From an uncultured Hymenobacter sp. (GTDB taxonomy: Bacteria > Bacteroidota > Bacteroidia > Cytophagales > Hymenobacteraceae), in contig CAJYPK010000053.1 of the NCBI GenBank assembly GCA_913776615.1, positions 9,778 through 73,777 on the forward strand: a stretch of 64,000 nucleotides of DNA, written 5' to 3'. The translations under genes were made by a program, and so were the position numbers. Shown here in pieces: positions 1 through 64,000 of this stretch. Under the pieces are notes generated by a model. The model was not told where the DNA came from and made no database searches. It saw nothing but the letters and a program-made list of their open reading frames with translations. How positions within the stretch are numbered: the first letter of the stretch is position 1; each line of letters starts with the position of its first letter.

Positions 1-2
1 AC

Positions 3-914
3 GACCACCTGATGGAAATCTCCCACGTAATCCGGGGCGAGGAGTGGCTGCCCTCGGCGCCGCTGCACGTGCTGCTGTACAAGTACCTGGGCTGGGAAAA
101 GACCATGCCGCAGTTTGCCCACCTGCCGCTGCTGCTCAAGCCCGACGGTACCGGCAAGCTCAGCAAGCGCGACGGCGACCGCCTGGGTTTCCCGGTATTT
201 GCCCTGGAGTGGCGCGGCACCGACGCCGAAACCGGCGAACCGACCGTGAGCCGCGGCTACCGCGAAGATGGCTACCTGCCCGAGGCGCTGATCAACTTCC
301 TGGCCTTCCTGGGCTGGAACCCCGGCACGAGCCAGGAGATTTTCTCGATGGACGAGCTCATCCAGGCGTTCTCGATGGAGCGCGTGAGCAAGTCGCCCGC
401 CAAGTTCGACCAGAACAAGGTCAAGTGGTTCAACGAGCACTACCTGCGCGCCAAGTCCAACGCCGAGCTGGCTCCCTACCTGCTCACCGCCGCCGCCGAG
501 CACGGCGTAGCCTGCGACCCAGCCAAGGCCGAGCAGATTGTGGGCGTGATGAAAGAGCGCGTGAGCTTCCCGCAGGAATTCTGGCAGGAGGCCCGCTACT
601 TCTTCGAGGCCCCGACCGAGTACGACCAGACGGTGATCAGCAAGAAGTGGAACCCGCAGGTGAGCGCCGCCCTGGCCGCCTACGCCGAGGCCCTGCCCGA
701 CAACTCGGAGCCCAGCGCCAACGCCGAGGTACTGAAAGCGCTGTTCAACCAGACGATGGAAGCCCAGGGCCTCAAGCCCGGCCAGGTGCTGCAAGCCCTG
801 CGGGTAGCTACTACGGGCGCCGCCGCCGGCCCCGACTTGTTCGAAACCCTGGCTATTCTGGGGACGGGCGAAGTAGCCCAGCGCCTGCGCACCGCCATTG
901 AGCGGCTGGGGTAG
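3..914 (+). CDS. gltX: Glutamate--tRNA ligase, C-terminal part (gene starts before the window)
   Basis: Open frame from the window edge (D-H-L-M-E-I-S-H-V-I-R-G-E-E-W). KLSKR (KMSKS-equivalent) motif, YLPEALINFLAFLGW, and anticodon-binding domain LRVATTGAAAGPDLFE. Confidence 0.97.
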   Translation, partial: DHLMEISHVIRGEEWLPSAPLHVLLYKYLGWEKTMPQFAHLPLLLKPDGTGKLSKRDGDRLGFPVFALEWRGTDAETGEPTVSRGYREDGYLPEALINFLAFLGWNPGTSQEIFSMDELIQAFSMERVSKSPAKFDQNKVKWFNEHYLRAKSNAELAPYLLTAAAEHGVACDPAKAEQIVGVMKERVSFPQEFWQEARYFFEAPTEYDQTVISKKWNPQVSAALAAYAEALPDNSEPSANAEVLKALFNQTMEAQGLKPGQVLQALRVATTGAAAGPDLFETLAILGTGEVAQRLRTAIERLG

Positions 915-939
915 TACCACCAGTTTTTAGCGAGCTACT

Positions 940-972
940 AAAAGCCCCCGGCCGGTCGGTCGGGGGCTTTTT
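940..972 (+). terminator. Intrinsic terminator after gltX
   Basis: aaaagcccccggccg / cggtcgggggctttt inverted repeat followed by a T-run. Confidence 0.85.
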
Positions 973-1194
973 CAATGCGATGTTGTAGCTGAGACTGGCC
1001 CGATTAGGTAGGGGAATAGCGTGGGGAATAAGCGGTACCAGCGCGGCCGTACGCGTGAAGAACTTTCTGTGAAGTTGGATTACGGGAGGATGCGGCGCTA
1101 CGATTTTTTGAAAAGGTAGACGGTACCTTTACGTGCGGCGGCCAGTAAACGGGTTTCTGCTAAGTTGATTTCCTCATTTTACTCCTTTTCATTC

Positions 1195-3984
1195 ATGAGA
1201 AATTTCTATCCTAAGAAAGTGTTAACTTTTTTAGTTGCGGCCTTTGCGACGGGTTCGGCGCTGGCGGCGCCCTTCCGGCCGGGCAACATTGTAGTGGCCC
1301 GCGTGGGTGATGGGAGCGCAGCCCTGTCGGCCGCCGCGTCGGCCGTATTCCTGGATGAGTACACCACGGCCGGGGTGCTCGTGCAGTCGATTCCCCTGCC
1401 TACCTCGGTGAGTGGCAACAACCGCATTCTCACCGCCGCGGGCAATGCCACCAGCGAACTGGCCCTCACCCGCTCGGCCGATGGCCGGTACCTGGTGCTG
1501 ACCGGCTACAGCACGGCCCCCGGTACGGCCGCGGTGGCCAGCTCGGCGGCTACCGATGTGGCCCGCGTTATCGGCCTGATTGCGGCCGACGGTAGCATCG
1601 ATACGAGCACCAACACCGGCGCCTTTGGCGGGGGAAGCATCCGGGGCGCGGCTACGGCCGACGGCACGAGCTTTTACAGCGTAGGAGCCAACTCGGGCGT
1701 GCGCTACCAGACGCTGGGTAGCTTTGCCAGCACCCAGCTTAATACAACGCCGACTAACGTCCGCACCGTAAACGTAGTAGGTGGTAATCTGTACGTGGTA
1801 ACGGCATCCAGTCCCTTTATCGGGCTGAACCAGGTAGGTACGGGGCTGCCCACGGCGGCTGGCCAGACGGTAACCGTGCTGCCGGGTTTTCCCGGGTCTA
1901 CGGCGGGGGCTAGCCCCTACGGCTTCTACCTGGCCGACCTGGACGCTACCGTGCCCGGCGTCGACGTAGCCTACGTGGCCGATGACCGCGCCGCCGGTGG
2001 AATTCAAAAGTGGAGCCTGGTAAACAACGCCTGGGTTCTGAACGGCACGATTGGCGGTGCGGGGGTGCGGGGCATCCAGGGCAGCGCCAGTGGGACCAAC
2101 GTGTCGCTGGTAGCCAGTGCGGCCAGCGGTAGCAGCCTATACTCCGTAGTGGATAACACGGGGTATAACACGGCCCCGAGCCAGGCGACCCTGCCGGCTG
2201 CTCTGGTTACGGCTCCTGGCAATACGGCCTTTCGCGGTGTTGCACTCGCGCCGGTAGCGCCGGCCCCGGCCATTGCCAGCATCGCCCCGGCCAGCGGACC
2301 GGTGGGTACGACCGTGACCGTGACGGGTAGCAACTTTACCGGCGCTACTGCGGTGACGCTGAACGGAGTGGCCATCACCAATTTCACGGTGGTAGATGCC
2401 GCGACGATTACGTTCACCGTTCCCGCGGGCGCGACCTCGGGCGCGGTAGCCGTAACCACGCTGGGCGGTACCGCCACGAGCACGACTTCCTTCACCGTCG
2501 TAGCTGCCCCCACTATTGCCAGCCTGGCGCCAGCCAGCGGACCAGTAGGTACGACCGTAACCGTTACCGGCGCTAATCTCACCGGGGCTACGGCCGTGAC
2601 GCTGAACGGCGTGGCCGTAACCAACTTTACGGTCACCAGCGCTACTACGCTCACGTTTGTGGTGCCCGCAGGCGCGACCTCGGGCGCGGTAGCTGTAACC
2701 ACGCCGGGCGGTACCGCCACGAGCACCAGCACTTTCACAGTAATTGCTGCCCCCACCATCGCCAGCCTCGCCCCGGCCAGCGGGCCGGTGGGTACGACCG
2801 TGACCGTAACGGGTACCGACCTGACGGGGGCCACGGCCGTGACGTTGAACGGTGTAGCCGTAACTGGCTTCACGGTGGTCAACGCTACGACCCTCACGTT
2901 TGTAGTGCCCACCGGGGCTACTTCGGGGACGGTAGCCGTAACTACCCCCGGCGGCACGGCCACGAGCACGACTGCTTTCACGGTAATTGCCGCTCCTACC
3001 ATTGCTGGTATTGCCCCGGCCAGCGGGCCGGTGGGTACGACCGTAACCGTCACCGGTGCTAATCTCACCGGGGCCACGGCCGTGACGCTGAACGGCGTGG
3101 CCGTAACCAACTTTACGGTGACCAGCGCTACTACGCTCACGTTTGTGGTGCCCGCGGGCGCGACCTCGGGTGCGGTAGCTGTAACCACGCCGGGCGGTAC
3201 CGCCACGAGCACCAGCACTTTCACGGTAATTGCTGCCCCCACCATCGCCAGCCTGGCGCCGGCCAGCGGGCCGGTAGGTACCACGGTGACCGTGACGGGT
3301 AACAACTTCACGGGTGCCACGGTCGTGACGCTGAACGGCGTGGCCGTAACCAGCTTTACGGTGGCTAGTGCCACTACGCTCACGTTTGTAGTGCCCACGG
3401 GTGCCACTTCGGGCGTAGTAGCCGTAACTACCCCGGGCGGTACGGCCACCAGCACGGCTGCCTTCACGGTAATTGCCGCCCCCACCATCGTGAGCTTCTC
3501 GCCCACTACGGGTGGTGCAGGTACCACCGTCACCGTAACGGGTACCAACCTGACGGGGGCCACGGCGGTGAGCATCGGGACGCTGGCCATTACGAATTTC
3601 ACGGTGGTATCGGCTACCAGTCTCACGCTGGTGCTGCCAACCGTCAGCGGAGCCATCAGTGGGCCGCTGACGGTGACGACGCCCGGTGGCACGGCCACCA
3701 GCGCTACCAATTTCAGCATCATCCTGGCTGCCTCAGCCGCCCAGGCCCTGCCCGAGCTGGCAGTGTATCCCAACCCGGCCATCGACTACGTGCAGGTAGA
3801 AATGCCGCAGGGTGGGTCGCTGACGGTAGCGCTGCGCGACCTGACGGGCCGCGTAGTGCTGGCCCCGGTAGTGCTGGCCGCCCGGCAGCCCCTGCGCCTG
3901 CCGGCTAGCCTCGCCCCCGGCGTCTATCTGCTCGAAGTGCAGCAGGGTACGACGACGGCCGTGCGTCGCATTGAGAAGAAATAG
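1195..3984 (+). CDS. T9SS-secreted surface protein: signal peptide, uncharacterised N-terminal beta-rich domain, six IPT/TIG repeats, type A CTD
   Basis: ATG 1195 gives MRNFYPKKVLTFLVAAFATGSALA (signal peptide). Six 81-aa repeats of the form APTIASLAPASGPVGTTVTVTG...TTPGGTATST. C-terminal VYPNPA...LAPGVYLLEVQQG...VRRIEKK CTD. Confidence 0.9.
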   Translation: MRNFYPKKVLTFLVAAFATGSALAAPFRPGNIVVARVGDGSAALSAAASAVFLDEYTTAGVLVQSIPLPTSVSGNNRILTAAGNATSELALTRSADGRYLVLTGYSTAPGTAAVASSAATDVARVIGLIAADGSIDTSTNTGAFGGGSIRGAATADGTSFYSVGANSGVRYQTLGSFASTQLNTTPTNVRTVNVVGGNLYVVTASSPFIGLNQVGTGLPTAAGQTVTVLPGFPGSTAGASPYGFYLADLDATVPGVDVAYVADDRAAGGIQKWSLVNNAWVLNGTIGGAGVRGIQGSASGTNVSLVASAASGSSLYSVVDNTGYNTAPSQATLPAALVTAPGNTAFRGVALAPVAPAPAIASIAPASGPVGTTVTVTGSNFTGATAVTLNGVAITNFTVVDAATITFTVPAGATSGAVAVTTLGGTATSTTSFTVVAAPTIASLAPASGPVGTTVTVTGANLTGATAVTLNGVAVTNFTVTSATTLTFVVPAGATSGAVAVTTPGGTATSTSTFTVIAAPTIASLAPASGPVGTTVTVTGTDLTGATAVTLNGVAVTGFTVVNATTLTFVVPTGATSGTVAVTTPGGTATSTTAFTVIAAPTIAGIAPASGPVGTTVTVTGANLTGATAVTLNGVAVTNFTVTSATTLTFVVPAGATSGAVAVTTPGGTATSTSTFTVIAAPTIASLAPASGPVGTTVTVTGNNFTGATVVTLNGVAVTSFTVASATTLTFVVPTGATSGVVAVTTPGGTATSTAAFTVIAAPTIVSFSPTTGGAGTTVTVTGTNLTGATAVSIGTLAITNFTVVSATSLTLVLPTVSGAISGPLTVTTPGGTATSATNFSIILAASAAQALPELAVYPNPAIDYVQVEMPQGGSLTVALRDLTGRVVLAPVVLAARQPLRLPASLAPGVYLLEVQQGTTTAVRRIEKK
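2263..3723 (+). repeat. Six tandem 243-bp coding repeats (IPT/TIG domains)
   Basis: gccagc anchors at 2275, 2518 and 2761 (period 243). gctaatctc at 2572 and 3058 (486 apart). Confidence 0.95.
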
Positions 3985-4015
3985 CGGAGTTCCACTGGCT
4001 TAGGCCCGCTTACTG

Positions 4016-4050
4016 AAAAGGCCCCGTCGGATTATCCGGCGGGGCCTTTC
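4016..4050 (+). terminator. Intrinsic terminator after the IPT protein
   Basis: aaaaggccccgtcgga / tccggcggggcctttc hairpin. Confidence 0.8.
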
Positions 4051-4318
4051 TTGTAGGGGGCATGCTAGCTCAGGCAGTCGTGCGAAACGATGGCTGATTA
4101 CCAGCTTGATCATGCGCGTGGTCAAGCTACCGGACAGTCGAAGCAGCGCAGCGCGACTACGGGGCGCGACGTGTCGGCTTCGGAGCCACCTGCGGTAGAA
4201 GAACTATTTGTTTACCTCTTCGCTAGCCGTTTCGGCCGCGGCTGGCACCTGCAACCACAAGGGTTCTCCGGCTAGCGTTGGCTGCTTACCACCCGGGTAC
4301 GGATGCCGGTTTGCGCTA

Positions 4319-4379
4319 TTGGCCACTAACAAAAAGCCCCGGCTGCAAGGCGCAGCCAGGGCTTTTTGTTAGTGGCCAA
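4319..4379. terminator. Long bidirectional terminator hairpin downstream of the giant minus-strand gene
   Basis: ttggccactaacaaaaagccc...gggctttttgttagtggccaa has perfect 21-bp arms plus an inner ggctgc/gcagcc stem. Confidence 0.88.
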
Positions 4380-4385
4380 GGTGGT

Positions 4386-7300
4386 TTATTCCACGGCCAG
4401 CTTGGTGGTCAGCTGCTGGCCATCGGCCGTCTGCCAGGTTATGAAGTAGAGCCCGTGGGCCAGCGGCTGGGCCGGCTGGATGGTGGCCTCTGCCGCGCCC
4501 GTGGGTAGCGTCTGCGTCAGCACGAGGCGCCCTACGTTGTCGTGCAGCCGGACCGTACCACCGGCGGTAGTCAGGCCCGTAGCCGCCACCTGGAAGCGCT
4601 GGCCCGCCGTGGGGTTGGGGTACACGGCCAGGGCGGGAGCGGTCAGCTCAGCCGCAAAGCGTACGGTCACTACCGGGGAGTACGCCACGGTGCCATCGAG
4701 ATCTACCTGGCGTAAGCGGTAGTAGCTGGTACCGGGCAGGGGCTGGGCATCCACAACTGCGTAGTCGTGGCGCAGCTGGCTGGTGCCCTGCGCGGCCACG
4801 CGCTGCACGTCGCTGAACGTGCTGTTGTCGGTCGAGCGCTGCACCACGAAATGCGAAGTGTTTTTCTCCGAAGCCGTAGCCCAGGCCGTGCGAACCACCG
4901 CACCCTGACGGGCCGCCGTGAAGCTCAGCAGCTGCACGGGCAGCGGCGTGGGCAGGGGAGCATCGCCGGTGAGGGGGTTCTCAGCCTTGTTGGTCGAGGC
5001 CAAGGCGAAGAACGAGTTGCCGTCGAGCGTGGTGAAGAACGAAGCCGAGGTAGTGTAGCCGCGGGGCGAAGCCGGCGAGAACACGCCCGAGCCTTCGGTT
5101 GAAGTCCAGGGACCAGCGTTGCCGCTGGACTGGGCCACGCGGAGGTTGCCGGGTACCGTCACCTTTTCATCTTCTACGTCGGTGTTGAAGCTCAGCTGCA
5201 CCGAGATGGGGGCCAGCGTGCCGGCCGTCGAGAGGCGCTGGATGCGGTAGTAGCGGTTGGCCGAGATGTTCGACAAGCCATCGAGGCGGCCGGTGGGGGC
5301 CGAGTTGAAAATTTCGGCTACGATGGGTTGAGCCTGGCTCGAAGTGCCTTCAGTCTGGAGCGTTACGGGGCGGTAGCGGCCGCCCAGGCCCACCGGGAAT
5401 ACCCGGATGCTCGCCGCCGTGGGCATGGTGATGGCCAGGCGGCCCGCCACGTAAGCCCCGGTGCTGGTACCCACGATGGGCTGCGTGGCCGTGTTGGTGA
5501 GGCTGAGCAGGTTGGTAGTGCCGGTTACGATGAAGCCATTGCTCAGGGTGAGCACGTTGCTTACCGTAACGTTGGTAGTAGCCCCCAGCGAGAGCGCCCG
5601 GGCGCCTACTTTTTGCACGTTGTAGAACGTCGTAGTACCGATGAGCTGCCGGTTCTCATCATTGATAAATTGCACCAGGCCCTGGCCGGCATCGAAGCCC
5701 AGCCCCGCGCTGTTGGTGAAGTGACCGCGCAGAACCAGATTGCTCGTGGCCGCCGAGAAGGAGGCATTGACCAGGTTGGTGAAATTACCCACCACTCGCA
5801 GCAGGTTGCCGTTTACGCCGTCGGCTACCGAGTAGGAGCCGGCGTTGGTGAAGGCGCCCGCTACGAGTACGCTGCCCGTATTGGCCAAGAACGACTGGCC
5901 GGCCGCGTTGCTGAAATCGCCCCCGATGGAGAGGCTGCCCGTGCCGGCCGTGTAAGTGCCGTTGTTGGTGAAGCCCGCGCCGACGGTCAGGGTGCCCGTG
6001 CTTACGCTGGCGTCGTAGGTGCCGGTGTTGGTAAAGGCCCCGCCTACCGTAACGGCCCCGCTACCGTTGCTGAGCGTGCCGCCGTTGGTGAAGTTGGTAC
6101 CAATATTCACCTGGCCCGCGCCCAGGGTGAGGGTGCCGCCGTTGTTGAGGAAGGCACCCGTGGTGAGGGGGCCGTCATTCAGGTTAAACGTACCGTTCAG
6201 CGTCGCCCCGCTCGAAGCCGAGGTCAGGGTGATGCTCTGGTTGGTAGGATTGGTCACGGTGGTACCCGCCGCCACGCTCAGCGTGCCGTTGATGGTCAGG
6301 TCGAGGTTGCTGAGCAGGTTGGTATTACCGCCCGAGAACGACAGGTTGTTGTACGTGTCGCGGGCGGGCAGCTGCACTTGCCCGGCGGCGTTGTAGTCGA
6401 TGGTGCCACCGGTGGGGTCCATAAAGGCCGAGTAGTTACCGGCCGGGAACAGGGCCGAGCCGATGCGCACGGTGCCGGTACCGGTCACGGTATTGAAGTT
6501 GTTGGCCGTAGAAGTACCCAGGTTTACCGTGCCCAGCAGCTGGAGGCTGGCGGCCTCGTTGCCGGTCGTGGCGGCGTTGATCAGGTGGCCGCTGCGAATA
6601 ACTACCGGGTTGGCCAGGGTAGGGTAGGCGGTGAAGCTGCCGCTGGGGTCGGAGCCGTCGGCGTTGTTGGTCCAGGCGGCGGGGTTGTTCCAGCTGGCCC
6701 CGGCGGCCAGGCCGGCCGTCGAGTTGCGGCTGTAGAAGGTGGGTACGGCGCCAAACTCCGAGCTTTCGCCCCCGGTGTAGTCGCCGTCGAAGTACGACAC
6801 GTTCAAGTTGGTGAGCGTATTGGCGGCGGCGTCAGTAATTGCAATGGTCGCTATCCCACCCTGCGGCGTCCAGGCCCCGTTGAGGAAGCGGCCCAGGCGG
6901 TAGTTAGCTTCCGTGCCGTTGATGTCGTTGTCCACGTACTTGAACACGTGCGTCACGGTCGGGTTGCGGAAGCCCGTGCTGCGTACCTTCCAGTAGAGCG
7001 TCAGCTCCTTGTTGGCTGGGTCGGTAGTGGAGGGGTGGGCCAGGTCGATGGGCTGCACCGTGATGGTGCCCGGGGCCGAGTTGGCGGTTACGTTCATCGT
7101 AACGGGCGTGTACTTGGCCGTCGCCCCTACGCCGATGGGGAAGGTGAAGTTGGCTGTACCGCTGGCGTAGCTCTTGCGCACGCCCAAATCGGCCACGATG
7201 CCGTTGGTGCGAATGAAGTTGCTGCTGGCGAAGGTGCCCGTTATGGCATTGGTCGAGGTATTGCTGATGTTCAGCAGGTTGGAGCCGATGTCGAGTACGC

Positions 7301-10300
7301 CGTTGGTCAGGGCCAGGGTACCCGTAATTTCCTGGTTGGCCAGGGTGGTGGCGCCGGCGCTATTGTTGAGCGTCAGGTTGCCAAACTTGCCTAGGCCGTT
7401 GCCGTCGATGCTCTGGTTGGTGCTACCCAGCAGCGAGATGCTACCGCCCGAGCCGCTGGTGTGCGTGGCCGAGTTGATGATGTTGCCCAGCGAAGTCAGG
7501 GTCTGGCCGTTGTCGGCCAGGGTGCCCTTGGCGATGTTGAGCGTGCCGGCTACTCGTACGTTGCGGCCCAGCTGCAAGGTGCCGCCCGCCTGCGCGTTGT
7601 TCATCACCAAGCTGCCAAATACGGTGAGGTTGCCGGTGGTGGTGCTGGTGATCTGCTGCACGGCCAGGCCCTTGCCGGTAAAGGTCGTGGTCTGGGTCGT
7701 GGTGCTGGGCCAGAAGCCGCCGCCCGAGCCCACGCCCGAGAGGCCGGTGTTGGTCGAGGAGTTGTTGTTGTACAGGTGCTGGTCGATGTTCAGGGGCAGG
7801 CCGTTGGCGTTGAAATAGGAATTGTCGTTGCCAATGGTCAGCGAGCCTTTCAGGTTGAGCGAGCTCAGGCCGGTGAGCAGGCCGATGTTGGCGCTGGTGT
7901 TGTTCAGCCCGTTTTCGACCTGCATGTCGTACAGCGGCACCTGCGATTCTACGCTCACCGTGATGTTGCCGCTCACTTTATTGCCCAGGATAACGGTACC
8001 GCCCGTCACCACCGTTGAGTCGGGGCGCAGGTAGAGGTCGGCGGTGATGGTGGGCCGGGTGTTGGTTCCGCGCAAAGCCAGCGTACCGCCGCTCATGCGG
8101 AAGATGCTGCCGGGGCCCTGCACCTCAAACAACCCGCGCTCGTTGCTCTGGTACACTTCGGCGCGCGCGCCGCGAATCTCGACGGTACCCCCGCTCTGGT
8201 CGAAGCGCAGCGAGCCGTTGGTGTTGGCCGTGGTGCGCCGGATCTGGCCGTTCACGTACAGGTTGCCGGCCGCGCCGATGATGAGGGTCGGCCGGCCCGC
8301 GCTGGCGTACTCCAGGTCGTTGCCGATTACGCCGGTGGTGCCCACGTTGAACGTGCCGCTCAGCACTTGCAGCTTACCCGCCAGCTTGAGGTCGGCGGCC
8401 GAGCTGGTGTTGGTAGCCGGGGCCGTGGCGTTGGTGGCCACCGTCACGGTGGCGCCGGGGGCGTCGATGGTCAGGGCCGCGTTATCCGGAATCAGGTACG
8501 CGCTGTTGGCATCGTGGATGGTCAGCAGCTGGGTGCCGGCCGTTTTGGCGTAGCGCAGCGTGCCGTTGGTGAGGGTCAGCCAGTTGCTGGTCGGCGTAGT
8601 GAGGGTACCCGCCACGTCCATATTCAGGGTAGCATCCTGGCCCACGCCCTTGTTGAGGGTGAGGGTATAGAGGTCGGTGAGGGTGGTGGCGGAGCCGGTG
8701 AAGTTGGCCGCCTGGCTGCCCAGGAAGGTCAGGTTGGCGATGCGGCCGCTGCCGAGGTTGAAGTCCAGCGTGCCGTTGTTGGTGAGCGAGCCGCCGATGG
8801 TCAGGGCGTTGGCCACGGCCGTGCCGGCGCTGCTGACGTCGAAGAAGGCCCCGGCGTCGATGCGCACGTCGGTATCGGCCGTGAGGGTGCGGGCCGTGCC
8901 GTTGGGGTAGCGCAGGGTGCCCGTCTGCACGGCGATGAGCGAGTCGGCGCGCAGGTTATTGTTCAGCAGTACGATGCCGTTGCCGCCCGAGGTGCCGGTT
9001 TTAAACTGCGAGAACACCCGCAGGGCAAGGTTGGGCATCGTTACGGTACGGCTGTTGCCGGCATCTACCCACAGGTTTTTATACGAGTTCAGGCCCAGGG
9101 TAATGGTCGTGTTGCCACCCGAAGAGTTCGGGACGGTAGTAGTCGAGGTGGTCGGAATCGTGAAGTTGGTGGTGCCGGTGGTGTAGTACTCCACCGTACC
9201 GCCATTTTCCTGGAGGAAGGAGCCGAAGTCGCCCCCGGGGAAAACGGCCGTTGCGCCGCTGGCGCTCACGCGCAGGCGACCCGAGCCGCCAATTTTGGCG
9301 TCGGGCAGCGCCCCGAAGTTGTGGCCCGTCGTAGTGCCCACGTCCATTACCGAGCCCCGGTCAATTACCAGCGAGCCGGCGTTGGCGCTGTTGGCGGCCA
9401 CGTTGACGGTGTGGTAGAACCCTTTGCTCACCGAGCCGATGAAGACGGGGTTGTTGGCCCCGGGGATGCCGCTGGCCGCCGCGCCGCCGAAGTCGGCCGT
9501 GCTCCAGGTGTTCTTGTCGGCCCAGGCGCCGTTGGTGCGGCTGTAGTAGGCCGTTACGGTGCCGAAGGCCGCGGGCAGGCCCGCCGTGTACTCGCCCTCA
9601 AACTGGGTGAGGTTGTTGAAGTTGATGATGGAGGTGGGCGTGCTGCGGGTGAGCAGACCCGTATTGGTGTACTGCGGCGTCCAGGCTACGGGCAGGTAGC
9701 GGCCGGGCACGTAGCTGGTCAGCGTCCCGGAGGCATCCGCATTAACCATGGTAAAGCGCAGGCTGATGGTACCGGTCTGGATGGTGCCAAAGTTTGCGCT
9801 CCGTACTTTCCAGTAGTACGCCAGCGAGCCCGCCGTGCCGTTCGTGACGAAGGGGTTGCGGGTGTTGACCGGGCTCACGCTCACCTGGCCGTACCGGCCA
9901 TCGGCCGTCACCCGCGAAAGCGTGATGGTGGCTGGGGTGTATTTCGTGCCCGTGCCAACCGGGAAGACGAAGCTGTCGGTGCCGCCGTAGGTCTTTTGCA
10001 GGCCCAGGTCGCTTTGATTACCGGCCGTCTGGATAAAGCTGCTATTCGAGAAGCCGTTGCTGCTAACGATGGCAGTCGAGGCGTCAACGTTGGTCAGCCA
10101 CAGGCGGTTGGTGCCAATGGCCAGGATGTTGCTGGTTTGGAACGTAAGGGTCCGCGCTACGCTCATGTTGGCGGTAAACGTCGCCGCCACGCCGCCGGTA
10201 GCCACCTTACTGTTGATGTTGAGGTTGCCGAATACGCCGAAGTCGTTGCCGCTGATTACCTGGTTGGTGCTGCCAGCCAGCGTGATGCTGCCCGTGCCGC

Positions 10301-12383
10301 CGCCGCTGGTGTGCGAGGCCGAGTTCACCATGTTGCCCAGCAGGCTGATGGTGCTGTTGTTGTCGTTGAGTACGCCGTTGAGCAGGCTCAGGGTGCCCGC
10401 CACGGTGTAGTTGGGTACGTCGCCCGTCGAGGTGGTGCCAGCCAGCACGAGCGTACCCGCCGATTTATCTACTACCCAGTTATTGAACGTATTGGTGCCA
10501 GTCGTGGCGCCGATGATGCCATTGTTAACCAGCTGTTGATTCTGCCCGCCGCTGAAGGTGGTCGTATTGGCATTGGGTAAGTACGTACTGCCCGGCCCGA
10601 TGGTGAGGGTACCCTGGATGGTTAAGCCCTGGGCGTTGGCATCGAAGGTCGCCGCCGTCGTCGCCGCCGAGGTAGCCAGCGAGAGGTTCGGGAAGGCATC
10701 AATAGTAAAGTTATTGAGTACCGTCAGGGGCTGGGCCGTGCTGGTGTAGGAGCCGGCGGCAAAGTCGGTAGACACCGCGATCCCCGTCAGCAGCGCCTTG
10801 CTGCTGCCCGTCGCACTGGTTTTGGTAATGTTGAGGTTCCACAGCGGGGAGGTCGTCAGAATCGCCGCGTTGGTGTTCGAGGCGGGGAGCACGACGTTGA
10901 CGGTCCCCCCGGTGATGATGACGTTGTTGGGGTTGACCCCGATGTGAAACATGCCGGCCGCATTAGCCGGGTTTTCCACCTGAATGGTCCCGCCCGTCAT
11001 GCGAAACGACTGGGTAAGCAGCGGAATGGAGAAGCGGGCGTAGTCGGTGTTGCGCGGGGCCGAGCTGGTGCCGCGGCAGCAAAACAACCCTCCGGTAATA
11101 ATGAAAGACCCCCGGTGAATCGACGACGTATTGGATGGCCGGAAGCGGTCCACGTACGTTTCCCCGCCCTCAATCAGAATCTGCCCATCTTCCCGCACGA
11201 CCATTGCGTCGGGCGTCAGGTTGTTGTAGCGCCCGCTGCTGATGCGGAACATGCCGTACACGGCCGTACCGTTGGCGTTGTTGTTGGTCAGCGTAGCCCC
11301 ATCAATCCACAGGGTCGGATTGGTCGTAGACGAGCCGATCGTAAAGCCAGTGCCCGCATCACTGCCGTTGTGAATCTGCGGCAGGATGATATTATTGCCG
11401 AGCTTGGCGATGCCGTTGATCAGGTTCAGGCGGTCGATGCCGTCGGCGGTGTTGAGCAGGCGCAGATTGCTGGCCGAAGCTCCACCCTGGGCCACGGTAG
11501 CGGTAACGTTGAGGAGCACCTGGCCGTCAATCCCCTTATTGAGCTGCAACACGCTCAAATCAGTCGGGCCGTTGCAGGCAAAATTGGCGTCGGTATTACC
11601 CGTGAAGTTCAGCAGGGCGTTTTGCGACTGCGAGTTGTACAGGTCTACTATCCCGTTGTTGATAAAGCTGCCGCCCGCGTTCAGCGTGTGCAGGGCATTG
11701 GCATTGGTTACGCCCAGCGTCGTGGCCCCGCCCACGTTGATATCGCCCAGCACGGTTAGCGTCCGCGCAGTGGCGGCTTTACCCAGGTTGAAATTGACCA
11801 GGGGGGTGGCCGAGGTGGGGGTAGTCGTGGTCAGCGTCAGGTTGCCGGCCAGCGTCAGGTTGTTGTCGAGCTGCGCCGTGTAGGCGGTAGTGGAGCTGTT
11901 GAGCAGGCGCAGGTTGTTGTACTGTCCCGACCGGGGGTTGGGCAGGGTAGCCGTAGTGCCCCAGTTGTAAAACTCCACCGTGCCGGTGTTGGCATCATCG
12001 AAGTTGTTGCTGCCCGCCACGATGTCGGGGAAATAAGCTGCCCCGATGCGCAACGTGCCCTGCCCCGACAGGCTGCTGAGCTGGGCAAACGGCGTCGTGC
12101 TCGTTTGTAGGTCGAGCGACCCACCCCGCTGGATGGTAATCTTAAGCCCAGTGGCCGCGACCGCGCTGTTCACCGTTACGACGTAGCTGTTGGTTACTAC
12201 CACGTTGTCGTTGTTGGTGGGCACGCGCGACGCTACCCGCGTCGAGCCGGTGGGGTCGGTAGTCCAGGTGCTGGCGCTGCTCCAGTTGCCGGTGGTACCG
12301 CCCCCGTTAAACGTATACAAGGTTTGGCCTACCGCCACACTGCTCCAAAAAACAGCCAATAATCCAAGTACGAATACTTTCAT
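4386..12383 (-). CDS. Giant (~2665 aa) T9SS-secreted beta-rich surface protein/adhesin with type A CTD
   Basis: Likely start MKVFVLGLLAVFWSSVAVGQ (ATG 12383, signal peptide). Thr/Gly/Asn-rich LTLxxG repeats. PLPVQLLSFTA...WATASEKN...YYRLRQVDLDG...VYPNP...YFITWQ...TTKLAVE CTD. Confidence 0.9.
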   Translation of the reverse strand: MKVFVLGLLAVFWSSVAVGQTLYTFNGGGTTGNWSSASTWTTDPTGSTRVASRVPTNNDNVVVTNSYVVTVNSAVAATGLKITIQRGGSLDLQTSTTPFAQLSSLSGQGTLRIGAAYFPDIVAGSNNFDDANTGTVEFYNWGTTATLPNPRSGQYNNLRLLNSSTTAYTAQLDNNLTLAGNLTLTTTTPTSATPLVNFNLGKAATARTLTVLGDINVGGATTLGVTNANALHTLNAGGSFINNGIVDLYNSQSQNALLNFTGNTDANFACNGPTDLSVLQLNKGIDGQVLLNVTATVAQGGASASNLRLLNTADGIDRLNLINGIAKLGNNIILPQIHNGSDAGTGFTIGSSTTNPTLWIDGATLTNNNANGTAVYGMFRISSGRYNNLTPDAMVVREDGQILIEGGETYVDRFRPSNTSSIHRGSFIITGGLFCCRGTSSAPRNTDYARFSIPLLTQSFRMTGGTIQVENPANAAGMFHIGVNPNNVIITGGTVNVVLPASNTNAAILTTSPLWNLNITKTSATGSSKALLTGIAVSTDFAAGSYTSTAQPLTVLNNFTIDAFPNLSLATSAATTAATFDANAQGLTIQGTLTIGPGSTYLPNANTTTFSGGQNQQLVNNGIIGATTGTNTFNNWVVDKSAGTLVLAGTTSTGDVPNYTVAGTLSLLNGVLNDNNSTISLLGNMVNSASHTSGGGTGSITLAGSTNQVISGNDFGVFGNLNINSKVATGGVAATFTANMSVARTLTFQTSNILAIGTNRLWLTNVDASTAIVSSNGFSNSSFIQTAGNQSDLGLQKTYGGTDSFVFPVGTGTKYTPATITLSRVTADGRYGQVSVSPVNTRNPFVTNGTAGSLAYYWKVRSANFGTIQTGTISLRFTMVNADASGTLTSYVPGRYLPVAWTPQYTNTGLLTRSTPTSIINFNNLTQFEGEYTAGLPAAFGTVTAYYSRTNGAWADKNTWSTADFGGAAASGIPGANNPVFIGSVSKGFYHTVNVAANSANAGSLVIDRGSVMDVGTTTGHNFGALPDAKIGGSGRLRVSASGATAVFPGGDFGSFLQENGGTVEYYTTGTTNFTIPTTSTTTVPNSSGGNTTITLGLNSYKNLWVDAGNSRTVTMPNLALRVFSQFKTGTSGGNGIVLLNNNLRADSLIAVQTGTLRYPNGTARTLTADTDVRIDAGAFFDVSSAGTAVANALTIGGSLTNNGTLDFNLGSGRIANLTFLGSQAANFTGSATTLTDLYTLTLNKGVGQDATLNMDVAGTLTTPTSNWLTLTNGTLRYAKTAGTQLLTIHDANSAYLIPDNAALTIDAPGATVTVATNATAPATNTSSAADLKLAGKLQVLSGTFNVGTTGVIGNDLEYASAGRPTLIIGAAGNLYVNGQIRRTTANTNGSLRFDQSGGTVEIRGARAEVYQSNERGLFEVQGPGSIFRMSGGTLALRGTNTRPTITADLYLRPDSTVVTGGTVILGNKVSGNITVSVESQVPLYDMQVENGLNNTSANIGLLTGLSSLNLKGSLTIGNDNSYFNANGLPLNIDQHLYNNNSSTNTGLSGVGSGGGFWPSTTTQTTTFTGKGLAVQQITSTTTGNLTVFGSLVMNNAQAGGTLQLGRNVRVAGTLNIAKGTLADNGQTLTSLGNIINSATHTSGSGGSISLLGSTNQSIDGNGLGKFGNLTLNNSAGATTLANQEITGTLALTNGVLDIGSNLLNISNTSTNAITGTFASSNFIRTNGIVADLGVRKSYASGTANFTFPIGVGATAKYTPVTMNVTANSAPGTITVQPIDLAHPSTTDPANKELTLYWKVRSTGFRNPTVTHVFKYVDNDINGTEANYRLGRFLNGAWTPQGGIATIAITDAAANTLTNLNVSYFDGDYTGGESSEFGAVPTFYSRNSTAGLAAGASWNNPAAWTNNADGSDPSGSFTAYPTLANPVVIRSGHLINAATTGNEAASLQLLGTVNLGTSTANNFNTVTGTGTVRIGSALFPAGNYSAFMDPTGGTIDYNAAGQVQLPARDTYNNLSFSGGNTNLLSNLDLTINGTLSVAAGTTVTNPTNQSITLTSASSGATLNGTFNLNDGPLTTGAFLNNGGTLTLGAGQVNIGTNFTNGGTLSNGSGAVTVGGAFTNTGTYDASVSTGTLTVGAGFTNNGTYTAGTGSLSIGGDFSNAAGQSFLANTGSVLVAGAFTNAGSYSVADGVNGNLLRVVGNFTNLVNASFSAATSNLVLRGHFTNSAGLGFDAGQGLVQFINDENRQLIGTTTFYNVQKVGARALSLGATTNVTVSNVLTLSNGFIVTGTTNLLSLTNTATQPIVGTSTGAYVAGRLAITMPTAASIRVFPVGLGGRYRPVTLQTEGTSSQAQPIVAEIFNSAPTGRLDGLSNISANRYYRIQRLSTAGTLAPISVQLSFNTDVEDEKVTVPGNLRVAQSSGNAGPWTSTEGSGVFSPASPRGYTTSASFFTTLDGNSFFALASTNKAENPLTGDAPLPTPLPVQLLSFTAARQGAVVRTAWATASEKNTSHFVVQRSTDNSTFSDVQRVAAQGTSQLRHDYAVVDAQPLPGTSYYRLRQVDLDGTVAYSPVVTVRFAAELTAPALAVYPNPTAGQRFQVAATGLTTAGGTVRLHDNVGRLVLTQTLPTGAAEATIQPAQPLAHGLYFITWQTADGQQLTTKLAVE

Positions 12384-12836
12384 TAAAAAAGGATTTAGGT
12401 AGAAAAGGAAACTAAAGCAATTTTGGGATTTTGTATAAAAACAGACACACCCCATCAATCAACAAAGTTCGCTCACATGAAGGAAGGATAAAAAGCTAAC
12501 CAGATAAATGGCTGTAAAATCCTTATTTCGTCTACTTTACGGTTCCTTTACTTCAATAAATGCAAAAATTACCAGGATTATTATTGTCTCGGTTTGTATG
12601 ATTTTTCCAACAAAAATTATTGCCCGCTGAGCTGCGTGCTAATTGTTCAGGTTATTATTATGCAAGCGTCCAGCTTCCCTTATTCCTATCCTGAAGTGGT
12701 TTGAGGCTGTGGGTAGGTATCCAGCCCCCGGCTGGCTAGCCGCTAAACCTTAGGCCGCGCCTACTCCGTATGCAGGAGGCCTGGCCGGCGTTAGCTGGCT
12801 TTATTTTTCCGCCATCCTCTTTTCCGTAAGGTCCTC

Positions 12837-13214
12837 ATGGCTAAGAAACCCACCAAGCCCAAGCAAAAACCAGCCGAGCCGGAGAAGAAGGCTCGCGTTC
12901 ACAAGGAGTTGGAAGGCTTCGAAATCGGAGTTAACCCGCTGGGCGAAATCACGTCCAACTACTCTATCGAGCAAATCAACCAGTTTCTGGGCCGGCACGT
13001 GCGCGACAAGAAAATTGTGCATCGCGAGGGCCAGTTCGGCGAAGAAGCCCAGGCCCGCACCGCCGCCGAAGAGGCTCGCCTGGCCCGCCTAGACGAGGCC
13101 AATTTCCCCATTGCCGAAGGCAGCGACGACGAGCCCGAGGAAACCGACGAGGACTTCATGAAACGCACCAGCCGCGAAGCCAAGCGCAAAAAAGAGCAGG
13201 ATGAGGAGCTGTGA
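12837..13214 (+). CDS. Hypothetical charged protein
   Basis: 125-aa ATG ORF with host-like codon use and an ordered-looking core RVHKELEGFEIGVNPLGEITSNYSIEQINQFL. Confidence 0.75.
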   Translation: MAKKPTKPKQKPAEPEKKARVHKELEGFEIGVNPLGEITSNYSIEQINQFLGRHVRDKKIVHREGQFGEEAQARTAAEEARLARLDEANFPIAEGSDDEPEETDEDFMKRTSREAKRKKEQDEEL

Positions 13215-13310
13215 GATGGTGAGTGGTGAAATGGTGAGATAGTGAAATGGTGAGTAGTATTAACATTAATACCACTCATCATCTCACCACTCACTATTTC
13301 ACCACTTCAC
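13211..13310. repeat. Tandem 7-8-mer (gtgaratr) arrays in inverted orientation around a palindromic core, filling a convergent intergenic gap
   Basis: Left: gtgagatg gtgagtg gtgaaatg gtgagata gtgaaatg. Core: tgagtagtattaa-ca-ttaataccactca. Right: atctcacc actcac tatttcac cacttcac. Confidence 0.8.
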
Positions 13311-13768
13311 AGATTCTGAATACGTTGGGTGTGCACGAGCCGACCGTTTTGGTAGGTCTCAATTTTTTGCAGGGCCCCGCTGTCCGAGTAGTTCAGCCAC
13401 TCGCCAAACCAATAGAAGTGCAGGCCGTCGGGCTCATTGGTCACGCGGGCTTGGCCCTGGCGCGCCACTTGGCCGTTGGAGTGGTAATAGGTAAGGTCGC
13501 TGAGGCCATGGCGACGGTGGTGTTCCTGCCGCACCAGGCTACCCAGCGGTGTGTAATAGTACCAGCGCCCTATGGCCTGCCCGTGCCGGTAGCGCCCCCG
13601 CGTGAGAGGCTTGGTATGCGCTTCGTCGTAGTAGAGATTCCAGCGCCCCACGGGATCGCCCTGGCGGTTGAGTCGGTTGGTGTGCCAGAAGCCCCGGGGG
13701 CCGTCGGACAGGCGCGGTGCGCAGGCGGTGGCCAGCGCCGTAAGCAGGGCAAAAGACAGAATGCGCAT
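13307..13768 (-). CDS. Lipoprotein with MORN-variant repeats (YwqK-like)
   Basis: MRILSFALLTALATAC lipobox. Repeats GRWNLYYDE, GRWYYYTPLG, TYYHSNGQVARQG, GEWLNYSDSG. Confidence 0.8.
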   Translation of the reverse strand: MRILSFALLTALATACAPRLSDGPRGFWHTNRLNRQGDPVGRWNLYYDEAHTKPLTRGRYRHGQAIGRWYYYTPLGSLVRQEHHRRHGLSDLTYYHSNGQVARQGQARVTNEPDGLHFYWFGEWLNYSDSGALQKIETYQNGRLVHTQRIQNL

Positions 13769-13851
13769 AGGCAAGGCGGAGGGCTTGCTTAGGCAACGAC
13801 GGCGAAGTCGCCGCCGTTCCGCCGGGTTGGTTGGAAGCTCGGGCCTGACGC

Positions 13852-13859
13852 TACATTTG
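13852..13859 (+). promoter_or_regulatory. Bacteroidota -7 promoter element
   Basis: TACATTTG matches TAnnTTTG, 24 nt upstream of GTG 13884. Confidence 0.7.
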
Positions 13860-13883
13860 CGCCTCACCTTATTTCTCTTTCCC

Positions 13884-14666
13884 GTGCGCTCCCACGACGT
13901 TGACTACCGCATTCTCGGCTCCGACATTCAGGTGCTCGAAGTAGAGCTGGACCCCCAGGAAACCGTTATTGCCGAGGCTGGTGCCATGGTGTACATGGAC
14001 GAGGCCATTGCCTTTGAGACCAAGATGGGCGATGGCTCCTCGCCCGATCAAAGCATCCTGGGCAAGCTGTTCTCGGCTGGTACTCGGCTCATTACCGGTG
14101 AGAGTCTGTTTCTCACTCACTTCACGCACCGCGGCGGCTATGGTAAGAGTCGGGTAGCTTTCTCAGCGCCCTATCCCGGCACCATCATTCCGGTTGATTT
14201 AAGTACGTTGCCCCAGGGCCTGATTGTGCAGAAGGATGGCTTTCTGGCCGCCGCCCGGGGAACTCAAATCAGCCTGCATTTCAACCAAAAACTCGGGGCT
14301 GGCCTGTTTGGCGGCGAAGGCTTTATTCTGCAAAAGCTCACCGGCGACGGCAAGGCATTCATCCACGCCGGTGGCACTATCATCGAAAAACGCCTCAACA
14401 ACGAACTGCTGCGCGTCGATACTGGTTGCATCGTAGCTTTCGAGCCGGGTATCGACTTTAGCGTGGCCCGCGCCGGGGGGCTCAAATCCATGATATTCGG
14501 GGGCGAAGGCCTGCTGCTGGCTACGCTGCGAGGTACCGGCCGCGTCTGGATTCAGTCCATGCCCGTCAAGAAACTCATTCAGGCGCTTGCTCCCTGGGGC
14601 GGCAATGCCAAAAAAGAGAGCGGCACGGCCCTCGGTGGTATCTTCGGCAGCCTGCTTGATGAATAG
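13884..14666 (+). CDS. AIM24 / TIGR00266 family protein
   Basis: GTG start gives (M)RSHDVDYRILGSDIQVLEVELDPQETVIAEAGAM. Motifs GESLF, GLFGGEGFILQKLTG, FGGEGL...GRVWIQSMP. Confidence 0.9.
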   Translation: MRSHDVDYRILGSDIQVLEVELDPQETVIAEAGAMVYMDEAIAFETKMGDGSSPDQSILGKLFSAGTRLITGESLFLTHFTHRGGYGKSRVAFSAPYPGTIIPVDLSTLPQGLIVQKDGFLAAARGTQISLHFNQKLGAGLFGGEGFILQKLTGDGKAFIHAGGTIIEKRLNNELLRVDTGCIVAFEPGIDFSVARAGGLKSMIFGGEGLLLATLRGTGRVWIQSMPVKKLIQALAPWGGNAKKESGTALGGIFGSLLDE

Positions 14667-14674
14667 GGGGTAGC

Positions 14675-14878
14675 TTACTGTGCGCCGCCCGTCAGGTGGT
14701 AAGCTACTACGCCCAGGGTCACGACCAGCGCTACGACCAGTAGCCCTACCAAGGTAAGCGTGCGTCGCGAGGAAGCTCCAACTGCGTCCAGTTGCTTAGC
14801 GCCGTTGAATGACGAGCGGCGGTAGGAACGAGACGACGAGGATGAGCGACGCGAAGAGCTAAGGTGAGGTGAGGCCAT
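14675..14878 (-). CDS. Small single-pass membrane protein (Ser/Arg-rich N-terminus)
   Basis: 67-aa ORF MASPHLSSSRRSSSSSRSYRRSS...LTLVGLLVVALVVTLGVVAYHL, with a TAAGTTTG promoter element on the minus strand at 14933-14940. Confidence 0.6.
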   Translation of the reverse strand: MASPHLSSSRRSSSSSRSYRRSSFNGAKQLDAVGASSRRTLTLVGLLVVALVVTLGVVAYHLTGGAQ

Positions 14879-15109
14879 CGGGCAGAAGCAAATTCTGAAG
14901 GAAAAGGGCAGAAACTCGGTGGAATGAATAGGCAAACTTACGGATTAACTACTTAAATAGATTCAAGATAAGTCGTAAGGCCTTGTTTACGCGCTCAGTA
15001 TGCGTTTTTTGCGGGTGAGCAGTAAATAATCCTTAGAGTAGGTAGCACGTACTGATGAACGATCTGGACGCGCTGGTTGGTTCATCGCGGCTCATCTCCC
15101 ACCTGTCGC

Positions 15110-16024
15110 ATGCACATTGCTTTTGCGCCCAACTACCTTTTGCCCCTGCCCGAAGGCCACCGGTTTCCCATGCTGAAGTATGAGCTACTGCCCGAGCAGC
15201 TGCTTTATGAAGGTACCGCGACAGCCAGCGATTTTTTTGTGCCTACTCCACCGCCCCTGGCCGATGTCTTGCTTACGCACGAGGCCGACTATGTCTATCG
15301 CCTGCTCCACGGGCAGCTCACCCGCCAGGAGGAGCGGGCCAGCGGCTTCCCGTGGAGCCCCGCCCTGGCCGACCGCGAGCTGACGTTGCTCGGGGGCACC
15401 ATCGGCTGCGCGCAGCGGGTGCTGGCCGGCGGGGGCGTGGCCCTCAACATCGCGGGTGGTACGCACCATGCCTTCGCCGGGCGGCCCGAGGGCTTTTGCC
15501 TGCTCAACGACCAGGCGGTGGCGGCCAACTGGCTGCTGGCCCACGAGCCGGCGCGGGTGCGTCAGATTCTCATCATCGACCTCGACGTGCACCAAGGCAA
15601 CGGCACAGCGGCACTCTTTCAGCACGAGCCGCGCGTATTCACCTTCTCCATGCACGGCGCCCGCAATTTCCCCGGCCGTAAAGAAGCGTCGGACCTCGAC
15701 CTGCCGCTGCCCGACGGCCTCGGCGATGCCGACTACCTGGCCCGGCTGACCGAGGTGCTGCCCCGCCTGCTGGATGGCGAGCTATGCCAGCCCGATTTCG
15801 TTTTCTACCTCAGCGGCGTGGATGTGCTGGCTACCGACAAGCTCGGCTACCTGGCCCTCACCCGCGAGGGCTGCCGCCGTCGCGACGAGCTGGTGCTCAG
15901 CGCCTGCCACCGGCGTGGCCTGCCCGTGGTAGTGTGCATGGGCGGCGGCTACTCCGAAAAAATCAGCGATATCGTAGAAGCCCACGCCAACACTTACCGC
16001 GTGGCCGCCGGCCTGTGGGACTAA
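15110..16024 (+). CDS. Histone deacetylase superfamily protein (class IV-like)
   Basis: HRFPMLKY, NIAGGTHHA, GFCLLND, IDLDVHQGNGT and GVDVLATD metal-binding and catalytic motifs. Confidence 0.93.
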   Translation: MHIAFAPNYLLPLPEGHRFPMLKYELLPEQLLYEGTATASDFFVPTPPPLADVLLTHEADYVYRLLHGQLTRQEERASGFPWSPALADRELTLLGGTIGCAQRVLAGGGVALNIAGGTHHAFAGRPEGFCLLNDQAVAANWLLAHEPARVRQILIIDLDVHQGNGTAALFQHEPRVFTFSMHGARNFPGRKEASDLDLPLPDGLGDADYLARLTEVLPRLLDGELCQPDFVFYLSGVDVLATDKLGYLALTREGCRRRDELVLSACHRRGLPVVVCMGGGYSEKISDIVEAHANTYRVAAGLWD

Positions 16025-16027
16025 TGC

Positions 16028-16063
16028 AAACCGCCCCTCGCCAGGGTAGGCGAGGGGCGGTTT
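16028..16063. terminator. Bidirectional terminator
   Basis: aaaccgcccctcgcc / ggcgaggggcggttt perfect arms between convergent genes. Confidence 0.85.
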
Positions 16064-16169
16064 TGTAGAAGTCGGGTTGGTAGCACCGTGCTCTTTACTA
16101 CGGTAGTAATAAGGAGCGCGGGCCGAGCGGTACCAGTTTCTGATAAGGCTTAGCTGGCTGCCAAGGCCA

Positions 16170-16436
16170 CTAGTAAGTGGTGCGGTTCGAGGGGCGGTTC
16201 GGGTCGTCCGACGTGCCGCTGAAAGTCTTCGAGAACCAGTCCTTAATCTCGTCGATAGCGTGACCGGTTTTTTCCTGCAAGCGGCCAAACCACTCATCCT
16301 GCTTGCCTTCGTCGTAAGTCAGGTCGTCGTCGGTGAGCTGACCCCACTTCTGCTTGGCGGCTCCTTTAATTTGGTCCCAGTTGCCGCGAGCGCGCAGCTC
16401 GGTGCTGTCGTTGATGTGATCGTTGTTGAGGTCCAT
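16170..16436 (-). CDS. csbD: CsbD family general stress protein
   Basis: RGNWDQIKGAAKQKWGQLTDDDL...GRLQEKTG signature. Confidence 0.9.
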   Translation of the reverse strand: MDLNNDHINDSTELRARGNWDQIKGAAKQKWGQLTDDDLTYDEGKQDEWFGRLQEKTGHAIDEIKDWFSKTFSGTSDDPNRPSNRTTY

Positions 16437-16576
16437 GAGTGAAAAAGCGTGAAAGGGTGGATTCTACTGGCTTGTACGGCAAGGATAAGCTGGAGGTTAG
16501 GACGGCTAAACTTTCATTTGTGGCCGGCGCGCCCGCAACTTCGCCTTGGGCTGGCCCACCCCGTATTATCCCACTC

Positions 16577-18127
16577 ATGGACGACCTGCGCCTGACGCTC
16601 CAAACCTTATCGCCCGACGATCGCCGCGACCTGGCGCTGTTTATTCAGTGGCAGCGTCGCCGTGCCGCCGGCCGCCAGGATCTGCGCCTGCTGGAGCTGC
16701 TGTTGTGTTCTACGGAGTACAAGACCGAAGAGCTCATCGCCAAGCTCTACCCCGGCGAGCCCAACCCGGGGGCGTACTATACCCTGCGTAAGCGCCTGTT
16801 GCGGCAACTTGCTGATTTTCTGCTGCTGCGCCAGCGACAGCACGATGCCACGGCTGCCACGCCCGTGCGCGGGCAGCTCAGTCTGGCCCAGTATCTCTTC
16901 GACGCCGGGGTGCCGCGCCTGGCCTGGGCCATGCTGCGCAAGGCCGAAAAGCTGGCCCTCGACAACGAGCAGTATGAGCCACTGAATGCCGTCTACAACG
17001 TGCAGATTCAGTACGCCGGCTCGCCCTACGCCGAGCCGCTGGCCGCCATCATCGAGCGCCGCCACCGCAATAAGAAAGCTGCCGACGAGGAGGAGCGGGC
17101 CGGCATCGCCGATGCGCTGCTACGCGAGCGCCTGCGCCAGGCACGCTTGCACGGCCGGGGTGCCGTACCGGTCGATGAGCTGGTGCGCAACGTGCTCGCC
17201 GAGTACGATTTGCAGGAAGCCTTTGCCCGCTCGCCCTCGTTGCTGACGCGGCTGCTCAGCATCGCCCGCAGCGCCATGCTGGTGCGCGGCGACTTTGTTA
17301 CGTTCGCGCCCTTTCTGGAGCGCTGCTACCGGCTCATGGAGCGCCGCCACGGCTTTGCGCCTGCCCACCGGGGCTATCAATTGCGGCTGCTTTACATGCT
17401 GGCCCACGCGCTGTACCGCGCCCGGCGCTTTACCGAGTCGGTGGGCTACCTCGAACAGGCGCAGGCCGTGCTGGCGGCTAGTCCGGGCCGGCAGCACGCC
17501 GAAGCCGGGCCGCGGCTCACGTTCCTGCTGGCCGCCGACTACTCCTTTCTCAACCGCAACCGCGACAGCATCCAACTACTGGAAAATGCTTTGCAGGCCC
17601 AGCCGCCGTTGCTGCCCATTGAGCAACTCACGGCTCGCTTGCAGCTTTCCTTCCACTATTTCGCCGAGGGAAATTTTACCAAGGCCAGCCAGACGCTCAT
17701 TAGCCTCGACCGCTCCGATCACTGGCTGGAGCAGCATATGGGCCTGGAGTGGCTGCTCAACCACAACATTGGCGAGCTGCTTATTCAGCTGGAACTCGGC
17801 AATACTGACGTAGCCCTGGTGCGCCTGCGCACCATCGAGCGGCGGCTGCACGAGCAGTTTCCGGCTACCGAGGCCACGGCCGGGATGCCCGCCAGGCCGC
17901 TGGGTGGCCCCTACCACGCCGTGGTGCGCTATCTCGAACTGGTAGGAGAGATTATTGACGACCCGGCCGTAGCCACCACGCCGGCCTTTGCCCAGCGGGT
18001 AGCGACCATGCCGGCTTTCTTAAATCAGGAAAAAGAAGACTTGCAGATTATCAGCTTTTTCGCCTGGCTGCGGGCGCGGGTGCTGGGCCGGCCCTACTAC
18101 GAGGTGCTGCTGCAAGTGGCGCGCTAG
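16577..18127 (+). CDS. Hypothetical all-alpha (TPR-like) protein, ~516 aa
   Basis: Long ORF from ATG 16577 (MDDLRLTLQTLSPDD...), Leu/Ala-rich helical composition, host-like codon use. Confidence 0.75.
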   Translation: MDDLRLTLQTLSPDDRRDLALFIQWQRRRAAGRQDLRLLELLLCSTEYKTEELIAKLYPGEPNPGAYYTLRKRLLRQLADFLLLRQRQHDATAATPVRGQLSLAQYLFDAGVPRLAWAMLRKAEKLALDNEQYEPLNAVYNVQIQYAGSPYAEPLAAIIERRHRNKKAADEEERAGIADALLRERLRQARLHGRGAVPVDELVRNVLAEYDLQEAFARSPSLLTRLLSIARSAMLVRGDFVTFAPFLERCYRLMERRHGFAPAHRGYQLRLLYMLAHALYRARRFTESVGYLEQAQAVLAASPGRQHAEAGPRLTFLLAADYSFLNRNRDSIQLLENALQAQPPLLPIEQLTARLQLSFHYFAEGNFTKASQTLISLDRSDHWLEQHMGLEWLLNHNIGELLIQLELGNTDVALVRLRTIERRLHEQFPATEATAGMPARPLGGPYHAVVRYLELVGEIIDDPAVATTPAFAQRVATMPAFLNQEKEDLQIISFFAWLRARVLGRPYYEVLLQVAR

Positions 18128-18321
18128 GGGCAGGGCAGGGTCAGCGGTGGTGGGTGAAAGCAATTCGCTACTAGCTGGTTTTTAAGATGCTAGCTGGTCT
18201 ATACTTTGGCCCAACGTACGGTATACACCCAGCCAACACGGTCGCCTATAAACGGCGAACCCCCGGCTGCGACAACAACCGAGGGTTCAAGAAGTGGGTG
18301 CGCTAACACCCTCTCCTAACC

Positions 18322-18441
18322 ATGCAAAGGGAACGTACGCTACGGCTACTCAAAGTGCTCGGCAAAACCATCTTGCTGGGCCTGGTGGGCGGAGCAGCGA
18401 AGGCCATTGGCCAGTTGTTGCTCACTCATTGGCTTGAGTAG
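18322..18441 (+). CDS. Unannotated 39-aa amphipathic/hydrophobic peptide (type I toxin-like candidate)
   Basis: MQRERTLRLLKVLGKTILLGLVGGAAKAIGQLLLTHWLE*. Below the ORF-track cut-off. Preceded by hairpins and followed directly by a plus-strand terminator. Confidence 0.6.
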   Translation: MQRERTLRLLKVLGKTILLGLVGGAAKAIGQLLLTHWLE

Positions 18442-18448
18442 TCGGCGG

Positions 18449-18481
18449 AGAGGTCGGGCCGGGAGGCCCGGCCTCTTTTTC
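18449..18481 (+). terminator. Plus-strand intrinsic terminator after the 39-aa ORF
   Basis: agaggtcgggcc-ggga-ggcccggcctct followed by ttttc. The U-tract is on the + strand only. Confidence 0.8.
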
Positions 18482-18540
18482 GTAGCGCAAATATAACGCG
18501 CTGGTCAGCAGTTTGGTTATGGGTTGCGCGCAGGAAAATC

Positions 18541-20145
18541 TTACAGCTCCTTGCGCAGCCGGGCCACCGGAATGTTGAGTTGCTCGCGGTACTTGGCCAC
18601 CGTGCGGCGGGCGATGTTGTAGCCGCGGGCATTGAGCATCTTTTCCAGCTTGTCGTCGCTCAGCGGGTGGTCCTTTTTCTCGTTGCCGATGAGGTCGCGC
18701 AGAATGCTTTTCACCTCGCGGCTGCTGGCATCCTCGCCCGAATCGGTGGCAATACCTTCGGAGAAGAAAAACTTGAGCGGGTAGATGCCGTGCTCGGTCT
18801 GGATGCTCTTGGAGTTAGCCACCCGGCTCACCGTGCTGATATCCATGCCAATGGCCTGGGCGATATCCTTGAGAATCATGGGCCGCAGCTTCGAGTCGTC
18901 GCCGGTGAGGAAGAATTCCCGCTGGCGCTCCACGATGGCCGACATGGTGCGCAGCAGCGTGTTTTGCCGCTGCCGGATGGCGTCGATAAACCACTTGGCC
19001 GAGTCAAGCTTCTGCTTCACGAAGCTCACGGCCTCCTTCATCTTCTGGTCTTTCTTGGCGGCCTTGTCGTAGGTCTGGAGCATCTCGCGGTAGTCGCGGC
19101 TCACGCGCAGCTCAGGGGCGTTGCGGGCGTTCAGGGTCAGGTTCAGCTCGCCGTTGTCGTTGGTGAGGATGAAGTCGGGCATGAGGTACTGCGCCCCGCC
19201 GGCGCTGCCCTTGCCGCCGCTCACCGGGCCGCTGCCGCCGGGCTTGGGGTTCAGCTTCAGAATAACGGCCACCGCTTCCTTCAGCTCGTCGTCCTCTAGG
19301 TCGAGCTTCTGCTGAATGCGCTGGTAGTGCTTCTTGGTAAATTCCTCGAACGTCTCGGTCAGAATGCGCTCGGCATTCTGGGTGGCCTCGTCCTGGGGGC
19401 GGCGCTCGAGTTGCAGCAGCAGGCACTCGGGCAGGTCGCGGGCGGCGATACCCGGCGGGTCGAACTGCTGAATGACGTGCAGCACCTGCTCAATCTCGGC
19501 CTCGCTCACCTCAATGTTCTGGCTGAAGGCCAGATCATTGGCAATGGCCGCCAAATCGCGCCGAATGTAGCCGTCGCCGTCAATCGAGCCGATAAGCTGC
19601 TCGCCGACGGCCTGCTGCCGCTCGTCGAGCTGGGCAAAGTGCAGCTGGTCGAGGAGCGAGTCTTGCAGCGAGCCGCTGGTGTCGGCCAGCGGCATGTCGC
19701 GCTCCTCTTCGTCGCCGGGGCCGTCGCCCTGCATTTTGTAGCCCGCAATCTCGTCGTCGTTGACGTACTCGCTGATGTCGATTTCGTGGTTGTCGTTGTC
19801 GATGCCCAGCGCCTCGGGCTCGGCCGGCTCGGGGCGCTCATCGGCGTACTCGTCGGGGCCGGCGCTGTCGTCGCTGGCCTCGGCGGGGCTAAAGTCCTCG
19901 TCCAGCGTGCTGTCGTCGCTGTCGAGCGAGTCGTTGGGGTCCTCGGCGTCGGGGGTGTCGTCGGCGCTGTCGTCGCGGTCGTCGGCCTCGTCGCTGTCGC
20001 CTTCTTCCAGGGCCGGGTTCACCTCCATCTCCTCCTTGATGCGCGTTTCGAGCTCGGCCGTCGGGATTTGCAGCAGCTTGATGAACTGAATCTGCTGGGG
20101 AGAAAGGCGCTGCGAAAGAAGCTGTTTTAAATCAAGGCGTTGCAT
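18541..20145 (-). CDS. rpoN: RNA polymerase sigma-54 factor
   Basis: Region I LSQRLSPQQIQFIKLLQIP, acidic region II, HTH DISTVSR, RpoN box ARRTVAKYRE. Confidence 0.98.
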   Translation of the reverse strand: MQRLDLKQLLSQRLSPQQIQFIKLLQIPTAELETRIKEEMEVNPALEEGDSDEADDRDDSADDTPDAEDPNDSLDSDDSTLDEDFSPAEASDDSAGPDEYADERPEPAEPEALGIDNDNHEIDISEYVNDDEIAGYKMQGDGPGDEEERDMPLADTSGSLQDSLLDQLHFAQLDERQQAVGEQLIGSIDGDGYIRRDLAAIANDLAFSQNIEVSEAEIEQVLHVIQQFDPPGIAARDLPECLLLQLERRPQDEATQNAERILTETFEEFTKKHYQRIQQKLDLEDDELKEAVAVILKLNPKPGGSGPVSGGKGSAGGAQYLMPDFILTNDNGELNLTLNARNAPELRVSRDYREMLQTYDKAAKKDQKMKEAVSFVKQKLDSAKWFIDAIRQRQNTLLRTMSAIVERQREFFLTGDDSKLRPMILKDIAQAIGMDISTVSRVANSKSIQTEHGIYPLKFFFSEGIATDSGEDASSREVKSILRDLIGNEKKDHPLSDDKLEKMLNARGYNIARRTVAKYREQLNIPVARLRKEL

Positions 20146-20314
20146 AGGAGAGGACGAGATAAAGCGCGAGGTCGGGCGGCCAGCCAGGAAAACAATACGC
20201 AGCCAGCGCGGCGGCGGACGTAGCCTGATACTGGCAATTTCCGGCTGGGGTTAGTCGGGGCTAGCCCGGTAAGGGCTTTACCTTTACGCATTCAACTGCT
20301 TTTGCCCATTGCCT

Positions 20315-21718
<1,404 letters not shown>

Positions 21719-21738
21719 TATCATTCAACCTTACCTCA

Positions 21739-21782
21739 AACAGCCAGAGCTGCCCAGCGCAACGTGGGAAGCTCTGGCTGTT
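21739..21782. terminator. Hairpin after asnS
   Basis: aacagccagagct / agctctggctgtt perfect 13-bp arms. Confidence 0.7.
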
Positions 21783-21803
21783 CACTTTTAGAAGCAGTGT
21801 AAG

Positions 21804-21992
21804 TTAGGTAAGTTGTCGGCTTACGCTAACGGCAGCTTCCATTTTATCCGCTTCGGGGTCGTTAGTCCAAGCACCGACAAATGATAGTAGCGGCGCGAGG
21901 GTAGGCGGTGTAGCGCTGCTTTTCAGCGACTGCGCGAGGCGCGCGATAATTTCTAACCTATCATTAGCGCTGAGCCCGAGCAATTGAGGCAT
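21804..21992 (-). CDS. Small hypothetical protein, antitoxin-like, possibly a remnant
   Basis: MPQLLGLSANDRLEIIARLAQSLK...SFVGAWTNDPEADKMEAAV. Somewhat lower GC than its neighbours. Start uncertain. Confidence 0.4.
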   Translation of the reverse strand: MPQLLGLSANDRLEIIARLAQSLKSSATPPTLAPLLSFVGAWTNDPEADKMEAAVSVSRQLT

Positions 21993-22154
21993 TAATTCTT
22001 CCAGCGCTGGAGCGAATACGCTATCGGTAACGGGGTTGATGCTAACAAGATACGAGTTTGGTAGCTGACACGGCCAACGTGCGCTGGGGTTCGCGCCAGA
22101 GTTAACCCTTGGCCTCCGCGTTACGTTGCTGACGGTATAACCTCCGCCGTACCG

Positions 22155-23789
22155 ATGCTCCCCGAAATCGACCTCATCGACGCCGCCAGCCTGCCCGAAG
22201 GCGCGCTCAGAACTTTTCCGACTCCCAACGACGGCCCCAAGGTGCTGCTGACCCGGCAGCAGGGCCGGGTACACGCCTTCGCCCCCAACTGTCCGCACTA
22301 CGGCGCGCCGTTGGAGAAGGGTAAGGTAGTGAATGGCAAACTTGTATGCCCCTGGCACCACGCCTGCTTTAAGGTTGAAAACGGCCACCTCTGCGCGCCG
22401 CCCGCCCTCGACGACCTGCCCGCCTACGCCGTGCGCGAGGCCGACGGGCGCATCCTGGTGCAAGTGCCCGAGAACCCACCCGCCAGCACCGACAAGCCCG
22501 AGGCCACGCCCACGGCGGAGGTCGGCGGTACGCCCCCGCCGCCCGTTGCCCCGCCCGCCGATACGCGCACTTTCGTCATCGTGGGCGGCGGGGCTGCCGG
22601 TGAGTTTGCGGCCCAAACCCTGCGCCGCGAGGGCTTCGCAGGGCGCGTGGTGCTGGTATCGGCCGAGGATAAGCTGCCGTATGACCGCACCAAGCTCAGC
22701 AAGGCCTACCTAGCTGGCAAAGCCAAGCCCGAAGCGCTCCCACTGCGCGAGCGCGATTTTTACACCCAGCAAAAGATTGAGCTGCTGACGGCGACCCGCG
22801 TCACTGGCGTCGATACCGCCAAGCGGGAAATCCAGCTTGAAGGCCAGCCGCCGCTGCCCTACGACCAGCTGCTGCTGGCTCCCGGCGGCATCCCCAACCT
22901 ACTGCCCAAGCTGCCCGGTCACGACCTGGCCGGCGTGCTGCCCCTGCGTACTCAGGCCGATGCCGATGCGCTGCTCGCCGCGACCAAAGATGCGCAGCGG
23001 GTGGTCGTTATCGGTAGTAGCTTTATTGGGATGGAGGCGGCCAGCAGCCTCGTGGCGGAGGGCCGGCAGGTGACGGTTATCGCTCAAGAAAAAGTGCCCT
23101 TTGCGCGGGTGCTGGGACCGGAAATCGGAGCCATGTTCCAGAAGCTCCACGAAGAGAAGGGGGTAAAGTTTGAAACCGAGGCCGAGGTAACGGCCCTGGT
23201 GGGGGAGGGCGGCCACGTGACTGGCGTACAGCTTAAAACGGGCCAGACTTTGCCCGCGCAGGCCGTGGTGCTGGGCGTAGGCGTGCGCCCGGCCACCGAG
23301 TTTTTGCGGGCGGCTTTCTCCCTGGAAAAAGACGGCGGGCTGGCCGTAAACGAGTTTTTGCAGGCTACCGACAACGTGTATGCGGCCGGCGACATCGTCC
23401 GCTTTCCGCTGGCAGTGACTGGCCAGCCTACGCGCATCGAGCACTGGCGCGTGGCCCAGCAGCACGGCCAGGCGGCGGCCCGCAATATGCTGGGCCAGCG
23501 CGAGAAATTTACCGCCGTCCCCTTCTTCTGGACGCAGCAGTACGGCAAAAGCCTGCGCTACGCCGGCCACGCCGAGCATTGGGACGAGATTATCTACCAG
23601 GGCGATGTAGCCAAGCAAGACTTCCTGGCCTTCTACGTCCTCGACAACCGGATCATCGCCGCTGCTGGCATGAATCACGATGTCGAGATGATTTACATTA
23701 CCGAACTACTGGAGCAGGACCGGCTGCCCGCCCCCGCCGCCGTGCGCGCCGGGGCAGATTGGGCTCAACTGGCGCAGTCTGCGAGCTAG
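22155..23789 (+). CDS. Rieske [2Fe-2S] / FAD-dependent pyridine nucleotide oxidoreductase fusion (AIFM3-like)
   Basis: CPHYGAPL...CPWHHACF Rieske ligands. GGGAAG and GSSFIGMEAA dinucleotide-binding motifs, AAGD, RIEHWRVA, VPFFWT. Confidence 0.93.
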   Translation: MLPEIDLIDAASLPEGALRTFPTPNDGPKVLLTRQQGRVHAFAPNCPHYGAPLEKGKVVNGKLVCPWHHACFKVENGHLCAPPALDDLPAYAVREADGRILVQVPENPPASTDKPEATPTAEVGGTPPPPVAPPADTRTFVIVGGGAAGEFAAQTLRREGFAGRVVLVSAEDKLPYDRTKLSKAYLAGKAKPEALPLRERDFYTQQKIELLTATRVTGVDTAKREIQLEGQPPLPYDQLLLAPGGIPNLLPKLPGHDLAGVLPLRTQADADALLAATKDAQRVVVIGSSFIGMEAASSLVAEGRQVTVIAQEKVPFARVLGPEIGAMFQKLHEEKGVKFETEAEVTALVGEGGHVTGVQLKTGQTLPAQAVVLGVGVRPATEFLRAAFSLEKDGGLAVNEFLQATDNVYAAGDIVRFPLAVTGQPTRIEHWRVAQQHGQAAARNMLGQREKFTAVPFFWTQQYGKSLRYAGHAEHWDEIIYQGDVAKQDFLAFYVLDNRIIAAAGMNHDVEMIYITELLEQDRLPAPAAVRAGADWAQLAQSAS

Positions 23790-23815
23790 GATCTAGCGTC
23801 CGGCAACGATTAAGC

Positions 23816-23856
23816 GCACAAAAAAGGCTGCCCATTACGGGCAGCCTTTTTTGTGC
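23816..23856. terminator. Bidirectional terminator
   Basis: gcacaaaaaaggctgccc / gggcagccttttttgtgc perfect 18-bp arms. Confidence 0.92.
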
Positions 23857-23870
23857 AGTAAAACAGACCG

Positions 23871-24653
23871 CTAGCGTCGGCCTCGCCCGCCCCCTGAGTA
23901 ACCACCGTTGCCAAAGCCTCCCGGGCCGGGGCCGCCCGGTGCGGGTTGGCCCGGCTGACCGCCTCCGAAGTCGCGCCGCCCGGGGCCATTCGGGGCACCC
24001 GGTCCTGAACCTGGTTGAGTAGGGCGTCCACCGCCCCAACCACCCTGACCGGGGCCGCCCGGGGTCGGCGGACCGGGGCTCGGGCTCGGCTCGGGGCGCC
24101 AGTCGCCCCGCCCGGGGCCGCCCCGGCCGGGCGCGGGTGGGTTATCGTAGCGGTCGGGTCCACCGGGGCGGCCGCCCCAGCCGGGGCGATTGTTATAACC
24201 GTAGTTGCCCCGGTTATAGCCGTGGTCGTAGCCGTACACGCGGCCCGCGCCGTAGTCGTGACCGTAGTAGCGGCCCCCGCCGCCCCAGCCCCCGCGGTGG
24301 TAGACAGTCACGTACTGCGGGTAGCGCTGGCGGTAAGTATTGATGTACAGCCAAGGCTGCGCACCTACGTAGCTCACCGGCAGGGGGTGGAAATAATAGG
24401 GGTCGTAGCCGTCGAGGTAAGACATGGGCACCCATTGGTAGCCATCAAACACGATGTAGACCCCGTTGTAGATATCGTAGTAGCCGTCGATTTCCGGGAT
24501 GTAGTAGTACTGCGTGCCCTGCGGCACGGGCGGCCCCCAGGCGGGCGGGCCGATGTTAACCCCTACGCTCACCTGCGCTTGGGCGGCAGTGGGGGTGGCG
24601 AGCGCCAGGCCAAGGCCAAGCGCGAAGGCAAGAAAAGGAAGGCGGGGTTGCAT
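23871..24653 (-). CDS. Secreted protein with a Tyr-rich domain and a Gly/Pro/Arg-rich low-complexity tail
   Basis: Signal peptide ending AQAQ, VSVGVNIGPPAWG...YYYIPEIDGYYD domain, RGG/PGG tail. Confidence 0.8.
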   Translation of the reverse strand: MQPRLPFLAFALGLGLALATPTAAQAQVSVGVNIGPPAWGPPVPQGTQYYYIPEIDGYYDIYNGVYIVFDGYQWVPMSYLDGYDPYYFHPLPVSYVGAQPWLYINTYRQRYPQYVTVYHRGGWGGGGRYYGHDYGAGRVYGYDHGYNRGNYGYNNRPGWGGRPGGPDRYDNPPAPGRGGPGRGDWRPEPSPSPGPPTPGGPGQGGWGGGRPTQPGSGPGAPNGPGRRDFGGGQPGQPAPGGPGPGGFGNGGYSGGGRGRR

Positions 24654-24691
24654 GGTTGCGGAGAAGCAAAAGGAATTACGCTTTGGCTAAC

Positions 24692-24708
24692 TGCAAGTAA
24701 GATGCCGG
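24692..24708 (-). promoter_or_regulatory. Sigma-54 (-24/-12) promoter of the 24653 gene
   Basis: Minus strand reads CCGGCA-TCTTAC-TTGCA: GG and TTGC at canonical spacing, 38 nt upstream of the ATG. Confidence 0.7.
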
Positions 24709-24827
24709 ATTTTAGCCCTGCTGCCTAGCCAAGGGAGTTGGGGCTATTTTTTACTTGCCAACGGCGCGGGGCAGTCGGGTTGCTAAGTAAAAAAGCGCCT
24801 TGACGGGCGCTTTTAATTACGAGTAGC

Positions 24828-25247
24828 TTAGTGGGGGCCGTGGCCGTGCCCGTGGCCGTGCTTGGGGCCGGGGCCGCCCGGACCGGGACCGTAGAGCTTT
24901 TTGGCCTGGCCGGGGGGCATGCCGTGGGGGTGGCCCTTGCCCTTCCAGAGCCAGGGCGAGTCGCCACGGTAGGCGATGTACTGCGGGTGGAAGTTGCGCG
25001 GGTCGTAGCCATCAAGGCGCTCGTAGCTCACCCACTGGCCATTGCGCTGCACGATGTAGCGGCGGGCCGGCACGTCGTAGTAGGCATTGGCCTCCGGGAT
25101 GTAATAGTATTGGGCATCGGCCGGGGCGCCGACTACCACGGGCGGGGCCGTGTTGATATTGACGTTGATTTGGGCCTGGGCCGGGGCGGCGGCCAGGGCC
25201 AGCCCGGCGAAAGCGGCGAGGGCGGCGGTTTTTTGGAGGAAGTTCAT
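24828..25247 (-). CDS. Secreted paralog of the 24653 protein with an HPHGMPPGQAKK / His-Gly tail
   Basis: Signal peptide ending AQAQ. QYYYIPEANAYYD...LDGYDPRNFHP aligns with QYYYIPEIDGYYD...LDGYDPYYFHP. Confidence 0.85.
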   Translation of the reverse strand: MNFLQKTAALAAFAGLALAAAPAQAQINVNINTAPPVVVGAPADAQYYYIPEANAYYDVPARRYIVQRNGQWVSYERLDGYDPRNFHPQYIAYRGDSPWLWKGKGHPHGMPPGQAKKLYGPGPGGPGPKHGHGHGHGPH

Positions 25248-25280
25248 GCGGAAAGAGCAGGGGGTGAGGCTTGCTCCGTG

Positions 25281-25296
25281 GCAAGGACAGTGCCAA
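25281..25296 (-). promoter_or_regulatory. Sigma-54 (-24/-12) promoter of the 25247 gene
   Basis: Minus strand reads TTGGCAC-TGTCC-TTGC, a full consensus match, 33 nt upstream of the ATG. Confidence 0.85.
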
Positions 25297-25331
25297 GCGT
25301 CACCGGAGCAGAGCAGCTTATACGGAGCCCC

Positions 25332-25736
25332 TTAGCTTTTGGCTTTGCGCAGTAGATACCGGGTAAGGGTAGCCGTTGGCTGTAGCCCTGGCGGCTCGGC
25401 CCCGATCTCGGTTGCCTGCACGTTGATCAGCTCCCAGCCGGCGGCGGACAGCTCGCCCAGGGTGGTGTTAAGTAGGGCAGTATTGCGCTGCAAATTGGCC
25501 CGGTAGCGGTCGGAAGCGAGATTATACTCCTCGTCCAGCTTTACTTCAGCCTTACCCTGGAAGGCGGGCGTGAGGAGCATGTAGCAATCGTTTTTGTAGG
25601 GCGATTTCACAAGTGAAATCGTCATAAACTCGTACGTGACGGGTTGGCTGACCTGGGCCATCGCGTTCAGCGAGAAGACCAAAAGCAACAGTGCCCCGAG
25701 GCAGCAACTGCGCAAAAAATACGTGATGCGTTGCAT
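25332..25736 (-). CDS. Hypothetical secreted protein
   Basis: MQRITYFLRSCCLGALLLLVFSLNAMAQ signal peptide. C-terminal LGELSAAGWELINV...TRYLLRK resembles small DUF4177-like folds (recognised by eye only). Confidence 0.7.
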   Translation of the reverse strand: MQRITYFLRSCCLGALLLLVFSLNAMAQVSQPVTYEFMTISLVKSPYKNDCYMLLTPAFQGKAEVKLDEEYNLASDRYRANLQRNTALLNTTLGELSAAGWELINVQATEIGAEPPGLQPTATLTRYLLRKAKS

Positions 25737-25845
25737 AGGAGTTAAGGGGAGAATGAATGGCTGGCCAGTATTGGCTACTGATAAACCTACCGGCACTAAT
25801 CGGGCCACGGGTATGTTGCGCACTATCGGCCTGGCTGCTGGCGAA

Positions 25846-25893
25846 TAAAAACGACGTTTTTACCACCCCCGCCGGGCCATTCCCGTACCTTTG
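25846..25893 (+). promoter_or_regulatory. uvrA promoter: 17-bp perfect palindrome plus -7 element
   Basis: TAAAAACG-A-CGTTTTTA at 25846-25862 and TACCTTTG at 25886-25893. Confidence 0.65.
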
Positions 25894-25916
25894 CTCGTTC
25901 CTCCGAATTTGCCCGC

Positions 25917-29018
<3,102 letters not shown>

Positions 29019-29024
29019 TCGAAG

Positions 29025-29050
29025 AAAGGTGGGCTGAATAGCCCGCCTTT
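29025..29050. terminator. Terminator between uvrA and the convergent Abi gene
   Basis: aaaggtgggct-gaat-agcccgccttt. Confidence 0.75.
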
Positions 29051-29052
29051 CC

Positions 29053-29790
29053 TTATGTCGCTTGTGGGTACCTCCTACCGATAGTGCGTAGCGTATCGGG
29101 CACCCGGTCGGCCTCAGTTAGCCAAATAGGTAGCGCAGGGTCTAGCCAGCCCAGCAATTCCAGAATGGTAGTGTGTAACTGCTGTAGCTGGCTGAAACAC
29201 AAAGCATTCTTAGAATGCTTTTGGAAGCATAGTGGCTCATAATGGTACACCCTGTTGCGGAAGGTTCGAATATCCTTCAGTTTGTTGTAAATCGTCTCAC
29301 GCTCAGTACCATAAGGTCGATGCGGGAAGGCACGAAGCAGACGTTTTTGTAGTAGACCAAAATAAGTGCGGCTGAAAAGAGTTGTCCAAAAACCGAAATT
29401 CAGGTCGGCGATTAAAACTGAACCGCTAGTCGGCGGATAATTCCAACGTTCTTCAAAGTCGCGGATAGCAGTTTCCACCATGCGTAATATTTTATCATTA
29501 GTAGTTGTTTTGCCTGTTCGATAATCTTTGTTTGTCAAGCGGTTGTCTATCATAAAGCCTCGCCGCTGTTCTAGGAGCCAGTTGACAGAATTAAAATGCT
29601 GTTCTAGAACTTCATGTAAGGCATTGCGAAGCGATACTTCTAAAAAAGATAGAGGGATGTAAAAGCTTTGTGCAAGTCGTAAGTTATCAAGGTATAACAG
29701 CAGCGCCTTTTGCTCGTCGCCACCCGACGCCCTTAAGTAAGGAATAAGCCGAGGAGTAGATAAAAATTTTTGGGCGTTTTGAAACAACAT
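29053..29790 (-). CDS. Abi_2 / AbiD-AbiF-like HEPN ribonuclease (abortive-infection family)
   Basis: LSTPRLIPY...LYLDNLRL...LEVSLRNA...LNFGFW...FRNRVYHYEP. Intact HEPN RxxxxH motif. About 40-42% GC in spot counts, well below the flanking genes. Confidence 0.85.
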   Translation of the reverse strand: MLFQNAQKFLSTPRLIPYLRASGGDEQKALLLYLDNLRLAQSFYIPLSFLEVSLRNALHEVLEQHFNSVNWLLEQRRGFMIDNRLTNKDYRTGKTTTNDKILRMVETAIRDFEERWNYPPTSGSVLIADLNFGFWTTLFSRTYFGLLQKRLLRAFPHRPYGTERETIYNKLKDIRTFRNRVYHYEPLCFQKHSKNALCFSQLQQLHTTILELLGWLDPALPIWLTEADRVPDTLRTIGRRYPQAT

Positions 29791-29814
29791 TTCTTTTTAG
29801 TTCGTTACTTTGCA

Positions 29815-29919
29815 GCGTAATATTCGGTCACTCAGCTGGGCAGCCTGCGAAGGTAAGTCCTTGAAATCGGATGAAAGAAACGAGCGGACATCCTTCACCG
29901 GGTGCCCGCTCTCTTTTTT
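29815..29919 (+). ncRNA. Candidate ~100-nt small RNA divergent from the Abi-like gene
   Basis: Near-consensus promoter TTACTTTG (29805-29812) upstream. Terminator-like gagcggacatcc-ttcacc-gggtgcccgctc-tctttttt (29882-29919). Expression is inferred, not shown. Confidence 0.45.
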
Positions 29920-29970
29920 GGTATGGGCAGTACCGTCATATCTCAGGGTATGCTCGAGTAGATAATGGCT

Positions 29971-30026
29971 GGCAAGGGCCACACCGGGCGGTTTTTGGCT
30001 GAGGAGCTGAAAACCAGTCAGTACGT
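29971..30026 (+). repeat. 56-bp direct repeat, right copy (orphan uvrA 3' end, continuing GTA TAG)
   Basis: Identical to 28959-29014. Its flanks still encode AGKGHTGRFLAEELKTSQYV* with synonymous differences (GCT/GCC, GTA/GTG, TAG/TAA). Confidence 0.98.
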
Positions 30027-30069
30027 ATAGTGTATTCGCCGTAATTTCGCTTCTCTAATTCCCCGTGCC

Positions 30070-30366
30070 ATGACTACCGCCCAGATTCTGTTTGAGCAGT
30101 ATAAAGTGTTGCCCAAGCGCATTCAGCAGCAATTCAAGAAGCTTATCGTGGAGGCTGACCGGCCGGCTGCTCGTCCGGCTACCCCAGCCACTGGCGACGA
30201 AGAGGACACGGATACCCACGTTAGTATTTCGTTGGAGGCGTTGCACAGTAGTATTGAGCAAGTAAAGCTGCTTAAAGCAGGTAAGCTGCAAACGCAGGAT
30301 GCTCGTACTATGCTGGCCGAAGTGCAGGCAGAGCTTGATGCCGAAGATGTTGCTAAAGGCAAGTAA
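30070..30366 (+). CDS. Putative type II antitoxin
   Basis: 98-aa acidic ORF directly upstream of a RelE-like gene. TAATTTCG promoter-like element at 30042-30049. GC lower than the host. Confidence 0.6.
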   Translation: MTTAQILFEQYKVLPKRIQQQFKKLIVEADRPAARPATPATGDEEDTDTHVSISLEALHSSIEQVKLLKAGKLQTQDARTMLAEVQAELDAEDVAKGK

Positions 30367-30380
30367 GTCAAGCAGGTAGC

Positions 30381-30689
30381 TTGAGTAGTATGCTGATTGA
30401 CAGTGCCTTCAGGTCTCTGCCAGGGGAGATGGCGGCGCTATTCACTCGCCCGGAGGCCGACTCTACTCAAGTTCAAAGCTTGGGCGCGGGTCTTTATAAA
30501 ATCCGCTTAGCCAGCGCTAGCAAGGGCGGTGGTAAAAGCGGTGTCTTCCGCGTTATCACTTACTACGTGGAGCAGACGGCCGACGGTGAAATAGTCTATC
30601 TGGTAACGATTTATGATAAATCGGAAGCCGCCAGCATCACTAAGGATGAACTGGTGAAGTTACTGCAACAGGAACTGCCACCCGCGTAA
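30381..30689 (+). CDS. RelE/HigB-like toxin, N-terminus possibly degenerate
   Basis: SLGAGLYKIRLASASKGGGKSGVFRVITYY...VYLVTIYDKSEAASI resembles the RelE-like GKSGGxRV family. No convincing full-length start is present. Confidence 0.7.
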   Translation: MSSMLIDSAFRSLPGEMAALFTRPEADSTQVQSLGAGLYKIRLASASKGGGKSGVFRVITYYVEQTADGEIVYLVTIYDKSEAASITKDELVKLLQQELPPA

Positions 30690-30730
30690 AAGACAGCGCC
30701 TGCCCTGCGTAGGGTAGGCGCTGTCTTTTA
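30687..30730. terminator. Bidirectional terminator
   Basis: taaaagacagcgcctgccct / agggtaggcgctgtctttta. Confidence 0.9.
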
Positions 30731-30743
30731 CGCGGGTGGCTTG

Positions 30744-31487
30744 CTAAGCTCCCGTTGGCCCGAAGCGCTCGGTGAGAATCATTGCCGGTGCCAGCCCAGC
30801 GGCTTGTAAGCCGTTAGCCACGCTTTCGACCAGGCCCGTGGGGCCACACACGAAGGCTTGTGGCTTAGTCTCCCCAAACCTTGCCACCACTTCAGCCAGC
30901 ATGGCTGCGTCGATGCGGCGGTGGTAGCCGGCCCAGCCGGGCGGGGTCTGGCGGGTATAGTCGAGCAGTAGCGTGAAGCCGTCGTCGGCCTGCGCCATTG
31001 CTTCTAATTCAGCGCGGTAAATAACTTCCTCGGGTGTGCGGACGCTGAACAGCAGCACAGCCGGCGGGCGCAGGCCCAGCCGCTGCCGGTGGCGCAGTAT
31101 GGCCATGAGCGGCACCACGCCCGAGCCGCCGCCCACGAGCAGTAGGGGCGGCGCGCCGGGCTCGCCCCGCCACACGAAATAGCCGCCGATGGGGCCGCGT
31201 ACCTCCAGCTGGTCGCCCACGGCCACGCCCTCGTCGAGGTAGCCCGACACCTCGCCGTCGGGGATGATTTCGACGGTCAACTCGATCTCGCCGGTTTGCT
31301 CGGGCGGGGAAGCGATGGAGTAGCTGCGCTCGGCCTGGTAGCCACCCTCGGCGGTGAGGCGCAGGTCGTAGTGCTGGCCGGCGAGGTGGGGCGTGAACTG
31401 CGGGAGGCTGAGAATGAAGGTTTTGACGTGCGGCGTCTCGGGCCGGATGGCCGTGACGGTGGCTAGTTGCCAGGTTACTTTACTCAT
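30744..31487 (-). CDS. Ferredoxin-NADP reductase-like FAD/NAD(P)-binding oxidoreductase
   Basis: AGQHYDLRL, RSYSIAS, GEVSGYL, GGGSGVVP, FVCGP motifs. Confidence 0.92.
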   Translation of the reverse strand: MSKVTWQLATVTAIRPETPHVKTFILSLPQFTPHLAGQHYDLRLTAEGGYQAERSYSIASPPEQTGEIELTVEIIPDGEVSGYLDEGVAVGDQLEVRGPIGGYFVWRGEPGAPPLLLVGGGSGVVPLMAILRHRQRLGLRPPAVLLFSVRTPEEVIYRAELEAMAQADDGFTLLLDYTRQTPPGWAGYHRRIDAAMLAEVVARFGETKPQAFVCGPTGLVESVANGLQAAGLAPAMILTERFGPTGA

Positions 31488-32125
31488 AGCCGAATGCTGC
31501 TGGCGCTGGCCTGGTCGTCGTCATCGTCGCGGTAGCGCTGCTCTTTCCAGGGGTCGCCGTACATGCTGTAGCCGCCGCGCTCCCAGAAGCCGGGCTCGTC
31601 CTGGGCCGTGAAGCGCAGGCCCTGCACCCACTTGGCGCTTTTCCAGAAGTAGAGGTGGGGCACTACCAGGCGGGCGGGGCCGCCGTGCTCGGGGGTGAGG
31701 GGCTGGCCGTCGTAGACGAGGCCCACGAAGGCCTTGCCGTCGCGCAGGTCGGCCAGCGGTACGTTGGTGGTGTAGCCGCCGTAGCTGAACTCGGTGACGA
31801 ACTGCGCCTCGGGCTTGAGCTTAACGTGCTCCAGCAGGGTATCCACGCTCACGCCGCGCCAGTGGGTGTCGAATTTGCTCCACTTCGTGACGCAGTGAAT
31901 GTCGGGGTTGAAATCCTGCATGGGCAGCTTGTTGAATTCCTCCCAGCTCCACTTCACGGGTTCTTCGACCAGGCCTTCGAGGCGAAACTCCCAGGTGGCG
32001 AGGTTGATGCGGGGCGTGGGGCCGGCGGTGAGCACCGGAAAGTCGGTGGTTTCGTACTGGCCGGGCGGCAGCTTGTGATTGCTCTGGCGCTTGGGCTGAA
32101 AGCCCTTGTTGGTGAAAAAGCCCAT
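31484..32125 (-). CDS. Sulfite oxidase-like molybdopterin-binding oxidoreductase
   Basis: LPPGQ, DIHCVTKWSK, HGGPARLVVPHLYFWKSAKWV, GFWE..GY. Overlaps the reductase by 4 nt (coupled operon). Confidence 0.92.
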   Translation of the reverse strand: MGFFTNKGFQPKRQSNHKLPPGQYETTDFPVLTAGPTPRINLATWEFRLEGLVEEPVKWSWEEFNKLPMQDFNPDIHCVTKWSKFDTHWRGVSVDTLLEHVKLKPEAQFVTEFSYGGYTTNVPLADLRDGKAFVGLVYDGQPLTPEHGGPARLVVPHLYFWKSAKWVQGLRFTAQDEPGFWERGGYSMYGDPWKEQRYRDDDDDQASASSIRL

Positions 32126-32273
32126 GTGGAGTGGGGGAGGGAAAAGGCGGTTGGGAAGTGATTTAGGGGGTTACCAGAAAGTCCTTGGCTTTACTCTCTT
32201 GCTAGCACAACAGCTACGCGGTAAAACTTACCCGGTTAGGCGCCTTACCTAAGCGCTAGCGCGGTTTTCGGTA

Positions 32274-32339
32274 ATAGCGCGGACGTTGTAGTCCGCATTT
32301 CGTCAGCCCACTAAACGCGGACTACAACGTCCACGCTAC
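32274..32339. repeat. REP doublet (REPIN-like), family A, copy 1
   Basis: atagcgcggacgttgtagtccgca ... cgcggactacaacgtccacgctac. Confidence 0.85.
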
Positions 32340-35300
32340 TACTCTGAATCCAGAGGCTCGCCGTCGTCTTCGGGCTCCTCCAGCTCGATTTCCACGCCGG
32401 CTACTACTACGAAGCGGCTTTTAAAGCGGGCGTAGAGCGCATTCATGCCCAGCAGTAGCAAGCCCATAAAGATGAAGACGATGGCCCGCGTAACGGTGCC
32501 ACTGCGGCTGAGGTCGAAGAATACCAGCCGCACCAGGCTGGCCAGCATGCCGGCCAGGGCCACGTAGCGCAGGTCCTGGCGGCGCAGCAGCAGGCTGGCG
32601 CTGAAGATGGCTACCACCTCCAGCATAAGCAGCACGGTGAGCACCGAGCGGTCGAAAGACTGGATGAAGAACAAGGCCAGCGCTACCAGGGCGGGGTAGA
32701 GCAGCGCCGACTCCAACGGGCGGCGAGCCGGCTGGGCCAGCGCGCGCCAGGCGGGTGAGAGGCCGGCCAGGGGCGCGTTGCCGACTTGCAGCGCCAGGGC
32801 CACGTAGCCGAAGAGCAGCGCCACGGCGCTGGCCACGGCCCACCAGTCGGCGCTCAGGAGCTGGCCGGGATTCAGATAAAGCAAGCAGGTAGCGCTTACC
32901 GAGGCGGCCGCCAGCCAGTAATACAGGCGGCCGTACACCATCAGCCGCCGGAAGCGGAGCGGTAATTGCGCGGCCAGGGCGCAGGAGAGCAGCGCAAACA
33001 TCACCCACGCCAGCGGCAGCCAGGGCGTGCGGACGTGGTGGGCCAGCGTCAGCGAGCCGAAGGCCAGCGCCGCCTCGGGCAGCCAGGGGTGCAGCACGCG
33101 CCAGGAGTGGTACACCGGGGCCGTGGCCGGCGGCCGGGCCACGGCCAGCGCCGCCAGCACCCCAAAGTAGGCCGCCGCCGTGAGATATTCGGCCGGTAAG
33201 TGCAGCAGGGTTTCGGCAGTGGCCAGCAGGCGCAGGTGCACCAGCAGGCCAGCCACCAGCAAGCCGTAGCACAGGTGCAGCAAGTAGCGGTCGGGCTGCC
33301 CGGCGCGGCGTACGGCCGCCGCATCGGGTAGGCTACGCCGCCAGACTTGCGCCGCCCCGAACGCCGCGCCCGCCAGGACCAGCAGCCCCAGGACCAAACA
33401 GGCGAGGTGCGCGGGGGGGACACTCGCCAGCAGCATCATTACCACTTGTGCCCCCAGGAAATACAGCCACGGCCAGCGTACGAAGCGTGCGCCGGGCACC
33501 CACCACGCAGTGAGCAGACCGCCCAGCGGCACCGCCACGGTGGGGAGCAGGTACAGCAGCACGGCACCCGCGGCCCAGGGTGCCCCGCCCGCCAGGTGCG
33601 CCGCCAGGGCGACCGGCAGCACGTGCGCCCATTGCAGCCCCACGTAGCCGAGTGCCGCCAGCAGTAGCCCCAGCCACAGCCCCGGCACCGCCCGGCGCTG
33701 GCGCAGGTAGAGCAGCGCGCCCAGCAGGCCGACCATCGCCCAGCCTGCCCAGGCGTGCGCGTATTGCCGCTCGCCCGCCCCCAGCAGCAGCCAGCCAATG
33801 GCTACTCCGAGCAGCGGCAGCTGGTAGCCGCCCGGCACGGGCAGGCGGGCATAATCGGCCGCCCCGGCCAGCAGTGCCCGCCGCTGCAGCTGATACCCCA
33901 GCGTGAGCAGGGCCGCACCCAGCAGCAAGCCAGCCTGCGTTAGCGGGGCCAACGTGCCCGGGGCCGAGCTGCGCACCAGTATCGGCAGCAGGGCCGCCAG
34001 TACTACCAGCAGGTAGGTTTGGACGTGCAGCAGGTCTTCTTCGTCGCGGCGGGCCAGGAGCAGGGCCGCGAGCAGGTTTTCGGCATACAAGACCGTCAGT
34101 ACGGCGGGCCAGGTGAGGCCCAGCTTGTGCAATCCCACTACTGCCGCCAGCATGGCTAGCTGCGCCACTACCAGTTGCTGCCGCCGCACCCAGCGCGGCG
34201 CCCAGCCGCGGCGGTGCACCCAGTAACCCAGACCCAGGGCCGCCAGCGTCAGGACCGGTAGCAGCCCCAATGCCCGGGTATCGGCCCACTTGAACACCAG
34301 CGTTCCTAATAGCAAACCCGCCCCAGCTTGCAGGAAGCCCGCCAGGCCGGCATAGGTGCTCAGCCAGCCGCGTACGGTGGCGGCTGGCTCGCTGCTCTTG
34401 AGAGAAAGCTGCCGGAAAGAGAATTGCACGAAGGCCAGGCTGCCCCAGCCGGCCAGGGCCAGCAGCAAGGCATCGCGGTAGAGCAGGGGCGGGAGCTGCG
34501 TGCTGAACTGGCTGCCGGCCAGCAGCAATAGTGAGCTGCCCGTGAGCAGGGCCTCGGCCAGCGCGGCCTGGTGCAGGAGCGCGTCGCGGCGGGCGAGCAG
34601 CGTCGCTACCAGCAGGTTTTCGGCAAAAAGCAGGGCGAGGATAACCGACCAGCTCAGGTGAACCTCGTGCAGGCCGACTATCGCCAGCACCACGAAAAAC
34701 TGCCCGATCACCAGTTGCTGCCGCCGCACCCAGCCGGGGGTCAGGCCGGTAGCCCGCACCCAGGCCGCCAGCGCCAGCGCGGCGAGAGCCAGCCCCAGCA
34801 GCGCCGCCAGCAGCAGTCCCACCGGTGCTTGTGCCCAGCCAAACAGTACCCGTGCCAGCAGCAGGCCCGTGCCCACTTGCAGCAGCCCGGCCAGCCCGGC
34901 AAAGCTGTGCAGCAAATAACTCATCTGCGCGGAAAGCAAACTAGATAAATCGGCCGCAACGCGGTGCCAGCCCGCAGGGAGTAGTTGCTTGTAAGTAGCT
35001 TGCACGAAGGCCAGGCTGATGCCGCCCGCCAGGGCCAGCAGCAGGGCATCGCGGTAGAGCAGCGCGGGCGGGCTGTTGTCGAGGTGGGTAGCGGCCAGCA
35101 GCAGTAGACTGCCGCCCGCGGCCAGGGCACCCAGCATGGCTGCGCGGTGAAGCAGGCCATCGCGGCGGGCCAGCAGCAGCACGGCCACCAGGGTTTCGAG
35201 GTAGAGCACGAGCAAGACGGTTGGCCAGCTCACGCCCCACTCGTGCAGCCCGCCGATGGCAAGTACGATGAAGACCTGGCCCAGCACTACCTGCTGCCGG

Positions 35301-38300
35301 CGTACCCAAACGGGCGCCCGGCCCGCCGCCCGCACCCAGGCGGCCAGCCCCAGCGCGGCTGCGGCCAGGACCAGGAGAGCGGTGAGGAGCAGCCCCACCG
35401 GTGCGGGGTGCCAGCCGGTCAGGGCCTTAGCCAGCAGGCCGCCCGTACCTAGTTGCAGCAGGCCCGCCAAGCCCGCCAGGTAGCCCAGCCAGGTGGGGTT
35501 TGCTTCGGGATTGGAGGCTATAGTGGCCGCGGGCTCCCCGGCCCGGCGGGCGGCGGGCTTCACGCCGAGGAGTAGCGGAAACCTCAGGGACCATTGCACA
35601 AGGGCCAGGGCCAGCCAGCCGGCCAGGGCCAGCAGCAGCGCCTCGCGGTAGAGGGCCGTGGGCTGGCTGTCGTCGAGGTGGCGAAGGGCGGTCAGGAGCA
35701 GGTTGGAGCCGGTGAGCAGCGCCGTAGCTACGACGGCGCGGTACGCCAGGGGGTGGAGCGGGTCGGCCTCGTCGTGGCCGGCCAGCAGGAAGGCTACCAG
35801 CAAGTTCTCGGCAAAAAGAATGAGTAGCAGCACCGACCAGATAAGACCCAGTTCGTGCAGCCCGAAGATGGCCGTTAGCACCGCCGCCTGCGCCAGCCCC
35901 AGCTGTTGCCAGCGCACCCAGCCGGGCGCCACGGTACCCCGCCGCACCCAGGCGGCCAGTACGATGGCCGCACCCGCCAGCCCCAGCAGCGCCCCTAGGA
36001 GGAGCCCCGTCGGGGCAGGCATTGCACCAAACAGCACCCGCGCTACCAGCAGCCCGGCCCCGAGCTGGAGCAGCCCGCCCAGCCCGGCAAAGGCACTCAG
36101 CCAGCGACGGTAATGGTCGGCCGGGGCATTGTTGGTCAATGGGTTGGTTGATTCAAATGCGACCGTGAGAAATCGTCGGAAGGCGAGCTGCGCAAAAGCC
36201 ACGCTCCCCCAGCCGGTCAGGCTCAACAGCAAGGCGTGGCGATAAAGCAGCACGCGGGGCGCATCGACCTGCCCGAAGACTACCAGCAGCAAACTCAGGC
36301 CGGTGAGCAGCGTTCCCAGCATGGCGGCGCGATGCAGGAGCAAGTCGCGCCGGGCCAGCAGCAGTACCGCGCCCAGGTGTTCAGCAAAAAGCAGCGTGCA
36401 AACGACCGGCCAGCTCAAGTGGGCTTCGTGTAGGCCAGCGACGGCCAACACGGCAAACAGCTGGGCCAGCCCCAGCTGCTGCCGTCGCACCCAGTCGGGC
36501 GTGCGGGGGGCCGCCTGTACCCAGGCCGCCAGCCCCACCGAGATGCCCGCCAGCGCGGCCAGGCTCGCGAGCAGTCCCGCTACGGGTACGTTTGGCCAGG
36601 CAAATAGCGCCCGCGCCAGCAGCAGGCCCGCAACCGCCTGCGCCGCGCCCATCAGTCCCGCTAGCAGGCCGGGCAAGAGGCGGTGCGTCCGCTGGCCGGG
36701 AGCGTACTGCGTCGATTGGGTGAGATTGTCGAAGGTAGAATCTTGACTAGAAGCAGCTTGCCCAGCCAACAGCAGGGGCTGCCTGAAAAGGGATTGCCCG
36801 AACGCCAGCCCGGCCCAGCCGGCCAGGACCAGCACCAGCGCGTCGCGGTAGAGCGTGGCGGGCGGCGCATCGAGCGCCCGGCCGCCGGCTACCAGCAGTA
36901 GAATCGCGCTGGCCAGCAGCGCGCCGCTCATGGCCACGCGGTATACCAGGGCTTCGCGCTGCCGGGCCATGATGAGGGCCACCAGCAGCGTTTCGAGTAG
37001 CATGAAGAGCAGGATAACCGGCGGCGTAGCGTGCCAGCCTTGCAGCGACAGCGCCGTGGCCAGCCCCAGAATGAGCGAGAGAATGGTGTCGGTCTGAAAC
37101 AGCCAGCCGATGCCCAGCCGCCGGGCCTGCCGCCCGGCCCAGAACGTGAGCGCGGCCCCCAGCGCCAGCGGCACCGTTTTCCAAATCGAGCCCGTGCTGT
37201 AGAGGTAGAGGTTGACGCCCAGGCAGGTCCAGTTGAGCAGGTGCGAGGCGAAGAGCAGCGGCTCAAACCGGCGCTCGGCGTACACGCGGCGGTACTGCAC
37301 TACGGCCGCCGCCCCGCCCACCAGCAACACCAGGGCCATTGCTATCAGGCGCGTACTGCCCGCCACGGCGGCCAGCTGTTGATGCCAGTAAAGGTGAAAC
37401 GCAAAGAAGCTGACGATGCTGAGTAGCAGCTGATATTTCCACTGCTGGCGGTAGGTAATGGCGATGCTGAAGGCCGTGACCCCGGCCGCCGCGCCCAGCG
37501 TGAGGGGCGTGGGCGGCAGCACCGCCAGCGCCACCAGGCTCAGCACGCCGTGCAGGGTAGCGATTTCCTGGCGGCTGGCCCGCCAGGCCAGGTAGAGATT
37601 GGCGCTCACGCCAGCCAGCAGCAACAAGTAGTCGAAGGGCGCAGTAGCCCAGCGCAGGCCCGGAATACTCACCGCCCCCACGCAGGCAAATAGGAAAATA
37701 GCCGCCGCGCTGCTCAGCAGCCAGGCATTCAGCTTGCGGGCGAAGTCCTTGCGGCGCAGCGCAAACCGCGCCCCCAGCAGCACGCCCGCGAAGGCGCAAA
37801 TCAACAAAAAGCGCAGCTGCGGCGACACCCGCAGCGCCGCGTAGATTCCCAGGAATCCGACGCCCGTTACGAGCACCACGGCCCCCAGGATACCGGTCCA
37901 GTTTTCGAGCAGGATGGTAGAAGCGCGCTCCCAAAAGGTGGGGCCGCTGGGCACCGGCTTGGGGCGAAGCACCGGGCGAGCGGGCGGTAGCGGCGGCCGG
38001 GGTGCGGCCGGGCGCGGCCGGGGCATAGGGGGTGGCGTTGGCGCGGCCAGGGGCTCCGGTGCAGGTGCGGAAGGCGCGTCGGGTTCTGCCGTGGCGGCCT
38101 CAGCCGCCGGGGTGGGTTCGGCTTCTACGTCCGGCGTGGGCGCTGCCGTTTCCGCAGCTGGCCCGGTCTCGGCCGTGGGCTGTGGTTCGGTCGCCGGGCT
38201 GGCGTCGGTCACGTCGATGGGCTCCGTTGCTACTGCCCGGGCCGGCTCTTCTTCGGTAATTGGCTCGGCGTCCGCCAGCGCTCTTGCTTCCGTTTCGGGG

Positions 38301-38935
38301 TGGATTTCGGCAGTCAGCGCTGGGGTGGGAGTGGCTGCGAATTCTTCCTCCGGCACCGTTACTTCAGGTTCTGGGGGCGTCGGGGCTGGGGTTGGCTCGG
38401 CGGCGGGTGCGAGCTCTGCCGGGCTTTCCGGCTCGGGCAAGGTCGGCACCGGGGGAAAGGCTTCGGAAAGTAGCGGGGCGCTACCTGCCGGTGCTTCGAG
38501 CGAGAACGCCTGCCCGGTCTCGGCGGGCTGCGTTTCGGCGGCTTCTTCCTGGGCTTCCTGAGCGGGGGCTAGCGGTAGCTCGGCAGGGGTGCCCAGCGCC
38601 TCATCAGCCGGCTCGGGCGTAGTGACCGCAGCGACCGCGGTGGCCGGGGCAACGGCTGCGTCAGGTTCCGCAACGGGTGCGGAATCCGCCCAGGCAGTTG
38701 AGTAGCCGGCCCATTGCGCGGGTGCCGGCATAGCGGGTACCGCCTGGAGCTGGGCAAGCTCCTGACGCAGGGCGGCGAGCTGGTTGCGCAGGTCCAGCAG
38801 CTCGCCCTGCAGCTGGCGCTGCCGGGCCGATTGGCCACCCAGATCAGCTTCTAAGTCGCTGACGCGCCGGGGTACTTCCCAACTTCGCGCGATGAAAACG
38901 AGGGCAACAAAGAGCCCTACCACGATAAGAACCAT
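32339..38935 (-). CDS. Very large DUF2339-like polytopic membrane protein with five internal tandem modules
   Basis: N-terminal TM plus coiled coil and Pro/Ala/Glu linker. ENWTGILGAVVLVTGVGFL and the C-terminal LVRLVFFDL...RAIVFIFMGLLLL are DUF2339-like. LYRDALLL and WVRRQQL each occur five times. Confidence 0.8.
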   Translation of the reverse strand: MVLIVVGLFVALVFIARSWEVPRRVSDLEADLGGQSARQRQLQGELLDLRNQLAALRQELAQLQAVPAMPAPAQWAGYSTAWADSAPVAEPDAAVAPATAVAAVTTPEPADEALGTPAELPLAPAQEAQEEAAETQPAETGQAFSLEAPAGSAPLLSEAFPPVPTLPEPESPAELAPAAEPTPAPTPPEPEVTVPEEEFAATPTPALTAEIHPETEARALADAEPITEEEPARAVATEPIDVTDASPATEPQPTAETGPAAETAAPTPDVEAEPTPAAEAATAEPDAPSAPAPEPLAAPTPPPMPRPRPAAPRPPLPPARPVLRPKPVPSGPTFWERASTILLENWTGILGAVVLVTGVGFLGIYAALRVSPQLRFLLICAFAGVLLGARFALRRKDFARKLNAWLLSSAAAIFLFACVGAVSIPGLRWATAPFDYLLLLAGVSANLYLAWRASRQEIATLHGVLSLVALAVLPPTPLTLGAAAGVTAFSIAITYRQQWKYQLLLSIVSFFAFHLYWHQQLAAVAGSTRLIAMALVLLVGGAAAVVQYRRVYAERRFEPLLFASHLLNWTCLGVNLYLYSTGSIWKTVPLALGAALTFWAGRQARRLGIGWLFQTDTILSLILGLATALSLQGWHATPPVILLFMLLETLLVALIMARQREALVYRVAMSGALLASAILLLVAGGRALDAPPATLYRDALVLVLAGWAGLAFGQSLFRQPLLLAGQAASSQDSTFDNLTQSTQYAPGQRTHRLLPGLLAGLMGAAQAVAGLLLARALFAWPNVPVAGLLASLAALAGISVGLAAWVQAAPRTPDWVRRQQLGLAQLFAVLAVAGLHEAHLSWPVVCTLLFAEHLGAVLLLARRDLLLHRAAMLGTLLTGLSLLLVVFGQVDAPRVLLYRHALLLSLTGWGSVAFAQLAFRRFLTVAFESTNPLTNNAPADHYRRWLSAFAGLGGLLQLGAGLLVARVLFGAMPAPTGLLLGALLGLAGAAIVLAAWVRRGTVAPGWVRWQQLGLAQAAVLTAIFGLHELGLIWSVLLLILFAENLLVAFLLAGHDEADPLHPLAYRAVVATALLTGSNLLLTALRHLDDSQPTALYREALLLALAGWLALALVQWSLRFPLLLGVKPAARRAGEPAATIASNPEANPTWLGYLAGLAGLLQLGTGGLLAKALTGWHPAPVGLLLTALLVLAAAALGLAAWVRAAGRAPVWVRRQQVVLGQVFIVLAIGGLHEWGVSWPTVLLVLYLETLVAVLLLARRDGLLHRAAMLGALAAGGSLLLLAATHLDNSPPALLYRDALLLALAGGISLAFVQATYKQLLPAGWHRVAADLSSLLSAQMSYLLHSFAGLAGLLQVGTGLLLARVLFGWAQAPVGLLLAALLGLALAALALAAWVRATGLTPGWVRRQQLVIGQFFVVLAIVGLHEVHLSWSVILALLFAENLLVATLLARRDALLHQAALAEALLTGSSLLLLAGSQFSTQLPPLLYRDALLLALAGWGSLAFVQFSFRQLSLKSSEPAATVRGWLSTYAGLAGFLQAGAGLLLGTLVFKWADTRALGLLPVLTLAALGLGYWVHRRGWAPRWVRRQQLVVAQLAMLAAVVGLHKLGLTWPAVLTVLYAENLLAALLLARRDEEDLLHVQTYLLVVLAALLPILVRSSAPGTLAPLTQAGLLLGAALLTLGYQLQRRALLAGAADYARLPVPGGYQLPLLGVAIGWLLLGAGERQYAHAWAGWAMVGLLGALLYLRQRRAVPGLWLGLLLAALGYVGLQWAHVLPVALAAHLAGGAPWAAGAVLLYLLPTVAVPLGGLLTAWWVPGARFVRWPWLYFLGAQVVMMLLASVPPAHLACLVLGLLVLAGAAFGAAQVWRRSLPDAAAVRRAGQPDRYLLHLCYGLLVAGLLVHLRLLATAETLLHLPAEYLTAAAYFGVLAALAVARPPATAPVYHSWRVLHPWLPEAALAFGSLTLAHHVRTPWLPLAWVMFALLSCALAAQLPLRFRRLMVYGRLYYWLAAASVSATCLLYLNPGQLLSADWWAVASAVALLFGYVALALQVGNAPLAGLSPAWRALAQPARRPLESALLYPALVALALFFIQSFDRSVLTVLLMLEVVAIFSASLLLRRQDLRYVALAGMLASLVRLVFFDLSRSGTVTRAIVFIFMGLLLLGMNALYARFKSRFVVVAGVEIELEEPEDDGEPLDSE

Positions 38936-39011
38936 GGGCAGTGGGGGTAAAGGTGAAAAAATTGGCCAAAACGGCCACGAAATCAGCCCGGTACCACCCA
39001 GGTTCGGATAG

Positions 39012-39019
39012 CAAATGTA
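39012..39019 (-). promoter_or_regulatory. Bacteroidota -7 element for the DUF2339-like gene
   Basis: TACATTTG on the minus strand. Confidence 0.6.
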
Positions 39020-39063
39020 AAAGAAAAGCCGGAATTATGTACGAAACCCGAATTTTATACCAA

Positions 39064-39100
39064 AAAAAAGTCGTCTCAGTGGTATTGAGACGACTTTTTG
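39064..39100. terminator. Terminator hairpin
   Basis: aaaaaagtcgtctca / tgagacgactttttt perfect 15-bp arms. Confidence 0.85.
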
Positions 39101-39182
39101 CAACTGTAAAAAACGCTTTGGCGGGTGTGCAGGCCGGTTTTCCACCGGTAGAGAACCAGCTTACTCAGCCCGGCTCCCTCCT

Positions 39183-39261
39183 TGTAACCCCAAGCTCCAG
39201 CTTGGAGCGCCGTCGAAGTGCGCTCGCTGGGCGCCCTCCCAAGCCGGAACTTGGTGTTACA
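39183..39261. repeat. REP-like doublet, family B
   Basis: tgtaaccccaagctccagcttgg versus the reverse complement of ccaagccggaacttggtgttaca: 20/23 identity. Each unit contains a ccaag/cttgg hairpin. Confidence 0.7.
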
Positions 39262-39336
39262 TCTGCTAGATTAATTGGTAGTTTTTTGTAGTAATATTCT
39301 GACTGTAAATATTTTGCGCCAGGATATGCGCTAAGC

Positions 39337-42291
39337 TTACTGCACCACCACGCGGCGCACCAGCGGCGCATCGGTCACGCGCAGATGCAGTTGGTACACG
39401 CCCGGGGCCAAGCCCCGCACGTCGGCTTCGCCCACTGCCGTTTGGCCCGGGCCGGCCTTCATGGTTACGCGGCCTACGGTCTGGCCCAGCGCGTTGGTCA
39501 GCTCGGCCGTGGCTGGGACGGTGGTACCGGCTGGTAGCGGTAGTACCACGCGGAAACTGCCCGAGGCCGGGTTGGGGAATACCTGGAGCTGGGCACCCAG
39601 CGTTTGGGCGGGAGCGGTAGCCAGCGTTCCGGAAGTACCCAGTTCCAGCGCGAAGCGGCCCGGGGCGGTAGTACCCGCCAGGGTGAAGGCGTAGCGAGTG
39701 CCAGCGGCCAGCGGCGTGCGGGTGCCCGTCAGGGCATCGGTGAGGGTAAGAGCGCCGGGGGCGAAATTAGCCAATTGGGCGGCGGTGAGTACGTAGCTAC
39801 CCGCCGCGGGCACGGTGAGGGCCAGCGGCACGCTGGCGGGGGCGCCTACTACGGGCAAGCCATTGATAGCCAGCTGCTGGCCGTTGGCAACCGTGGCCAG
39901 GTTCAGGCCGCTGGGATTGGGAAGCTTGGTGGCGTCGAAGGCGGCATCGATAGCGGTGGTGGCCCCGGCCTGCTGGTAGAGGTAGGTCTCGTCGGTGAGG
40001 CTGGCCGTGGCGGTGGCCAGCGTGAGGCGCAGCAGCGGCCGGGCGTCGGTGGTGGTGCGCTGCACGGTGGCGGAATTAGCCGTGGTAAAATCGCTGATGC
40101 GAGCCCCCACGGGCATGGTGAGCGTAACGGGGATGCTATTCAGCGAGCGCACAAAAAAGGCCTGTCCCAGCGGAATGGTGCTGCCCGCCCCGCCCACGCC
40201 GTTGACGTACGCACGGTAGTTGCCCGCGTACTGGCTGGTGCTCACGTAGATGTACATGGCCCCGCTCAGGCCCGTCGGAATGTTGACGGCGTCCCAGTTC
40301 AGGGCCGAGGCGAAGGGGTTGCCCAGTAGGTGCCAGCCAGCGGTGGCCGTGGCCGTAGCGGGCAGGATTACGGCAATGTCCTCGTTGTTGCGCGTGAGCG
40401 GGCCGCTGAGGGCCAGCGTTTGGCCCGCCGACAGGTTCACGGCGTAGCCCAGGCCGCGGCGCGAGGGCTGGCCGGCGACGGTCGGGTCGGCGGGTACCAC
40501 CCAGCCTTTATCAAACTCGCTGTAGCTAGTGGCCGGTGAGGTAGTGGCCCGCGCTTGGTCGTAGGCAAACACGGTTGGGAAGGGTGTTACCAAATCGGGC
40601 CGGGCGCTGGCGTTGTAGGTCGCGTTGAATACGGGCGCGTAAGCCGGGCCCGCCACGCCCGCGAAGGTGCCGTAGTCGAAGGGCAGGCTAAGGTGGCGGT
40701 AGCCCGCGCCGGCGTTCACGCTGGGATCGAGGTAGCGTTGCAGCGTAAAGGTGCTGCTAAGCGTGCCCGCACCGGGGGCCACCAGGGCCGTGCCGCTCGC
40801 GTCGGAAAGCAGCGTCAGGGTCTGGGTGCTGTTGTTGAGGGTGCCGCTGGTGGGGGTGAATTTCTGCTTGATGCTTAAGGCATTGGTTAGGGTCAACGCA
40901 TTGGCAGTAGGCCCGGCAATTTCCAGCTCGCGCACGGTGCCGGGCAGGCCCGAGCCGGTAGCCTGGTCGCCGGTGCCCTCGTAGGCGTAGCCCGCGTCGG
41001 TGCTGAACGTGCGGCTGCCGGAGTTGCGAATGGCACCCGTGGCCCCGCTGGCACTGATGCCGGCCGCGTCGCAAATGCGCAGCGTAGCCCCGGCCTGGAG
41101 CTCGAAGCTACCCGGGCCGTCTAGTAGGAAGCAATTGGTTTTAAGCGCGCTGGCTGACTGGCCACCCGGGCTTTTCACAATGAGTGCCCCGTACACCGTT
41201 ACGTTGCCGCCGAGCGTGGCTACGCCGCTGTTGATGGTAATATCTTGGTACGAGCCGGCCGGTACGGTGGTATTCGTATTGATAACCAGGCTAGGGTAGG
41301 TGGTCGCCGCGAACGGGGCCAGCAGGGGCCGCAAAAAGCTGCGCACGTCGCGGTACACCGTATCGGCGTAAGCCAGCCCGGCGGCGCTGGTGCTTTCGAA
41401 GGGCACGTGCCCGGCCCGGCTGAAGCGGCGCAATTGGTTGGTCACCCCCACGGCGCTGGCGTAGGGGTTGAGCCGGCCGCTGCCGTATACGTACTTGGGG
41501 GGCAGGATGGAGCCCACCTTGCCTTGCAGGTAGGGCACGGTAGCGTCGGCCGTGCCGTGGGCGCTGTACAGGGGCGCGTTGCCGGCCTCAATGACGCTGG
41601 GCTGCTCGGTGGCCCCGCTCAGGTTGAGCACGGCCAGCGGGAAGCTGTTGTAGCCCGCGTTGCCACTGTTGCCCTCAATGCCGCCCAGGGCGGCCAGGCC
41701 CACGTAGGCGGGTACTTCGCTGGCTTTGTCGAGGTAGCCCGTTTGCAGGGCCGCGAAGGCGCCGGCCGACGAGCCACCCACCACGATGCGGCTGGCGCTG
41801 GCCCGGTACACGTTGGCCCCGGCCGCGTCGGCCCGGAAAAACCGCACCGCCGCCCGCATATCCTGCATCCCCCGGATGGCCGCCCGGGCCACCTGCGGCG
41901 TATCGGCCGGCGCCCGGAAGCCGGTGAGCACAAAGCCCAGGCGGTAGTCAATGCTGGCCGTCACGTAGCCCAGTTTGGCAAACTGGGTGCACACCTTCAC
42001 CATGTAGGCATCGGTGCGCGAGCCGGAAAGGAAGCCGCCCTGGTGGGCAAAAATGATCACCGGACGCTCGGTACTCGCGTCGCCGGTGGGCTCGTAGATA
42101 TCCATGCGCAGGGTTTGGGTAGCACCCGCGTAGTCCACGGCCGAGCCAAATACCACGCCCGAAGTCACGGTCACGTTCGGAAATACGGGTTGGAAGTAGC
42201 GCCCGGCAGTGGTGTCGATGGGGGTTTGGGCCAGCGCCGCGCGCCAGGTGCCCAGCACCAGCAGCCACGCCATCAGTAAAGAAGCTTTCAT
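39337..42291 (-). CDS. T9SS-secreted alpha/beta-hydrolase (carboxylesterase/lipase-like) fused to a beta-rich region and CTD
   Basis: Signal peptide, HQGGFLSG oxyanion motif, GSSAG nucleophile elbow, HGTADATVP, GHVP. C-terminal VFPNPASG...GVYQLHL...VVVQ. Confidence 0.88.
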   Translation of the reverse strand: MKASLLMAWLLVLGTWRAALAQTPIDTTAGRYFQPVFPNVTVTSGVVFGSAVDYAGATQTLRMDIYEPTGDASTERPVIIFAHQGGFLSGSRTDAYMVKVCTQFAKLGYVTASIDYRLGFVLTGFRAPADTPQVARAAIRGMQDMRAAVRFFRADAAGANVYRASASRIVVGGSSAGAFAALQTGYLDKASEVPAYVGLAALGGIEGNSGNAGYNSFPLAVLNLSGATEQPSVIEAGNAPLYSAHGTADATVPYLQGKVGSILPPKYVYGSGRLNPYASAVGVTNQLRRFSRAGHVPFESTSAAGLAYADTVYRDVRSFLRPLLAPFAATTYPSLVINTNTTVPAGSYQDITINSGVATLGGNVTVYGALIVKSPGGQSASALKTNCFLLDGPGSFELQAGATLRICDAAGISASGATGAIRNSGSRTFSTDAGYAYEGTGDQATGSGLPGTVRELEIAGPTANALTLTNALSIKQKFTPTSGTLNNSTQTLTLLSDASGTALVAPGAGTLSSTFTLQRYLDPSVNAGAGYRHLSLPFDYGTFAGVAGPAYAPVFNATYNASARPDLVTPFPTVFAYDQARATTSPATSYSEFDKGWVVPADPTVAGQPSRRGLGYAVNLSAGQTLALSGPLTRNNEDIAVILPATATATAGWHLLGNPFASALNWDAVNIPTGLSGAMYIYVSTSQYAGNYRAYVNGVGGAGSTIPLGQAFFVRSLNSIPVTLTMPVGARISDFTTANSATVQRTTTDARPLLRLTLATATASLTDETYLYQQAGATTAIDAAFDATKLPNPSGLNLATVANGQQLAINGLPVVGAPASVPLALTVPAAGSYVLTAAQLANFAPGALTLTDALTGTRTPLAAGTRYAFTLAGTTAPGRFALELGTSGTLATAPAQTLGAQLQVFPNPASGSFRVVLPLPAGTTVPATAELTNALGQTVGRVTMKAGPGQTAVGEADVRGLAPGVYQLHLRVTDAPLVRRVVVQ

Positions 42292-42513
42292 AAGGAACCA
42301 GTTTAGGAAAAAAAGAAATAAACCAATGCCTGGACGCAGAACCAGGCCGCCGGGTTGGGCGATACGCTGAATATCAAGCTAAAACTCAGTAATCGGCCCG
42401 CCGGGTGATGGCGATGGGCAACTACCAAAACGGCTAGTACCTAAGCCGCTGCCCCAGTAATCGGCCGGGGCGGCGCTCAGATACTAGCCGTTGCGTGGTC
42501 GGAAACGACCGGG

Positions 42514-42933
42514 CTACTCGTACACGAACCGAACCTCTTGCTTGATTTCCGGGTTCAGGCTCAGGGCCACCGGGCAGGTGTGCGCGGTGCGTTCCATCAG
42601 GGCGCGGTCGTGCTCGCTGAGGCTGGCGGGCAGGTGCAGCTCTACGTTGAGCTGGGCAATGCGCCGCGGGGGCTCCTGGCTCATGATTTTTTCCATCTTG
42701 AACGAAGCGCCCACCAGGTTCAGCTGGTGGCGCTCGGCCACGATGGCCATGGTCGTCAGAATGCAGGTGCCGAGGGCGGTGCCCACGAGGTCGGTCGGCG
42801 AAAACGCTTCGCCGCGGCCGTGGTTATCGACCGGGGCATCGGTCTGGATGACAGTACCCGAAGCCGTGTGCGTAGCTTCGGTGCGCAGGTGGCCCTCGTA
42901 GCGGGCGGTGGCGGTGGTATGGGGCGTGCTCAT
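42514..42933 (-). CDS. OsmC family protein
   Basis: TDAPVDNHGRGEAFSPTDL...LGTC, TCPVALSL (two conserved Cys). Confidence 0.93.
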   Translation of the reverse strand: MSTPHTTATARYEGHLRTEATHTASGTVIQTDAPVDNHGRGEAFSPTDLVGTALGTCILTTMAIVAERHQLNLVGASFKMEKIMSQEPPRRIAQLNVELHLPASLSEHDRALMERTAHTCPVALSLNPEIKQEVRFVYE

Positions 42934-42937
42934 ACCA

Positions 42938-42945
42938 CAAAGCTA
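42938..42945 (-). promoter_or_regulatory. -7 element only 4 nt upstream of the OsmC ATG
   Basis: Minus strand TAGCTTTG-TGGT-ATG. Confidence 0.65.
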
Positions 42946-43011
42946 CCCCGGCCGCGTTGGCAAAATACCGGGTGGTAAAAGTCACCCCGGCAGGTATTTT
43001 TGATTTCTATT

Positions 43012-43869
43012 ATGAACAAAACGTACGCCCTCGCCGCCGGCGGCCTGGCCCTGGCCCTGGCTGCGGCCCGCCCCGCGCTGGCCCAGGCCCCCAGTCCCAC
43101 GCCCGCCCCGGTAGGCCCCACCCTCGAAGTGGCGCCGCAGCCCATGCCGTCCGACGAGCAGTCGTACCGCCGCGAAACGGTGTTCGGCATCAATTTCAAC
43201 ACCCAGGGCGGCCTCATCGGGGGTGTCAACGTGCGCGTGGCGAAGGTGCTCGACGAGCGCTGGCTGCGTTTCTGGAGTATCGAGGGCGTTTCCTACAAAA
43301 ATGCCAAGGAGGAGAGTTTCACCAACATAGCCACGGGCGGCACCTTCAAGGCGTTCAAGACCAACTACGGCTTTGGGCTGCGGCCATCCATCGGCGTGCA
43401 GCGCGTCTTGTTTCGCAAGGCGGCCGACGCGGGCGTGCAAGTGAATGGCCTGGTAAGTGCGGGGCCGTCCCTGGCGTTTTTAATGCCCTATTACATTAGC
43501 TTCGACCAAACGGCGGCGGCTACGGGCGGTAATTTCAATCCCAACGACGTCATTATCGACGAGCAGTTTAGCCTGGAAAAACACGTTGTCAACGGTAATA
43601 TCAGCGGGGCCGTCGTGGACCGGGGGCCGCTGTTTGCGGGCATAAGTGGCACCAAGGTGGTGCCGGGCGCCCACCTGCGCGGAGCCCTGAGCTTCGAGTA
43701 CGGGCGCTACCGCGATGCCGTGGCGGGGGCCGAAGTGGGCTTTTTATTGGAAGTCTACACCCGCCGCCTGAACATCATGGCCCCGCCGGCTACGGTCGAT
43801 TACAATTCCATCAACAAGCAATTCTTGCCCGCGGTGTATCTGACGCTATACATCGGCCACCGGAGTTAA
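43012..43869 (+). CDS. Hypothetical exported protein, probably an outer-membrane beta-barrel
   Basis: Signal peptide ending ALAQ, alternating beta-strand pattern, C-terminal VYLTLYIG. Confidence 0.7.
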   Translation: MNKTYALAAGGLALALAAARPALAQAPSPTPAPVGPTLEVAPQPMPSDEQSYRRETVFGINFNTQGGLIGGVNVRVAKVLDERWLRFWSIEGVSYKNAKEESFTNIATGGTFKAFKTNYGFGLRPSIGVQRVLFRKAADAGVQVNGLVSAGPSLAFLMPYYISFDQTAAATGGNFNPNDVIIDEQFSLEKHVVNGNISGAVVDRGPLFAGISGTKVVPGAHLRGALSFEYGRYRDAVAGAEVGFLLEVYTRRLNIMAPPATVDYNSINKQFLPAVYLTLYIGHRS

Positions 43870-43990
43870 CTTTGAGTAAATTATGGGGTGCGAAGAATTC
43901 ATTACGAATTGCCCCGCCCTCGGCTCCCGGCGGAGCGGGCCAGCCAGCCTCAATGCATAACTCATAATTTATAATTCATAAGTAAGAAAG

Positions 43991-44905
<915 letters not shown>

Positions 44906-44932
44906 CTGAGTAGCCCCGCTGCTTGAAAAAAG

Positions 44933-44962
44933 AAAAGCCCCGCCAAATCGGCGGGGCTTTTT
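44933..44962. terminator. Bidirectional terminator
   Basis: aaaagccccgcc-aaatc-ggcggggctttt. Confidence 0.88.
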
Positions 44963-44980
44963 GCTGATTCCGGCAAGCGG

Positions 44981-45598
44981 CTAGCGGATGGCCTGGCGGC
45001 GCTGATCGGTGGGCGGGTAGTTGCCCATCACCGAGTTCACGATGCGGTAGGTTTCTTCCTCCGAAATGCTGTTGTTGTCGAGCTGGGCCTGGCCCGTGCC
45101 CCGCCAGGCGAGCTCCTTGCGCTTGGCGTCCACGATGTCGATGATGACCGTGCCGGCCTTGTAGTTGTACGCCCGGGCACCGTAGGGGTAGCCCCCGAAG
45201 CCATAGCCGTAGCCGTAGTAGGGGTAGCCCCCGTAGGGATAGCCGCCGGCAATCTGCTGCTTGTTTTCCACGCGCACGCTGTAGGCCACGTACACGTCGG
45301 GGCTGGCGTTGTTGGCAACCTCGGTCAGGCCCTTAGCGGTCAAGTCTTTGGTCACGGCATCGCGGATGCGCTGGTCGGTAAACGACTCGTAGCCGCGGGC
45401 CGGGCCGCCTTCGGTGTCGTTGGCTTGCTTGGGGTACCAGGCCCAGGTTTTGTAAGCGCGGAAGTTGACGGCGTGGTCGAAGTCGCTGGTCGCGGCGACG
45501 TTGGCCGAAGTGGCGCAGGAGGTGGCCCCGAGGGCCAGCGTCAGGCCCATGACCGCCAGGGCGGCCGGGCGGGCCAGAAAACGAGTGATGCGGTTCAT
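44981..45598 (-). CDS. DUF4136 family lipoprotein
   Basis: Lipobox GATSC, DFDHAVNFRAYKTWAW, Y/G-rich loop, YKAGTVIIDIVDAKRKELAWRG. Confidence 0.9.
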   Translation of the reverse strand: MNRITRFLARPAALAVMGLTLALGATSCATSANVAATSDFDHAVNFRAYKTWAWYPKQANDTEGGPARGYESFTDQRIRDAVTKDLTAKGLTEVANNASPDVYVAYSVRVENKQQIAGGYPYGGYPYYGYGYGFGGYPYGARAYNYKAGTVIIDIVDAKRKELAWRGTGQAQLDNNSISEEETYRIVNSVMGNYPPTDQRRQAIR

Positions 45599-45816
45599 AA
45601 GGCTAGAAATTAAGGGAATAATTCGCCGGAGCGAAGCTGCTGACTTAACGCTGGCGGCTGGGCCAATGTTCCAAAAAAAGTAGGCAAGCCGACTAGTTTC
45701 CTTAGCCAAAGGACCAAACGCCAACACGCCAGACCAAGCGCAGCTACGGGCTCAATCTGGCGTGTGTTGGATGGTGGCCGCCCGCGCAGGTTTAACGCAG
45801 AACGGGGCGTTGTATT

Positions 45817-45888
45817 GTTGCGCGGACTTTGTAGTCCGCGGCCGATTGAATACTCACCAACGGCCGCCGACTGTAAAGTCCGCGCAAC
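45817..45888. repeat. REP doublet, family A, copy 2
   Basis: gttgcgcggactttgtagtccgcg ... cgccgactgtaaagtccgcgcaac. Confidence 0.8.
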
Positions 45889-45899
45889 GATTAGAACGA

Positions 45900-48824
<2,925 letters not shown>

Positions 48825-48869
48825 AAACGTGGGCTGGAGGAGGAGAGAAGGGGGCAACTTTTTCCGTAA

Positions 48870-48877
48870 CAAAGGTA
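48870..48877 (-). promoter_or_regulatory. -7 element of gcvP
   Basis: TACCTTTG on the minus strand, 45 nt upstream of the ATG. Confidence 0.7.
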
Positions 48878-49011
48878 CGCCCGGTTTAATGCGGCGCTGG
48901 CAGGCTAGCGGGGGATAATTCGGGTATTGCGCTAAAAGAAGGGGCGGGGCCGGGATCGCCAGTTGCTATGCTAGTTTAGCGCTAGGTACTGTTAAGGAGT
49001 AAATTAGCTCG

Positions 49012-50997
49012 CTATTTTCGCAGTGAGCGGCCCGCTCGCCCGCGGCTGGCCCCGGTGGGGGGCCGGCGCTGCGCTTGGGGGCGGGGGCGGGCGTCCGGAG
49101 TTGCTGACGCCGGGCCACCGGCCAGCCGGAGGCTGGGCCGGGGCGGGGCGCTCATGCCGGTGCCCAGGAAAAAGCTGGGGTGCGGCGGCTGGTTGTAGGC
49201 CGAGTTTTGCTGGGCGATGGCCAGCCGGTACTGCGCGTCGTGCATGAGCGTGCAGAGGCGCTCGGTGGTGGGAATGGTAGTGGTAAACAGAATCAGCCGG
49301 GTGTTGTCGGCGGTGCGAAACAGCAGCTCCTCGCGCCAGTCGCCGAGCAGGTCGGCCGTGAGGCAGGGGTTGGCCTTGGTTGAGTTGTTGGCCGCCACCG
49401 GGGCGAGTTCGTGCAGCGACAAGAGCCGGCTGGTCGCCCCGGTGGCGGGGTTCCACTTATCGAGCTTGGTGCCGTCGAGCAGCTCGCGGCTGAGGTCGCC
49501 GTCCCACCACACGGCGAAATTGACCGTGGGCCGGTTGGGGCTGATTTGCAGGCCCTGGCAGGTATAGAGGCCGCCCGTGCTGCCCCAGCACTCGCAGCCG
49601 GGGTAGCGCGGGTCGATGTCGGCGGTCAGGGCGCGGCCCACGTCGCCGCTGCCCGGCACGCCCCAGAGCGGCCGGCCGGTGCGGGCGTCCCGAAATTCGA
49701 GGCCGTACGGGCCGTAGGCTTTGGGGTCTTCGTGGCACTGCCACACTTCCTGGCCGGGGCGGCTGGGGTCGAGGTCGCTCAGGTGCAGGGCATCGCCGTG
49801 GCCCAGGCCGTTGGCGTAGAGGCCGGTGCCGTCGTCGTCGAGGGCGCTGGCCCCGTTTACTACCTCGTCGCGGCCGTCGCCGTCCACGTCGCCCACCGTC
49901 AGCTGGTGGTTGCCCTGGCCGGCGTAGGCTCCGTTGCCGGGGGCGTCGCTGTCAAACGTCCAGCGGCGGGTGAGGCGGCCGCCGCGCCAGTCCCAGGCTG
50001 TGCGCACCAGCCGGGTGTAGTAGCCCCGGCCCATGATGAGGCTGGGCCGCTGGCCGTCGAGGTAGGCTACCGTAGCCACGAAGCGGTCGACGCGGTTGCC
50101 GTAGGTATCGCCCCAACTCGCCACCGTGCCCCGGGCAGGTACGAAGTCGGTGCTGGCCAGCGCGGCCCCGGTCTGGCCGTCGAAGATGGTCAGGAACTCC
50201 GGCCCGCTCAGGACGTAGCCGTTGGTGGTGCGGTAGTCGGCCGTGGCGCTCCCGATTATCTTCCGCTGGCCGTCCACGGTGCCGTCGGCAGTTTTGCAGG
50301 CTACCTCGGCCTTGCCGTCGTTGTCGAGGTCGTACACCATAAACTGCGTGTAGTGCGCCCCGGCCCGGATGTTCCGCCCCAGGTCGATGCGCCAGAGCCG
50401 GGTGCCGTCGAGCCGGTAGGCGTCGAGGTACACGTTGCCGGTGTAGCCGCTCTGCGAGTTGTCCTTGGCGTTGGAGGGGTTCCACTTGAGAATAATATCG
50501 TACTGGCCGTCGCCGTCCACGTCGCCCACGCTGGCGTCGTTGGGCGAGTAGGTGTAGGTTTCGCCGCTGGGCGTAGTGCCGCCGGCCGGCACTTGCAGCC
50601 CGATGCTCAGGTACGGCTGCGCCCACACGCTGGCTTTCTCGGAAGCGGCTTGCTCCACGCCGTTGAGCACCGGCCGCACCGTGTAAATGGCATCGGTAGC
50701 AGTATGGTCGGTGAGGTTGGTAGCCCCGGTAATGAGTGCGGCGTTCACCTTAGTCGAGCCCCGGTAGACATTGAAGGCCAGTCCGCTGGGGTCGGTGCCC
50801 AGCACGCGCCAGCCCACGTACACCGCGTCGGGGCCAGTGCGCACGGCCACCACACCCCGGTTCAGGGCTTCGAGGTAGCGTTGGGCGTGGGCGGCTTGCG
50901 GGAAGAGGAGCGGGCCAGTAAGCGCCGCCCAGCCCAGCCAGCCGGCCCGTGCTAAGCGCTGGGGTGAGAACTTGGGAAAAAGAAGGTTTTTAGGCAT
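49012..50997 (-). CDS. Rhamnogalacturonan lyase, PL11 (YesW/YesX-like)
   Basis: EALNRGVVAV, YSPNDASVGDVDGDGQYDIILKW, IRAGAHYTQF, GQGNHQL, HGDALH, LMHDAQYRLAIAQQNSAYNQPPHPSF. Confidence 0.95.
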   Translation of the reverse strand: MPKNLLFPKFSPQRLARAGWLGWAALTGPLLFPQAAHAQRYLEALNRGVVAVRTGPDAVYVGWRVLGTDPSGLAFNVYRGSTKVNAALITGATNLTDHTATDAIYTVRPVLNGVEQAASEKASVWAQPYLSIGLQVPAGGTTPSGETYTYSPNDASVGDVDGDGQYDIILKWNPSNAKDNSQSGYTGNVYLDAYRLDGTRLWRIDLGRNIRAGAHYTQFMVYDLDNDGKAEVACKTADGTVDGQRKIIGSATADYRTTNGYVLSGPEFLTIFDGQTGAALASTDFVPARGTVASWGDTYGNRVDRFVATVAYLDGQRPSLIMGRGYYTRLVRTAWDWRGGRLTRRWTFDSDAPGNGAYAGQGNHQLTVGDVDGDGRDEVVNGASALDDDGTGLYANGLGHGDALHLSDLDPSRPGQEVWQCHEDPKAYGPYGLEFRDARTGRPLWGVPGSGDVGRALTADIDPRYPGCECWGSTGGLYTCQGLQISPNRPTVNFAVWWDGDLSRELLDGTKLDKWNPATGATSRLLSLHELAPVAANNSTKANPCLTADLLGDWREELLFRTADNTRLILFTTTIPTTERLCTLMHDAQYRLAIAQQNSAYNQPPHPSFFLGTGMSAPPRPSLRLAGGPASATPDARPRPQAQRRPPTGASRGRAGRSLRK

Positions 50998-51171
50998 GGA
51001 TGGAAAACGGTCGAGCGAAGTACCCAGGCCTTGCCACACTGTTCAGCAGCCTGCGTTGTGCGTTAGTATTCGGTGAACTAGATATGATAGGGGCTAACTA
51101 GCGGGCGGAGCCAGCCAGGGCAGAGGTTAAAACCAATAGCTTTGCCCGTCATCTTCCCCCCAGCGCGCTTT

Positions 51172-52380
51172 ATGTCTCTCCTCATCGGCCTTATCCGCGA
51201 AGGTAAAACCCCGCCCGACCGCCGCGTGGCCCTCACGCCCAAGAAGTGCGTCGAGCTGCAAGAAACCTACCCCGACGTGCGCGTGCGGGTGCAGCCCAGC
51301 CCGCACCGGGCCTTCAGCGACCAGGAATACCGCGACCTCGGCCTGGAGGTGAGCGACGATATGGCGGCCTGCGACGTGCTGCTGGGCGTGAAGGAAGTGC
51401 CCGTGGCCGAGCTGCTGCCCGGCAAAACCTACTGCTTTTTCTCGCACACCATCAAGCAGCAGCCCGCCAACCGCGAGCTGCTGCGCACCGTGCTGCGCGA
51501 GAAAATCACCCTCATCGACTACGAACTGCTGACCAACGCGGCGGGCGAGCGGGTAGTGGCCTTCGGGCACTGGGCCGGCATCGTCGGAGCTTACAACGGC
51601 CTGCTCACCTATGGCCGTAAGCACGGGCTGTTCCGACTCAAGCCGGCCTGGCAGTGCGTGGACATGGAGGATATGCAGGAGGAGTTTTTCAAAGTCAAGC
51701 GCCTGCCGCCCATTAAGATAGCCGTGACGGGCTCGGGCCGGGTGGCCCAGGGCGCGGTGGAGGTACTGGGCCGCATGGGCATCCGGCGGGTGAGTGTGTA
51801 TGACTACCTCTACCTCGATTTCAACGAGCCGGTGTACGCCCAGCTGCGCAGCTCCGACTACAACCGCCGCCGCGACGGCCGGGTGTGGGATACGCCCAAT
51901 TTTCACCAGGAGCCCCGGGCCTACGAGTCCACGTTCGGCAATTTTCTGCCCGTCACCGATCTGCTCATCGCCTGCGCCTACTGGGATCCCGCCGCCCCGC
52001 GCCTGTTCGCCGAGGCCGATACCCAGCGGGCTGATTTTAGGCTGACGACCATCGCCGACGTCACCTGCGACGTGGACGGCTCCATCCCGCTCACCCGGCG
52101 CAGCACCACGATCGAAGCGCCGGCCTTCGATTACAACCCCGCCACCGGCACACTGGAGCCACCCTACGCCCGCCCCGAAAACATCACCGTGATGGCCGTG
52201 GACAACCTGCCCTGCGAGCTGCCGCGCAACGCCAGCCGCGACTTCGGCCGCCAGCTGCTCGACCAGTTTTTTCCGCACCTGCTCGGCGGCGACCCGGCCG
52301 GCGTGCTGGCCCGTGCCACCATTGCCCAGGATGGCCACTTGCAGCCGCGCTACGCCTACCTGGCCGACTACGTCGCTTAG
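51172..52380 (+). CDS. Saccharopine dehydrogenase / lysine-ketoglutarate reductase-like NAD(P) oxidoreductase (AlaDH/PNT family)
   Basis: REGKTPPDRRVALTP, LGVKEVP, FFSHTIKQQ, IDYELLT, GSGRVAQG, MAVDNLPCELP. TAGCTTTG promoter element at 51137-51144. Confidence 0.9.
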   Translation: MSLLIGLIREGKTPPDRRVALTPKKCVELQETYPDVRVRVQPSPHRAFSDQEYRDLGLEVSDDMAACDVLLGVKEVPVAELLPGKTYCFFSHTIKQQPANRELLRTVLREKITLIDYELLTNAAGERVVAFGHWAGIVGAYNGLLTYGRKHGLFRLKPAWQCVDMEDMQEEFFKVKRLPPIKIAVTGSGRVAQGAVEVLGRMGIRRVSVYDYLYLDFNEPVYAQLRSSDYNRRRDGRVWDTPNFHQEPRAYESTFGNFLPVTDLLIACAYWDPAAPRLFAEADTQRADFRLTTIADVTCDVDGSIPLTRRSTTIEAPAFDYNPATGTLEPPYARPENITVMAVDNLPCELPRNASRDFGRQLLDQFFPHLLGGDPAGVLARATIAQDGHLQPRYAYLADYVA

Positions 52381-52382
52381 CA

Positions 52383-52443
52383 GTAGCGCGGACGTTGTAG
52401 TCCGCGTTTCGTCATCCTGCGCGGACTACAACATCCGCGCTAC
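52383..52443. repeat. REP doublet, family A, copy 3
   Basis: gtagcgcggacgttgtagtccgcg (52383-52406) inverted with cgcggactacaacatccgcgctac (52420-52443), one mismatch. Confidence 0.9.
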
Positions 52444-52452
52444 AACCACCCG

Positions 52453-53334
52453 CTACTGCTTGGGCGCGGCCAGTTGGCTGGCCGCCGAGCCCGTAGGCAG
52501 CGGCGCGGGCACCATGCCCCCGGCCAGCGTCGATACCTGCCCGTCGAGGCCGATTTTGCGCAGCGAGCCCGAGCCGGTATCGGTTACGTACACGCTGCCC
52601 GCCGCGTCGGTCGCCACGGCCGCCGGGTATTTAAAGCCCTCGGCCAGCAGCGACACCTGCCCGCTGGGGCTGATGCGCCGGATGTTATTGTCGTAAGTAT
52701 TGGCCACCAACAGGTTGCCATCGGTATCCAGGGCCAGGCCCCGGGGGCGGTTGAGGGAGGCGGTCAGGACGGTCGCCTGCCCGTCGGGGCCGAGCTGCCG
52801 CACGCTGTTGTTGTCGGTATCGGCCACGTACACGATACCCTGCTTGCTCACGGCCAGGCCCGCGGGCTTGTTGAGGCCCCTGGCCAGCACGGTGAGGCCG
52901 CCGTGCGGGCCGACCTTCTGCACGGTGCCGGTGTTGGGCTCGGTACCGGCGTCGGCGACGTACACCTCGCCGGCCGCATCGACGGCCACGGCCGTGGGGT
53001 AGGTCAGGCTGCGGCCGTGGGCCAGGGTACTCACCTCGCCAGCCGGGCTCACCTGCACGATGCGGTGGGTACCGGCATCGGCCACGTAGAGGGTACCCGT
53101 AACGGCATCCACGGCCGCGCCGGTGGGGTAGCTCAGGCCCGCGATGGCCAGCGGGGCGAGGTCGCCGGTGGGGCTCACCTTTTGCACCGAGCTATTGTCG
53201 GAGTCTACCACGTACACGTAGCCGGCTGCGTTCACGGCCACTCCGTCGGGGTAGCCAAACGGAGTCGGCGGAGTAGTTGGTGGGCCGGCCGCCAACAGGG
53301 CAGCTAGCCCGCTGCTTAGTAGAAGTGTTTTCAT
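52453..53334 (-). CDS. NHL-repeat beta-propeller protein, probably exported
   Basis: Six P.G.AVD..G.VYVAD..N..I..V repeats. Promoter element TACCTTTG on the minus strand at 53366-53373. Confidence 0.9.
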   Translation of the reverse strand: MKTLLLSSGLAALLAAGPPTTPPTPFGYPDGVAVNAAGYVYVVDSDNSSVQKVSPTGDLAPLAIAGLSYPTGAAVDAVTGTLYVADAGTHRIVQVSPAGEVSTLAHGRSLTYPTAVAVDAAGEVYVADAGTEPNTGTVQKVGPHGGLTVLARGLNKPAGLAVSKQGIVYVADTDNNSVRQLGPDGQATVLTASLNRPRGLALDTDGNLLVANTYDNNIRRISPSGQVSLLAEGFKYPAAVATDAAGSVYVTDTGSGSLRKIGLDGQVSTLAGGMVPAPLPTGSAASQLAAPKQ

Positions 53335-53459
53335 GGCTGAGAAAGGAGTGCGCGAGTAACTATTTCAAAGGTACCAATTGTTCCTGATAATCTGCTATTA
53401 TTTACCGTTTTAATCCCAGCGTCGGGCTTGCCCTACTTACTGTTTCTCCTTTGCCGCAC

Positions 53460-54179
53460 ATGAACTTAGCTACCCGCGCTACTGCGCCCGAACTCATGGA
53501 TGACCTCACCCTGGCGTCGGATGAGCTGCGGCAAAACCTCGATGAGCTCGAAACGATTAACACCTGGCTGGGCGGCTATCGGCCGGTGCTGGCGGCGCTG
53601 GTCCGGCTGCGGCCGCGCTTCCCCGCCGGCCGCCCCCTGCGCCTGGCCGACCTGGGCAGCGGCGGCGGCGACACCCTGCGCCACGTCGCCGCCTGGGCGC
53701 GGCGCCTCGGCGTGCCGGTGGCCCTCACCGGCATCGACGCCAACGAGTTCATGCTCACCTACGCCCGGGCCAAGAGCCAGCGCTACCCCGAAATCAGCTA
53801 CCGGCAGGTCGATATTTTTTCCCCCGAGTTTGTAGCGCAGCCCTACGACGTTCTCACTGCCAGTCTCTTTTGCCACCACTTCACCGATGCCGAGCTGGTA
53901 AACCTGCTACACCGCTGGCACCGGCAGGCGCAAGTGGCCGTGGTCATCAACGACCTGCACCGCCATCCGCTGGCCTATTACAGCATCAAGTACCTGACGC
54001 GGCTGCTGGGCGGCTCGCGGCTGGTGCAGCACGATGCGCCGCTCTCGGTGGCCCGCGCCTTCTCGCGGGCCGACTGGGTGCGGCTGCTGGCCCGGGCGGG
54101 TATCACGCGGTACGAGCTGCGCTGGTGCTGGGCGTTTCGGTGGCAGGTGGTTATTTACGCCGCAGCGGAGGCTGTTTAA
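53460..54179 (+). CDS. SAM-dependent methyltransferase of the type III PKS-associated family
   Basis: RATAPELMD, LADLGSGGGD motif I, LTGIDAN, SLFCHHF, INDLHR, HDAPLSVARAF. Confidence 0.9.
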   Translation: MNLATRATAPELMDDLTLASDELRQNLDELETINTWLGGYRPVLAALVRLRPRFPAGRPLRLADLGSGGGDTLRHVAAWARRLGVPVALTGIDANEFMLTYARAKSQRYPEISYRQVDIFSPEFVAQPYDVLTASLFCHHFTDAELVNLLHRWHRQAQVAVVINDLHRHPLAYYSIKYLTRLLGGSRLVQHDAPLSVARAFSRADWVRLLARAGITRYELRWCWAFRWQVVIYAAAEAV

Positions 54180-54185
54180 ATACTA

Positions 54186-55358
54186 ATGAGAAGCATATTA
54201 CCTATCGCTTGGGGAGTTGTATTGGGGATAACGGCTTGCGGGCAACGTCAGCCGACGGCTGCTGTGCCATCGGTTCCCCCGGCCGCTACGCTGCCTGTAT
54301 CGATTCCCAAGCCCCCGGCTCAACTAACGGCTAGTCAACTCTACGGAATATTTACGGCCGCTGCCGATACAACGCTACAGGTATCGGGACGCACCTATCG
54401 GCTTAGCTGGCAAGTGCATCTTGATACATTGCAGCCTCGCACGCACATCACGCTTCCGGATCCAGCTACGTACTTTCCGGGCGATACTAGCCGAGGCTTT
54501 CAAGGATACTATAAATTTGAGGTAAGCGACTCGCTGGGGCATCGCGTAGGTGCCCATACCTTTACGAAAGCCGATTTTTATCCGGCTGTGGGGCCAGAGC
54601 TGGCCATTAGTAGCGAAGTGGAGTTGCCCCACTTATTAGGTTATAGTGAGCCGCTTGGAGGGCTAGTATTCACGGTTACTTTCAATGCACCGGGTACCGA
54701 CTGGTATGGCCAAGCCGTGCTGATACTTACGCTCAGTGGGCAGGTGCGCTATCTGGGGCTCGGTGCCGAAAGCGATGGCCCCGAGATAACGGTAGCCTTG
54801 GCTTCGAACGGCCAGACGTTACTGACTAAAAAAGAAATAAAGCGGGCTGGTCAAGTACCCATCCCGTTGCGGCGGATGGGGGCTGAGTTGCGCGGGGCCA
54901 CGCTGCTCAACGATACACTAGCGCTGCTTATCTACGAGCCGGGCATATTACGCACTCCGCCAAGTGAAATGCCCTATGTCGAAGCAACGGCGACCCAGTT
55001 ACGTCAGCCCAATGCTTTTGTACTCGACGTGCGTAGCAACCAAGAAATAAGTCACTTTCGTTACGATGGCTTTCAATATGTGATAGGGTACATTATACCC
55101 ATGCAACTAGTACCGCAGACCCAAGCTGTTTACTTGACCGACGACGATAAGGGGCTGTATGTGCTACCACTTCGTAAGCCCGCTACCGGCCGATGGTTGT
55201 CCCTTGCTTTTATGCACGGTACCTCCAGCCCACCCACTGCGAATGAAGTGAGCCTTAATCTATCGGTACCAGGCGTAACCGAATCGTCGCAAGAACGCCG
55301 ATTTCTGGTCGATACAGTTCACGCCACCCGGGTGCGAATACAGTTGCTAAAGAAATAA
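54186..55358 (+). CDS. Hypothetical lipoprotein, lower GC
   Basis: Lipobox LGITAC. About 50% GC in a spot count. Confidence 0.75.
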   Translation: MRSILPIAWGVVLGITACGQRQPTAAVPSVPPAATLPVSIPKPPAQLTASQLYGIFTAAADTTLQVSGRTYRLSWQVHLDTLQPRTHITLPDPATYFPGDTSRGFQGYYKFEVSDSLGHRVGAHTFTKADFYPAVGPELAISSEVELPHLLGYSEPLGGLVFTVTFNAPGTDWYGQAVLILTLSGQVRYLGLGAESDGPEITVALASNGQTLLTKKEIKRAGQVPIPLRRMGAELRGATLLNDTLALLIYEPGILRTPPSEMPYVEATATQLRQPNAFVLDVRSNQEISHFRYDGFQYVIGYIIPMQLVPQTQAVYLTDDDKGLYVLPLRKPATGRWLSLAFMHGTSSPPTANEVSLNLSVPGVTESSQERRFLVDTVHATRVRIQLLKK

Positions 55359-55386
55359 GAATTCGCTTCTTATGTAGCCGCTTATC

Positions 55387-56499
55387 TTATTTCAGCTCAA
55401 TTTCCAGCAGCATTGCCTCCATCGTCAGCCCCGGTCCGAAGGCGCAGCTGAGTACTGGCGCCCCAGTATCGGCAGGAGTGGCGGCGGCCAGCAGCTCGCG
55501 CAGCACGAATAGCACCGTGGCCGACGACATATTACCGTAGTTGCGCAGCACCTGGTAGGCGTAACGGTTGTCGTCCTTGCTCAGCCCTAGCGCCTGCTCA
55601 ATGGCTTCCAGAATTTTACGGCCGCCGGGGTGCAGGGCAAAATGGCGAATATCCTCGCGGCGTACGGGCAGCCCGTGCAGCAATTCAGCCGTGAGCTGCC
55701 CGATGCCCCGCTCAATAAGCGCCGGCACGTAGCCCGAGAGCGTCATCTCGAAGCCGAAGTCGCCGATGTGCCAGGCCATGTCTTGCACGCCCTCAGGAGC
55801 CAGGCCGCAGTGAAAGGCCCGTAGCGCCAGACTGGGGCCAGCGGCCAGCGGCTGGCCGAGCACCAGGCAGGCCGCTGCCCCATCGCCAAACAGCGCGTTG
55901 CTCACCAGGTGATCGGGGTCGTGGCTTTTCTGGAAATGCAGCGTGCACAGCTCCACGCTCACGATGAGCACCCGGGCGGCGGGGTCGGCCCGCACCATGC
56001 CATCGGCCAGCCGCAGGGCATTCACGGCCGCGTAGCAGCCCATAAAATTGACGCAGGTGCGGCGCACCGACGGGGCCAGGCCCAGCGCCGTGACCAGCTC
56101 GATATCCAGCCCCGGCGCGTACATACCCGTGCAGCTCACCGTGATCAGGTGGGTGATGCTGGCGGGCACCACGTCCGGCGCTTGGCTCAAGGCTTCCCGG
56201 ATGGCCGCCAACGCCAGCGGCAGCGCCTCGCGCCGGTAAGCGGCCATGCGCTGGCTTACCCGGGGAAAAGGCTCCAAGCCGGGAGTATTAGGAAAGAAGT
56301 CAAACGCCCCGTGCTCGCGGCCGTAGTCGGCCAGCACCGAGTGGCGATGCTCGATGCCCGATACCCGGTACAGCGCCCGCAGCTTGCGCGTGTCGTTGGC
56401 ATCCAGCTCCAGCGCCTCGGCCATGAAGCCAGCAATGGTAGGTTGGGCAATACGATGGGGAGGGGTAGCGGTGCCAATGGCACTCAAATAGCTGGGCAT
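55387..56499 (-). CDS. Type III polyketide synthase (chalcone/stilbene synthase family)
   Basis: Catalytic triad Cys (FMGCYAA), His (LHPGG), Asn (YGNMSS). Also VELCTLH, LFGDGAAA, FGPGL. Confidence 0.96.
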   Translation of the reverse strand: MPSYLSAIGTATPPHRIAQPTIAGFMAEALELDANDTRKLRALYRVSGIEHRHSVLADYGREHGAFDFFPNTPGLEPFPRVSQRMAAYRREALPLALAAIREALSQAPDVVPASITHLITVSCTGMYAPGLDIELVTALGLAPSVRRTCVNFMGCYAAVNALRLADGMVRADPAARVLIVSVELCTLHFQKSHDPDHLVSNALFGDGAAACLVLGQPLAAGPSLALRAFHCGLAPEGVQDMAWHIGDFGFEMTLSGYVPALIERGIGQLTAELLHGLPVRREDIRHFALHPGGRKILEAIEQALGLSKDDNRYAYQVLRNYGNMSSATVLFVLRELLAAATPADTGAPVLSCAFGPGLTMEAMLLEIELK

Positions 56500-56608
56500 T
56501 AAGAAAGGCGTAGAGGTAAGGGATGGCCCAGCTTAGGAAGCGAAAGCGCCTGCCGTGGTGCAATACAACCGTCGGCCCGGCTTTACGGCCGGGCCGGCGA
56601 TGGGTTTT

Positions 56609-57754
56609 TTACGAAAATTCGGCGCCGTGCGTCTGGCGCATCAGGGTGCGTACGGCGGCTGGCCAGTGGCGCAGGCCGCCCACCACCAGCTCGCTCAGTA
56701 CCGGTCCGCCAAACAGCCGCTGCACGGCCCGGCCCACCCGCAGCCGCGCTCCAAACTGCCGCTGCCACGCGTGGGCGTACGCTGCTTCCAGGGCCGGGCG
56801 TGCCAGCTCGCCGCGCAAAAAGCGGCTGGCCAGCGGAACTGCCAGCGCGGCCCCGTGCAGTGCCATCGCCATGCCGTTGCCGCAGAGGGGCGTGATGAGG
56901 CCGGCGGCATCACCCACCATCAGCAAGTGCTGCTCCACGGGCTGTTTGGGAGCAAAAGAAATCTCGTTGATCACCTCGGGCTGGGCGTAAAGCTGCTCGG
57001 CCGCGCTGAGGATGGTTGCCAGGCGCGGATTGCGGGCCAGCACCTCGCCTTCCAAAGCCGCAATGGTGCCGCCGCCCGCCTTGAGGTTGGCACGGGTGGT
57101 GAGGTAGCAGAAGCACAGCTTGTCTTCTTCAATGGCCGAAATGCCAGCGTAGCCATCCCGAAAATTATGAAGCTCAATCACGTCGCGGGCGAAGCCCGGT
57201 AGCCGCAAGTGGTACTTCACGCCGAGGTAGGGCGAGCGCTGCCCAAAAAAGGCTCGTCCCAACTGGCGGTCGAGCGCGCTGCGCTTGCCGTAAGTCCCCA
57301 GCACGAGGCGCGCCGTGAGCTGGCGGCCGTCGGCCAGGCGTACGGTGTGCCGATCGGCGGCGGGGTCGAACGCCACGTCGGCCACCGTGGCAAAGACGAA
57401 CTCGACGCCCTGCGCCACGGCGCGCTGGTACAGAAAATCGTCGAGCAGGTAGCGGCTCACGCCGAAGCCGCCCAGGTCGAGCGGGCTGGCCAGCGTACGC
57501 CCGGCCGGCGACGACAATCTGAACTGCCGAATGGCCGCCGGCCCCAGCGTCGCCGGGTCGGCCCCGAGGCGCCGTAGGTAGGGCAGCACTTCGTTGCTCA
57601 CGTATTCGCCGCATACCCGGTGAAACGGGTAGCGCCGCCGTTCTACTACCACCACGCGGTGGCCGCGCCCCGCCAGGTCGAGCGCCGCCGCCAAGCCGGC
57701 CAGGCCACCCCCCAAAATCAGGGTTCCCGGAAAAATGCTACCGAATAAACTCAC
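56609..57754 (-). CDS. FAD-dependent oxidoreductase (geranylgeranyl reductase / FixC-like)
   Basis: GGGLAG, HRVCGEYVS, VGDAAGLITPLCGNGMAMA. Co-directional with the PKS gene. Confidence 0.92.
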   Translation of the reverse strand: MSLFGSIFPGTLILGGGLAGLAAALDLAGRGHRVVVVERRRYPFHRVCGEYVSNEVLPYLRRLGADPATLGPAAIRQFRLSSPAGRTLASPLDLGGFGVSRYLLDDFLYQRAVAQGVEFVFATVADVAFDPAADRHTVRLADGRQLTARLVLGTYGKRSALDRQLGRAFFGQRSPYLGVKYHLRLPGFARDVIELHNFRDGYAGISAIEEDKLCFCYLTTRANLKAGGGTIAALEGEVLARNPRLATILSAAEQLYAQPEVINEISFAPKQPVEQHLLMVGDAAGLITPLCGNGMAMALHGAALAVPLASRFLRGELARPALEAAYAHAWQRQFGARLRVGRAVQRLFGGPVLSELVVGGLRHWPAAVRTLMRQTHGAEFS

Positions 57755-57815
57755 CTATTGGGCGTAAAAAACTGGGTTTGTACAATTATAGAGTATATTA
57801 ACAAGCTGGCGGTCG

Positions 57816-57823
57816 TACTTTTG
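57816..57823 (+). promoter_or_regulatory. -7 element for the CTD-only gene
   Basis: TACTTTTG. Confidence 0.65.
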
Positions 57824-57892
57824 CGAAACCAAAAAACTAGTTGGTCGTTAACTTTCATCCCACCCAGCTACCGTATTCTGGTTGACTAGATT

Positions 57893-58273
57893 ATGAAACA
57901 ACACTTACTCCTGGTATTCTTGTGGCTGGCTAGTGTCGGTGCGTGTCTCGGCGATTCGTCGCCGGCCAAAGCTGCGACTACGCACGGTAGCCACCAAACT
58001 ATTATTCGTCCTACCCTCGACGACAAGACGCTGGTCGTTTATCCCAATCCCAGCACTGGCATTGTCCACCTCACCATCAGTGGCCTCGAGGGACGCAAGG
58101 TAGAAGTGAGCGTGCTCAACGTAATCGGCACCGTACTCTACCGCGAAACCTTGAGCGAGCTCAATGAGCGTTACACTAAAACGCTGGATTTAAGCCGCTT
58201 TGCTAACGGCCTCTATTACGTAAAGCTGGAAGCTGATAATTCGAGCCAGCTCTGTAAGCTTGTTATCCGTTAG
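57893..58273 (+). CDS. Small protein consisting almost only of a signal peptide and a T9SS type A CTD
   Basis: MKQHLLLVFLWLASVGACLG, a short linker, then VVYPNPSTG...NVIG...ANGLYYVKL...KLVIR. Confidence 0.88.
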   Translation: MKQHLLLVFLWLASVGACLGDSSPAKAATTHGSHQTIIRPTLDDKTLVVYPNPSTGIVHLTISGLEGRKVEVSVLNVIGTVLYRETLSELNERYTKTLDLSRFANGLYYVKLEADNSSQLCKLVIR

Positions 58274-58307
58274 GCTATTGCAGTATTTGCCGGGCTTCGT
58301 TGCCCGC

Positions 58308-58343
58308 AACAGAAAAAGCAGCCGTGTGGCTGCTTTTTCTGTT
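58308..58343. terminator. Bidirectional terminator
   Basis: aacagaaaaagcagcc-gtgt-ggctgctttttctgtt. Confidence 0.9.
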
Positions 58344-58363
58344 TTAAGGTGTCGGCCCAAAGC

Positions 58364-58465
58364 CTAGCGGGCGGCTACGGGGCTTACCATGTTGCGTACG
58401 CGGCGGGCGGTGTCCATCGCCAAAAGAGCGGTGGCGGCTACGAGGGCTAAAAAGAGGAAAAACAT
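58364..58465 (-). CDS. Unannotated 33-aa single-TM peptide
   Basis: MFFLFLALVAATALLAMDTARRVRNMVSPVAAR*, ending 21 nt before the bidirectional terminator. Confidence 0.45.
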   Translation of the reverse strand: MFFLFLALVAATALLAMDTARRVRNMVSPVAAR

Positions 58466-58583
58466 GACGCGAAAGAAGACAAGTGAAAGGAAAAACCTAT
58501 TAGCCCCCAAGCGGCGGCCACTTGTCGTTTAACCCCGGCCAGCCAGCCAGGGTTACAGTAAAATTCGGGCATTTCAGGCTGGG

Positions 58584-59975
58584 CTAGGGGAGGACCAGGT
58601 GGCCACTCTGAATGAGGCGGTAGAGCGTGGAGCGCCCTACGCGCAGGCGGTTGGCGGCGGCTACCACGTCGCCGTTGGTTAGCAGCAGGCTGTCTTGCAT
58701 AATGGCCAGGGTCTGTTCGCGTAGCGAGGGAAAAACCAGGGTGGTGCTGCCCGGCGGTATGGTTGGCGCTTCGGTCGGGTGCGGGGCGGTGCGAAACGGA
58801 ATGTCCTGGGGCTCGATCTGCGGGCCGTCGGCCAAGACGGCAGCCAGCTCTACCACGGCCTTGAGCTCGCGCACGTTGCCCGGAAACTGGTGCGCCAGCA
58901 GCCGCTGGCGCGCCGCCGGGCTAAAGGGCCGCGGGGGCAGTTGATTGAGCTTGCTGAAACTACTCACGAAGTGTTCGGCCAGTAGCATGATGTCTTGGCC
59001 GCGCTGGCGCAGCGGGGGCAGCTCGATGGGCAGCCCCAGTAAGCGGTAGTACAGATCTTCGCGGAAGCGCCCCGCGGCTACTTCGGCGGCCAGGTTGCGG
59101 TGAGTGGCCACCACCAGCCGCACGTCGAAGGGTACCGGCTGGGTGCCGCCCAGGCGCGTCACGGCGCGCTCCTGGAGTACGCGCAGCAGCTTGGCTTGCA
59201 GTACCAGCTCCAGGTCGGCCACTTCGTCTAGAAACAGCGTGCCCCCGTTGGCTTCCTCGAAGCGCCCGATGCGCCGGGCCACCGCCCCGGTAAAGGCCCC
59301 CTTCTCGTGGCCAAACAGTTCGCTTTCCAGCAGCTCGCGCGGGATGGCCGCCATGTTGATGGCTACGAAGGGCTGGCCTGCCCGCGCCGACTGCGCATGA
59401 ATGGCCTGCGCGACCAGTTCCTTACCGGTGCCGGTCTCGCCGCTTACCGATACCGTGATGTTGGTACGGGCTGCTTTGGCAATCAGCTCGTGCACGTGCT
59501 GCATGCTGGTGTGCTGGCCCAGCAGCATGCCCGCCGCTGTTTCGGAGTGGGCGGGGGCGGCCGGGGTAGGGGTGGGCTGGCGGGCGTCGGTCAGGGCCTG
59601 CCACAGGCGCTCGGGGCTTTGTAGATCTTTTACGATAAACTGACTGATGCCCTGACTGAGCAGGGCGGTTTCTAAGCTGGCATCGGGCTCATTGGCCAGT
59701 ACAAACATGGGGGCGGCGGGCAGGCGTTCGCGCAGCTTGCGCAGCAGGCGCGGCGGCAGGCCCTCCTGCCCATCGCTGTCTAGGATGAGTGCATTGGGGG
59801 CTGCGGCAGCGGTAGCGCGGTGGGCCAGGGCCAGGGCAATGGTGGCAAACCGCCGCACCAGGTAGTCGGGATTGAGGCTAAGCCGGTGGCAAAGCCGCAT
59901 CATGTAGTTGCTGTCGGGGCCGATAAGCCAAATGTGGTAGTAGCCAGACGTTTTCATGAGGGGGTGGGCCGACAT
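58584..59975 (-). CDS. Sigma-54-dependent enhancer-binding protein (NtrC-like) with an atypical receiver domain
   Basis: GETGTGKE Walker [39 protein letters not shown], Fis-type HTH. The start may be ATG 59957 instead. Confidence 0.93.
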
Positions 59976-60267
59976 CTAAACCCGGAGGAATAGACGAAAA
60001 GAAGCAAATTTTTATCGGTAAAATTATAAAAGTACTCGATGAATGAGGGTTGAATGAATTGTGTAAAATTCCGGGATAAAACTGACAGTTATACTACTTA
60101 CGCGTCAAAAAGATAGGTCAGATTCCTGTTTTCGAGAACATTCCGTTCCTTTTTGAGATAAAAAGGAAAAATTTAATTTTATCTATTAACTTGAAGAATA
60201 AGCTCTTGCAAGGTTGGCAAACTCGTTGGATACAGTCAGATATGTCAAACGTTTAATCGCCGAAATC

Positions 60268-62454
60268 ATGCAAGTTCTTGAAAAAGTTAAATCCCACCGC
60301 TCTGCGGGCCGGATTTCTGGTAGAGTATTCGCTTCAGTACTTGTATTGCTGCTCTTGTGGGGACACGTAAGAGTGCGGGCGGCAGCATTTTATTCAAGTG
60401 GGGCACCAGTCAATACTTCTTCCAAGCAAGTGTGCGTGCTGAATAGCTGCACAACTATTATCGATACCAACGTAAGCGCGTCGGCGGGGGGCGTGAGCAT
60501 CTCGGCGGCGGTAAACCTGCCTACGTCGGGGGCTACGCGGTTGCGCTACCAGCTACTCAGTGTCAACGGCACCGACCTGACGGGCTACCGGGCTGGTATC
60601 CTGCTCTCTACTAATAGCACGCTGGTGGGAGGCAATGCGCTGAGCTCAGTAACCATCCGCACCTACCTCAGCACCGGCCCGACGCCCAGCGTAGCCCAGC
60701 AAGACTCCACCATTAGCGGTACGGCCGCCGGGGCGCGCTTGCTGGCGGGCAAAGGCCAGCCCAGCCAGTTTGAGATTGTATCGACCAAGCCCTTCGACCA
60801 GGTTGAGGTAGAATTCGGGGCCGTGCTCAGCACGGGTACTACCGTGAACGTGCACTATGCCTACGCCGTAGGCCGTAATAAAGCCGCCCAGATCACCGGT
60901 CTCACTTCCAACTCAAGCTCTAGTACGCCGGGTCAGTACAGCACCAGCGGGGACTGCGCCGATAAAGTAGCAAATCCCGGTAATGCCGTCGATAACGACC
61001 AAACCAACTACGCTTCGTTCAGCAGCCTGGCTTCAGTGTTTTGCACGGCCCGTCTTACGGTGGGACTGAATGGCACCGCGCCGGCCAATTATAAAGCGGG
61101 CTTCGTGATTGGGCAAGCCAATAACCTGCTCGATGCCAGCGTGCTGAGTTCGCTGGTAATCAGAACTTACAAAAATGGCGTGTTGCAGGAGTCGGGTTCG
61201 GGCTCGTCGTTGCTGGGCCTGAGCGTGCTGCCCGATAATAAGTCGCTGGTGACGTTCCAGGCTACCAAGCAGTTCGATGCCGTGTCTATCGAGCGTAGTG
61301 ATGCCGTGGCGGCCCTCGACAACCTGCGCCTCTACTACGGTGTGGGAGTGGCCTCGACTTCGCCGCAGCAAACCATTTCCAGCTTCCCGGCTTCCGAAAG
61401 CTCGCAGCACGCCGTAGCGTCCTCCAACGGGACGGCCTGCGTAGGCTGCTCGGTAACCAATCCCAGCAGCGCCGCTGGTGATCCCAATTCGGCGGCTACC
61501 ATCAACGTCGGGGTAGGGGTGAACAACTGGTCGGGCCTGCGTCTCGACCTCAACGGTACCGGCCAGGCTGGCAACCGCGCCGGTATGGTGCTAGGCAACA
61601 ACAGCCTGCTCGACCTAGCCGCCCTCAGCCGCGTAACGCTGGTAACGTACGACGCGGCCGGCAACGTACTGGAAACTGCCAACGGCTCGTCGCTCATCAA
61701 GCTGAACGTGCTGCCCGATGGCCGCCAAACGGTAAGCTTCAACACGACCAAGGATTTTGCCAAAGTTGGTATTCAAATCAGCGGCCTGGTTAATGCCGTG
61801 AGCAACACCAGCGTATACTACGCCTTCTCCGACAGCTCCAACGGGTCGCTGAGCATTGTCGCGCCCACCAACCCGCTGCCCGTTACCCTCACTGCCTTCT
61901 CGGTGCGCCGGGCACCCGGGACCGGCATCGCCCTCCTCACCTGGACTACGGCTTCGGAGCTGAACAGCGCCAGCTTTGTGGTGGAGCGCTCTACCAACCC
62001 CAACACGGGCTTTGTAGCCGTAGGGCAGGTAGCAGCGGCTGGCAACAGCACGATGACCCGTACCTACGCCCTGCAAGACGCCGAGGCGGCCACCTTTACA
62101 ACTACTGCCTACTACCGTCTGCGCCAGGTAGATCAGGATGGTAGCGCTCACTTCTCGGCCGTGGTCGTACTCAACGTCGGCGCTGCTCCGACGAGCCTCA
62201 CGCTCTACCCCAACCCTGCCGCGGCCGGTACGTCGCAGGTGACCGTTAGCGCGGCAGTGGCCCCGGGTTACTCCATCAACCTGTACTCTACGATGGGCCA
62301 GTTGCTGAGCACCCGCACGATCAGCAGCGAGGGTCTTGCGGCCCCGCTGTCGGTATCGACTACTGGCTTGGCGGCCGGGATCTACCACGTCGTGTTGCGC
62401 AATGCCAATGGCCAGCCCGTCGGCTCGCAACGCTTGCTGGTGGCCGGCCAGTAA
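60268..62454 (+). CDS. T9SS-secreted protein with three ~160-aa related beta domains and a CTD
   Basis: Recurrent G.(R/K)AG...L.....L..V...TY....Q/E...S...L......(F/V)..TK.F motif x3. PLPVTLTAF...YYRLRQVDQDG...LYPNP...GIYHVVL CTD. Likely ATG 60268. Confidence 0.87.
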   Translation: MQVLEKVKSHRSAGRISGRVFASVLVLLLLWGHVRVRAAAFYSSGAPVNTSSKQVCVLNSCTTIIDTNVSASAGGVSISAAVNLPTSGATRLRYQLLSVNGTDLTGYRAGILLSTNSTLVGGNALSSVTIRTYLSTGPTPSVAQQDSTISGTAAGARLLAGKGQPSQFEIVSTKPFDQVEVEFGAVLSTGTTVNVHYAYAVGRNKAAQITGLTSNSSSSTPGQYSTSGDCADKVANPGNAVDNDQTNYASFSSLASVFCTARLTVGLNGTAPANYKAGFVIGQANNLLDASVLSSLVIRTYKNGVLQESGSGSSLLGLSVLPDNKSLVTFQATKQFDAVSIERSDAVAALDNLRLYYGVGVASTSPQQTISSFPASESSQHAVASSNGTACVGCSVTNPSSAAGDPNSAATINVGVGVNNWSGLRLDLNGTGQAGNRAGMVLGNNSLLDLAALSRVTLVTYDAAGNVLETANGSSLIKLNVLPDGRQTVSFNTTKDFAKVGIQISGLVNAVSNTSVYYAFSDSSNGSLSIVAPTNPLPVTLTAFSVRRAPGTGIALLTWTTASELNSASFVVERSTNPNTGFVAVGQVAAAGNSTMTRTYALQDAEAATFTTTAYYRLRQVDQDGSAHFSAVVVLNVGAAPTSLTLYPNPAAAGTSQVTVSAAVAPGYSINLYSTMGQLLSTRTISSEGLAAPLSVSTTGLAAGIYHVVLRNANGQPVGSQRLLVAGQ

Positions 62455-62490
62455 GAGCTTCCCGAGTGCTTATTTGATCAGCGCAAAACA

Positions 62491-62525
62491 AACTGCCCCG
62501 TGGTGCTCGGCGCCACGGGGCAGTT
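62491..62525. terminator. Hairpin between convergent genes
   Basis: aactgccccgtgg / ccacggggcagtt perfect 13-bp arms. Confidence 0.8.
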
Positions 62526-62592
62526 ACGTATTGGGCAATTAAAGGAAATTGATAGCTACCAGATTTCCCGTAGCGATAAACTAAAGCAGCCG

Positions 62593-63366
62593 CTAAGGAG
62601 CCAATTCAACCCAGGCGGGGCAGTGGTCGGAATGCACGGCATCGGGCCAGAGGCCGGCTGCCGCCAGGCGCGGCAGCAGGGCCTGGTCGAGCAGCAGGTG
62701 ATCGAGGCGCCAGCCTACGTTGCGCGCCCGCGAGCCAGCCCGGTAGCTCCACCACGAATAATGGCCCGTCGCCTCGGGGTGCAGCTGTCGGAAAGAGTCG
62801 ACGAAGCCGTCGGCCAGCAAATCCTTAAACCACTGCCGCTCTTCGGGCGTGTAGCCGGGGCTTTGCTGGTTGGCCTTGGGATTGTGCAGGTCGATGGCCG
62901 TCTGGCAGCAGTTAAAATCGCCGCCAATGACGAGCGGCGGCACGGCTGCATCTTGCCGCAGCCGCGCCACGTAGGCGCGAAACCAATGCAGCCACTGTAC
63001 CTTAAATGCCTGCCGCTCCGGCCCGCTCGTACCCGAGGGCATGTAGGTGTTCAGCACCGACACCCCCGCAAAATCGAGGCGCAGCACCCGGCCCTCGTCA
63101 TCGTAAAGCGGCTCGCCGCAGCCCGTGACAACCGCCAGCGGCTCCACCCGGCTAAAGGTGGCTACGCCGCTGTAGCCCGGCTTCTGGGCGGGGTGCAGGT
63201 AGGCGCGGTAGCCCAGCGCCGCGAGGCCACTCACGTCGAGCGGAGCCGTACCGGCTTTAATCTCCTGCACGCACAACACGTCGGGCTGGGTGGCGGCCAC
63301 CCAATCGAGTAGCCCCTTGCTCAGCGCCGAGCGCAGGCCATTGAGGTTATAAGAAACTATTTTCAA
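62593..63366 (-). CDS. xth: Exodeoxyribonuclease III / AP endonuclease
   Basis: MKIVSYNLNGLR, LCVQEIK, GYSGVA, EGRVL, GGDFN, YSWWSYR...GWRLDH, SDHCP. Confidence 0.96.
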   Translation of the reverse strand: MKIVSYNLNGLRSALSKGLLDWVAATQPDVLCVQEIKAGTAPLDVSGLAALGYRAYLHPAQKPGYSGVATFSRVEPLAVVTGCGEPLYDDEGRVLRLDFAGVSVLNTYMPSGTSGPERQAFKVQWLHWFRAYVARLRQDAAVPPLVIGGDFNCCQTAIDLHNPKANQQSPGYTPEERQWFKDLLADGFVDSFRQLHPEATGHYSWWSYRAGSRARNVGWRLDHLLLDQALLPRLAAAGLWPDAVHSDHCPAWVELAP

Positions 63367-63381
63367 AATAGATAGGCAATC

Positions 63382-63768
63382 TTACTGCTCGTCGTCGAGC
63401 GCGTCGAAATACTCCAGGATGTGCCATTTCAGCATCCGCTCCTGCTCCTTGAGGTTGGCAAAGGGTACGGGCACCAGCAGCCGGTAGTGCGGCCAGCCTT
63501 CGGCATCGACCCGCTCCAGCTCGTAGTGGCCACTGATACTGAAAAGCTTGCAAGTGGCAATGTGCATGAGATCCTGCTTCTGCTCCTTGGTAAAATCGGC
63601 CACGCCCTGCCCCAATTCCTGCACCCCGATGAGCAGCAGCAGCGCGTTGAGGTCGGGCCGCCGGCCAAAGCGCTCCTGCATAGTCGCGAGCAACCCGGCC
63701 CAGCGTTCGTTGAACTCGGCCTCGCTCTCCCCGTGGCTGGCCGCGTCGGGCCGGAGGCTAGTGCTCAT
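63382..63768 (-). CDS. Conserved-looking hypothetical protein
   Basis: FGRRPDLNALLLLIGVQELG...KQDLMHIATCKL...GWPHY. In an operon upstream of xth. Confidence 0.75.
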   Translation of the reverse strand: MSTSLRPDAASHGESEAEFNERWAGLLATMQERFGRRPDLNALLLLIGVQELGQGVADFTKEQKQDLMHIATCKLFSISGHYELERVDAEGWPHYRLLVPVPFANLKEQERMLKWHILEYFDALDDEQ

Positions 63769-64000
63769 GCGGCGGCTGGCTGGCCGTTTTAATTGCGTGC
63801 GGCGCGGCCAAGGCCGCTTCGGCGCGCAGCACCTCCCAGTACTCCACGGCGCGGCGGAAATGCGGTATCACGATGCTTCCGCCGATGAGGTTGGCAATGG
63901 AAAATACCTCAAACACTTCTTCGTCGGTAAGCCCTTCCTCGTGGCATTTGCCGAGGTGATACTTCACGCAGTCGTCGCAGCGTAGCACCAGCGAGCAGGC
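63758..64000 (-). CDS. Carboxymuconolactone decarboxylase / AhpD family protein, C-terminal part (gene starts beyond the window)
   Basis: ACSLVLRCDDCVKYH CxxC motif, GGSIVIPH. Frame is open to the window edge. Confidence 0.85.
   Translation of the reverse strand, partial: ACSLVLRCDDCVKYHLGKCHEEGLTDEEVFEVFSIANLIGGSIVIPHFRRAVEYWEVLRAEAALAAPHAIKTASQPPHEH

What the first reader, a model, noticed from the sequence alone, without database searches (positions are those of the whole stretch)
18190..18481. Hidden 39-aa amphipathic peptide with a structured leader and dedicated terminator (type I toxin-like)
Seen: ORF 18322-18441 (MQRERTLRLLKVLGKTILLGLVGGAAKAIGQLLLTHWLE) is cationic and hydrophobic with a C-terminal Trp, and is missed by the ORF track. 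Its ~110-nt leader has tcgcc/ggcga (18242-18258), gaacccccgg/ccgagggttc (18257-18288, overlapping the first hairpin) and gggtg/caccc (18296-18311) just before the ATG. A terminator with a plus-strand-only U-tract follows 7 nt after the stop, and ctagctggt occurs twice upstream. Established: type I toxins such as Fst/Ldr and Hok are 30-50-aa membrane peptides with highly folded mRNAs silenced by antisense RNA. Inference: a Bacteroidota type I TA locus or a modulin-like peptide next to rpoN. I could not find a clean antisense promoter.
Basis: partly seen in the sequence, partly recalled or inferred. Interest (0 to 1): 0.65.

Follow-up and report, generated by a model that had tools for sequence, protein, structure and literature searches.

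The report
Multicopy antisense-controlled small membrane peptide gene
The flagged stretch is one of 13 copies in this Hymenobacter genome of a 290-base module that encodes a tiny membrane peptide on a tightly self-folded messenger RNA and is faced by a conserved opposing promoter. This is the layout of an RNA-controlled (type I) toxin-antitoxin system, a class not yet described in the phylum Bacteroidota, but transcription and toxicity have not been tested.

Summary

- **Copy number and range:** the unit has 13 copies in this genome. It occurs in 41 of 52 genomes sampled from the genus, at 1-13 copies each. It was not found in 21 other families of the order.
- **Coding:** the ORF is a real gene. 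84 of 97 elements keep an ATG ORF at the aligned position, and substitutions follow codon position 3 > 1 > 2.
- **Peptide:** at least seven peptide types (37-50 aa; basic N-terminus, hydrophobic C-terminal helix) sit behind one conserved leader.
- **Leader RNA:** it is a plus-strand structure with strong covariation. One long-range helix pairs the transcript's 5' end with codons 5-6 and encloses the start codon.
- **Antisense promoter:** It is exact in 58 of 97 elements.

Best reading: a new family of type I toxin-antitoxin-like modules. No Pfam, NCBIfam, Rfam or PDB match was found. Earlier follow-ups in this scan reported similar modules on other DNA, from different families.

The parts
18200..18208 (+). 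Sense promoter -7 box. It is imperfect in this copy: TATACTTTG carries a 1-nt insertion relative to TATCTTTG in the nearest relative. The predicted transcription start is about 18213.
   Evidence: A TAnnTTTG box with at most 1 mismatch sits at this aligned position in 86 of 97 elements. The alignment with the G085 ortholog shows the insertion. The start position is taken from the -12 to -5 placement of the box given in PMC6847099 and PMC9723704.
18215..18220 (+). P0a, 5' strand (CGTACG). This long-range helix pairs the 5' end of the mRNA with codons 5-6.
   Evidence: Seen in the fold. 94% of cells are paired and 5 of 6 pairs show compensatory changes. RNAalifold predicts it independently on an alignment that was not fitted to the structure. 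G-U versus A-C counts are 53:14, which favours the plus strand.
18334..18339 (+). P0a, 3' strand (CGTACG, codons Arg5-Thr6).
18241..18258 (+). P2 hairpin (CGCC/GGCG stem, A-rich loop TATAAAC).
   Evidence: 86% of cells are paired and 3 of 4 pairs show compensatory changes. G-U versus A-C counts are 56:14, which favours the plus strand.
18257..18288 (+). P3 hairpin (GAACCCCCGG / CCGAGGGTTC). On the minus strand its complement, followed by the T-rich complement of the P2 loop, is a candidate terminator for the antisense RNA.
   Evidence: About 95% of cells are paired, with compensatory changes. Pairs are almost all Watson-Crick, with G-U versus A-C at 20:34. A minus-strand terminator-like site at this position was scored in most of the 97 elements.
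18289..18317 (+). P4 two-part hairpin. The lower stem is AGAAG/CTTCT-like and the upper stem is GGGTG/CACCC. It ends a few bases before the start codon.
   Evidence: 89% and 98% of cells are paired, and 9 of 10 pairs show compensatory changes.
18322..18441 (+). Gene for a 39-aa peptide (type A), with a basic N-terminus and a hydrophobic C-terminal helix ending in His-Trp.
   Evidence: Codon-position entropy is 0.88/0.58/1.26. AlphaFold2 predicts a single helix over residues 3-38 with pLDDT 84. Net charge is +4 and the best 19-residue Kyte-Doolittle window scores 1.67.
18343..18353 (+). P5, 5' strand (codons 8-11). It pairs with 18434-18444 around the stop codon. This helix is specific to type A elements.
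   Evidence: observed mean helix length 7.6 bp against 5.2 bp in cross-family controls.
18434..18444 (+). P5, 3' strand (spans the stop codon TAG).
18446..18481 (+). Intrinsic terminator of the peptide mRNA (14-bp GC-rich stem followed by TTTTT).
18488..18495 (-). Antisense promoter -7 box (TATATTTG on the minus strand). The predicted antisense start is about 18483.
   Evidence: The box is conserved in all 13 copies of this genome: 12 match CAAAnnTA exactly and one reads TAAAGGTA. It is exact in 58 of 97 elements at +281 to +336; about 2 such motifs would be expected there by chance. The position profile gives TATATTTG.
18245..18483 (-). Candidate antisense RNA (inferred). The 5' end is set by the promoter. 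The 3' end is uncertain and may lie after the complement of P3.
   Evidence: Inferred. No transcript data are available.

Best explanation
The locus is one copy of a Hymenobacter-specific family of type I toxin-antitoxin-like modules.

**Sense transcript.** A Bacteroidota sigma-A promoter drives a plus-strand mRNA of about 270 nt. This mRNA encodes a 39-aa cationic peptide predicted to form a single helix, which is probably membrane-active and toxic when overproduced.

**Translational lock.** The mRNA's 5' end pairs with codons 5-6 (P0a). Together with the P4 helix just upstream of the AUG, this boxes in the initiation region. Bacteroidota do not use Shine-Dalgarno sequences and their initiation is tuned by local mRNA structure, so this fold should keep translation low. 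In type A copies a further helix joins codons 8-11 to the stop codon.

**Antisense transcript.** A conserved convergent -7 promoter just past the terminator should drive an antisense RNA. That RNA would begin opposite the mRNA's 3' end and run back across the ORF, possibly as far as the complement of P3. It would pair with the mRNA to block translation or trigger its decay.

**Shown here:** multicopy conservation, coding selection, the plus-strand RNA structure, conservation of both promoter motifs, and the helical, cationic and hydrophobic nature of the peptide.

**Inferred:** that both RNAs are made, that the antisense RNA represses, and that the peptide is toxic.
For: - **Copy number:** 13 full-length copies in this genome. 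The family is present in 41 of 52 genomes of the genus and in 5 of 11 of a neighbouring GTDB genus that NCBI also names Hymenobacter.
- **Vertical inheritance:** the TPR-element-rpoN locus is syntenic in four other species.
- **Coding:** the ORF is kept at the aligned ATG in 84 of 97 elements. Codon-position variability follows 3 > 1 > 2 in every peptide type tested.
- **RNA structure:** 87.5% of cells are paired against 74% in shuffles and at most 46.5% in slid controls, and 30 of 35 pairs show compensatory changes. RNAalifold recovers P0a, P2, P3 and P4 on an alignment that was not fitted to the structure. The excess of G-U over A-C in P0a and P2 places the structure on the plus strand.
- **Promoters:** the minus-strand TAnnTTTG box is exact in 58 of 97 elements within a 60-nt zone after the terminator. 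The sense box has at most 1 mismatch in 86 of 97. The motif and its -12 to -5 placement are taken from PMC6847099 and PMC9723704.
- **Peptide:** one helix with pLDDT 84, net charge +3 to +10, and a hydrophobic C-terminal half.
- **Decay:** 21 of the 97 elements lack an intact ORF of at least 36 aa (premature stop, frameshift or lost ATG), as is usual for toxin genes.
- **Not an attenuator:** the neighbour downstream is convergent in 9 of 13 copies, so the leader does not control a downstream gene.
Against:
- Toxicity is untested.
- The type D elements (49-50 aa) lack the 3' antisense box even when longer flanks are read. The antisense gene is therefore not universal in the family.
- In the window copy the sense -7 box carries a 1-nt insertion, so this particular copy may be weakly expressed.
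- The candidate antisense terminator is weak in this copy (tail GCCGTTTAT).
- The P0b helix is poorly supported, with 51% of cells paired.
- The covariation counts come from an alignment fitted to the model, and the sequences are related to one another.
- The peptide has no sequence similarity to any known toxin family.
Confidence: 0.6

Rival explanations
1. The peptide is a non-toxic small membrane protein family, for example stress-induced modulators of membrane proteins. The folded leader and the antisense promoter would only tune its expression, with no toxin-antitoxin relationship.
For: Coding selection and conserved membrane-peptide features fit any small membrane protein. Type D copies do without the 3' antisense promoter. 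Many intact copies coexist in one genome. The best Kyte-Doolittle scores of the hydrophobic segment, 0.9-2.0, are borderline for a transmembrane helix in several types.
Against: The combination of a tight translational lock, a convergent antisense promoter, multicopy dispersal and frequent ORF decay is the signature of type I toxins. Ordinary small membrane proteins usually lie in operons with their partners; these are solitary genes with their own promoter and terminator.
Confidence: 0.25
2. The conserved leader is chiefly a sensor RNA (riboswitch-like, thermosensor or protein-binding element). It would open the P0a/P4 lock in response to a signal, and the antisense promoter would be secondary or inactive.
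For: The leader is better conserved at the DNA level than the ORF. It forms a multi-helix junction with conserved unpaired stretches such as GCCAAC, GAA and AAGAAG. The same leader fronts at least seven different peptides.
Against: No Rfam family matches, even at E up to 10. No alternative mutually exclusive fold was identified. The closing helix uses coding sequence, which is unusual for riboswitches (stated from general knowledge). This reading does not explain the conserved minus-strand -7 box. It can also coexist with the best explanation.
Confidence: 0.1
3. The unit is a mobile or selfish repeat (MITE-like), or a decaying relic, and the ORF, hairpins and boxes are incidental.
For: The unit is multicopy, dispersed and intergenic. 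Some copies are decayed.
Against: The ORF shows a codon-position selection pattern. Covariation maintains the helices. The same locus is kept between TPR and rpoN across species whose flanking TPR protein is only 72-74% identical. No terminal inverted repeats or target-site duplications were seen in the copy alignment, and sequence similarity stops at the two promoter boxes.
Confidence: 0.03

Closest known systems
bsrG/SR4 and txpA/RatA of Bacillus subtilis (type I toxin-antitoxin systems with a convergent, 3'-overlapping antisense RNA; bsrG/SR4 from PMC3834814, txpA/RatA from general knowledge)
   Same: A small membrane peptide gene has its own promoter and terminator. A convergent antisense promoter lies just beyond the toxin gene's 3' end, so the two RNAs overlap from the 3' end. 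The toxin mRNA is folded so that its initiation region is sequestered.
   Different: There is no sequence similarity in peptide or RNA. The host phylum does not use Shine-Dalgarno sequences, so the lock is a helix between the 5' end and codons 5-6 plus an upstream hairpin, and not an SD-sequestering stem. The hydrophobic helix is C-terminal and the N-terminus is basic. The predicted antisense RNA may cover the whole ORF. Nothing has been tested experimentally.
hok/sok (plasmid R1 and E. coli chromosomes) and aapA1/isoA1 (Helicobacter pylori); comparison from general knowledge
   Same: The toxin mRNA is made translationally inert by long-range pairing that involves its 5' end. The families are multicopy on chromosomes and many copies are decayed.
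   Different: In those systems the antisense RNA overlaps the 5' region and activation needs 3' processing. Here the conserved promoter is at the 3' end, no processing is known, and there is no homology.
ibs/Sib of E. coli; comparison from general knowledge
   Same: Multicopy modules in which the antisense RNA is complementary to the whole small ORF, if the antisense RNA here ends at the complement of P3.
   Different: Ibs peptides are 18-19 aa and unrelated. The extent of the antisense RNA here is only inferred.
msoT1/msoA1 of Microcystis aeruginosa (PMC12390103)
   Same: A candidate type I system found outside Proteobacteria, Firmicutes and Tenericutes by anatomy and not by homology.
   Different: It belongs to a different phylum and family. 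That system has toxicity data in E. coli, and this one has none.

Membership tests
Type I toxin-antitoxin systems (class) | Toxin gene encodes a small (under about 60 aa) hydrophobic or membrane peptide | tested here: met
   The ORF is 39 aa, and the family ranges from 37 to 50 aa. It is under coding selection. It is predicted to form a single helix with a hydrophobic C-terminal half and a net positive charge.
Type I toxin-antitoxin systems (class) | A cis-encoded antisense RNA gene overlaps the toxin mRNA | tested here: inconclusive
   A conserved minus-strand -7 promoter box lies just past the terminator, and a candidate minus-strand terminator exists. No transcript data could be obtained, and type D elements lack the box.
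Type I toxin-antitoxin systems (class) | Toxin mRNA is highly structured, with its translation initiation region kept inaccessible | tested here: met
   P0a (5' end with codons 5-6) and P4 flank the AUG, and both are supported by covariation. The fold z-score is -5.1.
Type I toxin-antitoxin systems (class) | The peptide is toxic on overexpression and is neutralised by the antisense RNA | not testable with these tools
   This needs expression experiments.
Known type I toxin protein families in Pfam (from general knowledge these include Hok/Gef, Ldr, Fst, TisB and Ibs) | Sequence match to the family profile | tested here: not met
   No Pfam hit at E up to 10 for eight peptide types. No significant NCBIfam hit; the best was E 0.073, far below the curated cut-off. 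No meaningful PDB match.
Known RNA families (Rfam 15), including antitoxin and toxin-leader RNAs | Covariance-model match above the gathering score | tested here: not met
   The best hits (ar35 at 22.6 bits, sar at 19.7 bits) are far below their gathering scores and are terminator or hairpin look-alikes.
bsrG/SR4-type layout | A convergent antisense promoter gives a 3'-end overlap | tested here: met
   The -7 box lies 8-20 nt beyond the terminator T-tract and points back into the gene. This is met at the level of sequence motifs only.
bsrG/SR4-type layout | A Shine-Dalgarno-sequestering stem is extended on antisense binding | tested here: not met
   No SD-like sequence was seen upstream of the AUG in the aligned copies. 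Bacteroidota mRNAs lack SD sequences (PMC6847099).

The most novel reading that the evidence does not exclude
This would be the first type I toxin-antitoxin superfamily of the phylum Bacteroidota. Its translational lock would not depend on a Shine-Dalgarno sequence, relying instead on a helix between the transcript's 5' end and codons 5-6. One conserved, recombining leader and antisense scaffold would carry at least seven interchangeable toxin peptide cassettes. Over 170 leader matches were recorded in the 151 genomes searched at family level.
Probability: 0.45. Interest if true: 0.7.

Novelty: new member of a known kind. Interest (0 to 1): 0.6.

Why it matters
According to PMC12390103 (2025), type I toxin-antitoxin systems have been identified only in Proteobacteria, Firmicutes and Tenericutes, plus that paper's own cyanobacterial candidate. 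The authors attribute the narrow range to homology-biased search methods.

- **Wider range:** a well-defined, covariation-supported family in Hymenobacter would extend the class to Bacteroidota.
- **Mechanism:** it would show how such a module is locked in a phylum that initiates translation without Shine-Dalgarno pairing.
- **Resources:** it would add an uncatalogued structured RNA family and at least seven unannotated small-protein families. All database members found are labelled 'hypothetical protein'.
- **Evolution:** the shared leader with swapped peptide cassettes is a natural experiment in modular toxin evolution.

Tried and rejected
- **Rfam:** the scan at E up to 10 gave only sub-threshold hairpin look-alikes.
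- **Sigma-70 promoter scan:** it found nothing, as expected for Bacteroidota. The TAnnTTTG motif was used instead.
- **Peptide search:** A profile of type A peptides was used instead.
- **Structural alignment:** mafft-qinsi was not installed. Structural alignment was done with a covariance model.
- **P0b helix:** this helix (18228-18230 / 18329-18331) was proposed from the fold, but only 51% of cells are paired. It is not claimed.
- **Leader to 3'-UTR pairing:** a possible pairing between the conserved leader GCCAAC and the 3'-UTR GTTGG was noticed by eye. It was not tested and is not claimed.
- **Intact ORF versus antisense box:** the association (odds ratio 4, p = 0.01) is confounded. The sequences are related, and the type D elements lack the box. 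It is not used as evidence for addiction.
- **Attenuator or leader-peptide reading:** rejected. The ORF lies after the leader and is followed by its own terminator, and the downstream gene is convergent in 9 of 13 copies.
- **Mobile-element reading:** rejected.
- **Minus-strand ORFs:** not supported. The periodicity fits the plus frame.

Full report
**Observation.** The intergenic gap between a TPR protein gene (16439-18127, +) and rpoN (18541-20145, -) was identified. It holds the 39-codon ORF 18322-18441. The putative transcript 18212-18481 folds far better than shuffles (-123.5 kcal/mol, z = -5.1). The duplicated ctagctggt is real. It is near chance level and is shared only with the closest relative.

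**A multicopy module.** A DNA search, a six-frame protein search and an iterated nhmmer search of the window's own genome found 13 full-length copies of a unit of about 290 nt. All 13 lie in intergenic gaps scattered over 10 contigs, and the downstream neighbour is convergent in 9 of 13. Aligning the copies showed a fixed order of parts:
- a TAnnTTTG box;
- a conserved leader of about 110 nt;
- a small ORF;
- a terminator;
- a conserved CAAAnnTA box.

The last box is the reverse complement of TAnnTTTG. That sequence is the -7 element of the Bacteroidota primary sigma factor and occupies positions -12 to -5 (PMC6847099, PMC9723704). The sigma-70 scan also finds none, because this phylum uses a different consensus.

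**Distribution.** Database hits to the peptide name the genus Hymenobacter.
- A covariance model of the leader plus the first ten or so codons (R1) recovers exactly the 13 copies in this genome.
- The same model finds 1-13 copies in 41 of 52 sampled genomes of the genus. It also finds copies in 5 of 11 genomes of a neighbouring GTDB genus that NCBI names Hymenobacter as well, for example H. gummosus.
- It found nothing in 142 genomes from 21 other families of the order.
- An exact scan for the leader-core pattern over 185,579 species genomes gave 62 hits. Sixty are named Hymenobacter. The other two are metagenome-assembled contigs, one labelled 'Bacteroidota bacterium' and one labelled Janthinobacterium, which is probably a binning error.
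- The TPR-element-rpoN locus is syntenic in four other species. Copies are therefore inherited vertically, and some decay in place.

**The ORF is a gene.** In a model-based alignment of 97 elements, 84 have an ATG ORF of at least 25 aa at or within a few bases of the aligned start. At least seven peptide types of 37-50 aa follow the same leader. All start with a basic M-x-K-x-R-A-K-like N-terminus. Most end in a hydrophobic segment rich in Gly, Ala and Ser, often with His plus an aromatic residue at the C-terminus. Nucleotide variability follows codon position 3 > 1 > 2 in every type tested; for type A the entropies are 0.88, 0.58 and 1.26. AlphaFold2, run on the window peptide aligned with 57 database relatives, predicts one continuous helix over residues 3-38 with mean pLDDT 84. 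Net charge is +3 to +10, and the best 19-residue hydrophobic window scores 0.9-2.0 on the Kyte-Doolittle scale. There is no match in Pfam, NCBIfam or PDB sequences. The 74 related clusters found in the protein collection carry either no name or 'hypothetical protein'.

**The leader is a structured plus-strand RNA.** Across the 97-element alignment, 87.5% of pair cells are standard pairs. The figure is 74% in column shuffles and at most 46.5% when partners are slid. Thirty of 35 pairs show compensatory double changes. The supported helices are:
- **P0a:** 18215-18220 pairs with 18334-18339, joining the transcript's 5' end to codons 5-6. Variants include CGTACG/CGTACG, CGCACG/CGTGCG, CGCGTT/AACGCG and TCGCG/CGCGA, already visible among the 13 paralogs.
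- **P2, P3 and P4:** P4 is extended by a lower AGAAG/CTTCT stem.

RNAalifold on a plain MAFFT alignment recovers P0a, P2, P3 and the upper part of P4 without any input from me. G-U pairs outnumber A-C mismatches 53:14 in P0a and 56:14 in P2, so these helices form in the plus-strand RNA. P3 and P4 are almost purely Watson-Crick, which would let them fold on either strand. P0b is weak (51% paired) and is not claimed. In type A elements, including the window copy, a further helix of 7-11 bp joins codons 8-11 (18343-18353) to the stop-codon region (18434-18444). The AUG therefore sits in a short linker between P4 and P0. Bacteroidota lack Shine-Dalgarno sequences and tune initiation by local structure (PMC6847099), so this fold is expected to hold translation down.

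**The antisense promoter.** CAAAnnTA occurs 60 times within +280 to +339 of the 97 elements, in 58 of them, and only 14 times anywhere else in these sequences. About 2 would be expected in that zone by chance. The profile reads TATATTTG on the minus strand, and the complement of the terminator T-tract lies 8-20 nt downstream of it. In the window the box is at 18488-18495, which predicts a minus-strand start at about 18483, directly opposite the 3' end of the mRNA. A terminator-like site on the minus strand was scored in most of the 97 elements. It consists of the complement of P3 followed by the T-rich complement of the P2 loop. If this site is used, the antisense RNA is about 235 nt long and covers the ORF, the AUG, P4 and P3. 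In the window copy the tail of this site is weak.

**Caveats.**
- No transcript data could be obtained, and toxicity is untested.
- Type D elements (49-50 aa) lack the 3' box even when 640-nt loci are read.
- The sense -7 box of the window copy has a 1-nt insertion relative to its nearest ortholog.
- Twenty-one of the 97 elements lack an intact ORF of at least 36 aa.
- The association between an intact ORF and the antisense box is confounded and is not used.
- The covariation counts rest on a model-fitted alignment of related sequences, although one search gives an independent check.

**Comparison with known systems.** The layout matches type I toxin-antitoxin systems with a convergent 3'-overlapping antitoxin, such as bsrG/SR4 (PMC3834814) and, from general knowledge, txpA/RatA. 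The 5'-end lock recalls hok and aapA1 mRNAs (also from general knowledge). The locus belongs to none of the catalogued toxin or RNA families. PMC12390103 states that type I systems are so far known only from Proteobacteria, Firmicutes and Tenericutes, plus its own cyanobacterial candidate. A full-text literature search for Hymenobacter with antisense RNA, toxin-antitoxin or small RNA listed no Hymenobacter paper among the 12 top-ranked results. Earlier follow-ups in this scan reported comparable multicopy toxin-antisense modules on other genomes. None matches this sequence.

**Verdict.** The locus is a new member of a known kind: a type I toxin-antitoxin-like module in a phylum where none is described. 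Confidence in the mechanism is 0.6, and interest is 0.6.

Noticed in passing
window 18200-18208: The sense -7 box of this copy reads TATACTTTG, with a 1-nt insertion relative to the exact TATCTTTG in the nearest relative's orthologous copy. This copy may be transcribed weakly.
   Followed up: partly
G000 C59:30248-30543 compared with window 18204-18354: Leader and ORF appear to be shuffled modules. The window leader is about 80% identical to the leaders at C40:11293 and C59:30248. However, C59:30248 encodes a 44-aa type B peptide, while the window encodes a 39-aa type A peptide.
   Followed up: partly
L181-L189 and L191 (type D elements of other Hymenobacter genomes): Type D elements (49-50 aa, ending AAARHWxG) have no antisense -7 box after the terminator. 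They do keep a nucleotide-conserved CTTCG[CT]AAACCTATACC inside the ORF, with Ile always encoded by ATA. On the minus strand this reads TAGGTTTG in 4 of 10. It could be a poor internal antisense promoter or an RNA pairing site.
   Followed up: partly
L204 (JBPBPC010000040.1, labelled MAG: Janthinobacterium lividum): The Hymenobacter-specific leader core occurs on a 16.9-kb contig of a metagenome bin labelled Janthinobacterium. This is probably a binning contaminant.
   Followed up: no
L034 (G058) and L032 (G069), orthologs of the window locus: At the same TPR-rpoN locus, the element is truncated after the leader in G058 and the ORF is frameshifted near its end in G069. This shows decay of individual copies in place.
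   Followed up: partly
G000 C40:11293-11574: The paralog with the leader most like the window's has a TAG at codon 8 (MKGKPAL*). Relatives with the same peptide type (L037, L040) read on to 39 aa. Its antisense box is intact.
   Followed up: no
window 18496-18540: No intrinsic terminator was found for rpoN between its stop codon (18541) and the element. Read-through from rpoN would therefore also run antisense into the peptide gene.
   Followed up: no

Follow-up and report, generated by a model that had tools for sequence, protein, structure and literature searches.

The abiF RNA motif, reportedly described by Weinberg et al. in 2017, is the Rfam family RF03085, and the abiF RNAs of this family lie immediately upstream of the abiF gene and on the same strand. 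In type I toxin-antitoxin systems, the antitoxin RNA overlaps or pairs with the toxin mRNA, and the toxin is a small hydrophobic peptide. AbiF itself is a HEPN toxin; the noncoding RNA (ncRNA) encoded upstream of it attaches to each monomer and keeps the active site blocked (PMC12737573; PMC13064643). In C. difficile phi027, the RNA RCd22 neutralises the toxin AbiFCd (PMC12373285). Cas13 is regarded as a descendant of AbiF, with the AbiF ncRNA as the precursor of the crRNA (PMC12737573). PbAbiF of Prevotellaceae, from the AbiF-AbiFr pair, was reported by Zilberzwige-Tal et al. (Cell 2025), as cited in PMC12373285 and PMC12737573. In 2025, AbiF and its ncRNA were recognised as forming a type III toxin-antitoxin system and as the likely ancestor of Cas13.

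The plasmid gene PD-T4-5 (Vassallo et al. 2022) confers an Abi-type defence; it has been described as toxin-antitoxin-like and as 'a distant relative of AbiF/D' (PMC9519451). The E. coli plasmid gene is the only one for which the abortive-infection defence of PD-T4-5 is known (PMC9519451). No divergent RNA beside Abi_2 or PD-T4-5 genes was found described in the literature searched; the study of Zilberzwige-Tal et al. (2025) may cover such a layout.

Organization of the locus

The stretch of DNA analysed here, referred to as the window, comprises 64,000 nucleotides from an uncultured Hymenobacter sp. Positions 29817-29919 of its plus strand are a conserved, covarying structured small-RNA gene, which is divergent from an Abi gene on the minus strand. 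The features of the two genes are the following:

29053..29790, minus strand: Abi open reading frame (ORF), 245 aa, a predicted RNase toxin (HEPN; Abi_2 / PD-T4-5-like clade)
29778-29781, plus strand: possible -33 element TTTG of the small-RNA gene, within Abi codons
29805..29812, plus strand: -7 promoter box of the small-RNA gene, TTACTTTG, a 7/8 match to the Bacteroidota TAnnTTTG
29817..29919, plus strand: predicted small RNA of about 100-103 nt, with its putative 5' end at 29817-29820 and its 3' end in the U tract
29822..29872, plus strand: core motif of the RNA (P1, 5' internal loop, P2 hairpin and 3' internal loop)
29822-29828 with 29866-29872, plus strand: P1 helix, with compensatory changes
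29829-29837, plus strand: 5' internal loop CACUCAGCU of the core motif
29838-29860, plus strand: P2 hairpin, with compensatory changes
29848..29855, minus strand: candidate -7 box of the Abi mRNA, TACCTTCG, a 7/8 match inside P2 of the RNA gene
29861-29865, plus strand: 3' internal loop UUGAA of the core motif
29873..29881, plus strand: single-stranded linker GAAAGAAAC, invariant in 8/8 Hymenobacter RNAs except for C/U at the last position
29882..29919, plus strand: intrinsic terminator, with the stem gagcggacatcc (29882-29893) / gggtgcccgctc (29900-29911), the loop 29894-29899 and the U tract 29912-29919 (tctttttt)

The HEPN protein gene

The window protein is matched by the PADLOC model PD-T4-5 (PDLC04038) over residues 9-218 (6.5e-12), a model which comes without a curated cut-off and whose 309 positions make it longer than the protein. 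The PADLOC model AbiD gave a weaker match (1e-3), and Pfam Abi_2 matched at 4e-4 with 21.1 bits, under its curated cut-off of 25.6 bits. The same models were applied to 19 homologues, all of which matched PD-T4-5 (best 5e-24), and 16 of which matched Abi_2 (E <= 0.01). In the alignment of the 19 homologues, the residues E51, R55, N56 and R178-N-R-x-x-H183 are invariant. The Rx4H HEPN motif (R178...H183) is intact in the window protein, where it aligns with the RNSCCH motif of 8VZ6.

The search of the PDB with the single sequence of the window protein returned no match. With the 19-sequence profile, the only significant match in the PDB was 8VZ6 (PbAbiF), which is weak (E 0.0078) and in which the Rx4H motifs are aligned; an hhalign comparison with AbiF was also weak. 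An AlphaFold2 model of the window protein presented a pLDDT of 93, and Foldseek paired it with 8VZ6_A, 'PbAbiF dimer bound to ncRNA', with a probability of 1.0, a TMq of 0.60 and 16% identity; every other match in the PDB has E > 1. As judged from this model, the window protein is of the AbiF fold, but as a member of a distant clade it is only a remote relative of AbiF.

The small-RNA gene

The box at 29805-29812 is present as the original prediction had given it, that is, as a plus-strand promoter box with seven of eight positions in agreement with TAnnTTTG, the -7 promoter box of Bacteroidota. Such a 7/8 box, taken alone, is not beyond chance; the whole element is.

The terminator had been described as a 12-bp stem with a tctttttt tail that ends at 29919. 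Its position and its tail were recovered, but the pairing is not complete, as 11 of the 12 positions are paired, with one A.C mismatch and one G.U pair. The A.C mismatch is probably the reason why this stem was left out of a simple terminator scan. The stem shows compensatory changes in L023 and L015, and in L020 a different hairpin occupies the same place. With the A-rich linker upstream of it and the U tract behind it, the terminator is potentially bidirectional.

The 103-nt RNA folds with a z-score of -2.75, and 2 of 200 shuffled sequences fold as well. The region had been read as a transcript unit of about 100 nt without a credible ORF, and promoter and terminator delimit it in this way. 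The ORFs that cross it, at 29810-29965 (+), 29871-30002 (+) and 29797-29982 (-), were rejected as genes: they are spurious, unconserved and absent from the relatives, and they run across the terminator into unconserved DNA. No ToxI-like tandem repeats were found in the region. The 5' internal loop of the window RNA has diverged from the family consensus.

Conservation and covariation within Hymenobacter

Homologues of the Abi protein are present in 10 of 165 Hymenobacter genomes, with identities from 37% to 90%. Wherever the upstream region is intact and the protein is at least 38% identical, the locus retains the segment of about 130 nt that runs from the start codon to the hairpin and the T tract. 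In all relatives the conservation ends exactly at the T tract, regardless of the DNA that lies beyond it. The 47 nt at 29920-29966, which had been included in the 180 bp of the original prediction, are therefore outside the conserved element.

RNAalifold, applied to eight Hymenobacter sequences, returned P1, a composite P2 and the terminator, with 35 pairs, eight of them with compensatory changes. In this alignment 98.7% of the cells are paired, and double changes occur at 8 pairs; in controls with the partners shifted by 1-3 columns, they occur at 0-2. Read on the other strand, the invariant U.G and G.U pairs would become A.C mismatches, which places the RNA on the plus strand.

A covariance model built from the Hymenobacter RNAs (R1) found a single copy in the 6.08-Mb genome, with 112 bits, followed by a match of 30 bits that is a terminator. 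As the terminator half of R1 draws other terminators, this model is useful only above about 90 bits. In 151 Hymenobacter genomes, R1 located the RNA only in those that bear the gene, and always adjacent to it. Two Hymenobacter loci, L019 and L020, carry AACUCCUCU, and this sequence ties the 5' internal loop of the window RNA to the loop of the type-C RNAs presented below.

Genomic context of the cassette

The Abi gene and its RNA lie at the 3' end of uvrA, between two copies of a direct repeat:

25917-29018, plus strand: uvrA, with UvrA domains (Pfam)
28955..29017, plus strand: left copy of the 63-nt direct repeat, which is the true 3' end of uvrA
29025..29050, no strand assigned: 11-bp hairpin between the convergent uvrA and Abi stops, the left end of the cassette, partly listed by the terminator scan
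29967..30029, plus strand: right copy of the uvrA 3' end, not part of the RNA; a second, older cassette begins here

The two repeat copies lie 1012 bp apart and are identical at 61 of 63 positions, and the stretch between them is low in GC (39-48% G+C, against about 62% in uvrA). The mobile unit is the gene with its RNA, positions 29053-29919, of about 0.9 kb, placed after the uvrA stop. The blastn comparisons located the cassette directly after this stop in 7 of the 8 other Hymenobacter loci. The adjacency of gene and RNA across genomes and the collinearity that ends at the T tract indicate that both are inherited and transferred together.

The collinearity with G144 (L014) covers 28300-29919 of the window and resumes at 30751, and this jump marks 29920-30750 as a second unit. 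It is composed of 47 nt, the copy of the uvrA end, a 98-aa ORF, a RelE-like ORF (Pfam RelE, E 6.6e-6) and a 30-nt inverted repeat; in L023, too, the cassette is followed by the pair of 98-aa and RelE-like ORFs. Small toxin cassettes thus gather at the 3' end of uvrA, which behaves as a hotspot for them, and no recombinase was found within the cassettes at this site. In the genomes G019, G144, G166 and G127, the hairpin abuts the end of a convergent oxidoreductase gene.

The phage collection searched gave no DNA match to the RNA and only six protein matches, which were weak; in this collection there is no sign of phage-borne decoy copies of the RNA.

The RNA family beyond Hymenobacter

A set of 104 usable homologue loci was obtained from 400 sampled genomes of the phylum and from 80 loci of GTDB species genomes. 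One of four related RNA types lies on the strand opposite to the gene in 101 of these loci, and every RNA recognised among the 104 is on that strand. A TAnnTTTG box (at most one mismatch), followed by a terminator 35-150 nt downstream, was found in 95 of the 104 loci; applied to the gene strand, this test gave 31. In most homologous loci, a perfect TAnnTTTG lies just 5' of the RNA at the equivalent place.

The original prediction had named a de novo covariation model from the regions upstream of homologues as a check on the RNA, and this approach brought out a strongly covarying opposite-strand RNA beside essentially every homologue. The dominant type, called type B, has the consensus GUrAUGCUUGGU-cAAGCCUC-[P2 hairpin]-CGUA-ACCAAGU-UUAAGA-terminator. 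Across 61 distinct sequences of type B, pairing in the two helices reaches 97%, and 11 of the 12 pairs present compensatory changes, which amount to 148 cells; none of 500 shuffles reached this value, and the slid controls gave at most 18 cells. The closing pair is G.U in 45 of the 61 sequences, which sets the strand of the RNA as the one opposite to the gene. The 5' internal loop contains AAGCCUC, invariant in type B, and in the type-B alignment (A4) the internal loop is invariant at A17-C22 and G38-A40. The P1-loop-P2-loop architecture of the window RNA is also found in these 61 distant relatives. Types C and D are each a single promoter-hairpin-U-tail unit with a conserved loop.

A second covariance model (R2) was built from type-B RNAs and included no Hymenobacter sequence. 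Run without filters, it matched nine of nine Hymenobacter loci at the expected site and strand, all among its top 14 matches, and each of these 14 lies at the expected RNA site of a searched locus. The match in the window (29815-29878, plus strand) reached only 13.8 bits, and that in L020 reached 23 bits. On 150 genomes of the phylum, R2 gave matches in only five. Two strong matches among these, both type-B RNAs, have no Abi neighbour: one (L135) adjoins a truncated MscS-like gene, and the other (L136) is back to back with an unrelated 323-aa ORF. These orphan RNAs mean that the linkage of RNA and gene is not absolute, and they slightly weaken the notion of an 'obligate linkage'.

On the protein tree, the RNA types track the protein clades and not the organisms, with 9 label changes against 30.7 after shuffling; since kin share labels, this correspondence is read only as gene and RNA being co-inherited as a unit. 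A comparable opposite-strand RNA that ends in a terminator was also found beside plasmid homologues of Pseudomonas, Acetobacter, Streptomyces, Xanthomonas and E. coli (n = 5). A pyrimidine-rich loop is visible by eye in the first four of them, and the E. coli plasmid pEC1066 has an opposite-strand promoter and terminator. A plasmid homologue of Bacteroides carries a type-B RNA, likewise on the opposite strand and ending in a terminator. The proposal of a divergent RNA beside a distant Abi_2 clade is thus supported by the covariation, by the opposite-strand RNA in 101 of 104 loci and by the fold match with PbAbiF.

These comparisons also bear on a reading in which there is no functional RNA, and in which the conserved 130 nt would consist of promoter DNA and of a terminator that works in both directions and protects a toxic gene against read-in transcription. 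A hairpin with an A-rich 5' flank and a U tract could indeed terminate both ways, and a position against the end of a convergent oxidoreductase gene, as in the four genomes named above, would agree with such a shield. However, the compensatory changes and the strand-specific G-U pairs lie in P1 and P2, which are not terminator elements, the conserved promoter box points into the element, and types C and D combine promoter, hairpin and U tail in one unit with a conserved loop. We consider it extremely improbable that the element acts as DNA only.

Promoter of the Abi gene and antisense overlap

The minus-strand promoter variant that had been predicted at 29848-29855 is present, and a perfect TATCTTTG occurs at the homologous position in L015, L047, L017 and L018. 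On the strand opposite to the linker, a possible -33-like TTTC for the Abi promoter lies 17-21 nt upstream of the box. The spacer between the Abi start codon and the RNA promoter measures 14 nt in the window and 14-17 nt in the Hymenobacter clade. The overlap of the two 5' ends in antisense had been estimated at 25-30 nt; an overlap of about 25 nt is plausible in the Hymenobacter clade, but it does not extend to the family in general, because in many other loci the promoters are back to back and do not overlap. In L052, L057, L062, L067, L077, L109, L117 and others, the spacer contains a perfect gene-strand box that stands back to back with the promoter of the RNA, and such spacer boxes occur in many type-B and type-D loci.

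The arrangement in Hymenobacter could suggest a cis-acting regulator, similar to type I systems, in which the toxin promoter is occluded by divergent, overlapping transcription and antisense pairing joins the two 5' ends, while the RNA never binds the protein. The best candidate for the toxin promoter is in fact inside the RNA gene, as it is in the four relatives with the perfect box, the overlap would be about 25 nt, and a spacer of only 14 nt separates the start codon from the RNA promoter. Against this, the loci with back-to-back promoters, where the transcripts would not overlap, keep the RNA structure even more strongly. Covarying helices and an invariant internal loop fit a protein-binding RNA, and an antisense RNA needs neither; moreover, the toxin is a 245-aa enzyme and not a small membrane peptide. 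A purely cis-acting role is, in our judgement, unlikely.

Proposed function

We propose that the cassette is a type III toxin-antitoxin or abortive-infection pair, composed of a HEPN RNase toxin and a divergent RNA antitoxin, and we assign to this reading, which draws on the analogy with the AbiF systems, a probability of about 70%. The RNA would bind the HEPN dimer via the conserved internal loop between P1 and P2 and would block the active site. The strong separate promoter of the RNA would keep it in excess over a weakly expressed toxin, an excess that the canonical AbiF systems may reach by terminator read-through. During infection, a phage that shuts off host transcription or degrades RNA would deplete the antitoxin, and the freed RNase would cut cellular or phage RNA, with abortion of the infection as the outcome. 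In the Hymenobacter clade, a toxin promoter inside the RNA gene might add transcriptional interference and the antisense overlap of about 25 nt as a second layer of repression, which would not be family-wide.

The RNA might instead be a positive cofactor, guide or sensor, like the crRNA of Cas13, and the complex with the protein would then be the active defence unit. The view of AbiF as the Cas13 ancestor, with its ncRNA as the forerunner of the crRNA (PMC12737573), points in this direction, as does the co-diversification of RNA and protein. On the other hand, the RNA has no variable or spacer-like segment and is conserved along its whole length within clades, and in both AbiF systems studied the RNA inhibits the protein (PMC12373285; PMC13064643). 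A cofactor role is for these reasons very unlikely.

The antitoxin reading can be extended from the window to its relatives. With a confidence slightly above even, we suggest that the whole PD-T4-5-like branch is two-component, with uncatalogued, divergently transcribed RNA antitoxins that are distant relatives of the abiF motif. The RNAs would have switched strand and gained their own promoter, and the 'single-gene' PD-T4-5-type defence would be a type III toxin-antitoxin system. The branch comprises hundreds of chromosomal and plasmid genes of Bacteroidota, Pseudomonadota and Actinomycetota, and the annotation of these genes is that of a single-gene 'Abi family protein'.

If this is true, the AbiF/Cas13 lineage has a second, independent way of setting the ratio of RNA to protein. 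The antitoxin reading by itself extends the AbiF-ncRNA principle to a separate and much more widespread PD-T4-5-like clade, with an RNA that is on the opposite strand and absent from Rfam. Genes of this clade would be toxic or would misbehave if cloned without the upstream opposite-strand region, and the defence-system finders that score them as single-gene systems would miss half of the system. The four co-diversifying RNA types offer a natural series for the evolution of RNA-HEPN recognition. In the source genome, the region between the Abi gene and the repeat is explained.

Comparison with known systems

The Infernal comparison with the abiF model, which had been put forward with the original prediction, did not detect the RNA as a member of RF03085. 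There was no match in the window at 28500-30800 (E <= 10), in 20 homologous loci (E <= 1) or in a 101-nt scan of the type-C RNA of L053 (E <= 10). The gathering score of RF03085 is 37 bits, and the positive controls L126 and L127 scored 44.9 and 35.4 bits, respectively. Matches to SNORA5, CopA and leader families in permissive Rfam scans were rejected as terminator-like noise. In the reverse direction, the canonical abiF RNAs were not detected by R2.

The canonical controls have the consensus CCCGCC-A-AGC-CUCUCAACGAU-GCU-CAAAUC-GGCGGG-U, followed by a U tract. In L126, RNA and gene share a strand, and the U tail of the RNA lies 11 nt before the ATG of a 298-aa ORF whose product is closely homologous to PbAbiF (8VZ6, E 1e-68). 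RF03085 and type B have in common the AGCCUCU heptamer, a GC-rich closing helix and a U tail; RF03085 and the present RNA family are both associated with Abi_2 genes and both present a pyrimidine-rich conserved loop. In RF03085, however, the AGC of the heptamer is paired and CUCU opens the terminal loop, whereas in type B the heptamer is the internal loop. The 3' internal loop is CAAAUC in RF03085, CGUA in type B and UUGAA in the window, whose 5' loop is CACUCAGCU. Since the families do not detect each other, their homology rests on the heptamer and on the architecture judged by eye. The window RNA family and the canonical abiF RNA are probably related; the window RNA is not filed under RF03085. 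It does not reach the gathering score, and it lacks the upstream, same-strand position.

Among other systems, ToxIN and AbiQ resemble the pair proposed here in that an RNase toxin is neutralised by a structured RNA and acts in abortive infection. They differ in the toxin fold, which is unrelated and not HEPN, as the fold of the window protein is, and in the antitoxin: the ToxI RNA consists of tandem repeats, is encoded upstream of the toxin on its strand and is processed by it, while the window RNA has no repeats. The pair does not conform to type I systems either, as its protein is a 245-aa enzyme and an overlap with the mRNA is suggested only for the Hymenobacter clade. PD-T4-5 (PADLOC PDLC04038) is the best protein-family match of the window protein; it was reported as a single gene, and the accessible part of that report makes no mention of an RNA partner, whereas the window gene has an RNA.

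The closest resemblance is with AbiF-AbiFr and AbiFCd-RCd22, and several differences separate them from the window pair. The window RNA is on the opposite strand and has its own promoter, while the RNA of AbiF and RCd22 is upstream, on the same strand and co-transcribed (PMC12373285). The window RNA, of about 100 nt, has a longer P2 and a separate terminator. The window protein has 245 aa against about 300 aa for AbiF, with about 16% identity, and its PADLOC assignment is PD-T4-5, while canonical AbiF is assigned to AbiD (1e-79). On the other hand, the window shares with both systems an Abi_2-superfamily HEPN protein with Rx4H and the same fold, as well as a small, conserved RNA hairpin that contains an internal loop, has a terminator of its own and adjoins the gene; all of them are mobile and plasmid-borne types. 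The marks of an AbiF-type system, that is, a HEPN protein of this superfamily with Rx4H and the AbiF fold, and a structured ncRNA that is conserved and in genetic linkage with the toxin gene, were both found at this locus.

Genomic context at the 3′ end of uvrA

In the window, the 3′ end of uvrA acts as an insertion hotspot (28955–30750), where two small cassettes follow one another before the oxidoreductase gene, in the following order:

uvrA stop to 29919: Abi-plus-RNA cassette (Abi gene and divergent small RNA)
next 47 nt, and beyond them 63 nt that repeat the end of uvrA
30070–30689: in the second small cassette, a 98-aa ORF and then a 102-aa RelE-like ORF
30677–30740: 30-nt inverted repeat (97% complementary) that separates the RelE-like gene from the FAD/NAD oxidoreductase gene, which is convergent with it

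Neither small cassette in this region contains a recombinase. The Abi cassette also lies immediately 3′ of uvrA in seven of the eight other Hymenobacter loci. In Hymenobacter genome G019 (locus L002, the same as L016), the Abi homologue (1831–2571) carries one in-frame TGA; the adjoining RNA gene is intact and has the top score, 119.7 bits, with R1, the covariance model built from Hymenobacter RNAs.

In the second cassette, the RelE-like ORF matched PF06296 at 26.8 bits, slightly below the cut-off of 27, and the 98-aa ORF had no Pfam match; together they probably form a toxin-antitoxin pair. Locus L023, from a different Hymenobacter genome, has the same pair 3′ of its Abi cassette. The inverted repeat looks like a strong bidirectional terminator, and it draws spurious matches to Rfam SNORA5 and to R1.

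Related loci in other genomes

Strong RNAs of type B, the dominant type beside Abi homologues, occur at L135 (1501–1554, plus strand, 61 bits) and L136 (1501–1553, minus strand, 49 bits), neither with an adjoining Abi homologue. The former adjoins a truncated MscS-like ORF; the latter and P0002, an unrelated ORF of 323 aa with neither a Pfam nor a PADLOC match, stand back to back. These RNAs may be orphan antitoxins, or type-B RNA may be paired with another protein.

The homologues at L055, L063, L065, L076 and L100 present Bacteroidota-type TAnnTTTG boxes despite their MAG labels (Lachnospiraceae, Acidobacteriota, Oscillospiraceae, Pyrinomonadaceae and a cyanobacterium). The retention of these boxes, and the near identity, judged by eye, between L100 and the Bacteroidia MAG L069 in the sequence 3′ of the RNA, suggest mis-binned contigs or very recent transfer.

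The E. coli plasmid pEC1066 (L143, NZ_MG587003.1; region noted, 440–703) encodes a homologue resembling the defence protein PD-T4-5 (PADLOC 8.6e-16). Immediately upstream, on the opposite strand, a stretch left without annotation in the record presents a TATAAT box followed by approximately 95 nt with a strong terminator at the end.
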